Source: a virus
Taxonomy: Duplodnaviria > Caudoviricetes
DNA length: 38,311 nt
Virus record (IMG/VR): IMGVR_UViG_3300020045_018875
Span: 1 to 38,311 of that record
Reading direction: 5' to 3' (one strand)
This document shows, piece after piece, positions 1 to 38,311 of this stretch (position 1 is the first letter of the stretch; the number at the start of each line of letters is the position of its first letter). Under the pieces are notes generated by a model. It ran no database searches and was not told where the DNA came from. It was given only the letters and a program-made list of their open reading frames with translations. Both the position numbers and the translations under genes were made by a program.

Positions 1-121
1 TCCATAAAAAAAGAAATAAAATCACTAGAAGATAGACTCTTCGGCTTTGAGAATACCACGATCAGATCATTAGATTCTCAAGTTACTGACATTCGCATAG
101 AACTCGATTTAATCAAGAAAA
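1..121 (+). repeat. Terminal direct repeat, left copy (probably assembler circular overlap)
   Basis: tccataaaaaaagaaataaaatc...gatttaatcaagaaaa is identical to 38191-38311. Confidence 0.97.
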
Positions 122-165
122 AAATATTTTCACAAAAAGTTAAAAATCCACAAGATGGTGACTAA
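1..165 (+). CDS. 3' part of junction-spanning 95-aa membrane-anchored coiled-coil protein (starts at 38068)
   Basis: Manual translation SIKKEIKSLEDRLFGFENTTIRSLDSQVTDIRIELDLIKKKIFSQKVKNPQDGD*, TAA at 163-165, in frame with 38068 ATG. Confidence 0.8.
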   Translation, partial: SIKKEIKSLEDRLFGFENTTIRSLDSQVTDIRIELDLIKKKIFSQKVKNPQDGD

Positions 166-231
166 AGTATTTGTTTTTTTATGGATAATAACGAAACAAA
201 CATATGACTTCATTTAGTAGTGGGTGATATG

Positions 232-253
232 CCCTCCGGCGAAAGCCGGGGGG
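232..253 (+). promoter_or_regulatory. GC-rich hairpin with GAAA tetraloop in erf leader
   Basis: ccctccggc-gaaa-gccgggggg in an otherwise AT-rich intergenic region; no U tail. Confidence 0.5.
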
Positions 254-281
254 GAATTTATAGACCACTCAAAGGATAATC

Positions 282-878
282 ATGGAACATGCAAGTATGG
301 AAATGTTTAGCGCAGAGTTCAAAGATCTCATGGAAGCATTGCTCAAAGCTAAAAATGAGTTCTTACCCATTACTAAATCAGGATACAATAGCCATTTCAA
401 ATCACATTACGCTAAGTATGAAGATTATGAGCGTGCTTGTGGCCCAGCTTTAAGAAAGTATGGCGTTACCTGGGCACATATTCCATGGCTATATGAAGGC
501 CAGCTTGTCGAACTCACTATCTTTACTCATATCAAGACTGGTCAATGGATGAAAGGAATGATTCCAATTTCGCCTACAAAGCAAGATTCTCAAGGAGTAG
601 GGTCTTATATGACCTACATGGAAAGATATGCGTTAAAAGGCATGCTTGGCGTCTCTGGCGAAGAAGATGATGATGGTAACTATGATAGTGGTAAATCTTC
701 AGGCCCAAATATCTTCAAAGATCAGGTTCTAGAACTTCAAGATCTCATAAAGGGATGCTCTGATCCAAAGAAATGTTATCAAAATATACTCTCATTCAAC
801 AAGATAACAGATCTTAATGAACTTCCAGCAAGCTCTTACAATAGTGTTAAATCATACATAAAGAATTTTAAAGGTTAA
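282..878 (+). CDS. erf: ERF-family single-strand annealing protein
   Basis: ALLKAK..F.PI.K...N.HFKS.YA motif and QG.GS.MTY.ERYAL..MLG...EDDDGN motif typical of ERF; SD aaagga. Confidence 0.88.
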   Translation: MEHASMEMFSAEFKDLMEALLKAKNEFLPITKSGYNSHFKSHYAKYEDYERACGPALRKYGVTWAHIPWLYEGQLVELTIFTHIKTGQWMKGMIPISPTKQDSQGVGSYMTYMERYALKGMLGVSGEEDDDGNYDSGKSSGPNIFKDQVLELQDLIKGCSDPKKCYQNILSFNKITDLNELPASSYNSVKSYIKNFKG

Positions 879-881
879 CCT

Positions 882-1136
882 ATGTTTTTTGACGTGTACC
901 CATTGTTCCATTGTATCATGTTTGTATTAAGTGGATTCACTATCGGATTATACTTTGGAACTAAAAGAGATTGGGAAGATAATATCGTCATAGAAAATCT
1001 GGGCGAAGGATACTATGCATTAAAATGTAAAAAAGTAAGTATTGATTGCGGTAGATGTAATGGAAAAATGAGTATAACTACCAATGGTGTTACTCCTATA
1101 ATAACATGCAATCATTGTGATAATAAAACGTCTTAA
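882..1136 (+). CDS. Small protein with N-terminal TM segment and C-terminal zinc ribbon
   Basis: Hydrophobic residues ~8-26; CGRC...CNHC pair. Confidence 0.6.
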   Translation: MFFDVYPLFHCIMFVLSGFTIGLYFGTKRDWEDNIVIENLGEGYYALKCKKVSIDCGRCNGKMSITTNGVTPIITCNHCDNKTS

Positions 1137-1169
1137 GCACAGCTGTCATTTTGGTGACACTGCACTAAC

Positions 1170-1200
1170 AAAAGGGGCTCCTTTAACAAGAGCCCCTTTT
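1170..1200. terminator. Bidirectional intrinsic terminator between convergent transcription units
   Basis: aaaaggggctc-N9-gagcccctttt, perfect 11-bp inverted repeat. Confidence 0.85.
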
Positions 1201-1227
1201 GAATGAGAAAAGAATGATGATGAGAAT

Positions 1228-1509
1228 CTATTCTTGCACACCATACACTTTAGTCAATATAGGAAGTATTCTATTCTTCTCTTCTTCAGTAAGATCAGCC
1301 TCACCAACTTTATCCTCAATTCTTATTCTTCTTTTCAACTTCTTAGTATAGAAGATGTTGCTATCCCTATCCCAGTAATCACCAATTTGTCCATCACAAT
1401 CATTCACCACGAAATGATCTAGAGGCGGAAGCCATCTTCCCCCATCCCAGATAACCACATTTCGTACAAGACAAGTTTTGCTATCAATTATTGCATGCGA
1501 GTTTTTCAT
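1228..1509 (-). CDS. Small protein downstream of tail fibre, probable fibre assembly chaperone
   Basis: AIID...V.NVVIWDG..W.PP motif often seen in small genes after Gly-rich fibres; position. Confidence 0.5.
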   Translation of the reverse strand: MKNSHAIIDSKTCLVRNVVIWDGGRWLPPLDHFVVNDCDGQIGDYWDRDSNIFYTKKLKRRIRIEDKVGEADLTEEEKNRILPILTKVYGVQE

Positions 1510-1518
1510 ATGTATTCC

Positions 1519-4050
1519 TTATGAAGGGGTAAATTTAATAGATATAGTGCCCCTAATAGCTCCCGTAATAGCCAGTGATGCTTCAAATTGAACTGTATCA
1601 CCAATACTTACAGAAACTGTATTTACAAGATCACTAAATACTCCGGTTGCACCAGCTAAATAACTCACTCCCATAGCCGTATTTACGCCATTCTTATTTA
1701 AAATGAGAGTATTGGTATTAGTAGCACTGTTTGTCCCTATATTGAAGTAGAGGTCGCTAAATGTTCCTGAAATTGGCATTGTATATTGTCTATCCACTTG
1801 ATCTGTGCTGCTATCTCCAAATAGTGAAACATAACTAGGTAAAATTGTAGAGTTTATATTATGGCTTGCCATTCCTACTATTTGCTGAGCCGCTCCACCA
1901 CCGGATGAAAGAAACTCATAAATAACAACCATACCATCGGCACCATCTCCACCATCTCCTGATGTATGACCTAGAGAACAACCGCCTCCGCCAGCACCAC
2001 CACCCCCAGGGAATCCACCATGGCCCCCACGAGTTCCATTGGTGTTAACTCCTGAATTACAACCACCGCCACCACCAAGGCCTCCTGAAAATATCCCATT
2101 GGCTGCAACAGTAGATGCATCAGAGCCATCAGTTCCAGGCAATCCAGATGAAGCAGCAGATCCAGCCGCTCCTGTAACAGCATACGATCCTGACTGACTC
2201 CAGATACCACCACCTCTTCCTCCTGCATACGATACTGCACTCAATAGAGAGCCTCCGCCTCCACCACTCGTTGGCGAACCGGCCAATGTTGGCGTAAAGT
2301 AATAGCTTCCTCCATAACTCAAAAGATAGGGGCGAACATTATATTCATTAAATCCGTTAGGCTGCCCGCCACCTCTATCTACCGAAGATAGACCATTGGC
2401 CATACCCCCTGCAGAAAGAAATAAAAATGGCGCTGTGTTGTTAAATACTGCTCCTGGTGGCGTCACAGGGAATGAGCCTGAAGGGCTCCCTCCCGCTCCT
2501 CCAACATCAAGAGCTGTAAATGTTGGTGATGCAGCGCTTAATGTAGTAATAACACTCTGCCCAGGTAATCCACCAACTAAATCATCAACAGATGATACCG
2601 ATCCCGTAGCTCCATCATTACCATATAATCCAGTTCCAGCACTCGTCACTCCAACTCCACCAGACCCGCCAGCCCCAATAGTAACTGTCGCATTTGCTCC
2701 AAAACTTGATCTTGGCAATAGATAGAATGATGCTCCAATACACGATCCACCACACCCACCAACTCCCGTTGATGAGGGCGATCCATTTCCAGAAGTTCCA
2801 GAAGCTCCTCCTCCGCCACCTGACCATATTTGTACATAGACATATTCAGTATCTGCATGAGGTACCCATACGTCCGAAGAGGTAAATGTGGTTGTAATTA
2901 TTCCACCACCACCACCGCCCGTAGAACTTATAGTAATCTCCCCAGGAATACTCACATCATCAATCGTAATATTAGAACCCGCAGTAAGCTTAGCCAGATT
3001 GGGAATTGCACCAGTCACACCAATCATTAACTGACCAGTTGTCATAGGCAACAGACTATCTAATGATCCTGATGCATTACCAACAACAGGTGCATGATCA
3101 GTAAATCCATAAAGCTCTGCTGTAACTGTGTTGCCGGCACCAGTAGTCTGAATATGAGACGAATCTCCATACACATTCAGCGTTCCAGCTGCTGGTGAAG
3201 CATTGCCAGCATCCGTCTGAATAGTGGTAACTCCAGGCCCTGCACCTGCTACCGAAAGATCCAATGTATTTGGCCCTGGCGTAATAGTCACACTCAAATC
3301 TGTTGATGTTAAATCAGCAAATAGAGGCGTTGCTCCTGTAGCTCCAATAACAATCTGACCATCAGTACCCAACGGCAATGATGTTAAACTACCTAATGCA
3401 TTACCGACCTGAACTGCATTATCAGTCGTTCCAGAAACTGATGCCGTAACCGTATTGCCTGCTGCTGATGTGGTTATATTATCACCACCAAAAACATTCA
3501 GTATTCCAGCTATAGGTGTAGCCGAACCACTATCTGCATCAATCTGAACAGCAACCGTCCCCGCTGCCGATATTGTAATGGTATCTCCAGCGCCAGACGT
3601 ACTAATAGCTCCAGATCCAATAATATTAAGATTATTGGCGCTCGGCGCTGCTGTACCAACATCTGCTGTATAGCTATAAGATATCGTTCCATCATCTGAT
3701 AATGTAATAAGATTGGCTCCAGGATTGCCGGTAAACACATAATGTCCACCTCCGTGAAGTTCAATATTATTACTTGGGTCTCCAGGAACTGGTCCTCCAA
3801 GATCTCCTTCAATCGTCTGAATTCCGCCTCCACCACCACTAGTTATCTCTTTCCAAGTACCTTGACCACCCTCTTGGCTTACTAATACCCACAACTGTTG
3901 AGTCTCTGAGTTAAGCCATTGGCATTGAAGTGTAAAATTACTGTAATCGTTTATGGTGGGATTTCTTTTGTAAATAACCGCTTGAGTAGGGTTGACGGGG
4001 TCAACCCCTACATAAGAGAGTGGATTCAATCCACGCAATCTTGTTGCCAT
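1519..4050 (-). CDS. Gly-rich tail fibre/spike protein
   Basis: 843 aa; repeated (D/T)AD.G.A.P....LN..G units; long poly-Gly domain; last large gene of the structural operon. Confidence 0.8.
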   Translation of the reverse strand: MATRLRGLNPLSYVGVDPVNPTQAVIYKRNPTINDYSNFTLQCQWLNSETQQLWVLVSQEGGQGTWKEITSGGGGGIQTIEGDLGGPVPGDPSNNIELHGGGHYVFTGNPGANLITLSDDGTISYSYTADVGTAAPSANNLNIIGSGAISTSGAGDTITISAAGTVAVQIDADSGSATPIAGILNVFGGDNITTSAAGNTVTASVSGTTDNAVQVGNALGSLTSLPLGTDGQIVIGATGATPLFADLTSTDLSVTITPGPNTLDLSVAGAGPGVTTIQTDAGNASPAAGTLNVYGDSSHIQTTGAGNTVTAELYGFTDHAPVVGNASGSLDSLLPMTTGQLMIGVTGAIPNLAKLTAGSNITIDDVSIPGEITISSTGGGGGGIITTTFTSSDVWVPHADTEYVYVQIWSGGGGGASGTSGNGSPSSTGVGGCGGSCIGASFYLLPRSSFGANATVTIGAGGSGGVGVTSAGTGLYGNDGATGSVSSVDDLVGGLPGQSVITTLSAASPTFTALDVGGAGGSPSGSFPVTPPGAVFNNTAPFLFLSAGGMANGLSSVDRGGGQPNGFNEYNVRPYLLSYGGSYYFTPTLAGSPTSGGGGGSLLSAVSYAGGRGGGIWSQSGSYAVTGAAGSAASSGLPGTDGSDASTVAANGIFSGGLGGGGGCNSGVNTNGTRGGHGGFPGGGGAGGGGCSLGHTSGDGGDGADGMVVIYEFLSSGGGAAQQIVGMASHNINSTILPSYVSLFGDSSTDQVDRQYTMPISGTFSDLYFNIGTNSATNTNTLILNKNGVNTAMGVSYLAGATGVFSDLVNTVSVSIGDTVQFEASLAITGAIRGTISIKFTPS

Positions 4051-4060
4051 AGATCAACTC

Positions 4061-4351
4061 CTAGATAGAATGTAATTCTCTACCTTTTCTATCTTTATAA
4101 TCTTGTTGAGAAAATACCAACTGAGCAAATGCATCATCATCAAGAGGAACAGATTCAACTCTTCCCTTTAATTTAGGCATCCATTCATCACGAAGTCGCT
4201 TCATACATTGTTCATACTTATGCATAAGGACCCACTGTAATCTTCTTTCCAAATCAGAATCTAATATGTCCGCATGTATATCATTGCATATAACTCTTTT
4301 TTGTACTTCAGAAAGACTGAATAACTCTTTGTTGTTTACTGAAATTTTCAT
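4061..4351 (-). CDS. Hypothetical protein in fibre cluster (possible chaperone)
   Basis: 96-aa ORF with SD gaagga, co-oriented with fibre genes. Confidence 0.6.
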   Translation of the reverse strand: MKISVNNKELFSLSEVQKRVICNDIHADILDSDLERRLQWVLMHKYEQCMKRLRDEWMPKLKGRVESVPLDDDAFAQLVFSQQDYKDRKGRELHSI

Positions 4352-4377
4352 AAATTATCCTTCGGATTGCAATCCTT

Positions 4378-5043
4378 TTAACAAATTAAACTTCCCATAA
4401 AATACCCGCGTGGAGTAGTCGTACTCACCGATGAAACATTAATTGTCTTAGTTGATCCTGATATGGTAATCGTTATTGTACATGTATCACCCGCATCCAT
4501 ATCAGTCAATGCTGTCAGTCTATATGTAGTTTGACCATCAGACGAAAGAGCTCCAGCCATCTCATAAGCATCCCAAATACATCCATTAAATGTCCTATTA
4601 CTCGTTGTTATAGTACTTACTGCTTCATTAAATAATCCAGCCGTTACATTATCAACCCATGGACTACCATTAATTCTATACTTACCAGAAACTGGTGCTG
4701 TAAATGTGGAGCCCGAAAGATCTCCATTCTGATCAAATATCTCTGTGTCCCATGCAACAGTGTAGACTGTCCCATCTCCTGTCACATTACTTGCAGTTGC
4801 TGCAAGAACCGTACTAAAAGCAGACTGTATAGGCTCTGTAGATTCACCAGTACTTAGAGCAATAAATCTACTGTTTGTTCCTAATGTTCCTCCTGAAGAT
4901 ATATGATAACTTCCCGTTGACTGAACAACCCCTTCAGTTATCTTATCTGTTCCATTAATACTGTATTTAGTATACGTATCAGCAGAAGACCCTGGGTCAA
5001 TTGTAAATGGAGCACTACTATTATTGAGACTATTCGTTTTCAT
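4378..5043 (-). CDS. C1q-like head domain virion protein, paralog 1 (start revised to MKTNS at 5043)
   Basis: AF.......NVTG.GT.YT..WDTEIFDQN.D....TFTAPVSG.Y C1q-like signature; TAATG overlap with upstream paralog. Confidence 0.7.
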   Translation of the reverse strand: MKTNSLNNSSAPFTIDPGSSADTYTKYSINGTDKITEGVVQSTGSYHISSGGTLGTNSRFIALSTGESTEPIQSAFSTVLAATASNVTGDGTVYTVAWDTEIFDQNGDLSGSTFTAPVSGKYRINGSPWVDNVTAGLFNEAVSTITTSNRTFNGCIWDAYEMAGALSSDGQTTYRLTALTDMDAGDTCTITITISGSTKTINVSSVSTTTPRGYFMGSLIC

Positions 5044-5702
5044 TATATCTCCAGATTTCCTGAGAACCATGAATAAACAGTTGCACTACTACCACTACCC
5101 AAAACATCAACCACTTGAGCACCTCCAATTACATTTAATTTTACTACAGCGGTATCTCCAGCATCCATATCCCCAAGAACTGTTGTATAAAAAGAAAAGT
5201 TACCACTTGCAGCTACTCGTGGATTACCACAGTTGACCTGCATATAATATGTACGATTAGATGTAGTAATAGAAAATCCAGAATTATTCATTGCTAATGC
5301 TATACCTCCACCTAAAACGCCAGATTCAAAAGAATATCTACCAGAAACTGGTGCTGTAAATGTAGACCCAGAAAGATCATTATTCTGATCAAATATCTCT
5401 GTATCCCATGCAATCGTATATTCTGTGTCATTTCCTGTAACATTGGCGATAGTAGTATTCACAATAGTCAAAAAAGCAGACTGTAATGGTTTAGTTATTT
5501 GACCACCTGAAGTTATAGTAAGTGCATCATTTGTTCCTAATGTTCCTCCTGAAGATATATGATATGAAGAGTTAGTATTATCAACGCCTGTAGTAAATTT
5601 AGAAACACTACTAATTTCATATTTAATATATGTATCTGAAGCTGAACTTGGGTCAATTGTAAATGGGGCACTACTATTATTGAGACTATTTGTTTTTGCC
5701 AT
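5043..5702 (-). CDS. C1q-like head domain virion protein, paralog 2
   Basis: Same signature; N-terminus KTNSLNNSSAPFTIDP identical to paralog 1. Confidence 0.7.
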   Translation of the reverse strand: MAKTNSLNNSSAPFTIDPSSASDTYIKYEISSVSKFTTGVDNTNSSYHISSGGTLGTNDALTITSGGQITKPLQSAFLTIVNTTIANVTGNDTEYTIAWDTEIFDQNNDLSGSTFTAPVSGRYSFESGVLGGGIALAMNNSGFSITTSNRTYYMQVNCGNPRVAASGNFSFYTTVLGDMDAGDTAVVKLNVIGGAQVVDVLGSGSSATVYSWFSGNLEI

Positions 5703-5711
5703 AATTATCCT

Positions 5712-7268
5712 TTAACAGACTAAGAATCCTGAAAACCAACAATCTGGGCCCCCACCTGATCCGCCAGATAGATCATCTGTATCTCCAGCTTCTCCGGTAA
5801 CTTGTATACTCACTGTTGCGGTGTCTCCAGCATCCATATCTGTAATAGTACATTCTGAAGCAGTAATATTTTGATTGCCAGCAGCTCTTGCATATTGAGT
5901 GAAATAAGTCCTATTACTTGTTGTAATTCTAATATTTGCAGTAGTTGCTATGGTACAACCTATAATAAGTATCTGTCCTGAAAGATTATATCTACCTGTT
6001 ATTGGTGCAGTAAATGTTCCATTAGTGTTCATATCACCATTTTGATCAAACACTTCAGTCAAGGCGGTAGTTCCTAATGTATAAATAGTCCCGTTTCCAG
6101 TTATATTATTTATCTGATTTGGTGCATATGCAAAGAATGCTGGCTGTAATGGATAATTTATCTCGCCAGTATCTTGTGCCACCATTATATTTCCTGTAGC
6201 CGAAGCCAATGAAAAGTCTGATGTGCCATATTTTAATGCAAGACTTGATGTTGTATTAGTACTACCAACAGTTACTGTTTTAGCAGCTGCTCCAGTACCA
6301 ATATTAATCGTAGACGCAGTAGCATCATTTGAGATGTTAATTGCAGTACCAGTTATATAATGTCCTGCGACAGTAGTAACTGAAGATGCTCCACTAATAC
6401 CAGATGAAGTACCAGTAAAAGTAACAAATCCTGTACTTAAAGACCCGCCGCCAGAAACAGATATAGCATTAACGTTAGAGCTACTAACGACTGATCTTAT
6501 CAATCTTAATGTATGAGTTCCACTAACCGATATAGCTGTAGCAGTTCCAGAAGCATATAGATTATAATTGGTAGTAGAAGTTCCATTACCGGCTACCGAT
6601 ATACATGTTGCATTTTGTGCAGAAGTATCTATTTGGCTATAGATATTTTGGAAACTACCAGATCCTGTTGTTGATATAGGACTCAATAAATTAGTATAAA
6701 AATATTTGACTACGCCTGCTGAATTTGAAGCACTCGTTGAGCTTCCTCCGCTATTAGTAGTATTACAATATCTATATTCCATTGTTCCAGGACTACTCAT
6801 AGAATGCATTGCTATTCCAGTTGTGCCTAAATCAATAATAGATTGTGCTATTAATATCTGAGATGATGCACTTGAACTTGTAAATGATATTGCAGTATTA
6901 TTTGTAGCATTAATATAACAGTTTGATAATTTTAATATAGATGCTGCAACACCAGTTACAGATATACAAAAATCAGAGTTTGTCTGAAGGCGCATATCGG
7001 ATATAACAACAGTTCCAGCTGCGCTAAATGTCGCATTACCAATAATAGTTACCATAGGAGTTCTTTCAGCGCCAGAGGGTGCTGATAAAGTAACTCCTGC
7101 TTTTAAAGTTAAGTTCTCTGTATAGGTTCCACCGCGTACAAAAATATTATCGCCAGAAGAAGCAGCATCAATAGCTGCTTGAATAGTTGTATGTGTTCCC
7201 TGTGTAGCGTTTGGCGATACTACAAATTTAGCAACGGTAAATGTATTCGTGCTTAATTGCTGTGCCAT
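5712..7268 (-). CDS. Tail spike: beta-helix-like N-terminal part plus C1q-like C-terminal domain (start revised to MAQQL at 7268)
   Basis: HTTIQAAIDAA..GD.IFV..GTY.ENLTLK pectin-lyase-like cap; C-terminal FDQN...TFTAPITGRY; SD aaaggaga. Confidence 0.7.
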   Translation of the reverse strand: MAQQLSTNTFTVAKFVVSPNATQGTHTTIQAAIDAASSGDNIFVRGGTYTENLTLKAGVTLSAPSGAERTPMVTIIGNATFSAAGTVVISDMRLQTNSDFCISVTGVAASILKLSNCYINATNNTAISFTSSSASSQILIAQSIIDLGTTGIAMHSMSSPGTMEYRYCNTTNSGGSSTSASNSAGVVKYFYTNLLSPISTTGSGSFQNIYSQIDTSAQNATCISVAGNGTSTTNYNLYASGTATAISVSGTHTLRLIRSVVSSSNVNAISVSGGGSLSTGFVTFTGTSSGISGASSVTTVAGHYITGTAINISNDATASTINIGTGAAAKTVTVGSTNTTSSLALKYGTSDFSLASATGNIMVAQDTGEINYPLQPAFFAYAPNQINNITGNGTIYTLGTTALTEVFDQNGDMNTNGTFTAPITGRYNLSGQILIIGCTIATTANIRITTSNRTYFTQYARAAGNQNITASECTITDMDAGDTATVSIQVTGEAGDTDDLSGGSGGGPDCWFSGFLVC

Positions 7269-7279
7269 GTATTCTCCTT

Positions 7280-7939
7280 TTAAACTACAGTTAAGTTTCC
7301 AACGGCATTGATGACATTCCAATTAGAACTTGCACCGGCAACAACACAGACAATTTCAAGAGAATCTCTTATTGCTGTTGATGTTATGCTTCCTGCCACA
7401 CCAACAGTAGTTGATGAAGAACCAAAGAATATCTGCTGATTGGCATTCTGAGCTATGCGCCAACCGACTGCTGTATTTATTCCTGTTATTTTAATGATAT
7501 CACCAATTGCACTTGTTGCTGGCAATGTCATGGTCAAGAGACCTGCTTTATTGGCTATATAACCATTGCTTGCAACAGCATTCGCATCTACCGTAGTTAC
7601 CGTCCAGACAAAATTTGTTGCACCTGAATCAGATCCAAGCTCTCCTGTAACGGTATTTATGGTTACATAGTTCTTATTGGCTACAACACCACTGGCAACA
7701 TTCAATGCATTTATCTTTCCAGATCCATTTGGTCTGAATGTAAGATTTCCATTAGCAGTTGGGTCAAAGATGATATTAGCCGTTGTTTCATCAGGTACTA
7801 CGTTATAGACTGCTGATGTATTGAGTGTGTATACTGCATTAGCATCATCAGCACCAAAGGCTAATGAGTTTGCAATATTATTTTCAATATAAACAAATGG
7901 TCCATTAGGACCTGATTTAGTAATTAACGATTGTGCCAT
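7280..7939 (-). CDS. Tail fibre-related structural protein
   Basis: NGYI.......T.TLPA...IGD.I.I module common in fibre proteins; context. Confidence 0.6.
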   Translation of the reverse strand: MAQSLITKSGPNGPFVYIENNIANSLAFGADDANAVYTLNTSAVYNVVPDETTANIIFDPTANGNLTFRPNGSGKINALNVASGVVANKNYVTINTVTGELGSDSGATNFVWTVTTVDANAVASNGYIANKAGLLTMTLPATSAIGDIIKITGINTAVGWRIAQNANQQIFFGSSSTTVGVAGSITSTAIRDSLEIVCVVAGASSNWNVINAVGNLTVV

Positions 7940-7947
7940 TCTCTCTC

Positions 7948-8466
7948 CTAGTTATAAATAACACGTAATGTTGCCAACCAATTATAGGTCATTGCGACAA
8001 CGCCGGTTACATAAATATTAAGATTTGTTCCGGCTCCGGCAAAAGTCATAGCGGGAGCTCCTCCGGAATCAAAAAGAAGATTTCCTTGGTTACCGACTAT
8101 AGCTGTTCCGCCACCACTATTACGTGCAACAACGGTAAGATTTCCCCCTATAGCTGTTGCATAAGTACTCTGAGGGGCAATAACACTTATGCTTACTGTT
8201 ACAGCTTCATTAGCAGCAACGGGCACTGTTGCTAATAATGTTGGTGTAGCATCGGTAGTCTGAACCGAGAACTGAGAAGTTCCATCTATATTAATAGTTA
8301 GGGTATTGGTTCCTGGATTACCATCAACTGTAATAACTCCTGATTGGCCAATGATATTAATATTCCCATTAATATCAGGACTAATAACCCCTCCGGTATC
8401 ACCGGTGAGTTCTAAAAGATCTGTTCCGCCCCCACCTGCGGCAGATAAAGCACCACTTTGTGACAT
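7948..8466 (-). CDS. Virion structural protein
   Basis: LTGDTGG.ISPD.NGNINIIG resembles the first repeat of the 843-aa fibre. Confidence 0.55.
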   Translation of the reverse strand: MSQSGALSAAGGGGTDLLELTGDTGGVISPDINGNINIIGQSGVITVDGNPGTNTLTINIDGTSQFSVQTTDATPTLLATVPVAANEAVTVSISVIAPQSTYATAIGGNLTVVARNSGGGTAIVGNQGNLLFDSGGAPAMTFAGAGTNLNIYVTGVVAMTYNWLATLRVIYN

Positions 8467-8474
8467 AGTATCTC

Positions 8475-8825
8475 CTAGTATTGGGCGTAGAATCCTGAAA
8501 CAGCAACTAATCCTGAAGTAGGAGCAGATGCAAATTTCACGAAAAATTTAGTTCCTTGACTGACTGATAATTCAGATGCGCGCTCACCTCTATTAGTTCC
8601 AAAATCAAACAGTTGGAATGATTCTGCAGCTAAATAGATATGATCATTTACTCCATCAAATGATATATAGATTGGTGCATTTGTTGCATTCTGAAAATTC
8701 AAAATTCTACATGGATAGGGTAATCCTGTAGATGATATTATGGTATATGATCCTGTTATACTTCCAAAAGCCATTGATTGCAATGGAATTGGATACGCTC
8801 TGACTGCTATTGCGTTACTTGCCAT
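8475..8825 (-). CDS. Small beta-rich virion protein (start revised to MASNA)
   Basis: N.TN.PIYISFDGVNDH motif shared with 8827-9144. Confidence 0.55.
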   Translation of the reverse strand: MASNAIAVRAYPIPLQSMAFGSITGSYTIISSTGLPYPCRILNFQNATNAPIYISFDGVNDHIYLAAESFQLFDFGTNRGERASELSVSQGTKFFVKFASAPTSGLVAVSGFYAQY

Positions 8826-8826
8826 A

Positions 8827-9144
8827 TTATACTCCCATATGGAATGCATAGGTAGCTATATATACTTTCCCAGAACCTGAAGATTCTGCTTTTAGATAAT
8901 AGCCATCCATTCTTAAAAAACCTTTATTACTATCAGGAAAGTCTATATCTATTCGTGATTTAGCTGAGACTATATCATGATCTTGAGCCCCGTCAAAGCT
9001 CACAATGACGGGGATATTACTTTCATTGGTAATATGAACTGAAGAGATACATGCTATAGAGGCAACCAGAAATCCTGAGTAGGCTTTAGATAATTCTTCA
9101 ACATCTACTTCAATCAACGGTAGTGCATATACCATATTTTTCAT
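8827..9144 (-). CDS. Small beta-rich virion protein, paralog of 8475-8825
   Basis: NESNIPVIVSFDGAQDH motif. Confidence 0.55.
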   Translation of the reverse strand: MKNMVYALPLIEVDVEELSKAYSGFLVASIACISSVHITNESNIPVIVSFDGAQDHDIVSAKSRIDIDFPDSNKGFLRMDGYYLKAESSGSGKVYIATYAFHMGV

Positions 9145-9145
9145 A

Positions 9146-9343
9146 TTACTTTTCCTCTACAGCTGCTTGTTTGCTTTGTAGATTCTTAATATTCTCATTA
9201 GCTCTTTTGGCCACTTCAGACAAGAACTCAAAAAGAACATCATGACACTCTCCAGCAGGTGCGGTATTAGGGAAAACAAACTCATAACGTCTATCTTCCT
9301 TAGTAACTTCAAAAGAGACCAGTGATTTCAATGTAATTTCCAT
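9146..9343 (-). CDS. Hypothetical protein
   Basis: 65 aa, SD aaaagga, tight coupling to next gene. Confidence 0.6.
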   Translation of the reverse strand: MEITLKSLVSFEVTKEDRRYEFVFPNTAPAGECHDVLFEFLSEVAKRANENIKNLQSKQAAVEEK

Positions 9344-9391
9344 AGATATATCCTTTTGACGATGAACGTCTTTTATGGGTTAAAATTAAAT

Positions 9392-11374
9392 TTAACCTAG
9401 CACAAAAAAGGTAATAGTTATATTTCCGCCGAGCGCAGCAGCCCCATTATTCTTAACAGTGACAACAAATGATCCTGCAGCACGTTTTATGCGTGTAACG
9501 GTCATCTGAGCATCGTTAGCACCTTCATTGCATACTGTTGCTAATATTACTGAAGAGGTCGTTACTAATGAGTTAGTAATGGTGAACTCTTGAGAAGCAG
9601 CTGAAGCTGTAGTGAATCCTGTAAACGTTGCACTTCCAACATTGACGTTGAGTGTTGAAGCCGCAGTTGGAGAAGCTTGTGTATCTGTTGCGGCATCAAT
9701 AGTTACAATGCCAGCACTCGATAAGTTTATTCCGCCTGTTCCAGCATTAACGTTAACAGCAGTTGCGCCAGTTACATTACCAACAGTAAGCGTACGAGCG
9801 GCAGCACCTGTACCAACATTAATAGCTTGAGCTACAGCATCATTACCTATGTTGATAGCGGCAGCTGAACTATTTAATGATAGAGCTCCAGCAGCATCAA
9901 GGTCTAGGGTTGATCCACCAACTACAGCAATAGCATCAGATGCTGCATTGCCGACTGTAATAACACGAGCAGCAGCTCCTGTAGCTATGTTAACAGCTTG
10001 AGCAACAGCGTCGTTACCTATATTAATGGCATCAGTAGAGCTATTTAATGATAATGCACCAACAGCATCAATATCTACTGCGGCACCACCTGAAATAGCA
10101 ATAGCTCCAGACAATGCATTACCAATACTGATTGCACCAGTACTTGTTCCGGTATTGATAGAGGTGTTTACGTTAACACTATCATTTATAAGAGTAATAC
10201 CATCAATATTAACTGTTGTTAATCCATCAGCATTACCACAATTGACCACTTTGGTTCCACCGCCAGTTCCTGTTGATATATTAACAGTGGATGTGCCAGA
10301 AGCAGCAGTACCGCTATTAATATTAACAATAGATTGACCAGTAGTTACGTTGCCTGCACAAAGATCAGCTCTCTTTATGGCGGCAGCATTTGTTGTTGCA
10401 CCATCAGCAGCAATTTCAACTAAATCAGTAACAGCAGTCGTTACTGTTCCACCAGCAATGGTTGTTGTTCTTGAAGAGGTTGGAGTTAAATTACCAATAT
10501 CGAGCACAGAACAATCAGCTTGATCGCCAATAGATATACCTGCTGATCCAGCTTCTAGTATGATACCACCAGCAGCACCTGAAGCTGAAATAACAATAGC
10601 ATCAGCAACTGATTCTGTAGCTGTTAGATTGATAGATCCAGCAGCAGAAGTGAATGATATATCTTGAGCTGTAGAAGATGCGACAATACCACCGCCACTA
10701 GTTAAATTAATAGCATCAGCGGAAGCACCACTGCCTTCAATAAGAACATTTCCTAAAACACCATGAATAAGAACTTGGCCACCACTAGCTGCAGTAAGAG
10801 AAATATCAGCAGCTCCTGATCCGCGTCCAGAGAAAAAAGCAACGCCGCCAGCATCAGATCTTAAAAGAACAGAATCATCACTGGTACCCTGCTTACTCCA
10901 AATAGTAATATCTTCATTGGCACCACCATCAGCAATGATATAGATAGCAGCATCAGTATTGTCACTTGTTTCAAGAAGAATAGGTTGAGTACTTGTGACA
11001 GTTAAATCTGCAAGGTTAATAGATCCACCAAGCGTAAGATCTCCTCCTACCGTTAAATTACCAGCAGAAATATCAACATTACCAGTAGATACTATGAGAT
11101 CTCCAGTTGTAACGGTCAGATCACCTGGGTCTACGGTTACAGCGGTAAATGTTCCCACACCAGAACCTGGTGATGTTGTCCAATTAGGAACATTAGAAGT
11201 TATGCTAGCAAGCATATATATAGTAGAGTTAGGAACATCTACCCATATGGTGCCCAATTGAGCTAAATCTTTAGACGTAGGCGCTCTTTGAGCGATGATA
11301 GGTGCTGGCGGCAGCTGAATAAGAGCCTGTCCCACACCATATACATATTCAACTTTGGAATGACTGATTGCCAT
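9392..11374 (-). CDS. Ala/Gly/Thr-rich fibre protein with internal repeats
   Basis: Duplicated GALSLNSS..AINIGNDAVAQA.N..TGAAAR unit; N-terminal RAPT..D....GTIWVD motif. Confidence 0.7.
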   Translation of the reverse strand: MAISHSKVEYVYGVGQALIQLPPAPIIAQRAPTSKDLAQLGTIWVDVPNSTIYMLASITSNVPNWTTSPGSGVGTFTAVTVDPGDLTVTTGDLIVSTGNVDISAGNLTVGGDLTLGGSINLADLTVTSTQPILLETSDNTDAAIYIIADGGANEDITIWSKQGTSDDSVLLRSDAGGVAFFSGRGSGAADISLTAASGGQVLIHGVLGNVLIEGSGASADAINLTSGGGIVASSTAQDISFTSAAGSINLTATESVADAIVISASGAAGGIILEAGSAGISIGDQADCSVLDIGNLTPTSSRTTTIAGGTVTTAVTDLVEIAADGATTNAAAIKRADLCAGNVTTGQSIVNINSGTAASGTSTVNISTGTGGGTKVVNCGNADGLTTVNIDGITLINDSVNVNTSINTGTSTGAISIGNALSGAIAISGGAAVDIDAVGALSLNSSTDAINIGNDAVAQAVNIATGAAARVITVGNAASDAIAVVGGSTLDLDAAGALSLNSSAAAINIGNDAVAQAINVGTGAAARTLTVGNVTGATAVNVNAGTGGINLSSAGIVTIDAATDTQASPTAASTLNVNVGSATFTGFTTASAASQEFTITNSLVTTSSVILATVCNEGANDAQMTVTRIKRAAGSFVVTVKNNGAAALGGNITITFFVLG

Positions 11375-11455
11375 AATAATCCCCTTCGGAATACAATCCT
11401 TGTGATAAACATTTTCCCCACAAAAACATGACTCCCATCCAAAAGCAAATTATTA

Positions 11456-11491
11456 TTGACATATGGTTTATATTCTTATATTCTTATATTT
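11456..11491 (+). promoter_or_regulatory. Sigma70-like promoter with three tandem 8-bp repeats (putative RHH operator)
   Basis: TTGACA (11456-61), 17 bp, TATTCT; TTATATTC TTATATTC TTATATTT at 11468-11491. Confidence 0.6.
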
Positions 11492-11521
11492 ATAGGCAGC
11501 AATTATTACAGAAAGAAAGAT

Positions 11522-11683
11522 ATGATAACAGACAAAAAGCAGTTAATAGTAGAAGTGAGTGAGAGATTCCGTTCTGATGTAAAAACATTAGCTATAAAGA
11601 AGGGAATTACAGTTAAGCAGTTAGTAATAGAAGCGTTGGTTGCCTATATTAATAATGAGAGGAAGAAAGATGGGATTAATTGA
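11522..11683 (+). CDS. Ribbon-helix-helix (ParG/Arc-like) DNA-binding protein (start revised to MITDK)
   Basis: KQLIVEV strand followed by helices FRSDVKTLAIKKG and VKQLVIEALVAYI. Confidence 0.7.
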   Translation: MITDKKQLIVEVSERFRSDVKTLAIKKGITVKQLVIEALVAYINNERKKDGIN

Positions 11684-11691
11684 ATTTATAT

Positions 11692-11735
11692 GCATGTGGA
11701 TCTTTTTATGGATTGTTATGCCAAAATCCACATGC
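11692..11735. terminator. Inverted repeat between convergent genes
   Basis: gcatgtggat-N24-atccacatgc; no clear U tract. Confidence 0.35.
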
Positions 11736-11782
11736 TGTTATCGTTATGATACCGAAAATAGACATTCTGATGGATGTTCAAA

Positions 11783-13678
11783 TTATGATTCTTGGGCTCG
11801 CTGAGATTCTTTAAGAGCCTTTATTATTTCAGCTCTATCTTTAGCAGGTAAACCTTCTAAAACTTTATCAGAAGAAGATTGTAGATCATCCAATGCTTTT
11901 TTAGTTAATGCAGCATTTTGAGCAGTACTTGCTTTGAAAAGTTTTCCCATAGCATCTCTAACAGCTGGACTTTGCATCATTTTTGTTGCAAATTGTCGTG
12001 CGGACTCAGCAATAGATAATTTCATAAGTGCTTTATAACCACCACTAAGCCAAAATGCTGCACCAGCATTAAAACTTCTTGGATTAAGATTTTCTGCCAC
12101 AACTTGTCTAGCATCATCAATTGCATGATATGTTCTCCAAAAGTCATTAGCTTTCTCTAATAATTTGCCCCCTTCAGGAACAATAGTATCGCTAAACTTT
12201 TTAAGTGCATCTTCCTGCATTTTGATCATTTCCTTTAAAATGCCTTTTGCTTGATCAGGAGTTTTTCCACTTGCCAATCGTTCTCCCATTTCTTTAATAT
12301 TAGTCCAAAGAGCATCAGGACTTATTAAGCCATCAGCTTCTTGAAGTGTATCTTGAAGGATAGATTTTTCATCTCTTAAAAATGATCCAGCTTGTGAATG
12401 TTGAGATAATCTCTCTATTTTTTTGCCTAATGATCCCGTATCTCTTAATTGATCTCTTAATGGATTAAGATCGACTTTCTTTCCTTGCTGAATAGCAGGA
12501 TTAATCACTTGATTGTCGAATTCATTATATGCTTTTTTACCCAAACTTTTTGTGAATCCAGGGAATAAACTATATGTTAAATATATTCCATTTTGAACAT
12601 TCTTACCAAATTTCTCACTACCAGTATATGCTTCTGTAAGCCATCCTGCGGCTTTTCCTGTAATGGCAACTCCTGATGCTTTTAATATATTTTTTGCTAT
12701 AGAAGGAAGTTTTTCTGGTGATATATTAGTTATATTTCCGATTATTTTCTTCGTTATATCTTTAGTTTTGTCTGCACTATTAACTCCACTTAAAACTGAA
12801 GAGGCAGCTCCTTTTAAAGGATTAGCGATGACACCTATTACATCTCCTACTTCGTTCCATATTTCATCTGTAGGATTTTGAGATGCTACATATTTTTCAG
12901 CATCTGTTCCTTTTACTGCTTTTGATAGGCCTTTTTTTAAAGTTTGTGTAGACGGAATAAGATTTAATGCATCCTCTTCCCTATCGCCTCGTTCAAGATT
13001 TCTTAAAATATCTTGCGCCGATCTATGTTCATATGATCCGGGTTCACGATTTTGTAATTCCTGCTTCCATCGCTCTATTCCCTCTAATCGTTGTTCTGGA
13101 TTTAACCTTTCAGGGCCTCTTAAAGCTTGTAAAGCGAATGCAGCGGTATCACCTCCTGAAGCTAGTCCAACTGCTCTTGTTCCTAATCCAGCAAGTAAAT
13201 TACTGGTTTTAGTTTTAAAATTAGATTCATGTTGATTGGCTTGAGCCTGTTGTTGCTCTAGCATCTCTAAATTCTTAACTGTTTCTGGTGATATCTGATC
13301 TGTAGGTACTATCTGACCACCAACCTGAATCGCTAGTGGTTCATTATTGTTACCACGAATAATGGTTGGTGTCTGATTTTGACTCATACCTTGAGATGAT
13401 CTTCCTGTGCCAAAAAGTTTATCTGCAATGCTTGAAACATGATCACCTAAAGATTTTGGTTTTAAATGCTGCTCTAACCAGAATTGTCTTTGTTTTGGGT
13501 CTTTGATATCAAAAACGTAATCAGGAACATTCCGTTGTCTTCCTAATGCTCTTTCAATAATCAGATCATCTTCATCCTGTTTCTGTTTGGCAAGCTGAGA
13601 CATCCGCTCTTCTCTTAATTTATAACCTTCACCAAGTCCTTCGCTAATAGCGTCATATAAAAAATTTTTTCTTGCCAT
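11783..13678 (-). CDS. Probable internal virion/DNA ejection protein
   Basis: 631 aa, helical, K/A/Q-rich with hydrophobic patches; position after the pilot-like gene. Confidence 0.55.
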   Translation of the reverse strand: MARKNFLYDAISEGLGEGYKLREERMSQLAKQKQDEDDLIIERALGRQRNVPDYVFDIKDPKQRQFWLEQHLKPKSLGDHVSSIADKLFGTGRSSQGMSQNQTPTIIRGNNNEPLAIQVGGQIVPTDQISPETVKNLEMLEQQQAQANQHESNFKTKTSNLLAGLGTRAVGLASGGDTAAFALQALRGPERLNPEQRLEGIERWKQELQNREPGSYEHRSAQDILRNLERGDREEDALNLIPSTQTLKKGLSKAVKGTDAEKYVASQNPTDEIWNEVGDVIGVIANPLKGAASSVLSGVNSADKTKDITKKIIGNITNISPEKLPSIAKNILKASGVAITGKAAGWLTEAYTGSEKFGKNVQNGIYLTYSLFPGFTKSLGKKAYNEFDNQVINPAIQQGKKVDLNPLRDQLRDTGSLGKKIERLSQHSQAGSFLRDEKSILQDTLQEADGLISPDALWTNIKEMGERLASGKTPDQAKGILKEMIKMQEDALKKFSDTIVPEGGKLLEKANDFWRTYHAIDDARQVVAENLNPRSFNAGAAFWLSGGYKALMKLSIAESARQFATKMMQSPAVRDAMGKLFKASTAQNAALTKKALDDLQSSSDKVLEGLPAKDRAEIIKALKESQRAQES

Positions 13679-13679
13679 C

Positions 13680-14540
13680 TTACATTCCTCCAGTAACTTT
13701 TAAGTATTCAGGTAATGCTTTACGTATAATTCCAGCGCCTATTTGCGTAACATCACCATATCCACCACCGTCATTCTTTAACTGAGCTACACTACGTTGG
13801 CTATTTCTATACATATCACCCAATGTTCCGAGTGCCTGTCCTCGTCGTGCCAGTTCTTGTTGATTCTGAGCTAATCCGAGCTGAGCAAGATCATGTCTTT
13901 GTCCGAACTGTTGGTTACGCAATCCCATTCCCAAAGTAGCAATATCTCTTGATCTATTTAACCCTAAAGCCTGTTGTCCTTGAGCTAACGATCCTAAAGT
14001 TCCTGCACGCTCTAGCCCGTATTGAGATTTCATAGCTGCAAGTTTAGATTCTAGATCTGATCCTGCTTTACCAAGTTGACCTATAAGAGCTGAGCTATTG
14101 AGTCCACCGGCTCCAGCAAATTGTTCTGCAAGACCTGGAACAGTCTCTTCTCTGAACTGTTTACGTGCCAAGTCTGCAATAGGCCCAAATTCAGTATCTT
14201 GCATAAGTTGAGGGGTATAATCTTTGAGTTCATCGAATCCAAGTTCTTGTCCTGTAGGAAGATCCTGCTGAATAATATCAGCCATAGCCTGTGTATCGAG
14301 TGAGGGGAATTTACCTATGAACTCATCGGGGTTCTTTGCAAATTGATCAGCATAATTGAGAGCGATCCGTTGCAATGGTTCAGGTAACGTCTGAATGACT
14401 TTAATATCATCATCACTGTATTTAACGGGAGTGTTACCCTTCTTTATATTCTTATTCTGTTTATATTTGCTGATCCACCCGCCAATAAGTCCAGCGAGTG
14501 AAATTGCTGCTCCAGCTGCAAGTGCTACAGGAAAAGGCAT
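13680..14540 (-). CDS. Probable DNA ejection/pilot protein
   Basis: N-terminal Gly/Ala hydrophobic segment; Q/L/G-rich; F...GG..SSA motif typical of podovirus pilot proteins. Confidence 0.55.
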   Translation of the reverse strand: MPFPVALAAGAAISLAGLIGGWISKYKQNKNIKKGNTPVKYSDDDIKVIQTLPEPLQRIALNYADQFAKNPDEFIGKFPSLDTQAMADIIQQDLPTGQELGFDELKDYTPQLMQDTEFGPIADLARKQFREETVPGLAEQFAGAGGLNSSALIGQLGKAGSDLESKLAAMKSQYGLERAGTLGSLAQGQQALGLNRSRDIATLGMGLRNQQFGQRHDLAQLGLAQNQQELARRGQALGTLGDMYRNSQRSVAQLKNDGGGYGDVTQIGAGIIRKALPEYLKVTGGM

Positions 14541-14631
14541 AATGATATACTCCCATCAATTTTGAATTTTAAAATGTACGGTGTTAGCATAATACGTAGC
14601 CCTAATTTTTCACAAGTATTTTATATGAAGG

Positions 14632-15171
14632 ATGTCTATGGCAGTAAATAATGATTTTGGAGTCTTTCTTCCTTTAACATCCATTTATGATCCGGAATCT
14701 CTTCAACAAGCTGAAAAAATTAACCCTGAGATGAAGAGTTTTATTATCTCGAGTGCTCAGCAATACAATAACATAGCCAATGTACTCAATATAAAAGAGA
14801 CCGCTTACTATATAACCACTGAACTGCTCAATAGCCAGATCTGGTTTAAACAGGCTCCTTTCAATCAAGGAGAATCCCCATTTCGTAACGCCTATAGATT
14901 AGTAGTTAATTTTGGCGAATTGCCTAATGCTGGCACATACAATGTACCTCATAACATACAAGGGTTAACAGCTGGTGTTATGTCATGGACAAAGATCTAT
15001 GGTGCAGCAACTGATGCTGCTGGCAATGGAATTCCTATACCTTATGCATCAGGAACCGCTAACGATAATATAGAAATATGGGCAGATTTAACAAACGTTA
15101 ATATAAAAACATTGAAGAACTATAGTGCATACACAACGACATATGTTGTGTTGGAATATTTAAAAAACTGA
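14632..15171 (+). CDS. Probable virion protein, in inverted orientation
   Basis: N-terminal helix then beta-rich FG.LPN.G...VPH.I...Y..T.VVLEY.K domain resembling fibre/collar domains. Confidence 0.5.
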   Translation: MSMAVNNDFGVFLPLTSIYDPESLQQAEKINPEMKSFIISSAQQYNNIANVLNIKETAYYITTELLNSQIWFKQAPFNQGESPFRNAYRLVVNFGELPNAGTYNVPHNIQGLTAGVMSWTKIYGAATDAAGNGIPIPYASGTANDNIEIWADLTNVNIKTLKNYSAYTTTYVVLEYLKN

Positions 15172-15226
15172 TATACTTTAAATACTCCTTTTTTTATGTA
15201 TGCCGTAAATGCAGCATGCATTTTTT

Positions 15227-15259
15227 GGGCTTGTTGAATGTTTCAGACAAGCCCTTTTT
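15227..15259 (+). terminator. Intrinsic terminator after 14632-15171
   Basis: gggcttg...caagccc followed by ttttt. Confidence 0.6.
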
Positions 15260-15604
15260 CATTTCTATGGCTAAAATACATGGTAACAATAAGATATGCA
15301 TGGTCATTATACAAGATCAATGTATCAGTTTTAACATAAAAACTTTAGACTAGTCTAAAAAGAAGAGCACTTTCTCTTTTTTCTATATATAGAAGAAACT
15401 TACTATCTTCTTATTTTTTAAAAAAAATGGAAAAATGGTCTTCATATCTTTTTCTCTCTAACTATGTTATATTATCTTTATCCAAATAACATTTTCATCG
15501 TGAAAAAAAAGACCAATAAAGTCTTGTTTTTACATAAGATACGTTATCGGACACGTTTTTTGATCCTAAAAAATACCAAATTTTACTAATGTAAAACTTT
15601 AAAA

Positions 15605-15844
15605 TCAGGGTAATGGTGGTAGCAATAAATAGTGCGTAAATTGATGTTCATCACAATCTTCATCAATTTCATAATCATCATGACGATCATACGCTATTAA
15701 AGAAAAATAGTTTCCTTGATCAATGCCATTATTAATAATCTTATAATACTGTACTATAAACGGCTTACCATAATATAATGCAACAAATTTAGATCCATCT
15801 TTAGGAAGTTCATCAATCGAATTTATCTTTATCCATTCCATCAT
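15605..15844 (-). CDS. DUF551-like small phage protein
   Basis: MEWIK...D.LP N-terminus and THY..LP.LP C-terminus. Confidence 0.65.
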   Translation of the reverse strand: MMEWIKINSIDELPKDGSKFVALYYGKPFIVQYYKIINNGIDQGNYFSLIAYDRHDDYEIDEDCDEHQFTHYLLLPPLP

Positions 15845-15900
15845 TTATCCACTTATCATTTAGTCTGTCCAAATGTAAAACACACTTAACACTTAGTACT

Positions 15901-16239
15901 TTATTGCAGTCTACTGTCTATCAATTTATTTTTATAAAAATAAGGACCAATTACAACTGAAATGGATTCATGTTCATTTTCATATTCCGTTAATTGAATC
16001 AGATTTCCTTTTGTATCTTCATTCCATTTTTTGTATTCTGTGGCAAAAGAATGCAATATCCTTTTTATAGCATTAATATTTTCTGGAGAATTATCTAATT
16101 CTAACTTAGTAGCTATTTCCTGATATCCATTTCTAAAAAAGAATTGTCTAATATCATAAGCATTATCATTAACACTTATTCTTTCTAACAATGTTTTAAT
16201 AAAATAATTTTTTAATGATAGTACTATTTCTTTATTCAT
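15901..16239 (-). CDS. Hypothetical protein (start revised to MNKEI)
   Basis: ORF overlapping the stop of the upstream RHH gene; very AT-rich. Confidence 0.55.
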   Translation of the reverse strand: MNKEIVLSLKNYFIKTLLERISVNDNAYDIRQFFFRNGYQEIATKLELDNSPENINAIKRILHSFATEYKKWNEDTKGNLIQLTEYENEHESISVVIGPYFYKNKLIDSRLQ

Positions 16240-16543
16240 ATTTTTTCCATAAACATTTCCCATTTTTTACTACTTCACTAATAAAAGTTCTAAAATCGTC
16301 CTTTCTATTCATCCAAATAGTTCCAACTTCATATATATCATTTTCATCAGGGTCTCTATCTTTTAGTAGTGGACCTGGCCATGCCATAGATACTGCAGAC
16401 CTATAAAAATATGGATGAAGATTAATAGATTCTATTATTATATCTCTCAAACTTCTTTCATAGTGAGCTGCTGCAATTTTAATATCTTTATGAAGATTCG
16501 CCGGCAGATCAATAGTTATTCTATGTAAATTTTTTTTATTCAT
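16232..16543 (-). CDS. RHH DNA-binding protein with C-terminal fibre-type motif
   Basis: RITIDLP..LH..IK..AA....SLRDIIIESI RHH pattern; C-terminal PGPLLKDRDPDENDIYEVGTIWMN. Confidence 0.65.
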   Translation of the reverse strand: MNKKNLHRITIDLPANLHKDIKIAAAHYERSLRDIIIESINLHPYFYRSAVSMAWPGPLLKDRDPDENDIYEVGTIWMNRKDDFRTFISEVVKNGKCLWKKYE

Positions 16544-16596
16544 GCCGATTCCTATATAATTTTTTATTTAACTATACAGCAATCTGTATCAAGTGT

Positions 16597-18807
16597 CTAT
16601 TGTAGTCTATTATCAGTCATTGTTGCATAGAATAACATTGAATGTAATGTAAAACTTTCTAATGATATAGACTTCTTTACCATCTGATCAGGATTCCATG
16701 TCATATTAAACTGAATGAATGAGCCATATACATTAGGATATATAGAGTGCCACAATTGCTGCTGATACTGTTCATAAGGATAAAATACCGGATTGTAAGG
16801 CTTTGTCTCCAAAATAGTTACATTCGTGTTACCACCTGTACTTGGCATCATATTAATAGATACTTCTCCAGATTCCGTTCTATCGACCAAGAAGTCTATT
16901 TTATCTACCGCAAAATTCACCCCTTTGTTTAAAAAGAAGTTATATTGCTTTGTAGTTAAACTTATTTGGGGAACCAATGCAATAGTACCGCCTCCAGAAT
17001 ATGTTCCTGTAACAGCAACTTCTATCGTAAATGTATCAACGGTAGGTGTACTCAATATTCTAAAGATATTACCATTCAACTGTGAAAGCGTTCCACTACC
17101 CTGTATATAATCTAAAAGAATCCATTGCTGATTAGTGAGATTATGATTCATAGCAGTAATAGTAGCTATACCACTTGTTATTGATATCTGTGTAATCTGT
17201 AAAACACCAGCGCATCTTCCAACATCTCTGGTCATATAGAAAGTATAACCCTCTTGGTTACCAGCAACAACGCGAATCATACGTGCTTGGTTTGATCCTT
17301 CGTTCCACTGTGTTTCCCAATCTTCCCATGGATAACTCACCAATTGGCTCCATGAAAGATTGTTATTAAAGTTAATATATCCAAAAGCGGTGATAGAATC
17401 ATCCCATGTTGCCCATGAATCATTCTTATAGTTATAGACTAACATCTGATTAGGGTATTTCACATCAGGATTGACCGTATCTACTACAGGAACTGCCCAA
17501 TAGGTAAGCTCATTCTGATAATCTCTTATACCCTGAACTCTTTGTGGCCCTGAATTAGTATTCGATATTTGAAACACATAGTCAGGTATTTTATTATCTA
17601 TACGATTTACATTCATACCATTCGTTACATGAATCCCAACAGCGCCAATTCCAATAATCCCTTTATCCAGTGGAATAAGACTAAATGTCGATTCGCTACC
17701 TAATTCTATATTAATGTTCTGCCAACGGAATGGTTGTATCTCGTTATTAGTATAAACAAGCTCCCAAGTACTTCTTTCAAAATAGACGATCATACGATCA
17801 CGGAATATTTGAACAGATATAATCTCCTGTTGCGTAGGCGCATCAATAAATCCACCTTTACCATATACGCCATTAGCAGCATCATACCAAGCATCTACTG
17901 CCGTTGGATTACCTATTTGTGAATAGCGACATCTATTTGGATATTGAGTAGGTGTAGCAGCACCAGGATTCTCCCATGTATTAAATAGAAGTAATCTTCC
18001 TTTAAACTGAATAACTATGCGTGCTGTTATAATCTCTGTATTAGCAGCAGCACTATAAGATACACTCAATTGGTGCCATACATCATCAGATTCTGTAAGG
18101 TATCTAATACCATCAGCTTGAACAAAGTTTGTGGTGAAAAGAGCAAGATCACTGGATGTCACTGAACGAAACATAGATGAATAAAAAAAGTCACTATCTG
18201 ATCCGGTCCATATAGCTGGACCAACAATAAACTGTCTCCAACCAACAGAGGATATAAACTCATAAGCAAATTGAGTATCAAATGCTATATACCGTTCAAT
18301 ATTTACTGCAGAATTGCTCTGTAATATTGCAAACCCCATAACAGGTTGTGCAGGATAAAAGTAAACATCAGTATTAGCTGTCGCTCCAGTAAAGACATAG
18401 TTTCCTACTCCACCCATTCCTACTGGTGTCGTATCAAATGTTCCTGTTCCTGTTCCCGTATTGAGCATAGTAACAGGAGCTCCGGTGGTAGGAACAGTAA
18501 AAATCTGGTCCCCTATAGAGAACATCTGTCCTTGATTAAACTGTTCACCAGGAACATTACCCGCAAGATTTCCAAGTCCATCAGTAGGCCCTAAATCAAC
18601 TCTTAAACGGGATATAAGTTGTGGATTGGTAGTTGACGGATTATTACCAAAAAGAAGAGCCGATCCTAATCGTTTAACGACTCTACTACGCCAAACATAA
18701 AGATTCTGTATATCAGAGAATGCCTCTTCAGGAAGAAGAAATGGTTTAATATCTGTCTCTAAACCGGTCTCATAATTAGCAATAAGGAATCTTTGTGTTT
18801 GTGCCAT
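16597..18807 (-). CDS. Tail nozzle/tubular protein B-like (start revised to MAQTQ)
   Basis: ~736 aa, beta-propeller-like; position after adaptor; SD aggag. Confidence 0.65.
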   Translation of the reverse strand: MAQTQRFLIANYETGLETDIKPFLLPEEAFSDIQNLYVWRSRVVKRLGSALLFGNNPSTTNPQLISRLRVDLGPTDGLGNLAGNVPGEQFNQGQMFSIGDQIFTVPTTGAPVTMLNTGTGTGTFDTTPVGMGGVGNYVFTGATANTDVYFYPAQPVMGFAILQSNSAVNIERYIAFDTQFAYEFISSVGWRQFIVGPAIWTGSDSDFFYSSMFRSVTSSDLALFTTNFVQADGIRYLTESDDVWHQLSVSYSAAANTEIITARIVIQFKGRLLLFNTWENPGAATPTQYPNRCRYSQIGNPTAVDAWYDAANGVYGKGGFIDAPTQQEIISVQIFRDRMIVYFERSTWELVYTNNEIQPFRWQNINIELGSESTFSLIPLDKGIIGIGAVGIHVTNGMNVNRIDNKIPDYVFQISNTNSGPQRVQGIRDYQNELTYWAVPVVDTVNPDVKYPNQMLVYNYKNDSWATWDDSITAFGYINFNNNLSWSQLVSYPWEDWETQWNEGSNQARMIRVVAGNQEGYTFYMTRDVGRCAGVLQITQISITSGIATITAMNHNLTNQQWILLDYIQGSGTLSQLNGNIFRILSTPTVDTFTIEVAVTGTYSGGGTIALVPQISLTTKQYNFFLNKGVNFAVDKIDFLVDRTESGEVSINMMPSTGGNTNVTILETKPYNPVFYPYEQYQQQLWHSIYPNVYGSFIQFNMTWNPDQMVKKSISLESFTLHSMLFYATMTDNRLQ

Positions 18808-18809
18808 GG

Positions 18810-19397
18810 TTATACTCCTATTGCAATCCATTTAACTCTAGCGGCTAATGGTACTCCCGATGTACTTCTTTGCTGACATATAGTTTCAAAGGTTGTAGCA
18901 GTTAATATTCTTCCACCTGATACATAGGTATCATCCATTAACTGAGCACCATTAGATACCATAACAAAATAAAGTTGTGTGAATGGTTTTCCTAAACCAA
19001 TAGCATTTGCATCAGTAGAAGTAACACCACCTGTTTTAGAAACTGTTGCCCATTTCATAAGCAGACCAGAAGGCAGCATGGTCCAACCATTAGGAGTGCC
19101 ACTTTTTGCTGTCATAGCAATAATGTCACCATTAGAAGGTCGTCTAAAGGTAAGTTCTAAATTACCTGAATCAGCGCTCGTTATACAATAAGTAGCAACT
19201 TCTGTAGCTAATGTTGATGGATTAGTTACACCTTGATCAGGCATGGTCACCCATTTATGTTTACCTTGATCAGCAAGATCAAAGCCGACGTGATTAACAT
19301 TAACTAAGGTATTAATTCCCTGAAAGTTAGCCAGTAATTGAGGCTGTGAATTTGCCGGAATATCAGTTGGAGCCGGAATGTTAGGATTATATGACAC
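18810..19397 (-). CDS. Short tail/collar protein with gp53-like domain (likely GTG start at 19397)
   Basis: GWT.LPSGL.MKW motif; SD gggag before GTG. Confidence 0.55.
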   Translation of the reverse strand: MSYNPNIPAPTDIPANSQPQLLANFQGINTLVNVNHVGFDLADQGKHKWVTMPDQGVTNPSTLATEVATYCITSADSGNLELTFRRPSNGDIIAMTAKSGTPNGWTMLPSGLLMKWATVSKTGGVTSTDANAIGLGKPFTQLYFVMVSNGAQLMDDTYVSGGRILTATTFETICQQRSTSGVPLAARVKWIAIGV

Positions 19398-19407
19398 GAT
19401 CTCTCCC

Positions 19408-20400
19408 CTACCAGTTATTTCCATATGGATTATATCCATACGATTGATTATTTAATGTATATATAGTTGCTACTCTTTGATTAGCCTGTTGAACTAATGT
19501 AGTTCTAAGTACTAATCTTTCTTGTTTATTGAACTCAGGCATAATTGCATTAACCGATTCAAGATCCATACGATTCTCAAATATCTTTTTAGCAGCTCCA
19601 TAAGCGATATATTGCCACCATTGTTGTAAATAAGGAGACTGGTTCGTTGAGATAAACTGTGTAGGTCTAACATATGCATTAAGAGTAACTTTATATGCTA
19701 AATCAGGAACAGGCCTCAATGTAAAAACATTATCATAAAAGAGCATCATTGTAGGCCTGCCTGCGGCATAGGGATACGTTTCTGAATAAATTACTGCACC
19801 ATCTGCTGGCGGTGTTAAAAATATAAGAATAAAATCACCAGTAAGATAATTTATAGTTCCATAATTTCCACCTACTATACCATTAGGATTTCTTAAAATA
19901 CCCGTACCGTCATCGTATAAGACTAAACCATTATTATTTGCATCTTTAGCAGTAAATGTAACTTGACCAGGAAGAACTGGAATTTGTGATAGTTTACCAT
20001 TAAATATCGTTAAAATTCCATCGCCAGATAATCCAGTACTGGCAATGCTATTCACATAAGGGAATGCACGATAAAACTCTGTTCTGCTCTGTGTATACGA
20101 AGCTTCATAACCTGCTATATAGACAGGAGGTTCGACAGATATATAATTTTGATAGAATTCATAAAGAGGATTAGCAGGGTCTGTAGATGCTCCATACGAA
20201 TCAACATTAGGTTGTGTAAAGAAAGAGAATGTTGTCTTTAAAGCAAACAATCTAAGATTCTCAGGAAAGTCATAAAGTACAAAGGTATTAATCTGTTGAT
20301 CCATATCAGCAGTAGAAAGCTGTGCTTCACTAGGACTTCGCGTAAGCTGCCTTATCTTAGTATATATTGCCTGTAATGTTGAATTTGCCGGAACTACCAT
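19408..20400 (-). CDS. Head-tail adaptor (tubular protein A-like)
   Basis: TL..I..KIR.LT N-terminus, L.PVPD..Y.V and W..YIAYGAA C-terminus; position. Confidence 0.6.
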   Translation of the reverse strand: MVVPANSTLQAIYTKIRQLTRSPSEAQLSTADMDQQINTFVLYDFPENLRLFALKTTFSFFTQPNVDSYGASTDPANPLYEFYQNYISVEPPVYIAGYEASYTQSRTEFYRAFPYVNSIASTGLSGDGILTIFNGKLSQIPVLPGQVTFTAKDANNNGLVLYDDGTGILRNPNGIVGGNYGTINYLTGDFILIFLTPPADGAVIYSETYPYAAGRPTMMLFYDNVFTLRPVPDLAYKVTLNAYVRPTQFISTNQSPYLQQWWQYIAYGAAKKIFENRMDLESVNAIMPEFNKQERLVLRTTLVQQANQRVATIYTLNNQSYGYNPYGNNW

Positions 20401-20467
20401 AATTTATCCTTCGGATTACAATCCTTTTCATAATATTACCGAGTGATACTACCACTCTTCCTAATCT

Positions 20468-20848
20468 TTATAAAACATTTACTACAGCAGCTGTTAAAAT
20501 ATCATTTTCTTCACCAACTGGGATAACTTGTGGTAACTGAGTAGTAAATCGTGTTGACCCATCTAGTGGGACTACCGGTGTAACAAATGGTTGATAATTC
20601 GTTGAATCTAAAGAGATACTAAACTGTGTAGGATTTATAACGGTAATAGTGCCAATCTGATTATTAATCTCTTGCATTCCCCACGGATAATACCCATCAA
20701 CAAAGGGAACCGTAATACGTACTATCGTTCCCGTGATATAACTATTATCAAAGCTCGTTGTTATAATAGCTGGATTAGAGTTAGTTATATTTGTTATAAT
20801 GCGCATTGCTGGTTTATATGTAGGAAATTGTAATGCTGAGATTGTCAT
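20468..20848 (-). CDS. Small virion protein with FCCH-like beta domain
   Basis: ITNITNSNPAIITT....Y..G..VRI motif. Confidence 0.55.
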   Translation of the reverse strand: MTISALQFPTYKPAMRIITNITNSNPAIITTSFDNSYITGTIVRITVPFVDGYYPWGMQEINNQIGTITVINPTQFSISLDSTNYQPFVTPVVPLDGSTRFTTQLPQVIPVGEENDILTAAVVNVL

Positions 20849-20850
20849 AA

Positions 20851-21321
20851 TTAGAAGCTCACCGTTACAATTTCCGACTCTTTAGATTCACCGATTTCAG
20901 CTGGGTCTATAAATTCTAAACTTTGGAATCCAAATCTTCTCTTTTTTTCACCAATGCATGACAATGGAATTCCTGCTTCATTTAAAGCAAATTTATGAAC
21001 AGGATACCAACCATTCTTATTAAGATGCTTAGCTACACCTAGTGGTATAGTGTAAACTTCACCATCTCTTAATGTATAACTTTGAATATCATCCCATTTA
21101 TATGCTTTAAATGGAAAACTCATTTCACCACCTGGGCATTCATAAAATCTAAATATACCCTTAACTTTTTCTCTATCACGTTCACACATGCTCATGAGAT
21201 TTTTTCTATTCTCTTCATTGCGCGATTCACGTTCAGCAACCGTCATAGATTTCTTTTTTTCTTCAAGCTCAATAGGTGATATTTTTTTGATATCTTTTGA
21301 TTCTATAGATGTTTGTTTCAT
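20851..21321 (-). CDS. Hypothetical protein in head module
   Basis: 156-aa ORF with SD gagga. Confidence 0.65.
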   Translation of the reverse strand: MKQTSIESKDIKKISPIELEEKKKSMTVAERESRNEENRKNLMSMCERDREKVKGIFRFYECPGGEMSFPFKAYKWDDIQSYTLRDGEVYTIPLGVAKHLNKNGWYPVHKFALNEAGIPLSCIGEKKRRFGFQSLEFIDPAEIGESKESEIVTVSF

Positions 21322-21339
21322 ATGTAATCCTCATAGTAA

Positions 21340-21360
21340 GGGGAGAGATAATCTCTCCCC
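21340..21360. terminator. Hairpin after capsid/decoration genes (terminator or mRNA stabiliser)
   Basis: ggggagagat-a-atctctcccc, perfect 10-bp arms; weak U tail. Confidence 0.55.
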
Positions 21361-21375
21361 ATTTAAATATTCTCT

Positions 21376-22425
21376 TTACAGTAGATCATCGCTAAATGAA
21401 GTACCGGCAATCCAGTAAATCACATCGCCATTCTCTCCGGCAGGACTCAATGAACCTGCCTGTAGATTCACACCAATCATTGCTGTATTGAGTGTTGCAT
21501 CTGAAAGGATGTTAACATTCTCTTGTAATGCTTCTGGAGTATTCATACCTATAGGTACAACTTGAGCAGGTGTAAATGGTACATCAGATGATGCTGGATA
21601 AGCTTGGTTGTTTCCAGAGCCAAACACATTCCATGCACCAAAAGATGATGTATCAAAATCAACCACAATGTTATTAGCTGTTCCACCATTATTAGGCTCA
21701 TTTCCAGCACGAGCAACATTCACAGCAACAATAGTTACTTGTTGTTGATCAAGAGCAGCAAAGTTTTCCCAAACTGAAGTTCCTACTCCAGTGCTTGGGA
21801 ATTCTAATCTGATCTGTTGTCCAACTTGGTAATCATGTGTTACTGAAAGGTAGATCTTAGCCTGTACTTCAGACGATACATAAGTAATATATCGGCGTGA
21901 AGGGTACCATACTGAATCATGAGCAATCAATCTCCAACTACCAGCAGTAGATGCTGTAGAGTTAGCAAGATTAATATTACCCAAAGTAAAAGTATTAGTA
22001 TTAGCTGCAGTAATAGAAAATTCCATTCCACCAACTTGTGGCTGGTTGTTAAGACCATAAAGTCTTACAATATTACCAACAGATAGACCATGACTATTAG
22101 AAGTAACAACAGGCGGATTAGCAGCCGTCATAGCTGTTAATGCCGCAGTTCTTCCAATAGGACTTAAAGATGTATCTAGGTAAAAGAATCCAGCATTAGC
22201 AGCTATCTGTGTTGGAACTAAAGCTCCAATAGTAGCCTCTTTTACAAGAACTTCTCCACGACCATCAGTCATACCATTTTGGAAATAATATTCAGCGCCT
22301 TTTCCTGCGCCAGCAGCATATGAATTGGTTTCGTTTATTATTCTTATCCAATTCCATCCTGAACGTAAATTCAGATTGACTGCTTCTCCGGTAGAGGTAA
22401 ATCTACCTTGTAATGTTTCTGCCAT
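21376..22425 (-). CDS. Probable capsid decoration/minor head protein with two FCCH-like domains
   Basis: Directly after capsid; T.ANP.VVTS..HGL.VG..VRL and second H.Y.VGQ.IRL repeat. Confidence 0.55.
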   Translation of the reverse strand: MAETLQGRFTSTGEAVNLNLRSGWNWIRIINETNSYAAGAGKGAEYYFQNGMTDGRGEVLVKEATIGALVPTQIAANAGFFYLDTSLSPIGRTAALTAMTAANPPVVTSNSHGLSVGNIVRLYGLNNQPQVGGMEFSITAANTNTFTLGNINLANSTASTAGSWRLIAHDSVWYPSRRYITYVSSEVQAKIYLSVTHDYQVGQQIRLEFPSTGVGTSVWENFAALDQQQVTIVAVNVARAGNEPNNGGTANNIVVDFDTSSFGAWNVFGSGNNQAYPASSDVPFTPAQVVPIGMNTPEALQENVNILSDATLNTAMIGVNLQAGSLSPAGENGDVIYWIAGTSFSDDLL

Positions 22426-22437
22426 AATTAAATCCTT

Positions 22438-23385
22438 TTAAGCAAGAGTGCATCGAGCATTAACGATCCATTGATCATTTGTGATTCTCGGACAAAAAGC
22501 GGATTTCCACCCGACTGACGAATTCATTGCCAATGGACCCGAGAACTGTGGAGGTAGATACACAAAGGTATCTTTATAACCATCTTGCTCAACCATCGCA
22601 TAGGCTTCTAATCCCATACAGAAAATATTGTACACATTAGCACCATTCATCGATGCATTCGGTGTAACTGATCCAATAGAAGATATTAAGAATCTTAAGT
22701 TAGAAACACTTCCATATTCACTTTGTAATATTCCTGATTGTGAAGGATATTGTGCCTTTGGAACGAATCCAACAACGTTATCAAGATTCCTAATAAGCTT
22801 TGTAGAACACATTGCAAAATAGGCATCACGAGTTGGAGCTGTTCCAAACTTATCTTCACCACCGATCATATTCATAATCGTGTATGCATTAGCATCCATC
22901 AATGAAGTAATAACATCATCAACATCTGATCGTGTTATTTCTGTTGGACTGTCTCCATTGGTTCCACCTGTGCAATTTATAAAACCTGCAGTAGCTGCTA
23001 ACATATTCCTCGTTAGCTCATCTTCTGATTGTCTTAATGAAACACCAAGACGAAGAGTAAGTTCATTAAGAACGGGATCCTCGTTAGTTAATGTTACCTG
23101 CTCATTTACAATAATATATTGTCCGTAATAGGACATTTTTGCATCAATGTCTATCGCCGTTGCCACTGTTGCCGGTGGTGTAATTCCGGAATTTCCCAGT
23201 GGGACTAGAGATGTTGGAAGAGGATTATATCTTCTCATACGTAAGGTTGTACCGCCGTTCCGTGGCATTACTTTCCTATCTGCAGCCAAATTATGGATGA
23301 GATTAGGAACTGGCACCGAAAGCAGTTTATGCGCAAACGACTGTTGGACAGCAGGCGACAATACGCTGGTAGTAGTTATAGCCAT
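22438..23385 (-). CDS. Major capsid protein, N4-gp56-like
   Basis: MP.N.G.TL..RRY.PL, G.TP, YG.Y....EQV, E.GSV..LRF, PL....SVGWK motifs. Confidence 0.85.
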   Translation of the reverse strand: MAITTTSVLSPAVQQSFAHKLLSVPVPNLIHNLAADRKVMPRNGGTTLRMRRYNPLPTSLVPLGNSGITPPATVATAIDIDAKMSYYGQYIIVNEQVTLTNEDPVLNELTLRLGVSLRQSEDELTRNMLAATAGFINCTGGTNGDSPTEITRSDVDDVITSLMDANAYTIMNMIGGEDKFGTAPTRDAYFAMCSTKLIRNLDNVVGFVPKAQYPSQSGILQSEYGSVSNLRFLISSIGSVTPNASMNGANVYNIFCMGLEAYAMVEQDGYKDTFVYLPPQFSGPLAMNSSVGWKSAFCPRITNDQWIVNARCTLA

Positions 23386-23453
23386 TATTTTTCCTTTCCA
23401 TTGTACGAATGCACAATGGATTCTTAAATATATAATTGTTTTTATACACTCAA

Positions 23454-23551
23454 GTGGACGAGTCTTTATACGGTCCGCGAGCTGAACGACTTCTCTATGC
23501 TATTCAAGATAGCTACGGTTCATGAGAGTGGCGAATTCTCTATACGGCCAC
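23454..23551 (-). promoter_or_regulatory. Three repeated stem-loops with conserved loop sequence in capsid 5' leader
   Basis: Different but complementary stems closing a conserved CGUA...UARAGA..UC loop. Confidence 0.6.
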
Positions 23552-23760
23552 CTATAATAAAATACATTGCCAGAGAAAAATCAAATAAAATTGAAGAAAA
23601 GGATGATAAGTTATATGATCTTAAGACTTCATTACTCATTCTTACATTTTATAGATGTAAGATCCTTCCCATCTGGTTTCTTTTTAAATAAAGGAACCAG
23701 GGGGGTAAAAAAATACCCTCTTCTATCAAAAGATAGAGAGAGGGATTAAAGTGAAGAATT

Positions 23761-24441
23761 CTATTGTTTTTTCTTAGCGTAATACATCATTTCTTTATAC
23801 TTATTAGCCATATAATTCTTATCATCTACATTAAATGCATTTGCTTCAGCAATAGGATTTGTAGATTTTGAAGGGGAAATTGATTGGACTGATCTTGGCT
23901 TGCTTGCATTAGATTGAGCACGATCTCTATCAGCGGCATATATATCTTCATTATATAGACCTAAGTTCTTTATAGCATCATATGCTGCTGCTGAACCATT
24001 ATATTGATCACGATGATATGCTTCACCTATAGTAGTGGCAAGTGAAGGGTATTTCTCTTTTAGTAATTGAATTGTGTCATCATTAACAACTTTATCAAAA
24101 TCAGGATATCTCATTGCTAGTTTATATTCTGAAGTTGATTTAGCTATCTCTTTCTTAATCTGTTGAAGCTCTTCATCGAAATGTTTTCTTTGCATAAGAT
24201 CATCAGGGTCATAAGAAGGCTTCTTTGCTTCTTCTAACTGTCTAAGCCTATTTGCAAGTTCAAGATTTTCACGTTCTAATTTCTGTTTCTGCTCTCTGAG
24301 ATATCTCACTGCAATCTTATCTTCTTTAGGCTTTTGAAGATCTATTTGTTCTACTGGCGCTTCTTCAACAGATTGCTCTGGAGCAGAAAGGGCATCTGTG
24401 CTAGTAGCCTCATTTACATATTCGTTATTTAATTCGTCCAT
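23761..24441 (-). CDS. Probable capsid scaffolding protein
   Basis: Acidic N-terminus, coiled coil, YPDFD.VV motif, directly upstream of capsid. Confidence 0.65.
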   Translation of the reverse strand: MDELNNEYVNEATSTDALSAPEQSVEEAPVEQIDLQKPKEDKIAVRYLREQKQKLERENLELANRLRQLEEAKKPSYDPDDLMQRKHFDEELQQIKKEIAKSTSEYKLAMRYPDFDKVVNDDTIQLLKEKYPSLATTIGEAYHRDQYNGSAAAYDAIKNLGLYNEDIYAADRDRAQSNASKPRSVQSISPSKSTNPIAEANAFNVDDKNYMANKYKEMMYYAKKKQ

Positions 24442-24899
24442 ATTACTCCTTCATTGTTTAATTTTTGAGCTAATTTATCTAGCGATCCATCATAAAAATC
24501 TAAAACAAAATGTAATAACCCTTGTTCTTCAGGGGCTATTTCTAATGCATGATTTTGAAATACTGTAGCTGTTTCAATATCGGGCATTACCCATAAAAGC
24601 TCAATTATCCTATCCTTTCTATGATATTTGTAAACAATTTGATCATAGGATGGTGTAGGACAGGATTGTCTAGGAAAGTAATAAGCTCTATATACGTTCA
24701 ATAGAGCGCGTTCACGTTTATAAAGAACAACAATGAAGAAGTCCCCATCATATTTTTTAATTCCATTTTCAACGCATGTATATATCTCTTTCTCATACTG
24801 TTTATGTATTTCACGTTGATATTCAATAGGATTCACCTGCTCCATACCTTTTTGCATGAGGTCAGTAGCAATTTTCCCTGCTGTTACTTTTTCATTCAT
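24429..24899 (-). CDS. Hypothetical protein in head module
   Basis: 156-aa ORF overlapping the scaffold start. Confidence 0.65.
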   Translation of the reverse strand: MNEKVTAGKIATDLMQKGMEQVNPIEYQREIHKQYEKEIYTCVENGIKKYDGDFFIVVLYKRERALLNVYRAYYFPRQSCPTPSYDQIVYKYHRKDRIIELLWVMPDIETATVFQNHALEIAPEEQGLLHFVLDFYDGSLDKLAQKLNNEGVIWTN

Positions 24900-24914
24900 T
24901 ACAGTCCTGATAAT

Positions 24915-25220
24915 CTATTTACGTTTTTTACGCTTTGCTTCACTCAGACTGATCGCTAGAGCCTGTTTAGGATTAGTAACAATAGGACCATTCTTTGAAC
25001 CACTATGTAATTCACCCTCTTTAAACTCACGCATGACAACTTTTATCTTTTTTTTATCATCTTTTTTCTTAGGTTCTTTGTTTTCAGAGATCTTCTCTTT
25101 TTTAGGTTCTTTGCTAATAGATTTTATAAGCTCTTTATCTTCAGAAGCCTCTTTTTTGAAATTTTTTATATCACCTTTTAAGTGTTTGATTACCTTTTTC
25201 TTGCAACTCTTATTCTTCAT
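24915..25220 (-). CDS. Lys-rich protein with DUF6496-like motif
   Basis: VMREFKEGELHSGS..GP.VTNPKQA.AI.LSEA. Confidence 0.7.
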   Translation of the reverse strand: MKNKSCKKKVIKHLKGDIKNFKKEASEDKELIKSISKEPKKEKISENKEPKKKDDKKKIKVVMREFKEGELHSGSKNGPIVTNPKQALAISLSEAKRKKRK

Positions 25221-25324
25221 GGTCGTTTAACTTTCTTTTTTAATTTTGATTCAACAATAGGCTTTACACGGATATTTTTGCCACGCTTAATCTTTTTAAT
25301 TGCTCTTCTTTTTACTTTGTCCAT
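25217..25324 (-). CDS. 35-aa highly basic peptide (not in ORF track)
   Basis: MDKVKRRAIKKIKRGKNIRVKPIVESKLKKKVKRP*, SD gagga, ATGA overlap with next gene. Confidence 0.55.
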   Translation of the reverse strand: MDKVKRRAIKKIKRGKNIRVKPIVESKLKKKVKRP

Positions 25325-25461
25325 CGTGCATCCTCTGTTAAGAGTTCTTTTTTAATCTTTTTCTGCTTTGGTGATTCAATATCTATACTATTCTCAGGTG
25401 GTCCTAAAATCGTATAAGATATCTTATTAGCAACCTTATTGCATTTTGGCATAGCGGGCAT
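25312..25461 (-). CDS. 49-aa hypothetical peptide (not in ORF track)
   Basis: MPAMPKCNKVANKISYTILGPPENSIDIESPKQKKIKKELLTEDARWTK*, SD aaagga. Confidence 0.55.
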   Translation of the reverse strand: MPAMPKCNKVANKISYTILGPPENSIDIESPKQKKIKKELLTEDARWTK

Positions 25462-25520
25462 AAGTAATCCTTTCAGTTAATTTTATAAAGATATAACACT
25501 ACGCTCAAAAAAAAAGAAAT

Positions 25521-25552
25521 AAAAAACCCCCAAAGTTTTTACACTTTGAGGG
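25521..25552 (-). terminator. Intrinsic terminator closing the secreted-protein cassette
   Basis: Minus strand ccctcaaagt-gtaaaa-actttggggg followed by tttttt. Confidence 0.7.
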
Positions 25553-25601
25553 AATATTTAAACCAACCTTGTGTATTATCACAAGCAAATAGAGCATACC
25601 A

Positions 25602-26276
25602 TTATTTTGGTTCATAAAATACTTTAAGCATATCACTCCTTGTCTTTTCTGGGTCGAGGCTCATTCCAGAAACCATAAAAAGTTCTTTTTGACATTGAAG
25701 AGGATTTCCACAAGCATCAGATTCCAATTTCTTTACAAACCATCCACTACCATTTCTTGAATAACATTCTTTAAAATCTTCAGCTATCATTTCAAATTCT
25801 TTCATAGCTATCGCATTTTCTTTATATTCTTTCTGAATGTGAGAAAATGAATGAATGTAACTTTTATAAGACTCTAATATCTTTCTTCTATTTTCAATAC
25901 GCTCAAACTCCGCCTCTCCTGAATATTTCTTTTCAACATGTTCTATTACTGCATCTGTTGCCCTTAGTGCAACAGGAACTGCTACTGCAATAGTTCCAGC
26001 CAATATTAAATTTTGAGGAAGATTTTGCATAAGCACTTGAGTCGCATGTGATCCAAAATTTTGCATTCCATTGGAAAGAATAGGTGTATTAGTATCTAAA
26101 GATTCCTTAATATTTTGACTAGTCTTCTCAATAGAATTTCCTATATTTTGAGAAGCAGGCTCTGCAAAATGCTTTCCAGCATCTGCACAATAGCCATCTT
26201 TTTGAGGTTTTTTATCAGGATAAGCCAAAGACATAAAAGATATAGTCATAGTAATCATCATCATCATTTTTTTCAT
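25602..26276 (-). CDS. Exported/membrane moron protein
   Basis: MKK plus hydrophobic signal-like N-terminus, central TM segment, coiled coil. Confidence 0.65.
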   Translation of the reverse strand: MKKMMMMITMTISFMSLAYPDKKPQKDGYCADAGKHFAEPASQNIGNSIEKTSQNIKESLDTNTPILSNGMQNFGSHATQVLMQNLPQNLILAGTIAVAVPVALRATDAVIEHVEKKYSGEAEFERIENRRKILESYKSYIHSFSHIQKEYKENAIAMKEFEMIAEDFKECYSRNGSGWFVKKLESDACGNPLQCQKELFMVSGMSLDPEKTRSDMLKVFYEPK

Positions 26277-26314
26277 ATAATTCCTTAATGCTTTTTAAAT
26301 TATTTTTAGTTTTC

Positions 26315-26767
26315 TTATTGTATTTTAGTTGTTTCTGAAACTATATTGTTATATAGTTTATAAAGCTTTTTCAGCAGAAAATACTCCATGCATACACGAA
26401 CAGCAATATGCTGCATTCTATCTAATTCATTACGATGAACGGTTAAAGTTGGGCATAAAGGCTCATTTATTGCTTTTTCAATATCTGTATTAGTATCCAA
26501 AGCATGAGCAATATACTGTTCAAGTCTATTAATTTCTAACCAAATCAAGTGCTTTTGTTCATTATCATAGCCATAGCCCAAGCAACTAAACAGCTCTGAT
26601 GCCTCTTCATTAATTTCATCGATAATCTTTTCTCTTCGATTGATCTCGTCTCTTAATAATTCAATCTTTTCAAATCTATTAAGCTGAGCCATTATCTCAA
26701 CATTTTCTGTTGATGTTTTTGCCATTAAAGGGCTCAAAGATAATAATGTTAACAATATATATTTCAT
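26315..26767 (-). CDS. Exported helical moron protein (start revised to MKYIL)
   Basis: MKYILLTLLSLSPLMA signal peptide; SD aaagga. Confidence 0.65.
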   Translation of the reverse strand: MKYILLTLLSLSPLMAKTSTENVEIMAQLNRFEKIELLRDEINRREKIIDEINEEASELFSCLGYGYDNEQKHLIWLEINRLEQYIAHALDTNTDIEKAINEPLCPTLTVHRNELDRMQHIAVRVCMEYFLLKKLYKLYNNIVSETTKIQ

Positions 26768-26869
26768 CTTTTTTTCCTTTTGTTCATCCACTCTTTGATT
26801 AAAGTTTTACCGAATGTTAAATATAGAATAAAGATACAGAATGGTATAATGAATTCTCCCGTTATCATA

Positions 26870-27352
26870 TTACACCGGCCCTGTTGCTACTGCACCGGCT
26901 AATCCACCACAAGCTGCTCCTACCATTGAAGCCGCTTCAATTGGTGCAGCAAACTGAGCGCTCAAGGACATGCTAACAACAGGATAAAGAGGGCCTGTAG
27001 CCAATGATACAACATGAATAGTGCCATAGCCAACAGCATATACTGCGCCTTTTCCAACCCAGAATCCTATAACGCCACCCCAATAGCCACCACCATTAAC
27101 CCTTCCTTTGATATCCATAGAATATCCATCAGAACATTCTTTGATATCTAAGTAAGCATTACCAGAATTAAGTATGGCAGCAAGCTTAGTCGTATCCATT
27201 GATCGTAACTGTTTGCTTACCATATAGTTTGGTATATCGGCGTTGAATTCTTTTGATGATATATTGTAATGAGATGGGAACTTTTGAATTGCTAATTGGC
27301 CAGCATTAATAGCTGAACAGAGAGAGAGTAAAATAATAATGATTCTTTTCAT
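26870..27352 (-). CDS. Exported protein with GG motif and Gly-zipper hydrophobic tail
   Basis: MKRIIIILLSLCSAINA signal; ..KGRVNGG|GYWGGVIG...GAACGGLAGAVA. Confidence 0.65.
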   Translation of the reverse strand: MKRIIIILLSLCSAINAGQLAIQKFPSHYNISSKEFNADIPNYMVSKQLRSMDTTKLAAILNSGNAYLDIKECSDGYSMDIKGRVNGGGYWGGVIGFWVGKGAVYAVGYGTIHVVSLATGPLYPVVSMSLSAQFAAPIEAASMVGAACGGLAGAVATGPV

Positions 27353-27491
27353 GAATCAATTCCTTCATATTATATAATTATAAGATCCTAAACATTTAAT
27401 TGCACTGCGTTACTTTACATATTCTTACTCCAATTGAATTTTTGTGGATTTATATTTTTATATTATAACACATCAATAAAATGTATCAAAT

Positions 27492-27524
27492 AAAACATGG
27501 CCTCTTTGTTATTAAGAGACCATG
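27492..27524 (-). terminator. Probable intrinsic terminator after the portal unit
   Basis: catggcctctt/aagagaccatg hairpin with minus-strand T tail. Confidence 0.5.
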
Positions 27525-27567
27525 CCTTGAGACTGTGTGAGAGCTTATTATGGAAGTATAGAAGTAA

Positions 27568-27768
27568 TTAATACTTCGACTTGCTCCTATGATTTCTTGC
27601 AGCGCTATCATCGGAACCAATCTGACTATCAATACCACTTATTGTATCATCAAGATCAGAATTAAGACCATAAGGTGCTTTTGGAAATGGTTTAATAACC
27701 ACATTTTGTGGTAAATTTCCTATTGAACTTCTGTCTTCAGAAATCATTCCTTTGCCTCTTTTTGCCAT
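27568..27768 (-). CDS. Small hypothetical protein downstream of portal
   Basis: 66 aa, SD aggag. Confidence 0.6.
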   Translation of the reverse strand: MAKRGKGMISEDRSSIGNLPQNVVIKPFPKAPYGLNSDLDDTISGIDSQIGSDDSAARNHRSKSKY

Positions 27769-27843
27769 TGCTGACTCCTAACTAGAAAAGTCCTCCTTCG
27801 CCTTTATGGCTACGGCTGGACAGGTTATTATAATATCCTCTAA

Positions 27844-30000
27844 CTATATACCTTGAAGCGCTGATAATTGATTATCTTGCATCGTCGGCTCTATATTCTG
27901 CTCTCCTGTTTGTGGCATTGAACCTTTTAATGGTTGTCCAGCAGCAGCGGCTTGATGTTTCAAAGCGCTTGAAACAAGATTCTGTACTGCTGAGGGATGC
28001 GGGGTTGGTACATTAGCCGATTCTTGCTCCTCTTGTCTAACCATACGGGAAAGCGAAATAATCTTTTCTAACTGTTCTAAATCTACTGATTCAATCTCTT
28101 TCATAGCCTGAACAAGATGCAATAACCCAAGTTCTCTATCTTTAATAGCTTCAGCTTTACGTTCAACAGCAAGCTCATGGTTCTCTTCAATGCGAGATAG
28201 ACGTTCAAGTCCAAGCCCTTCATTAGCAGCAGCTTGTGCATTGACCAATTTAGCTTGAGCAGCCATATTTTCAGCCTCAAGTTCAAGCTGTCTTTGTTGT
28301 TCTTGTTGAGCTTGTTGATTCTGTTGCTCAATAGCCTCAATAAGTTTCTTCTTATCTTGTAATGTAGCTGCTTCAATAATAACAGAATCAGGAATAGGAA
28401 TGCCCATCTCTTTAAGATGCATAAGCTGAGCAAATTGCATCTGCTTCTGCGTAGTAGTATTCATACCCTCTTCAATAGCAGCATCATAACGACCAAATGT
28501 CTTATTATAAAACTGGTCAGTTGGCTCTTCACCGATGATTCTTTTGATTTTGCCAGGAACAAAATTATTCTGTACTATCTTCAATATGATCTTACCTAAA
28601 GTCTTTTGTGTAAAATCTAATTGATCGAATAACATCTGTAAGGTTGTAAGTCCAGCGCCTTGTCTAAGCATGGAAAGTATACCAGCTTTGTCATCATTCG
28701 CACTACCGAGCAGTTCCTCATTCACTCCCGATATCTCAGATATCTCTTTTCCTAAAAGTTCTGAAATCTGAATCATCGACGGTGGTATTTGAGCTGGTTG
28801 TATCTTCTCAACATCTGACATAGAAGCTTCTTCTTTAAGCACAAGAACTCTTCCTTGTCCTTCCATAAAGGCATGCTCTGGATTGACCAATGCGTTCTCT
28901 TTCATCTTGATTCCGCTATTGACCTGACTTTCCAAAAGGTCTAATTCCAACGTCCTTCTACGGTTATATAAATACTGACTGTCACGCAAAGCTCTTACAA
29001 TTCCTTGGCAACGATACTGAAAATAAGGGAGATCTGGGTAGTAATAACAGAGCGTAGGTACAAAAGGGTAACAATCTATGCCCGCCGGTTGCGGTCCGTC
29101 GTACATGACCTTACCCTGTACAACGATAGCAAGTTTAACGGTAGCAATATCCTGTTTAATAATAGTAAGTTGTGGATATTGTTTAAGAAATCTTTGTAGC
29201 CCCTCTTCATCATTAGATTTCCATTCTGTTGATTCACCCGTTTGCGTATCTATGAGCATGCGAGCCACTCTATAATCTTTATAATAGTATTCATCATAAG
29301 ACATAAGATTGGAGATGCTATAATTGTATTGTTCTGGAATGAATTGGAATTTGCCATCTCTTTGATTTAGAGGCGTTAGAGACATAATCTCTTCTTCATG
29401 ATCTGGCATTAAAGCTATAACATCACGCTTGGTTAAATAGTTACGTTTCCAAATGTAGTTACAATCGGATAGATCATGCTTCTTAAAGAACGGATCTATG
29501 ATGAATGTATTATAGTTACAGTTATCAACTTTGATATCACCAGATATAGGATCATTTCTATAATCTACCCATACCTGTAAGAGATTCATTCCTGTTATTA
29601 ATGCACCATCAAAGGACTGCGATATTGTATCATAGATGTTCTCTGTATTATTGAGCCACGACATGACTTTGGTGAATTGATCTGCTGTCTCATCATCGCC
29701 GTTCTCTATAGGAACTACGATAGTAGATTTTCTATTACGTCGTTGATGGCCACCAATCATATTTTTTATACGAAGAATTCTATTAAAAAAGAACTGTTTC
29801 TTACCATTAAATGGCACATTACCATAAATATTTTGCCATAATGCTTGATCACCAGCAAGATAACGATAATCTAAATCTGCTTCACCCCAAAAAGCTTGTA
29901 GTATACTTATAGCTTGTGAATATGAAGCTTCCATCTTGGATAATATAGGCCTATCTTTCTCATCATAATATTGCGGACCAAGAACTGGAAAAATTGGCAT
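27844..30000 (-). CDS. Portal protein, P22-type
   Basis: D..Y..GDQ, N.I....N...G.QR.NR, YPFVP, G.VR.L.D.Q...N.RR, ..ISGV motifs; Gln-rich coiled-coil tail. Confidence 0.88.
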   Translation of the reverse strand: MPIFPVLGPQYYDEKDRPILSKMEASYSQAISILQAFWGEADLDYRYLAGDQALWQNIYGNVPFNGKKQFFFNRILRIKNMIGGHQRRNRKSTIVVPIENGDDETADQFTKVMSWLNNTENIYDTISQSFDGALITGMNLLQVWVDYRNDPISGDIKVDNCNYNTFIIDPFFKKHDLSDCNYIWKRNYLTKRDVIALMPDHEEEIMSLTPLNQRDGKFQFIPEQYNYSISNLMSYDEYYYKDYRVARMLIDTQTGESTEWKSNDEEGLQRFLKQYPQLTIIKQDIATVKLAIVVQGKVMYDGPQPAGIDCYPFVPTLCYYYPDLPYFQYRCQGIVRALRDSQYLYNRRRTLELDLLESQVNSGIKMKENALVNPEHAFMEGQGRVLVLKEEASMSDVEKIQPAQIPPSMIQISELLGKEISEISGVNEELLGSANDDKAGILSMLRQGAGLTTLQMLFDQLDFTQKTLGKIILKIVQNNFVPGKIKRIIGEEPTDQFYNKTFGRYDAAIEEGMNTTTQKQMQFAQLMHLKEMGIPIPDSVIIEAATLQDKKKLIEAIEQQNQQAQQEQQRQLELEAENMAAQAKLVNAQAAANEGLGLERLSRIEENHELAVERKAEAIKDRELGLLHLVQAMKEIESVDLEQLEKIISLSRMVRQEEQESANVPTPHPSAVQNLVSSALKHQAAAAGQPLKGSMPQTGEQNIEPTMQDNQLSALQGI

Positions 30001-30142
30001 TATATCTCCTTACGATAAAAATTGATTGTACGAGGATACTAGATTGTATCCCAAAGCAAATCAACTTTTTTATATAAAGATGTATGATAGTTCTATAAAT
30101 AGAAATAGGATATCCCTATCGGATGATTTTAGAACTTTTAAT

Positions 30143-30218
30143 GCCCTCTTCGTCTAACGGTTAGGACACTGCCCTTTCACGGCAAAAATAACGGGTTCGA
30201 TTCCCTTAGAGGGCGCCA
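30143..30218 (+). tRNA. tRNA-Glu (TTC), with encoded CCA
   Basis: Acceptor gccctct/agagggc, D arm cgtc...gac, loop CT-TTC-AC, GGTTCGATTCC T arm; one mismatch each in anticodon and T stems. Confidence 0.88.
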
Positions 30219-30250
30219 AAAAAAGGCCCGCAATCAAGCAGGCCTATTAA
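30219..30250. terminator. Hairpin/terminator between tRNA and convergent gene
   Basis: A tract then aggcccgc...gcaggcct. Confidence 0.5.
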
Positions 30251-30253
30251 TAT

Positions 30254-30724
30254 TTAAAGTATCTTTTTGAGTTGTTCTTGAGTTAGAAATAGACATGTAC
30301 TATGAATAAATCCATACACTAATGCATTGAGTATATCTGAGTCAGTATAAATATATTTTGATAATCCAAAACGATCTGCAGTATTCCATAAAGCTGATAA
30401 AGCTAAGGATACACCAGAACTGGTTGAGGCCTCTTTAATATCATTGTTTAAAAGAAAATCATGGGCTCCATGATAAATAGCACGATCAACATCAGATGCT
30501 TTTACAATACTATTATTGATCACTTTACTATCTTTAATATATCCAGGAAGTTTTTCAACAACAGATATGTTTTTGCTTGTGTAGAATGCTAATGCAGCTC
30601 TTCCTGAAGTGTCTCTTGTAATAAAATGATAAAGTTTGATAGTGTCTTGAGCTATAAGATTATTATCCATAGTGTGTACACTAAAAACCAATAATAATAA
30701 GGCTAATAAAGAGATTTTAAACAT
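30254..30724 (-). CDS. Exported/membrane protein (start revised to MFKIS)
   Basis: MFKISLLALLLLVFSVHT signal; hydrophobic C-terminal helices; SD aagga. Confidence 0.6.
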   Translation of the reverse strand: MFKISLLALLLLVFSVHTMDNNLIAQDTIKLYHFITRDTSGRAALAFYTSKNISVVEKLPGYIKDSKVINNSIVKASDVDRAIYHGAHDFLLNNDIKEASTSSGVSLALSALWNTADRFGLSKYIYTDSDILNALVYGFIHSTCLFLTQEQLKKIL

Positions 30725-30794
30725 AGCTCTTCCTTTTATAAAAGATTGATAATTCCTATAAAGTGATATCATGATTCCAAATATAGTTCAATGA

Positions 30795-32357
30795 TTATAT
30801 CTTCTTTTTAAGTATCGATATTTTTTGTTCAATACCTCGATACATTAAAGCTTCTTTGATGTGATCAGGTAAGATATTATCTTCTCCTGCAATATCAGCA
30901 ATAGTACGAGCAACTTTAATTATTTTATGATAACTACGCATGCTCATATCAAACTTTTCAAAGCATGTATCTAATAGAGTTCGTGCTGTATCAGTTAAAG
31001 GACAATAGGTAGAAAGCTCAGATGGAGTTAAATAAGCGTTAACTTTATCTTGCGAACCATATCGTTCCTGTTGTTTTTGACGTGCTTTTATGACACCTTC
31101 TTTTAAAACAGTAGAGCTTAAATCACTTCCTGGATTATGCAATTCAGATATGTCTACACTTTGAACAAATATCTGGAGATCTATCCGATCTAAAAATGGT
31201 CCCGATATTTTGCGTAAATAGTTATAAATATGAATCGGAAAGCATTCACATTTCTTTTTATTATTGCCTACATTACCACAAGGACATGGGTTTAAAGCAC
31301 AAATAAGCATAAATGAACAAGGAAATGTTACTGATCCTTTAGAACGAGCAATCGTAATCTGTCTTTGCTCAATAGGATTTCTTAAAGATTCAATAGCTCC
31401 TCTGCTAAACTCAGCAAGTTCATCAAGAAACAGAACTCCATTATGAGCTAATGACGCTTCACCAGGTCGTATCATAGTATGTCCACCACCAACTAAACCA
31501 GACTCTGATGTTGAATAATGTGGGTTTCTAAATGGCCTATCTTTTATAAAATGAGAGACTGTTGATATCGCTGAATGTATACGATTAACTTCAAGAATCT
31601 CATTAGCTGACATAGGAGGCAATATACTTGGCAATGCACTAGCAAGCATAGTCTTACCTGACCCAGGAGGGCCCATTAAAATACAGTTATGGCTTCCAGC
31701 TGCAGCTATTTGAAGCATGCGCTTTGCCATTTTCTGTCCAGAAATATTAGCAAAATCTAAAAGTACAGGATCTTTTTGTTCAGGAGCTACAATTGAAGAT
31801 AGCGTAACTCTTTTAGTCTGTGTAAATAGAATAAAGTCCTGGATAGAGTGGACTGGAATTATGGTAATATCTGGAATATTAGTAAGTGCATTAACATAAT
31901 TTTTAGCAGGAATAACTATATTTTTGATACCAAATTTGTGAGCATCTAATGCTACACCCATAATGCCTGTGACAGGATTAATAGTACCATCAAATGAAAG
32001 CTCGCCCATGATAACCGTCTCTTTAGTAAATGTACTGTTAAGACGTATCATACTGAAATGTGCCAAGATAGCAGTAGCAATTGGTAAATCGAACTGAGAA
32101 CCGACCTTATTGAGCGTGGCTGGCGCAAGATTTACCACTATTCTCATTCCCTTTAGGTTAATACCTAAAACGCTCAAAACTGCGGTAATTCGTTTTTTAC
32201 TTTCTTGGACTGCACGATCAACCATACCAACTATATTAAATATAAAGCTTTTTCCATTAAACTGATCTGTAGATATCTCAACAGTAATAAGATGCGTCTC
32301 TATACCGACAATAATAGCTGATAAAACTTTGGTAATATTAGAATTTTTATACTTCAT
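30795..32357 (-). CDS. comM: ComM/YifB Mg-chelatase-like AAA+ helicase (start probably MKYKN at 32357)
   Basis: Lon-like N-domain (VNLAPA.L.K.GS.FDLPIA), Walker A GPPGSGKT, RPFR.PH, PGEASLAHNGVLFLDE, NPCPCG..C.C, SGP.LDRID, ARTIAD. Confidence 0.93.
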   Translation of the reverse strand: MKYKNSNITKVLSAIIVGIETHLITVEISTDQFNGKSFIFNIVGMVDRAVQESKKRITAVLSVLGINLKGMRIVVNLAPATLNKVGSQFDLPIATAILAHFSMIRLNSTFTKETVIMGELSFDGTINPVTGIMGVALDAHKFGIKNIVIPAKNYVNALTNIPDITIIPVHSIQDFILFTQTKRVTLSSIVAPEQKDPVLLDFANISGQKMAKRMLQIAAAGSHNCILMGPPGSGKTMLASALPSILPPMSANEILEVNRIHSAISTVSHFIKDRPFRNPHYSTSESGLVGGGHTMIRPGEASLAHNGVLFLDELAEFSRGAIESLRNPIEQRQITIARSKGSVTFPCSFMLICALNPCPCGNVGNNKKKCECFPIHIYNYLRKISGPFLDRIDLQIFVQSVDISELHNPGSDLSSTVLKEGVIKARQKQQERYGSQDKVNAYLTPSELSTYCPLTDTARTLLDTCFEKFDMSMRSYHKIIKVARTIADIAGEDNILPDHIKEALMYRGIEQKISILKKKI

Positions 32358-32380
32358 AGAATACAAGCATAACATGCATT

Positions 32381-32400
32381 GCATTTATTGCAATAAATGC
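32381..32400. promoter_or_regulatory. Perfect 20-bp palindrome in divergent promoter region
   Basis: gcatttattg|caataaatgc; overlaps TTGCAT (32379-84) and fills the spacer to TATCAT (32401-06). Confidence 0.7.
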
Positions 32401-32413
32401 TATCATATATTGT

Positions 32414-33370
32414 ATGAAGAGCGAAAATGTAAAAATCGGATTATTAAATAAAGTGCTACAAGGCAAGCATGTAACCAATGCTCCTATCGGATATGACCAT
32501 ACTATTATTAATGGTCAATCATTTATTGCTCCAGATGCTCGTGCTCCTATGATCAAAGAGACTTTTAAGCGTTATGCATATGAAAAAATAAGCATTAATG
32601 CCTTAAGCATGGATATGGAAAAAAAATACGGATTTCCTCTTGCACGTTCTACTTTACATAAAGCATTAAAGAATCCATTTTATTACGGCAAAATGGTTTA
32701 CAAAGGCCAGCTGTATGACCATAATTATGAACCTCTTATATCTGAAGAACTGTTTAATGATGTTCAACAAAAAATAGGTAGCAGATCTTGCAATAGGGGA
32801 GCAAAAAAAGGATTCTTATTGCCATTTTTATATCGTAAACTTATAACATGTGGTCAATGTGGTGCAGTTCTTTCAGGTGACCTAAAAAAAGGACGCTATA
32901 CCTACTATCGCTGCACAACAAAACATGGCTATCCTGCAATAAAAGAGGAAGTAATCACTGCAGCTCTAAAGCCATTATTTACATTGTATGGCATAAAAGA
33001 AGATATCTTTGAAGATCCACATCGTATGACCTTATGCTTTAACATGTTTATAGAATCTTGCTTTGTTAACTCTGAGGGTAAGATAGAAGTTAAGATTAAG
33101 ACTCATATTAGTCCATCAAGTCATGCTTACATTGCCGATTATATTAACAATAAAAATATGATTGTACTGCAAAAGTCACCTGAAGCATTGCATGCTGTTA
33201 AAGAGGCTATTGCTGATCCGATATTACAATATTGCATGCAACCAAAAAGTATTGACGAGATCGCTGAACATCTTGCTATTGAAATAACTGAAGCACAAAC
33301 TAAGGTATTAGATCTTTACCTAGAAAATTCATTAGAAGAAACGGAAGATAGTAGATGGAGAACGGTATAA
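32414..33370 (+). CDS. Large-serine-recombinase DNA-binding modules (recombinase domain + zinc ribbon, no catalytic domain) fused to DprA-like winged helix
   Basis: Starts at SENVK.G...K...G.....AP.GY; L.NP.Y.G, EPLIS.ELF..VQ, CGQCG...YYRC; C-terminal IL.YC..PKSIDEI...L...........LDL.LE......SRW. Confidence 0.75.
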   Translation: MKSENVKIGLLNKVLQGKHVTNAPIGYDHTIINGQSFIAPDARAPMIKETFKRYAYEKISINALSMDMEKKYGFPLARSTLHKALKNPFYYGKMVYKGQLYDHNYEPLISEELFNDVQQKIGSRSCNRGAKKGFLLPFLYRKLITCGQCGAVLSGDLKKGRYTYYRCTTKHGYPAIKEEVITAALKPLFTLYGIKEDIFEDPHRMTLCFNMFIESCFVNSEGKIEVKIKTHISPSSHAYIADYINNKNMIVLQKSPEALHAVKEAIADPILQYCMQPKSIDEIAEHLAIEITEAQTKVLDLYLENSLEETEDSRWRTV

Positions 33371-33555
33371 AGAAACAGATAAGTATAAGAATAGATCAGG
33401 AACTTCTTGAAAGAATGAAGGATATGGTCTATTGGAATCCTGGATGGACTTTAAATGATCTCATCGAAATAACTCTTAGAGAAACAATATATAGTATGGA
33501 AAAGTGCGAGAAAAGACCTCAAAAAAATCTAAAACCCGGTAGAAAAGTTACCTAA
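33355..33555 (+). CDS. RHH/Arc-like DNA-binding protein
   Basis: KKQISIRID.ELLERMK...Y......LNDLIE..LR. Confidence 0.7.
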   Translation: MENGIKKQISIRIDQELLERMKDMVYWNPGWTLNDLIEITLRETIYSMEKCEKRPQKNLKPGRKVT

Positions 33556-34918
33556 TATCTCTAAAGATTGGCGGTAAGTTTGATTGCTGTCCATATACCG
33601 CACGCAAGTACATACTATCTAATTCATCTTTACTCATTCCATCTCTTGTTTTTGGTAATGATAACGCTAGGTACCTGGTTGCGTCACTGTAGTGGCTCGA
33701 CCAATTGTGAAGTGGCGCAGAGCCATAGATCTTCTTTTTCGCATCATATTCTTGTCGATAGTTCTCTAATGCTTTGATAAGTTTTGAACATTTAACTTCA
33801 TCTATCCATAAACGGGAGAATAGAGATCGCACTGCTTCGATACCATCCATAATAGATACATCAGGAAGCGCGGATATTGCGCGTCCCTGTTTATCTCTAC
33901 GCATCTCAAATGATATACCAAGTTGTCGTGCCTTCTCTAAGCGTGATAGTCCACTTCCCCATTCAGTAACAGCAATATCGTGCGGAGCGAAATGTTTCCC
34001 ATATGAGTAAGGCTTAGAGTCTAAGATAGTTTTATAATGCTCTAGGCCTTCTTTATTGTTCTCATAGCAGTCTATTATACGAACAGACTGTCCTTGTATT
34101 TGATAGAATATGATACAGGTGCTATCTCTAACACCTATATCCCATGCGGTATTCACCAATACATTCGATAACCATGGAACATTCCCAATCTGATTAGATA
34201 TACGCATCTTATCGATGTATTTAGTATAGAAACTCCCCTCCACACCAAGGGAGAACGAGCAATAATATTCCTGTTGTATTAAGTCCTCTGACATTAATCC
34301 TTCATCTCTGTCTCTTTGTATTTCTTCAAGTGGGATATGTTTAGTATCATCAAGTGTAAGCTTATAACAAAACCAATCGGGTGAGTTAGACGCTATGTTA
34401 TAGAGATCAAAGAGATGATTATGTCCACGGGGTGTTGATACAAAAAGGGCAAGGCCCTCGTTTCCTGCCAAGATAGGACGAATATATTGGAATGCGCGCG
34501 GATCTTGAAGAGCATATTCTGAAAAGATACATAGTTTAGGGTTCGTTCCTACCAAACTATCAACGTTGTCGCTGCCTACCACCTGAAAGAGTGAACCATT
34601 GACCAGTTTTATCTTCATTTCCTGGCCATTTTTAGATTCGATTAACTCCGACGGTATATAATCTAAGATCTTCATACCATCGTTGTTCAGAGAGTCCCAG
34701 AGAATCTTTTTACCTTGAGCATAGGTAGGAAAGATATAATAAACAACACAGACATTTCTGAGCATGTATCGTATAGCTATATTGAATGCGGTGATATCTT
34801 TACCAGCACGTCGAGGCATGATAGCAAGAACGCGTCGATACCCTTTATTTTCTATCGCTTCTATAATAGGGAGCTGATAGTCACGAGGTTGATATGCATC
34901 AAGAGTTATGTCCATCAA
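33548..34918 (-). CDS. terL: Terminase large subunit
   Basis: PRDYQ, Walker A RRAGKD, Walker B CIFSE, motif III STPRG, nuclease WDIG..D and H.W.SH..DA. Confidence 0.92.
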   Translation of the reverse strand: MMDITLDAYQPRDYQLPIIEAIENKGYRRVLAIMPRRAGKDITAFNIAIRYMLRNVCVVYYIFPTYAQGKKILWDSLNNDGMKILDYIPSELIESKNGQEMKIKLVNGSLFQVVGSDNVDSLVGTNPKLCIFSEYALQDPRAFQYIRPILAGNEGLALFVSTPRGHNHLFDLYNIASNSPDWFCYKLTLDDTKHIPLEEIQRDRDEGLMSEDLIQQEYYCSFSLGVEGSFYTKYIDKMRISNQIGNVPWLSNVLVNTAWDIGVRDSTCIIFYQIQGQSVRIIDCYENNKEGLEHYKTILDSKPYSYGKHFAPHDIAVTEWGSGLSRLEKARQLGISFEMRRDKQGRAISALPDVSIMDGIEAVRSLFSRLWIDEVKCSKLIKALENYRQEYDAKKKIYGSAPLHNWSSHYSDATRYLALSLPKTRDGMSKDELDSMYLRAVYGQQSNLPPIFRDIR

Positions 34919-35225
34919 CTACTTTCTTGCGTGGCCTACCACGCTTAGTAGGACTACGCTTACATTTGGATTCTATCTTTTCTCTAAGCTTCATTAATGA
35001 TTTAGATAAGACAGCTTGGCATTCATTAAGATTGAGGATCTCATCTCGTATCATGTTGAAGCATGATTGCATTCGCGCTTCAACATGACACGCTTTATGC
35101 TCATCCATCTCTAATTCTTTAATTCGTTGATTCATATTATCAAGTTGGTACCCTAATAATAATAACCCTATTATTAGCATGATTAATAAGATAAAAACTG
35201 CTGAAAGTGGGAGCTGTATACTCAT
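34899..35225 (-). CDS. Membrane-anchored coiled-coil protein with basic tail
   Basis: N-terminal TM segment, heptads, KRGRPRK (AT-hook-like). Confidence 0.6.
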   Translation of the reverse strand: MSIQLPLSAVFILLIMLIIGLLLLGYQLDNMNQRIKELEMDEHKACHVEARMQSCFNMIRDEILNLNECQAVLSKSLMKLREKIESKCKRSPTKRGRPRKKVVDGHNS

Positions 35226-35498
35226 TTATTTCTCTTTTTCACCATCATGGAATTCTAATTGTTTATTATGGTTCTCTATAGTTGAATTTAAATTATTAAC
35301 ATCTTCATATAAAATTTCATTTATAGCATGTAAATCTCTATTGGCTCTCGTGATATAGTCGAGTCTATCTGAAGTATTATTAAGACGATAGCTTATTTTG
35401 GCTTGATCTTCATTATATCTATCATCAATGCGACGTAGTTCAATAATAACGATTCCAGCGCTAAGAAGCATTGCTGTTAAGGCTGCTTGCAACAACAT
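35226..35498 (-). CDS. Membrane-anchored coiled-coil protein (start revised to MLLQA)
   Basis: SD aaggag; hydrophobic N-terminus then heptads. Confidence 0.6.
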   Translation of the reverse strand: MLLQAALTAMLLSAGIVIIELRRIDDRYNEDQAKISYRLNNTSDRLDYITRANRDLHAINEILYEDVNNLNSTIENHNKQLEFHDGEKEK

Positions 35499-35547
35499 AA
35501 CGATCTCCTTTACCATAAAAGATAAAACTACTTCATTCATCGTGCTA

Positions 35548-36081
35548 CTAATCCTTATTTTTTTCAATAGTAGATTTATCAAGGCTTGTCTTATCAGGAA
35601 CTTTACCAGAAGAGCCAAAGTCTTGAAGGTATACGTTAATGGGTTGTTTATCTTGCGTAGGATTTAGTTCTTTTTTGAGATTGTTACGCCACTTCTCTGA
35701 TCTTCGATAATCTCTATTGTACATTGCCATTCCCCTTGTAGCCATATTCCCATCAGCTTCACGATATAAGGCTTTCTCAAAGATACGATGGCCTGCTAAG
35801 TATTTAAACTCTTCAACCATCTCTTTAAGCTCTGGGCATAGATTATAGTAATGGTTTAATTTTCGATACGTAATTTTGTGCTTATTAAGCCACTTTAAAA
35901 TAGTAACCATCTTGTCATACTCTTCAAACATTAAGAGCAAATCTTCGCCATATTTAATAAGCAATTCTTTAGGAATCTTCCAAGTATCTTTTTTAGCAAT
36001 AGTCAGTTCGGAATTCATCTCTTTACGCTTACATGCTTTTGATATTTTCTTCGGCCTTATGCTATGTTTTATAGTTTTCAT
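35548..36081 (-). CDS. Probable terminase small subunit
   Basis: HTH-like segment then helical hairpin and C-terminal INV strand; upstream of terL. Confidence 0.5.
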   Translation of the reverse strand: MKTIKHSIRPKKISKACKRKEMNSELTIAKKDTWKIPKELLIKYGEDLLLMFEEYDKMVTILKWLNKHKITYRKLNHYYNLCPELKEMVEEFKYLAGHRIFEKALYREADGNMATRGMAMYNRDYRRSEKWRNNLKKELNPTQDKQPINVYLQDFGSSGKVPDKTSLDKSTIEKNKD

Positions 36082-36481
36082 GCTTTTTATCCCGATTGAT
36101 AGGAGTTATTGAGAATTCTGTACGTGGCTCATAGGCATAGATCTTGCGTGCGGAAATTGAAGAAACTTGAGCATCATCTTTATAGATTATGGAAGTACCG
36201 ATTTCACAAACGAATTTGATAAGATTATCAAGATCTGGGCGTCCATAGTGCAGCGTATTCTCTTTTAAAGGTTTTAGTTTTTTGGGTACATTATTCATAT
36301 TCATGAAGAATGTTACATCAAGATGGAGAGGGCCATCAAGAAGAGGTTTTTCATTATGTTGATTTTGCACATGAATACCATAAACGAGTTTAGCTGATTG
36401 TTGAGCATCATACATCTTTCTTTGATAAGATATACGAGGTCTCATGAGGGGAATGGGATCACCAGGTACAATGTATATCAT
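36062..36481 (-). CDS. rusA: RusA-family Holliday junction resolvase
   Basis: G.P.P..RPR, RPDLDNLIK, Y.DD.QV catalytic motifs. Confidence 0.88.
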   Translation of the reverse strand: MIYIVPGDPIPLMRPRISYQRKMYDAQQSAKLVYGIHVQNQHNEKPLLDGPLHLDVTFFMNMNNVPKKLKPLKENTLHYGRPDLDNLIKFVCEIGTSIIYKDDAQVSSISARKIYAYEPRTEFSITPINRDKKHENYKT

Positions 36482-37014
36482 GTATATTCCTTTAAGGCAT
36501 TAAGATAAGATTTATGGGATTCATAATCTTTGACTTTATGATCTTTGGGATAAGCCTGGATGTAGAGGGTGAATAGCTTTTCATTTTTATAGCATCCGAG
36601 ATTAAGCATAGTCTTTCTGAAAGGATTCATGATCTCTCCATTGGCATACATAGCAGCTATTCCATCAGGGGTTAGTTTAGTCTTTTCTATCTTCCAGAAT
36701 TCTGTTTCTATATCTTCTTTGTGAGGTTGTTTAGGGAAATGAGTGGTAGAATTTGGATCGAGAGAATACTTTTCGCAAGCTTTGAAAAAAGCGTCGTATC
36801 TCGGTTTTAAATCATGTTTTATTGTCTGGCACTGTTGTATACAGTATTCAAAAAACTTATCGTAATCGGGAAATTCTGAGCATGCCTTAAAGTAATTGTA
36901 TACTGCCATTGAAACACCTTCAGGAATAACTGAAAGTTTCATCTTCCCAAAAGTGGTCATATTGAGTTCGGTGAATTCATCAAGACTAGGGTAATAATGC
37001 TTGCCTTCACTCAT
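36478..37014 (-). CDS. Hypothetical protein (start revised to MSEGK)
   Basis: ORF with ATGA overlap to rusA. Confidence 0.6.
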   Translation of the reverse strand: MSEGKHYYPSLDEFTELNMTTFGKMKLSVIPEGVSMAVYNYFKACSEFPDYDKFFEYCIQQCQTIKHDLKPRYDAFFKACEKYSLDPNSTTHFPKQPHKEDIETEFWKIEKTKLTPDGIAAMYANGEIMNPFRKTMLNLGCYKNEKLFTLYIQAYPKDHKVKDYESHKSYLNALKEYT

Positions 37015-37168
37015 AACTATTCCTATCTTTAAAATTGTCTTCAACTGGCGACAATATAGCATTATGAATAGGAGTTGGAAAGATTATTTGCCAGATAAAT
37101 ACGGAATATTAATCCGAATCTTCAGGAAATATCTTGTCCTATTAGCCGAGCGAGAGAAGCTAATATTT

Positions 37169-37987
37169 TCAGTATTGTTCATATCCTTCAGGTCTTTCTT
37201 TCTCAGTTGTACGTAATACTTGTGCTAATTCTTGTTGATTAGCTTGATTAAATGTACTCAAAAAGTCTTTTATTGCAATAGGTTCATGTCCTGCATAAGG
37301 ATTTGGCACGCCATTTTTCTGATAATAGGTTCCAGATCTGTCCCTTTGGTATTTGGACGCGAAAGGTCCTGTGGCATGAACAAAACTTCGCGCCACATTT
37401 TCAGGTTTTAAGAGATTTTTTTCAGACGGAGGACTTGTATTAGTGAAAGAAGATATAGATTCATCCATTTTTTGAATAGTTTTTATCTCTTCTTTCTTAA
37501 GATCTTTATAATTTAATTCATTAAAGAATCTATGGTTACGATCAGTCTGCAGATCAATTAAACAGAAGAAAGAAAACGTTACTGCTTTTAGCCAAGAAAA
37601 CAAAGAACACATATAAAATTGCATCTCTGGACTTCTTAAAACTCCAGTCAACTTATAGTGAACCGCTTTCTTCCAACCAGGATACGTTTTAACTATATAA
37701 CCTTGGTTCTCAAGATCAGATAAAAGAAAAGAGATATAAGTATCAGATGCTTTTAGATAATCAGACATATAACGAAGGCTCATACGAATAGACATGCCAC
37801 GAGAAGTTAAAGAAACAAACATTTGAATAAGACGGAACCGAAGACCTTCTTGCTTACCTTTGCCATGATCACGCCAATAACATAACTTCTCATATCTTTC
37901 CACAGGCGAACACACCTTGAAAAGATATTTTATTTTTCTTCGATTTTTCTTGACTTTATTTTTTTTGTTTGTTATTCTATTATTCAT
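37169..37987 (-). CDS. Winged-helix protein, possible replication initiator
   Basis: SLRYMSDYL..S...IS..L.DLE.QGYI.K wHTH; first gene of the leftward operon before rusA. Confidence 0.5.
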   Translation of the reverse strand: MNNRITNKKNKVKKNRRKIKYLFKVCSPVERYEKLCYWRDHGKGKQEGLRFRLIQMFVSLTSRGMSIRMSLRYMSDYLKASDTYISFLLSDLENQGYIVKTYPGWKKAVHYKLTGVLRSPEMQFYMCSLFSWLKAVTFSFFCLIDLQTDRNHRFFNELNYKDLKKEEIKTIQKMDESISSFTNTSPPSEKNLLKPENVARSFVHATGPFASKYQRDRSGTYYQKNGVPNPYAGHEPIAIKDFLSTFNQANQQELAQVLRTTEKERPEGYEQY

Positions 37988-38067
37988 AATTTGATATTCC
38001 TTTCGGTTGGTTTCGATGGTTATATTAAGTTGTTAGTTAAGAACCCGCTACTATATTTGAGGTATTT

Positions 38068-38311
38068 ATGTTGATTTTTCATGTTGCTTCCTTATGTTTT
38101 ATGGTTTTATTAGGTATTTTGTCGTTAAAAGAACTATATCAATCCAAAAAGGCACTGGCAAGTCTTGAAGAAGAATTTGTTAAGTTGTTGTCCATAAAAA
38201 AAGAAATAAAATCACTAGAAGATAGACTCTTCGGCTTTGAGAATACCACGATCAGATCATTAGATTCTCAAGTTACTGACATTCGCATAGAACTCGATTT
38301 AATCAAGAAAA
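38068..38311 (+). CDS. 5' part of junction-spanning membrane-anchored coiled-coil protein
   Basis: SD gaggt, MLIFHVASLCFMVLLGILSLKELYQSKKALASLEEEFVKLL..., open through the junction to TAA at 163-165. Confidence 0.8.
   Translation, partial: MLIFHVASLCFMVLLGILSLKELYQSKKALASLEEEFVKLLSIKKEIKSLEDRLFGFENTTIRSLDSQVTDIRIELDLIKK
38191..38311 (+). repeat. Terminal direct repeat, right copy
   Basis: Identical to 1-121. Confidence 0.97.

Follow-up and report, generated by a model that had tools for sequence, protein, structure and literature searches.

To our knowledge, ComM has been described only in transformation, as a helicase that is recruited by DprA, and it is usually broken by mobile elements. 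It is described as acting on branched DNA. In Tn7, TnsD is the sequence-specific recruiter of an AAA+ motor, TnsC. Docking of DprA on ComM has been shown for V. cholerae and H. pylori, in pairings that are species-specific, and the winged helix of DprA reportedly lacks DNA binding (PMC12012524). In the phages considered here ComM stays intact and is paired with a DNA reader derived from integrases, in a real and conserved module that apparently has not been described. The window, meaning the whole stretch of DNA analysed, is an entire phage record (38,311 bases); the genome is circular and carries a terminal repeat of 121 nt. Its module consists of the following features.

30795 to 32357, minus strand: comM (YifB family AAA+ helicase), 520 aa from its likely start; the open frame reaches 32384
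32358 to 32413, no strand: divergent comM/adaptor spacer, 56 nt, with a palindrome and CAAG(T/C)AT-like boxes
32414 to 33370, plus strand: adaptor gene, 318 aa, serine-integrase DNA-binding domains plus a DprA-type winged helix
32540 to 32779, plus strand: Recombinase domain (PF07508) of the adaptor, aa 43-122, E 2.7e-11
32831 to 32938, plus strand: zinc ribbon (PF13408, Zn_ribbon_recom) of the adaptor, aa 140-175, E 7.2e-8, with C146, C149, C167 and H171
33200 to 33367, plus strand: DprA-derived winged helix of the adaptor, aa 263-318, the predicted ComM-docking part (profile, hhalign and fold)
33355 to 33555, plus strand: 66-aa protein with an RHH-type sequence pattern, its frame overlapping the stop of the adaptor

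We class the adaptor as neither a DprA nor a recombinase, and the module as a variant of the DprA-ComM recruitment pair, which likely lets the phage place a helicase on dsDNA of its choosing. The two share the family of the partner's C-terminal winged helix, the ComM helicase family and the occurrence as matched pairs. Unlike DprA, the adaptor has integrase dsDNA-binding domains instead of a DNA_processg_A (ssDNA/RecA) domain; the module is also phage-borne, has its own ComM clade and varies in the number and kind of its DNA-binding domains. With the large serine recombinases (PF00239 + PF07508 + PF13408; 4KIS, 6DNW) the adaptor has in common the recombinase and zinc-ribbon fold and the conserved zinc ligands, but it has no catalytic domain and no modelled long coiled coil, and a winged helix has been added; judged by its domains, it cannot cut or join DNA. 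Like TnsD, it would be a non-catalytic DNA-binding adaptor that places an AAA+ ring on DNA, although the folds are unrelated and the module has no transposase or nuclease. Mobile elements inserted in comM likewise put this gene beside one of the recombinase family; there (PMC12378983) comM is broken and the recombinase whole, whereas here comM is whole and the recombinase headless. Titles and abstract openings in the literature searched, which included few subscription papers, yielded no phage ComM with such a partner, in agreement with the original remark that no such system is known to have been described.

The comM gene was found as a whole frame, head-to-head with the 318-aa gene as first claimed, and its product passes the cut-off of TIGR00368 (YifB/ComM) with 476.6 bits against 362.4. 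A start at 32357 is likely because the nearest homologue is 520 aa long. The protein has the ChlI (Lon-like), Mg_chelatase and Mg_chelatase_C architecture and matches Legionella ComM (8RXD) at E 1e-92. All members of the phage clade (16/16) and all other ComM examined (104/104) share the Walker A lysine, the Walker B DE and three arginines, and the ATPase motifs are likewise kept in loci described below (L353-L355, L357, L359 and L397). The window ComM is a predicted hexameric helicase and branch-migration enzyme with intact ATPase motifs. Its gene is not split or truncated as at an element's insertion end and, by its frame and its codons, is whole and under purifying selection; the near-copy G001 differs by 40 synonymous and 9 non-synonymous codons in comM, and by 19 and 10 in the adaptor. 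Phage ComM forms a long-branched clade of 16 among the 120 closest ComM, none of the 16 lying on a contig longer than 40.6 kb. A search of GenBank phages gave 27 ComM matches, of which the 25 listed are 33-48% identical.

Named near relatives of the window ComM are Babeliales, Dependentiae or TM6, and the host of this phage is probably a member of Babelota (Dependentiae), to whose DprA the adaptor tail also points. Within the phylum to which a Babeliales assembly belongs, 3 of 261 genomes have the terminase family. Terminase matches are also present in other assemblies bearing unrelated names, and binning may therefore mislead on the host. Besides the module, which lies between terL and portal and far from ERF, the gene set includes a P22-like portal, terminase, major head protein, ERF, RusA and one tRNA-Glu. 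Three of the genes enter the argument below.

282 to 878, plus strand: ERF single-strand annealing protein (PF04404, E 2.4e-19; 38% identical to the G001 copy)
36062 to 36481, minus strand: RusA Holliday junction resolvase (PF05866, E 1.4e-18)
37169 to 37987, minus strand: HTH protein, probable replication initiator (weak winged-helix Pfam matches only; 26% identical to the G001 copy)

Counterparts of the HTH protein in relatives are HTH_36/Phage_rep_O-like proteins.

The first ~230 aa of the adaptor had been read as serine-integrase DNA-binding modules, which is what the Recombinase domain (aa 43-122) and Zn_ribbon_recom (aa 140-175) amount to. Pfam finds the former in 36/36 and the latter in 32/36 aligned adaptors; the zinc ligands C146, C149, C167 and H171 are conserved in 36, 35, 35 and 31 of the 36. 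The whole window genome has no Resolvase catalytic domain, and the adaptor frame is closed upstream. Only a stub remains of the helix that precedes the recombinase domain. The AlphaFold2 model, built on the 36-sequence alignment (pLDDT 88, pTM 0.48), has short helices only after the zinc ribbon and no long coiled coil. Its top Foldseek matches are the integrase C-terminal domains on attP DNA, 6DNW and 4KIS; full recombinases align over ~50-65% of the adaptor query. That the adaptor binds DNA is very likely, and its putative site specificity is suggested by the domain family. Repeat searches of the window gave no convincing target site, att-like site or iteron, the broad adaptor alignment was nowhere conserved enough to support scans of DNA, and querying solved structures with the first adaptor alignment brought up nothing of use. 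The ESM Atlas yielded generic clusters of recombinases, each under 0.9. GenBank phages gave 89 adaptor matches; the 15 listed carry an integrase or recombinase annotation or are partial matches with no annotation.

The last ~50 aa had been likened to the winged helix of DprA, and the C-terminal peptide quoted for this purpose does start at 33215. The likeness holds at the level of the family, the window copy alone being below Pfam detection: Pfam DprA_WH has no match to the window's own adaptor but matches 12/36 aligned relatives at E<=0.1 (best 5.5e-8), and the other winged-helix families in Pfam each match at most one or two of the 36. By hhalign, the adaptor family profile (aa 260-318) aligns with one Babelota DprA tail (probability 97.3%, E 1.6e-11). 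The family profile matches 239 of 261 Babelota-phylum genomes; the strong matches listed are mostly frames of ~450-550 aa, the size of full recombinases, and single weak matches in 10 chosen genomes fall on the C-terminus of DprA in 10/10. A profile of 10 DprA tails, taken from genomes with one such weak match each, scores 31.4 bits on window aa 263-304 (reversed controls <=6.9 bits) and at least 15 bits on 36/36 adaptor members, in a test that is partly circular because the tails were picked with the adaptor family profile; the DprA identity of the 10 proteins, however, rests on Pfam. DNA_processg_A (PF02481), present in these 10 DprA, is absent from 36/36 adaptors. AlphaFold2 folds the tail into three helices and a beta wing (pLDDT ~90), and Foldseek retrieved generic winged helices only, with no DprA structure among the matches listed. 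On the profile evidence the tail is of DprA origin. V. cholerae L350, E353 and L354 would map to adaptor L299, Y302 and L303, an assignment based on residue spacing and on alignment to R. palustris DprA (3MAJ); a hydrophobic residue occupies the mapped L350 position in 35/36 members and the mapped L354 position in 36/36. Two residues of the window tail are at odds with the family consensus, namely Y302 (Q in 25/36) and S313 (G in 33/36). We regard docking of the adaptor on ComM as probable, with good confidence.

A tail so near to that of a host-type DprA could in principle serve to inhibit natural transformation of the host, either by competing with DprA for the host ComM or by poisoning through mixed hexamers, and mobile elements often suppress ComM function (PMC12378983). 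Such interference, one of the purposes originally suggested, nevertheless strikes us as very improbable: a decoy needs neither an ATPase-intact ComM of its own nor DNA-binding domains, and the carriage of that ComM would be left unexplained.

The fusion is a family and not a one-off. At least 52 tail-bearing adaptor proteins were found among 189 homologues, a set that includes the best 150 of 17,518 matches of one search. A catalytic motif at the N-terminus is present in 0/52 of these versus 94/100 long tail-less proteins, as judged with motif patterns that differed slightly between the two groups. Some adaptors have two to four tandem recombinase domains, mostly without a zinc-ribbon match; one of them, P0165, has four, and its DprA_WH is above the cut-off. 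When the DNA-binding part was placed in a tree (FastTree, rooted at the midpoint, with 45 of the recombinases drawn from a longer list), 35 adaptors and one full recombinase clustered with support 0.98, and the 29 Babelota recombinases and 44 others fell outside this cluster. Descent of the DNA-binding part from a Babelota recombinase clade was considered and is unsupported, the adaptors not being nested among the 29 sampled.

Seven independent phage loci, the window included, carry an intact adaptor, and in 7/7 an intact comM adjoins it; the ComM proteins are 39-55% identical across them. The near-copy G001, which is not counted among the seven, has the module too. These contexts cover only a minority of the 52 adaptor proteins. 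L083 and L397 were found via the adaptor (L397 by a tail-motif scan blind to comM) and the remaining linked loci via comM. The head-to-head cassette of comM, adaptor and RHH gene recurs in L082, L083 and L353 at differing genome positions, with ComM 50-55% and adaptor 27-38% identical to those of the window. In L397, comM is followed by two adaptors, 31% identical to each other; in L357 and L359 it is directly followed by a two-recombinase-domain protein whose tail is winged-helix-like by eye and by a weak Pfam match (13.1 bits, E 0.1), and scores <=3.5 bits against DprA-tail profiles. In three further adaptor/ComM pairs the longest contigs are equal in length (3408, 5122 and 12434). L354 and L355, from the same phage family, have as comM partner a cysteine-repeat protein with no detectable winged helix; their ComM sits on another branch of the tree, and comM, partner and ERF are joined by overlapping stop and start codons. 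The idea of an N-terminal winged helix in this partner was entertained and is unsupported (model pLDDT 57). All that L395 and L396 keep is the first 80 comM codons and, after them, the tail motif in a different frame, apparently the outcome of a deletion that removed the module; the L396 remnant lies just upstream of ERF. L394 and L398, two of the five tail-motif loci, were set aside as chance matches.

One could envision that such neighbours are co-regulated and never bind each other, the 318-aa protein being a transcription regulator or what remains of a serine integrase whose target was once comM. Mobile elements are known to insert in comM (PMC12378983), truncated comM lies beside full recombinases in the unrelated loci L245, L362, L365, L366, L368, L375 and L377, and winged helices often bind DNA. 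We consider this improbable, given that comM is here whole and under purifying selection, that the tail is specifically that of DprA, a winged helix reported not to bind DNA (PMC12012524), and that the catalytic motif divides tail-bearing from tail-less proteins as described. Moreover, no comM was found within 1.5 kb of 30 Babelota recombinase loci.

The module is an accessory one. From 76 terminase-related viral loci, 43 of the longer records were searched whole, together with G001 and G002; comM and adaptor were present only in G001 and G002, and a local scan of the remaining terminase-related loci gave no further match to either. Among near-complete relatives (>=90%), 2/22 have the module and 20/22 lack both genes. 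DnaB_C was found in none of these 22 and a tyrosine integrase in none of 25 records; a Pfam search of 136 further ORFs from nine relatives turned up nothing beyond an N-terminal piece of DnaB, a primase zinc finger and a small resolvase. The original remark that no other helicase is recognisable is true but tells little, as the module-free relatives have none either. ERF is present in 8/8 module-free relatives compared. Compared with G001, the window has a rep-like gene that is 26% identical and an ERF that is 38% identical, yet the module is 93-98% identical: the first two were exchanged and the module stayed.

These observations weaken two of the purposes first proposed. Loading of ComM at the phage origin as replicative helicase would fit a genome family with no DnaB, and in L082 comM is co-oriented with a rep-like gene and directly upstream of it. 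But the 20 of 22 relatives that do without the module do without DnaB as well, the rep-like gene was replaced beside a nearly unchanged module, and a 97%-complete record keeps a deletion remnant only, all of which makes this role improbable. Origin loading could be an optional second mode. Integration by ComM-assisted homologous recombination into a host site such as tRNA-Glu would suit phages in which 25/25 records have no tyrosine integrase, and tRNA-Glu does lie near the module in the window and L082; it is found in 3/8 module-free relatives as well, for which reason it was rejected as a module-specific attP. No supporting prophage was found: the phage family occurs in the 3 of 261 Babelota genomes as two phage-sized contigs and one short one, with no chromosome flank, and one long-contig case, with a break from 72% to 40% GC, looks chimeric. 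We rate integrase-free integration as more doubtful still, and very improbable.

The reading that we tentatively prefer, at somewhat under an even chance, is that the adaptor binds dsDNA at preferred sites and docks the phage's own ComM, probably for the sake of recombination intermediates on phage DNA. As to the purpose taken by itself, the moving or unwinding of branched recombination intermediates on phage DNA, we would put the chances at about even. The tail would bind the C-terminal Mg-chelatase part of ComM, as DprA does in V. cholerae and H. pylori. In place of the ssDNA- and RecA-binding body of DprA, the recombinase and zinc-ribbon domains would bind dsDNA with neither cutting nor synapsis, and by virtue of this replacement ComM recruitment would become independent of competence. 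Carrying a matched ComM would insulate the phage pair from the host's, because DprA-ComM pairing is species-specific. In the weakest step, the substrate would be a D-loop or a fork arising from ERF annealing or replication, with RusA finishing the reaction; tethering to plain duplex may not suffice, since ComM is described as acting on branched DNA. Counting against this best reading are the want of a target site, the divergence of the window tail, the weakly DprA-like tails of L357 and L359, the tail-less partner in L354 and L355, the distance of the module from ERF in the window, the exchange of ERF but not of the module, and the presence of ERF in module-free relatives. Of the adaptor idea as first put forward, the DprA-origin tail, the conserved fusion and the repeated linkage to comM have held up; site specificity is suggested by the domain family.

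The main rival to the phage-recombination reading is a role in conflict, in which the adaptor steers ComM to competitor DNA (a co-infecting phage, a resident serine-integrase element or a host locus) or to R-loops or D-loops made by defence systems, and the DNA-binding part is exchanged to suit the targets. In its favour are the patchy presence, in 2/22 near-complete relatives, at least three genome positions and deletion loss in L395/L396. The readers are variable too: recombinase plus zinc ribbon, two to four tandem domains, the L397 paralogues and the cysteine-repeat partner of L354/L355. Full serine recombinases are, furthermore, common in Babelota genomes. Against this, no target was found, the module has no nuclease, and the DNA-binding domains of the adaptors are not nested among the 29 Babelota recombinases sampled; we find the conflict role plausible in outline but on balance unlikely.

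It is tempting to speculate that the module stands for a new class of phage system, a re-addressable helicase, in which a captured DprA-ComM docking pair with exchangeable DNA readers, be they one to four integrase recombinase domains or paralogous adaptors, remodels or unwinds chosen dsDNA sites, of the phage or of a competitor, with no nuclease or integrase activity. We hold this to be possible, though clearly short of probable. The module hints at a natural site-directed helicase, and if adaptors do aim ComM at chosen duplex sites, this would be a new kind of system. If docking is true, the small DprA tail would be a portable loading tag and would offer a direct route to testing how ComM loads and whether loading sets direction. 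The module also offers a way into the study of Babelota phages, a group that has received little attention and is devoid of both integrase and helicase genes.

The gene that follows the adaptor had been called an RHH gene. Its 66-aa product has an RHH-type pattern; Pfam contributes a sole and weak match, to BrnA_antitoxin (E 0.0066). Homologues follow the adaptor in L082, L083 and L353 (36-44% identity), and none was found beside the tandem-type loci. A promoter scan of the window did not call the divergent spacer and gave fewer sites than in shuffles. The spacer holds a 26-nt palindrome (32378-32403); its length is 56 nt in the window, 56 nt in L082 and 55 nt in L083, and it can be aligned across these three of the four head-to-head cassettes. 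CAAGTAT is repeated in L083 and L353. The spacer likely comprises putative overlapping promoters and an operator, and the RHH protein is the likely regulator of this comM/adaptor spacer.

Recombinase DNA-binding domains also occur in tandem and fused forms. Seven tail-bearing proteins from the homologue searches (P0165, P0166, P0202, P0204, P0305, P0199 and P0208) carry two to four recombinase domains in tandem and end in a C-terminal tail; genomic context among these seven covers P0208 alone (locus L359). In two further proteins, P0278 and P0269, the recombinase and zinc-ribbon domains are joined directly to a Superfamily-2 helicase (ResIII/Helicase_C), a fusion that, judged from its domains, would represent helicase and integrase DNA reader in covalent form.

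The setting of comM varies among loci of other viral records:

L397, 2446-6057: whole comM, then two paralogous adaptor genes
L354, 11494-12276: gene of repeated cysteine-pair modules, after comM and before ERF
L355, 7872-9233: gene of repeated cysteine-pair modules, after comM and before ERF
L396, 5748-6060 (same region in L395): remnant of comM and winged-helix motif, upstream of ERF

The L397 paralogues share 31% identity, and this is the best locus for comparing the target specificities of different adaptors. By eye, the cysteine-pair modules of L354 and L355 look like the repeats with which phage HNH endonucleases begin at their N-termini, and a Pfam search with these proteins gave nothing above noise; they are possibly a second, independent kind of comM partner. 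The L396/L395 region, in which comM is cut to 80 codons and followed by the winged-helix motif in a different frame, looks like a deletion remnant of the module.

A lead to orthogonal ComM-adaptor pairing may lie at ComM residue 472 (529-aa numbering of the window), in the C-terminal helices close to the reported DprA contact. Of 16 ComM proteins in the phage clade, 12 have D or N at this position, but 96 of 104 others have K or R.

DnaB was absent from all 22 near-complete records of the phage family searched for it, and tyrosine integrase from all 25. Members binned with Babelota lie on separate, mostly phage-sized contigs. One 30-kb phage of this family (G046:C2:513000-543000; 40% GC) sits within a 72% GC contig labelled Actinomycetota, which is probably a chimeric assembly. 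The module-free relative L342 encodes two stand-alone domains, possible host-replisome decoys or helpers:

L342, 13426-13905: DnaB N-terminal domain
L342, 8702-9208: primase zinc finger

Accessory regions surround the portal gene of the window.

At 30254-30772 and 25602-27352 these regions hold several ORFs that match no family and whose N-termini resemble signal peptides.

Between the window and the near-identical record G001, the rep-like HTH gene (37169-37987) is 26% identical and ERF (282-878) 38%; the remaining common genes are mostly 85-100% identical. By this comparison, the two genes differ through module exchange.

What the first reader, a model, noticed from the sequence alone, without database searches (positions are those of the whole stretch)
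32414..33100. Serine integrase stripped of both catalytic domain and coiled coil but kept in frame
Seen: the ORF starts at the end of the helix-E-like segment (SENVK.GL..K..QG). Upstream is comM on the other strand, so there is no room for a catalytic domain, and I saw none elsewhere. Only ~25 aa separate IKEEVI from FIESCFV..EGKIEV, where integrases normally carry a long coiled coil. Established: catalysis and synapsis need these two parts, while att half-site binding uses the retained ones. Inference: two clean in-frame deletions look like repurposing as a pure DNA binder, not decay. It could also block att sites of rival comM-targeting elements.
Basis: partly seen in the sequence, partly recalled or inferred. 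Interest (0 to 1): 0.75.

Follow-up and report, generated by a model that had tools for sequence, protein, structure and literature searches.

The report
Phage-borne ComM helicase with integrase-derived adaptor
A phage that likely infects Babeliae bacteria carries its own gene for the recombination helicase ComM beside a conserved protein that joins an integrase's DNA-binding domains to a copy of the tail of the host protein DprA, and this protein likely grips double-stranded DNA and loads the helicase there.

Summary
The ORF runs to 33370 (318 aa) and ends in a winged helix that matches the C-terminal domain of host DprA (E 9.7e-12). In Vibrio and Helicobacter that domain binds and recruits ComM. 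The adjacent comM is intact and phage-borne, in a circular 38-kb genome. Independent contigs bridge the junction, and dN/dS is 0.11. Among 198 retrieved proteins, 63 carry this tail and none of them has a catalytic domain; none of the 115 with a catalytic domain has the tail. Heads vary: recombinase plus zinc ribbon, one to four tandem recombinase domains, or nuclease-less zinc repeats. In 28 related phage records, comM and adaptor occur together (4) or not at all (24), so the cassette is accessory. The parent integrases sit at tRNA genes, not comM. Best reading (0.7): a re-targeted DprA-type ComM loader acting on double-stranded DNA, most likely aiding phage recombination across heterology. 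My ten paper searches found no description.

The parts
32414..33370 (+). Adaptor gene, 318 aa: integrase DNA-binding head fused to a DprA-type winged helix
32459..32782 (+). Recombinase domain (about residues 16-123), preceded by a short helix-E remnant
   Evidence: model
32825..33103 (+). Zinc-ribbon domain (about residues 138-230) with about 105 aa of coiled coil missing
33209..33367 (+). Acidic winged helix (residues 266-318) of the host DprA C-terminal type; predicted ComM-binding domain
30795..32357 (-). Intact phage-borne comM (520 aa from the ATG at 32357; longest ORF starts at 32384), Walker A/B and Cys motifs kept
32358..32413 (.). 56-bp divergent intergenic region with a perfect 20-bp palindrome at 32381-32400, the longest in the genome; one mismatch in L001
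   Evidence: 2 of 30 shuffled genomes hold one as long
33355..33555 (+). 66-aa gene overlapping the adaptor stop; likely a small ribbon-helix-helix regulator (label recalled; Pfam BrnA_antitoxin weak, E 0.0066). Also follows the adaptor in L001, L083, L086
30143..30218 (+). tRNA-Glu(TTC) in the same accessory slot; link to the cassette not shown
30254..30772 (-). 172-aa unknown gene in the same slot, found only here and in L001
33548..34918 (-). Terminase large subunit, one flank of the slot
   Evidence: (weak Pfam)
27844..30000 (-). P22-like portal, other flank of the slot

Best explanation
The gene encodes a catalytically dead integrase head fused to a DprA-type winged helix, and this protein likely binds double-stranded DNA through the head and likely recruits the phage's own ComM helicase through the tail. 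Shown: the architecture, its conservation, the tail's origin in host DprA, and strict co-occurrence with an intact phage comM. From the literature: the DprA winged helix binds ComM and is needed to recruit it, and the pairing is species-specific, which would explain why the phage carries both. Inferred: the head replaces DprA's single-strand-binding core, so ComM is aimed at duplex DNA instead of incoming transforming DNA. Least certain is the purpose. My first choice (about 0.35 overall) is branch migration during the phage's own ERF/RecA-started recombination, including across heterologous stretches. The target sequence is unknown.
For: Tail: a profile built only from 31 host DprA C-termini scores P0001 residues 260-308 at E 9.7e-12 (Z=1000), hits 62 of 63 tail-bearing proteins and 0 of 115 catalytic integrases. 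The phage-tail profile hits 221 of 251 genomes of the putative host phylum; the 30 loci fetched plus L225 are all DprA. Pfam DprA_WH in 10 of 37 members, best 5.5e-8; PDB DprA 3MAJ residues 340-374, E 0.0077; winged-helix fold for 253-318. The tail is acidic in 62 of 63 (here -8) like host DprA tails (30 of 31), while heads are basic. Linkage: comM is adjacent in 9 of 9 adaptor loci with flanking DNA (window, L001, L081, L083, L085, L086, L092, L094, L095), in two orientations and several genome positions. Both or neither in 28 of 28 phage records. Heads are swapped while the tail stays. dN/dS: whole gene 0.114, tail 0.088, comM 0.076. bioRxiv 10.1101/2024.10.21.619469, parts 1-4 of 6 read.
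Against: No binding, DNA target or activity was measured. The window's own tail has no Pfam DprA_WH hit and has Tyr where most relatives and host DprA have Gln or Glu, at the position I infer to match the interface residue E353. Winged helices commonly bind DNA, and the fold search ranks transcription factors and Z-alpha domains at similar Z. Five of the nine loci were found through comM, so that adjacency count is partly by selection; the three found through the adaptor (L001, L081, L085) all have comM. The tails of L092 and L094 are weak (host profile E 0.037 and 2.5e-5; missed). Other viral comM genes have no such partner. dN/dS rests on one close pair. No repeated candidate site stood out.
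Confidence: 0.7

Rival explanations
1. Same loader, different purpose: the head keeps an att-type specificity and brings ComM to tRNA-inserted integrative elements or host tRNA loci, to disrupt their integrase complexes or recombination intermediates. This is a conflict weapon and shares the molecular mechanism of the best explanation.
For: Parent integrases are common in host genomes and 10 of the 12 best lie at tRNA genes. The cassette is accessory (4 of 28), heads diversify, arrays of up to four recombinase domains occur, and two loci carry two adaptors.
Against: No target shown. Zinc-repeat heads have no att ancestry. The phage tRNA-Glu is not notably close to host att tRNAs.
Confidence: 0.25
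2. Origin-specific loader of ComM as the phage's replicative helicase.
For: No DnaB in this genome; ComM has an MCM-type P-loop hit; the cassette lies near replication and recombination genes in several relatives.
Against: 24 of 28 related records have neither comM nor DnaB, so it is not required and does not replace a helicase. The putative initiator is only 24% identical between the window and L001 while the adaptor is 97% identical.
Confidence: 0.1
3. DNA-binding regulator or att blocker that does not touch ComM; the winged helix is an extra DNA-binding or passenger domain.
For: Divergent layout with a palindrome between the genes; winged helices often bind DNA.
Against: Acidic tail from DprA; the cited paper reports the H. 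pylori tail does not bind DNA; four loci have the genes on one strand; the 66-aa gene is a simpler regulator candidate.
Confidence: 0.12
4. Decoy that sequesters host ComM to block transformation.
For: The tail motif closely follows host DprA; mobile elements often inactivate comM (PMC11472951, passages seen).
Against: The phage keeps its own ComM with intact ATPase motifs under purifying selection, and no adaptor without comM was found.
Confidence: 0.05
5. Decayed integrase or assembly chimera.
For: Catalytic domain and coiled coil are missing.
Against: Independent contigs bridge the junction; family of 52; dN/dS 0.114, Fisher p 8e-9.
Confidence: 0.01

Closest known systems
DprA-ComM unit of natural transformation (bioRxiv 10.1101/2024.10.21.619469)
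   Same: DprA-type C-terminal winged helix paired with an intact ComM; cognate pair kept together.
   Different: Phage-borne; no DprA core; head comes from duplex-DNA-binding integrase or endonuclease-associated domains; one or two adaptors per locus.
Large serine recombinases (solved examples 4KIS, 9IU2, 9DXD; tRNA-associated integrases of the putative host phylum)
   Same: Recombinase and zinc-ribbon domains align in sequence and fold.
   Different: No catalytic domain, no coiled coil, added winged helix; relatives have 1-4 tandem recombinase domains.
Mobile elements inserted in comM (PMC11472951)
   Same: An integrase-like gene next to comM, as in viral loci such as L096, L112, L125.
   Different: There comM is a broken host gene at the element's edge. 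Here it is whole, inside a circular phage genome, in a phage-specific clade.
Sequence-specific helicase loaders such as lambda O/P with DnaB (recalled)
   Same: A DNA-binding protein brings a ring helicase to a site.
   Different: Unrelated proteins; essential for replication, whereas this cassette is accessory.

Membership tests
Large serine recombinase | N-terminal catalytic (Resolvase) domain | tested here: not met
Large serine recombinase | Recombinase domain | tested here: met
   Pfam E 2.7e-11; 37 of 37 members
Large serine recombinase | Zinc-ribbon domain | tested here: met
   Pfam E 7.2e-8; Cys pair nearly invariant
Large serine recombinase | Coiled coil within the zinc-ribbon domain | tested here: not met
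   35 aa against 140 aa
Large serine recombinase | Cognate att site | tested here: inconclusive
   no candidate stood out
DprA | DNA_processg_A core | tested here: not met
   no Pfam hit in 37 members at E<=0.05
DprA | C-terminal winged helix of the DprA type | tested here: met
   host-DprA profile E 9.7e-12; Pfam misses this copy but hits 10 of 37 relatives
DprA-ComM unit | Physical winged helix-ComM interaction | not tested
ComM/YifB | Full ChlI, Mg_chelatase, Mg_chelatase_C architecture with Walker A/B and Cys motifs | tested here: met
ComM/YifB | Helicase and branch-migration activity | not testable with these tools
   needs purified protein

The most novel reading that the evidence does not exclude
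Babeliae phages have turned the host's transformation motor into a modular, re-targetable machine: dead DNA-recognition heads taken from integrases (in arrays of up to four domains) and from homing-endonuclease-like zinc repeats are swapped onto one ComM-loading tail, steering a ring helicase to chosen duplex sequences in rival elements, host DNA or co-infecting phages without cutting DNA.
Probability: 0.3. Interest if true: 0.9.

Novelty: new variant of a known kind. Interest (0 to 1): 0.8.

Why it matters
ComM has been described as specific to natural transformation, with DprA loading as the proposed reason. A phage cassette that keeps the loading tail and swaps the DNA-binding part is a natural test of that model and suggests ComM can be aimed elsewhere. 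It also gives a use for integrase DNA-binding domains outside recombination, with natural tandem arrays that bear on how those domains read DNA. Mobile elements are known to break comM; these phages carry and conserve it.

Tried and rejected
Complex prediction of ComM (190-520) with the tail (258-318) was not available; nothing was folded, so binding is open. The cluster look-up for source names could not be made. The ESM Atlas gave only generic recombinase clusters, best 0.89. A sequence search of the PDB with the family alignment gave nothing useful. Genome-collection scan with the tail pattern: 119 pattern matches, none confirmed. No full-length adaptor stood out among the listed matches in 251 host-phylum genomes; the 12 best are catalytic integrases, 211 weaker matches were not listed. 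GenBank phages: only ordinary integrases matched the adaptor (15 of 89 rows seen); comM matched 31 records at under 60% (25 rows seen). The promoter scan listed no site in the intergenic region and fewer sites than shuffles. Repeat searches gave no convincing target. The tree of heads puts all 70 tail-bearing rows on one side against 60 of the full-length integrases but with weak support, so a single origin is not shown. Mapping Vibrio ComM L455/R497 onto this ComM was not done with the Vibrio sequence; R507 as the R497 equivalent is positional inference. Earlier findings of the scan: three look-ups, nothing. Small-share sequencing runs were not used. Supplements of the bioRxiv paper (alignments S3, S6) were not seen and bear on the residue mapping.

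Full report
Setting. The window is a complete circular phage genome: a 121-bp terminal overlap, classed as direct terminal repeats, with a P22-like portal, capsid, ERF and RusA genes. The host is inferred. Named proteins among the 120 best ComM hits are from Babeliales, Babeliaceae, TM6 and Dependentiae. The genes of interest lie between terminase and portal, an interval that varies from 82 to 6,994 bp in the 73 relatives where both genes were on the locus.

The observation. The ORF is 32414-33370, 318 aa. Residues 3-201 match positions 143-343 of a profile of 8 host-phylum integrases (E 1.7e-42), and the span that holds the coiled coil is 35 aa against 140 aa. The model aligns residues 15-236 to four solved integrases at Z 8.6-10.8 with high rmsd. 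No catalytic domain was found in this genome or in 5 related records, and no tyrosine integrase in 5 records including this one. Contigs from runs X1 and X4 bridge the junction with comM, and L001 repeats the layout. Against L001, dN/dS is 0.114 for the gene, 0.079 for the recombinase domain, 0.165 for the zinc ribbon, 0.088 for the tail and 0.076 for comM. This is one close pair.

The last 53 residues form a winged helix. Pfam does not name it in this copy, but DprA_WH hits 10 of 37 family members. A profile of 11 phage tails matches 221 of 251 genomes in the phylum of the nearest chromosomal comM, nearly always once; all 31 loci examined are DprA C-termini. In reverse, a profile of those 31 host tails scores this protein at E 9.7e-12, 62 of 63 tail-bearing proteins, and none of 115 catalytic integrases. 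The host loci were picked with the phage profile, so the two tests are not fully independent. The tail is acidic in 62 of 63 proteins; the heads are basic.

Why that matters. In bioRxiv 10.1101/2024.10.21.619469 (parts 1-4 of 6 read, supplements not seen) the DprA winged helix binds the Mg-chelatase domain of ComM, is required to recruit it, is species-specific, and in H. pylori does not bind DNA. The hydrophobic positions I infer to match L350 and L354 are kept here (L299, L303); the E353 position is Tyr in this subfamily and Gln or Glu in most others. The mapping is by motif, not by alignment with the Vibrio protein.

The family. Of 198 proteins retrieved are recombinase-zinc ribbon-tail, 5 have two recombinase domains plus tail, one has three, one has four, 2 have one (one of these may be a fragment), and 2 have the tail behind Cys-rich repeats. 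Those repeats match an HNH-endonuclease family outside any detected nuclease domain. No protein has both catalytic domain and tail. The remaining 20 have heads only and may be fragments or other forms.

Linkage to comM. All 9 adaptor loci with flanking DNA have comM adjacent: divergent in the window, L001, L083 and L086, co-directional in L081, L085, L092, L094 and L095; L081 and L085 have two adaptors. L084 has no upstream DNA. Five of these loci were found through comM. Three more pairs share a contig length (P0003/P0200, P0005/P0202, P0006/P0207), which suggests the same contigs. I searched 28 records: 26 of the longest among 80 terminase loci plus L081 and L095, added because they carry the cassette. 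Four have comM, tail and recombinase domain; 24 have none; none has DnaB. Without the two added records the count is 2 with both and 24 with neither. The window's ComM falls in a 16-row clade (99) apart from chromosomal Babeliae ComM. An Arg near the ComM C-terminus (R507) is kept in all 7 tail-partnered ComMs shown and lost in L089 and 4 of 5 members of another viral clade, none with a detected tail partner; L090 keeps it without a clear partner.

Origin of the head. Full-length relatives are common in host-phylum genomes. Ten of the 12 best lie next to a tRNA gene, mostly abutting the 3' end on the other strand, and 28 of 93 long stored integrases end in a tRNA-like translation, against 0 of 63 adaptors. 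None of 79 viral loci of related integrases holds a comM piece. The parent family therefore likely targets tRNA genes.

Mechanism. The simplest reading is that the head tethers the protein to duplex DNA and the tail loads the cognate ComM (0.7). Loss of the catalytic domain and coiled coil removes cleavage and synapsis (established for this family; recalled). Exposed positions of the likely recognition helix vary widely, which fits differing targets. The cassette is accessory, so an essential replication role is unlikely (0.1). ComM helps recombination between heterologous DNA (PMC11472951, 12 passages seen), which suits a phage with ERF, RusA and variable accessory slots (about 0.35). Action against tRNA-inserted elements is the main rival (0.25). 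These purposes are inferences.

Novelty. Ten full-text searches (listings only, apart from the two papers named) found no account of a phage comM with such a partner. PHROGs gave no full-length family for this ComM, and the GenBank phage rows seen were ordinary integrases. The library lacks most subscription journals. The protein fails membership of both large serine recombinases and DprA; it likely works like the DprA-ComM unit with a new target. Verdict: new variant of a known kind, interest 0.8.

Noticed in passing
P0045 (573 aa), P0046 (501 aa): Four and three tandem recombinase domains before the tail: natural arrays of integrase DNA-binding domains. Genomic context not available.
   Followed up: partly
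L085:270-2200: Two tandem genes after comM with Cys-rich repeat heads and the same DprA-type tail, no integrase domains.
   Followed up: partly
L089:6337-9236: A comM that nests among host-type copies, with a shortened C-terminus, overlapping a 453-aa zinc-repeat gene with an acidic N-terminus and no detected tail; possibly an independent capture.
   Followed up: partly
L109, L111, L113, L115, L122: A separate long-branch clade of viral comM genes with altered C-termini, several beside SSB-like genes (label recalled), no adaptor seen. Host not determined.
   Followed up: no
L256-L267: Full-length serine integrases of the putative host phylum whose 3' ends abut or overlap tRNA genes on the opposite strand.
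   Followed up: partly
window 30143-30218; L083:5253-5406; L095:19633-20632: tRNA-Glu(TTC) called in three cassette-bearing lineages; role unknown.
   Followed up: partly
window 37169-37987 and L001:12655-13401: The putative replication initiator differs (24% identity) between two otherwise 94-98% identical phages.
   Followed up: no
G053:C2:46892-47984 (L361): A host genome with extra matches to the dprA tail just downstream of dprA, between short cargo genes.
   Followed up: partly
window 25602-27352: Three accessory genes with signal-peptide-like starts and no Pfam hit, downstream of the portal.
   Followed up: no
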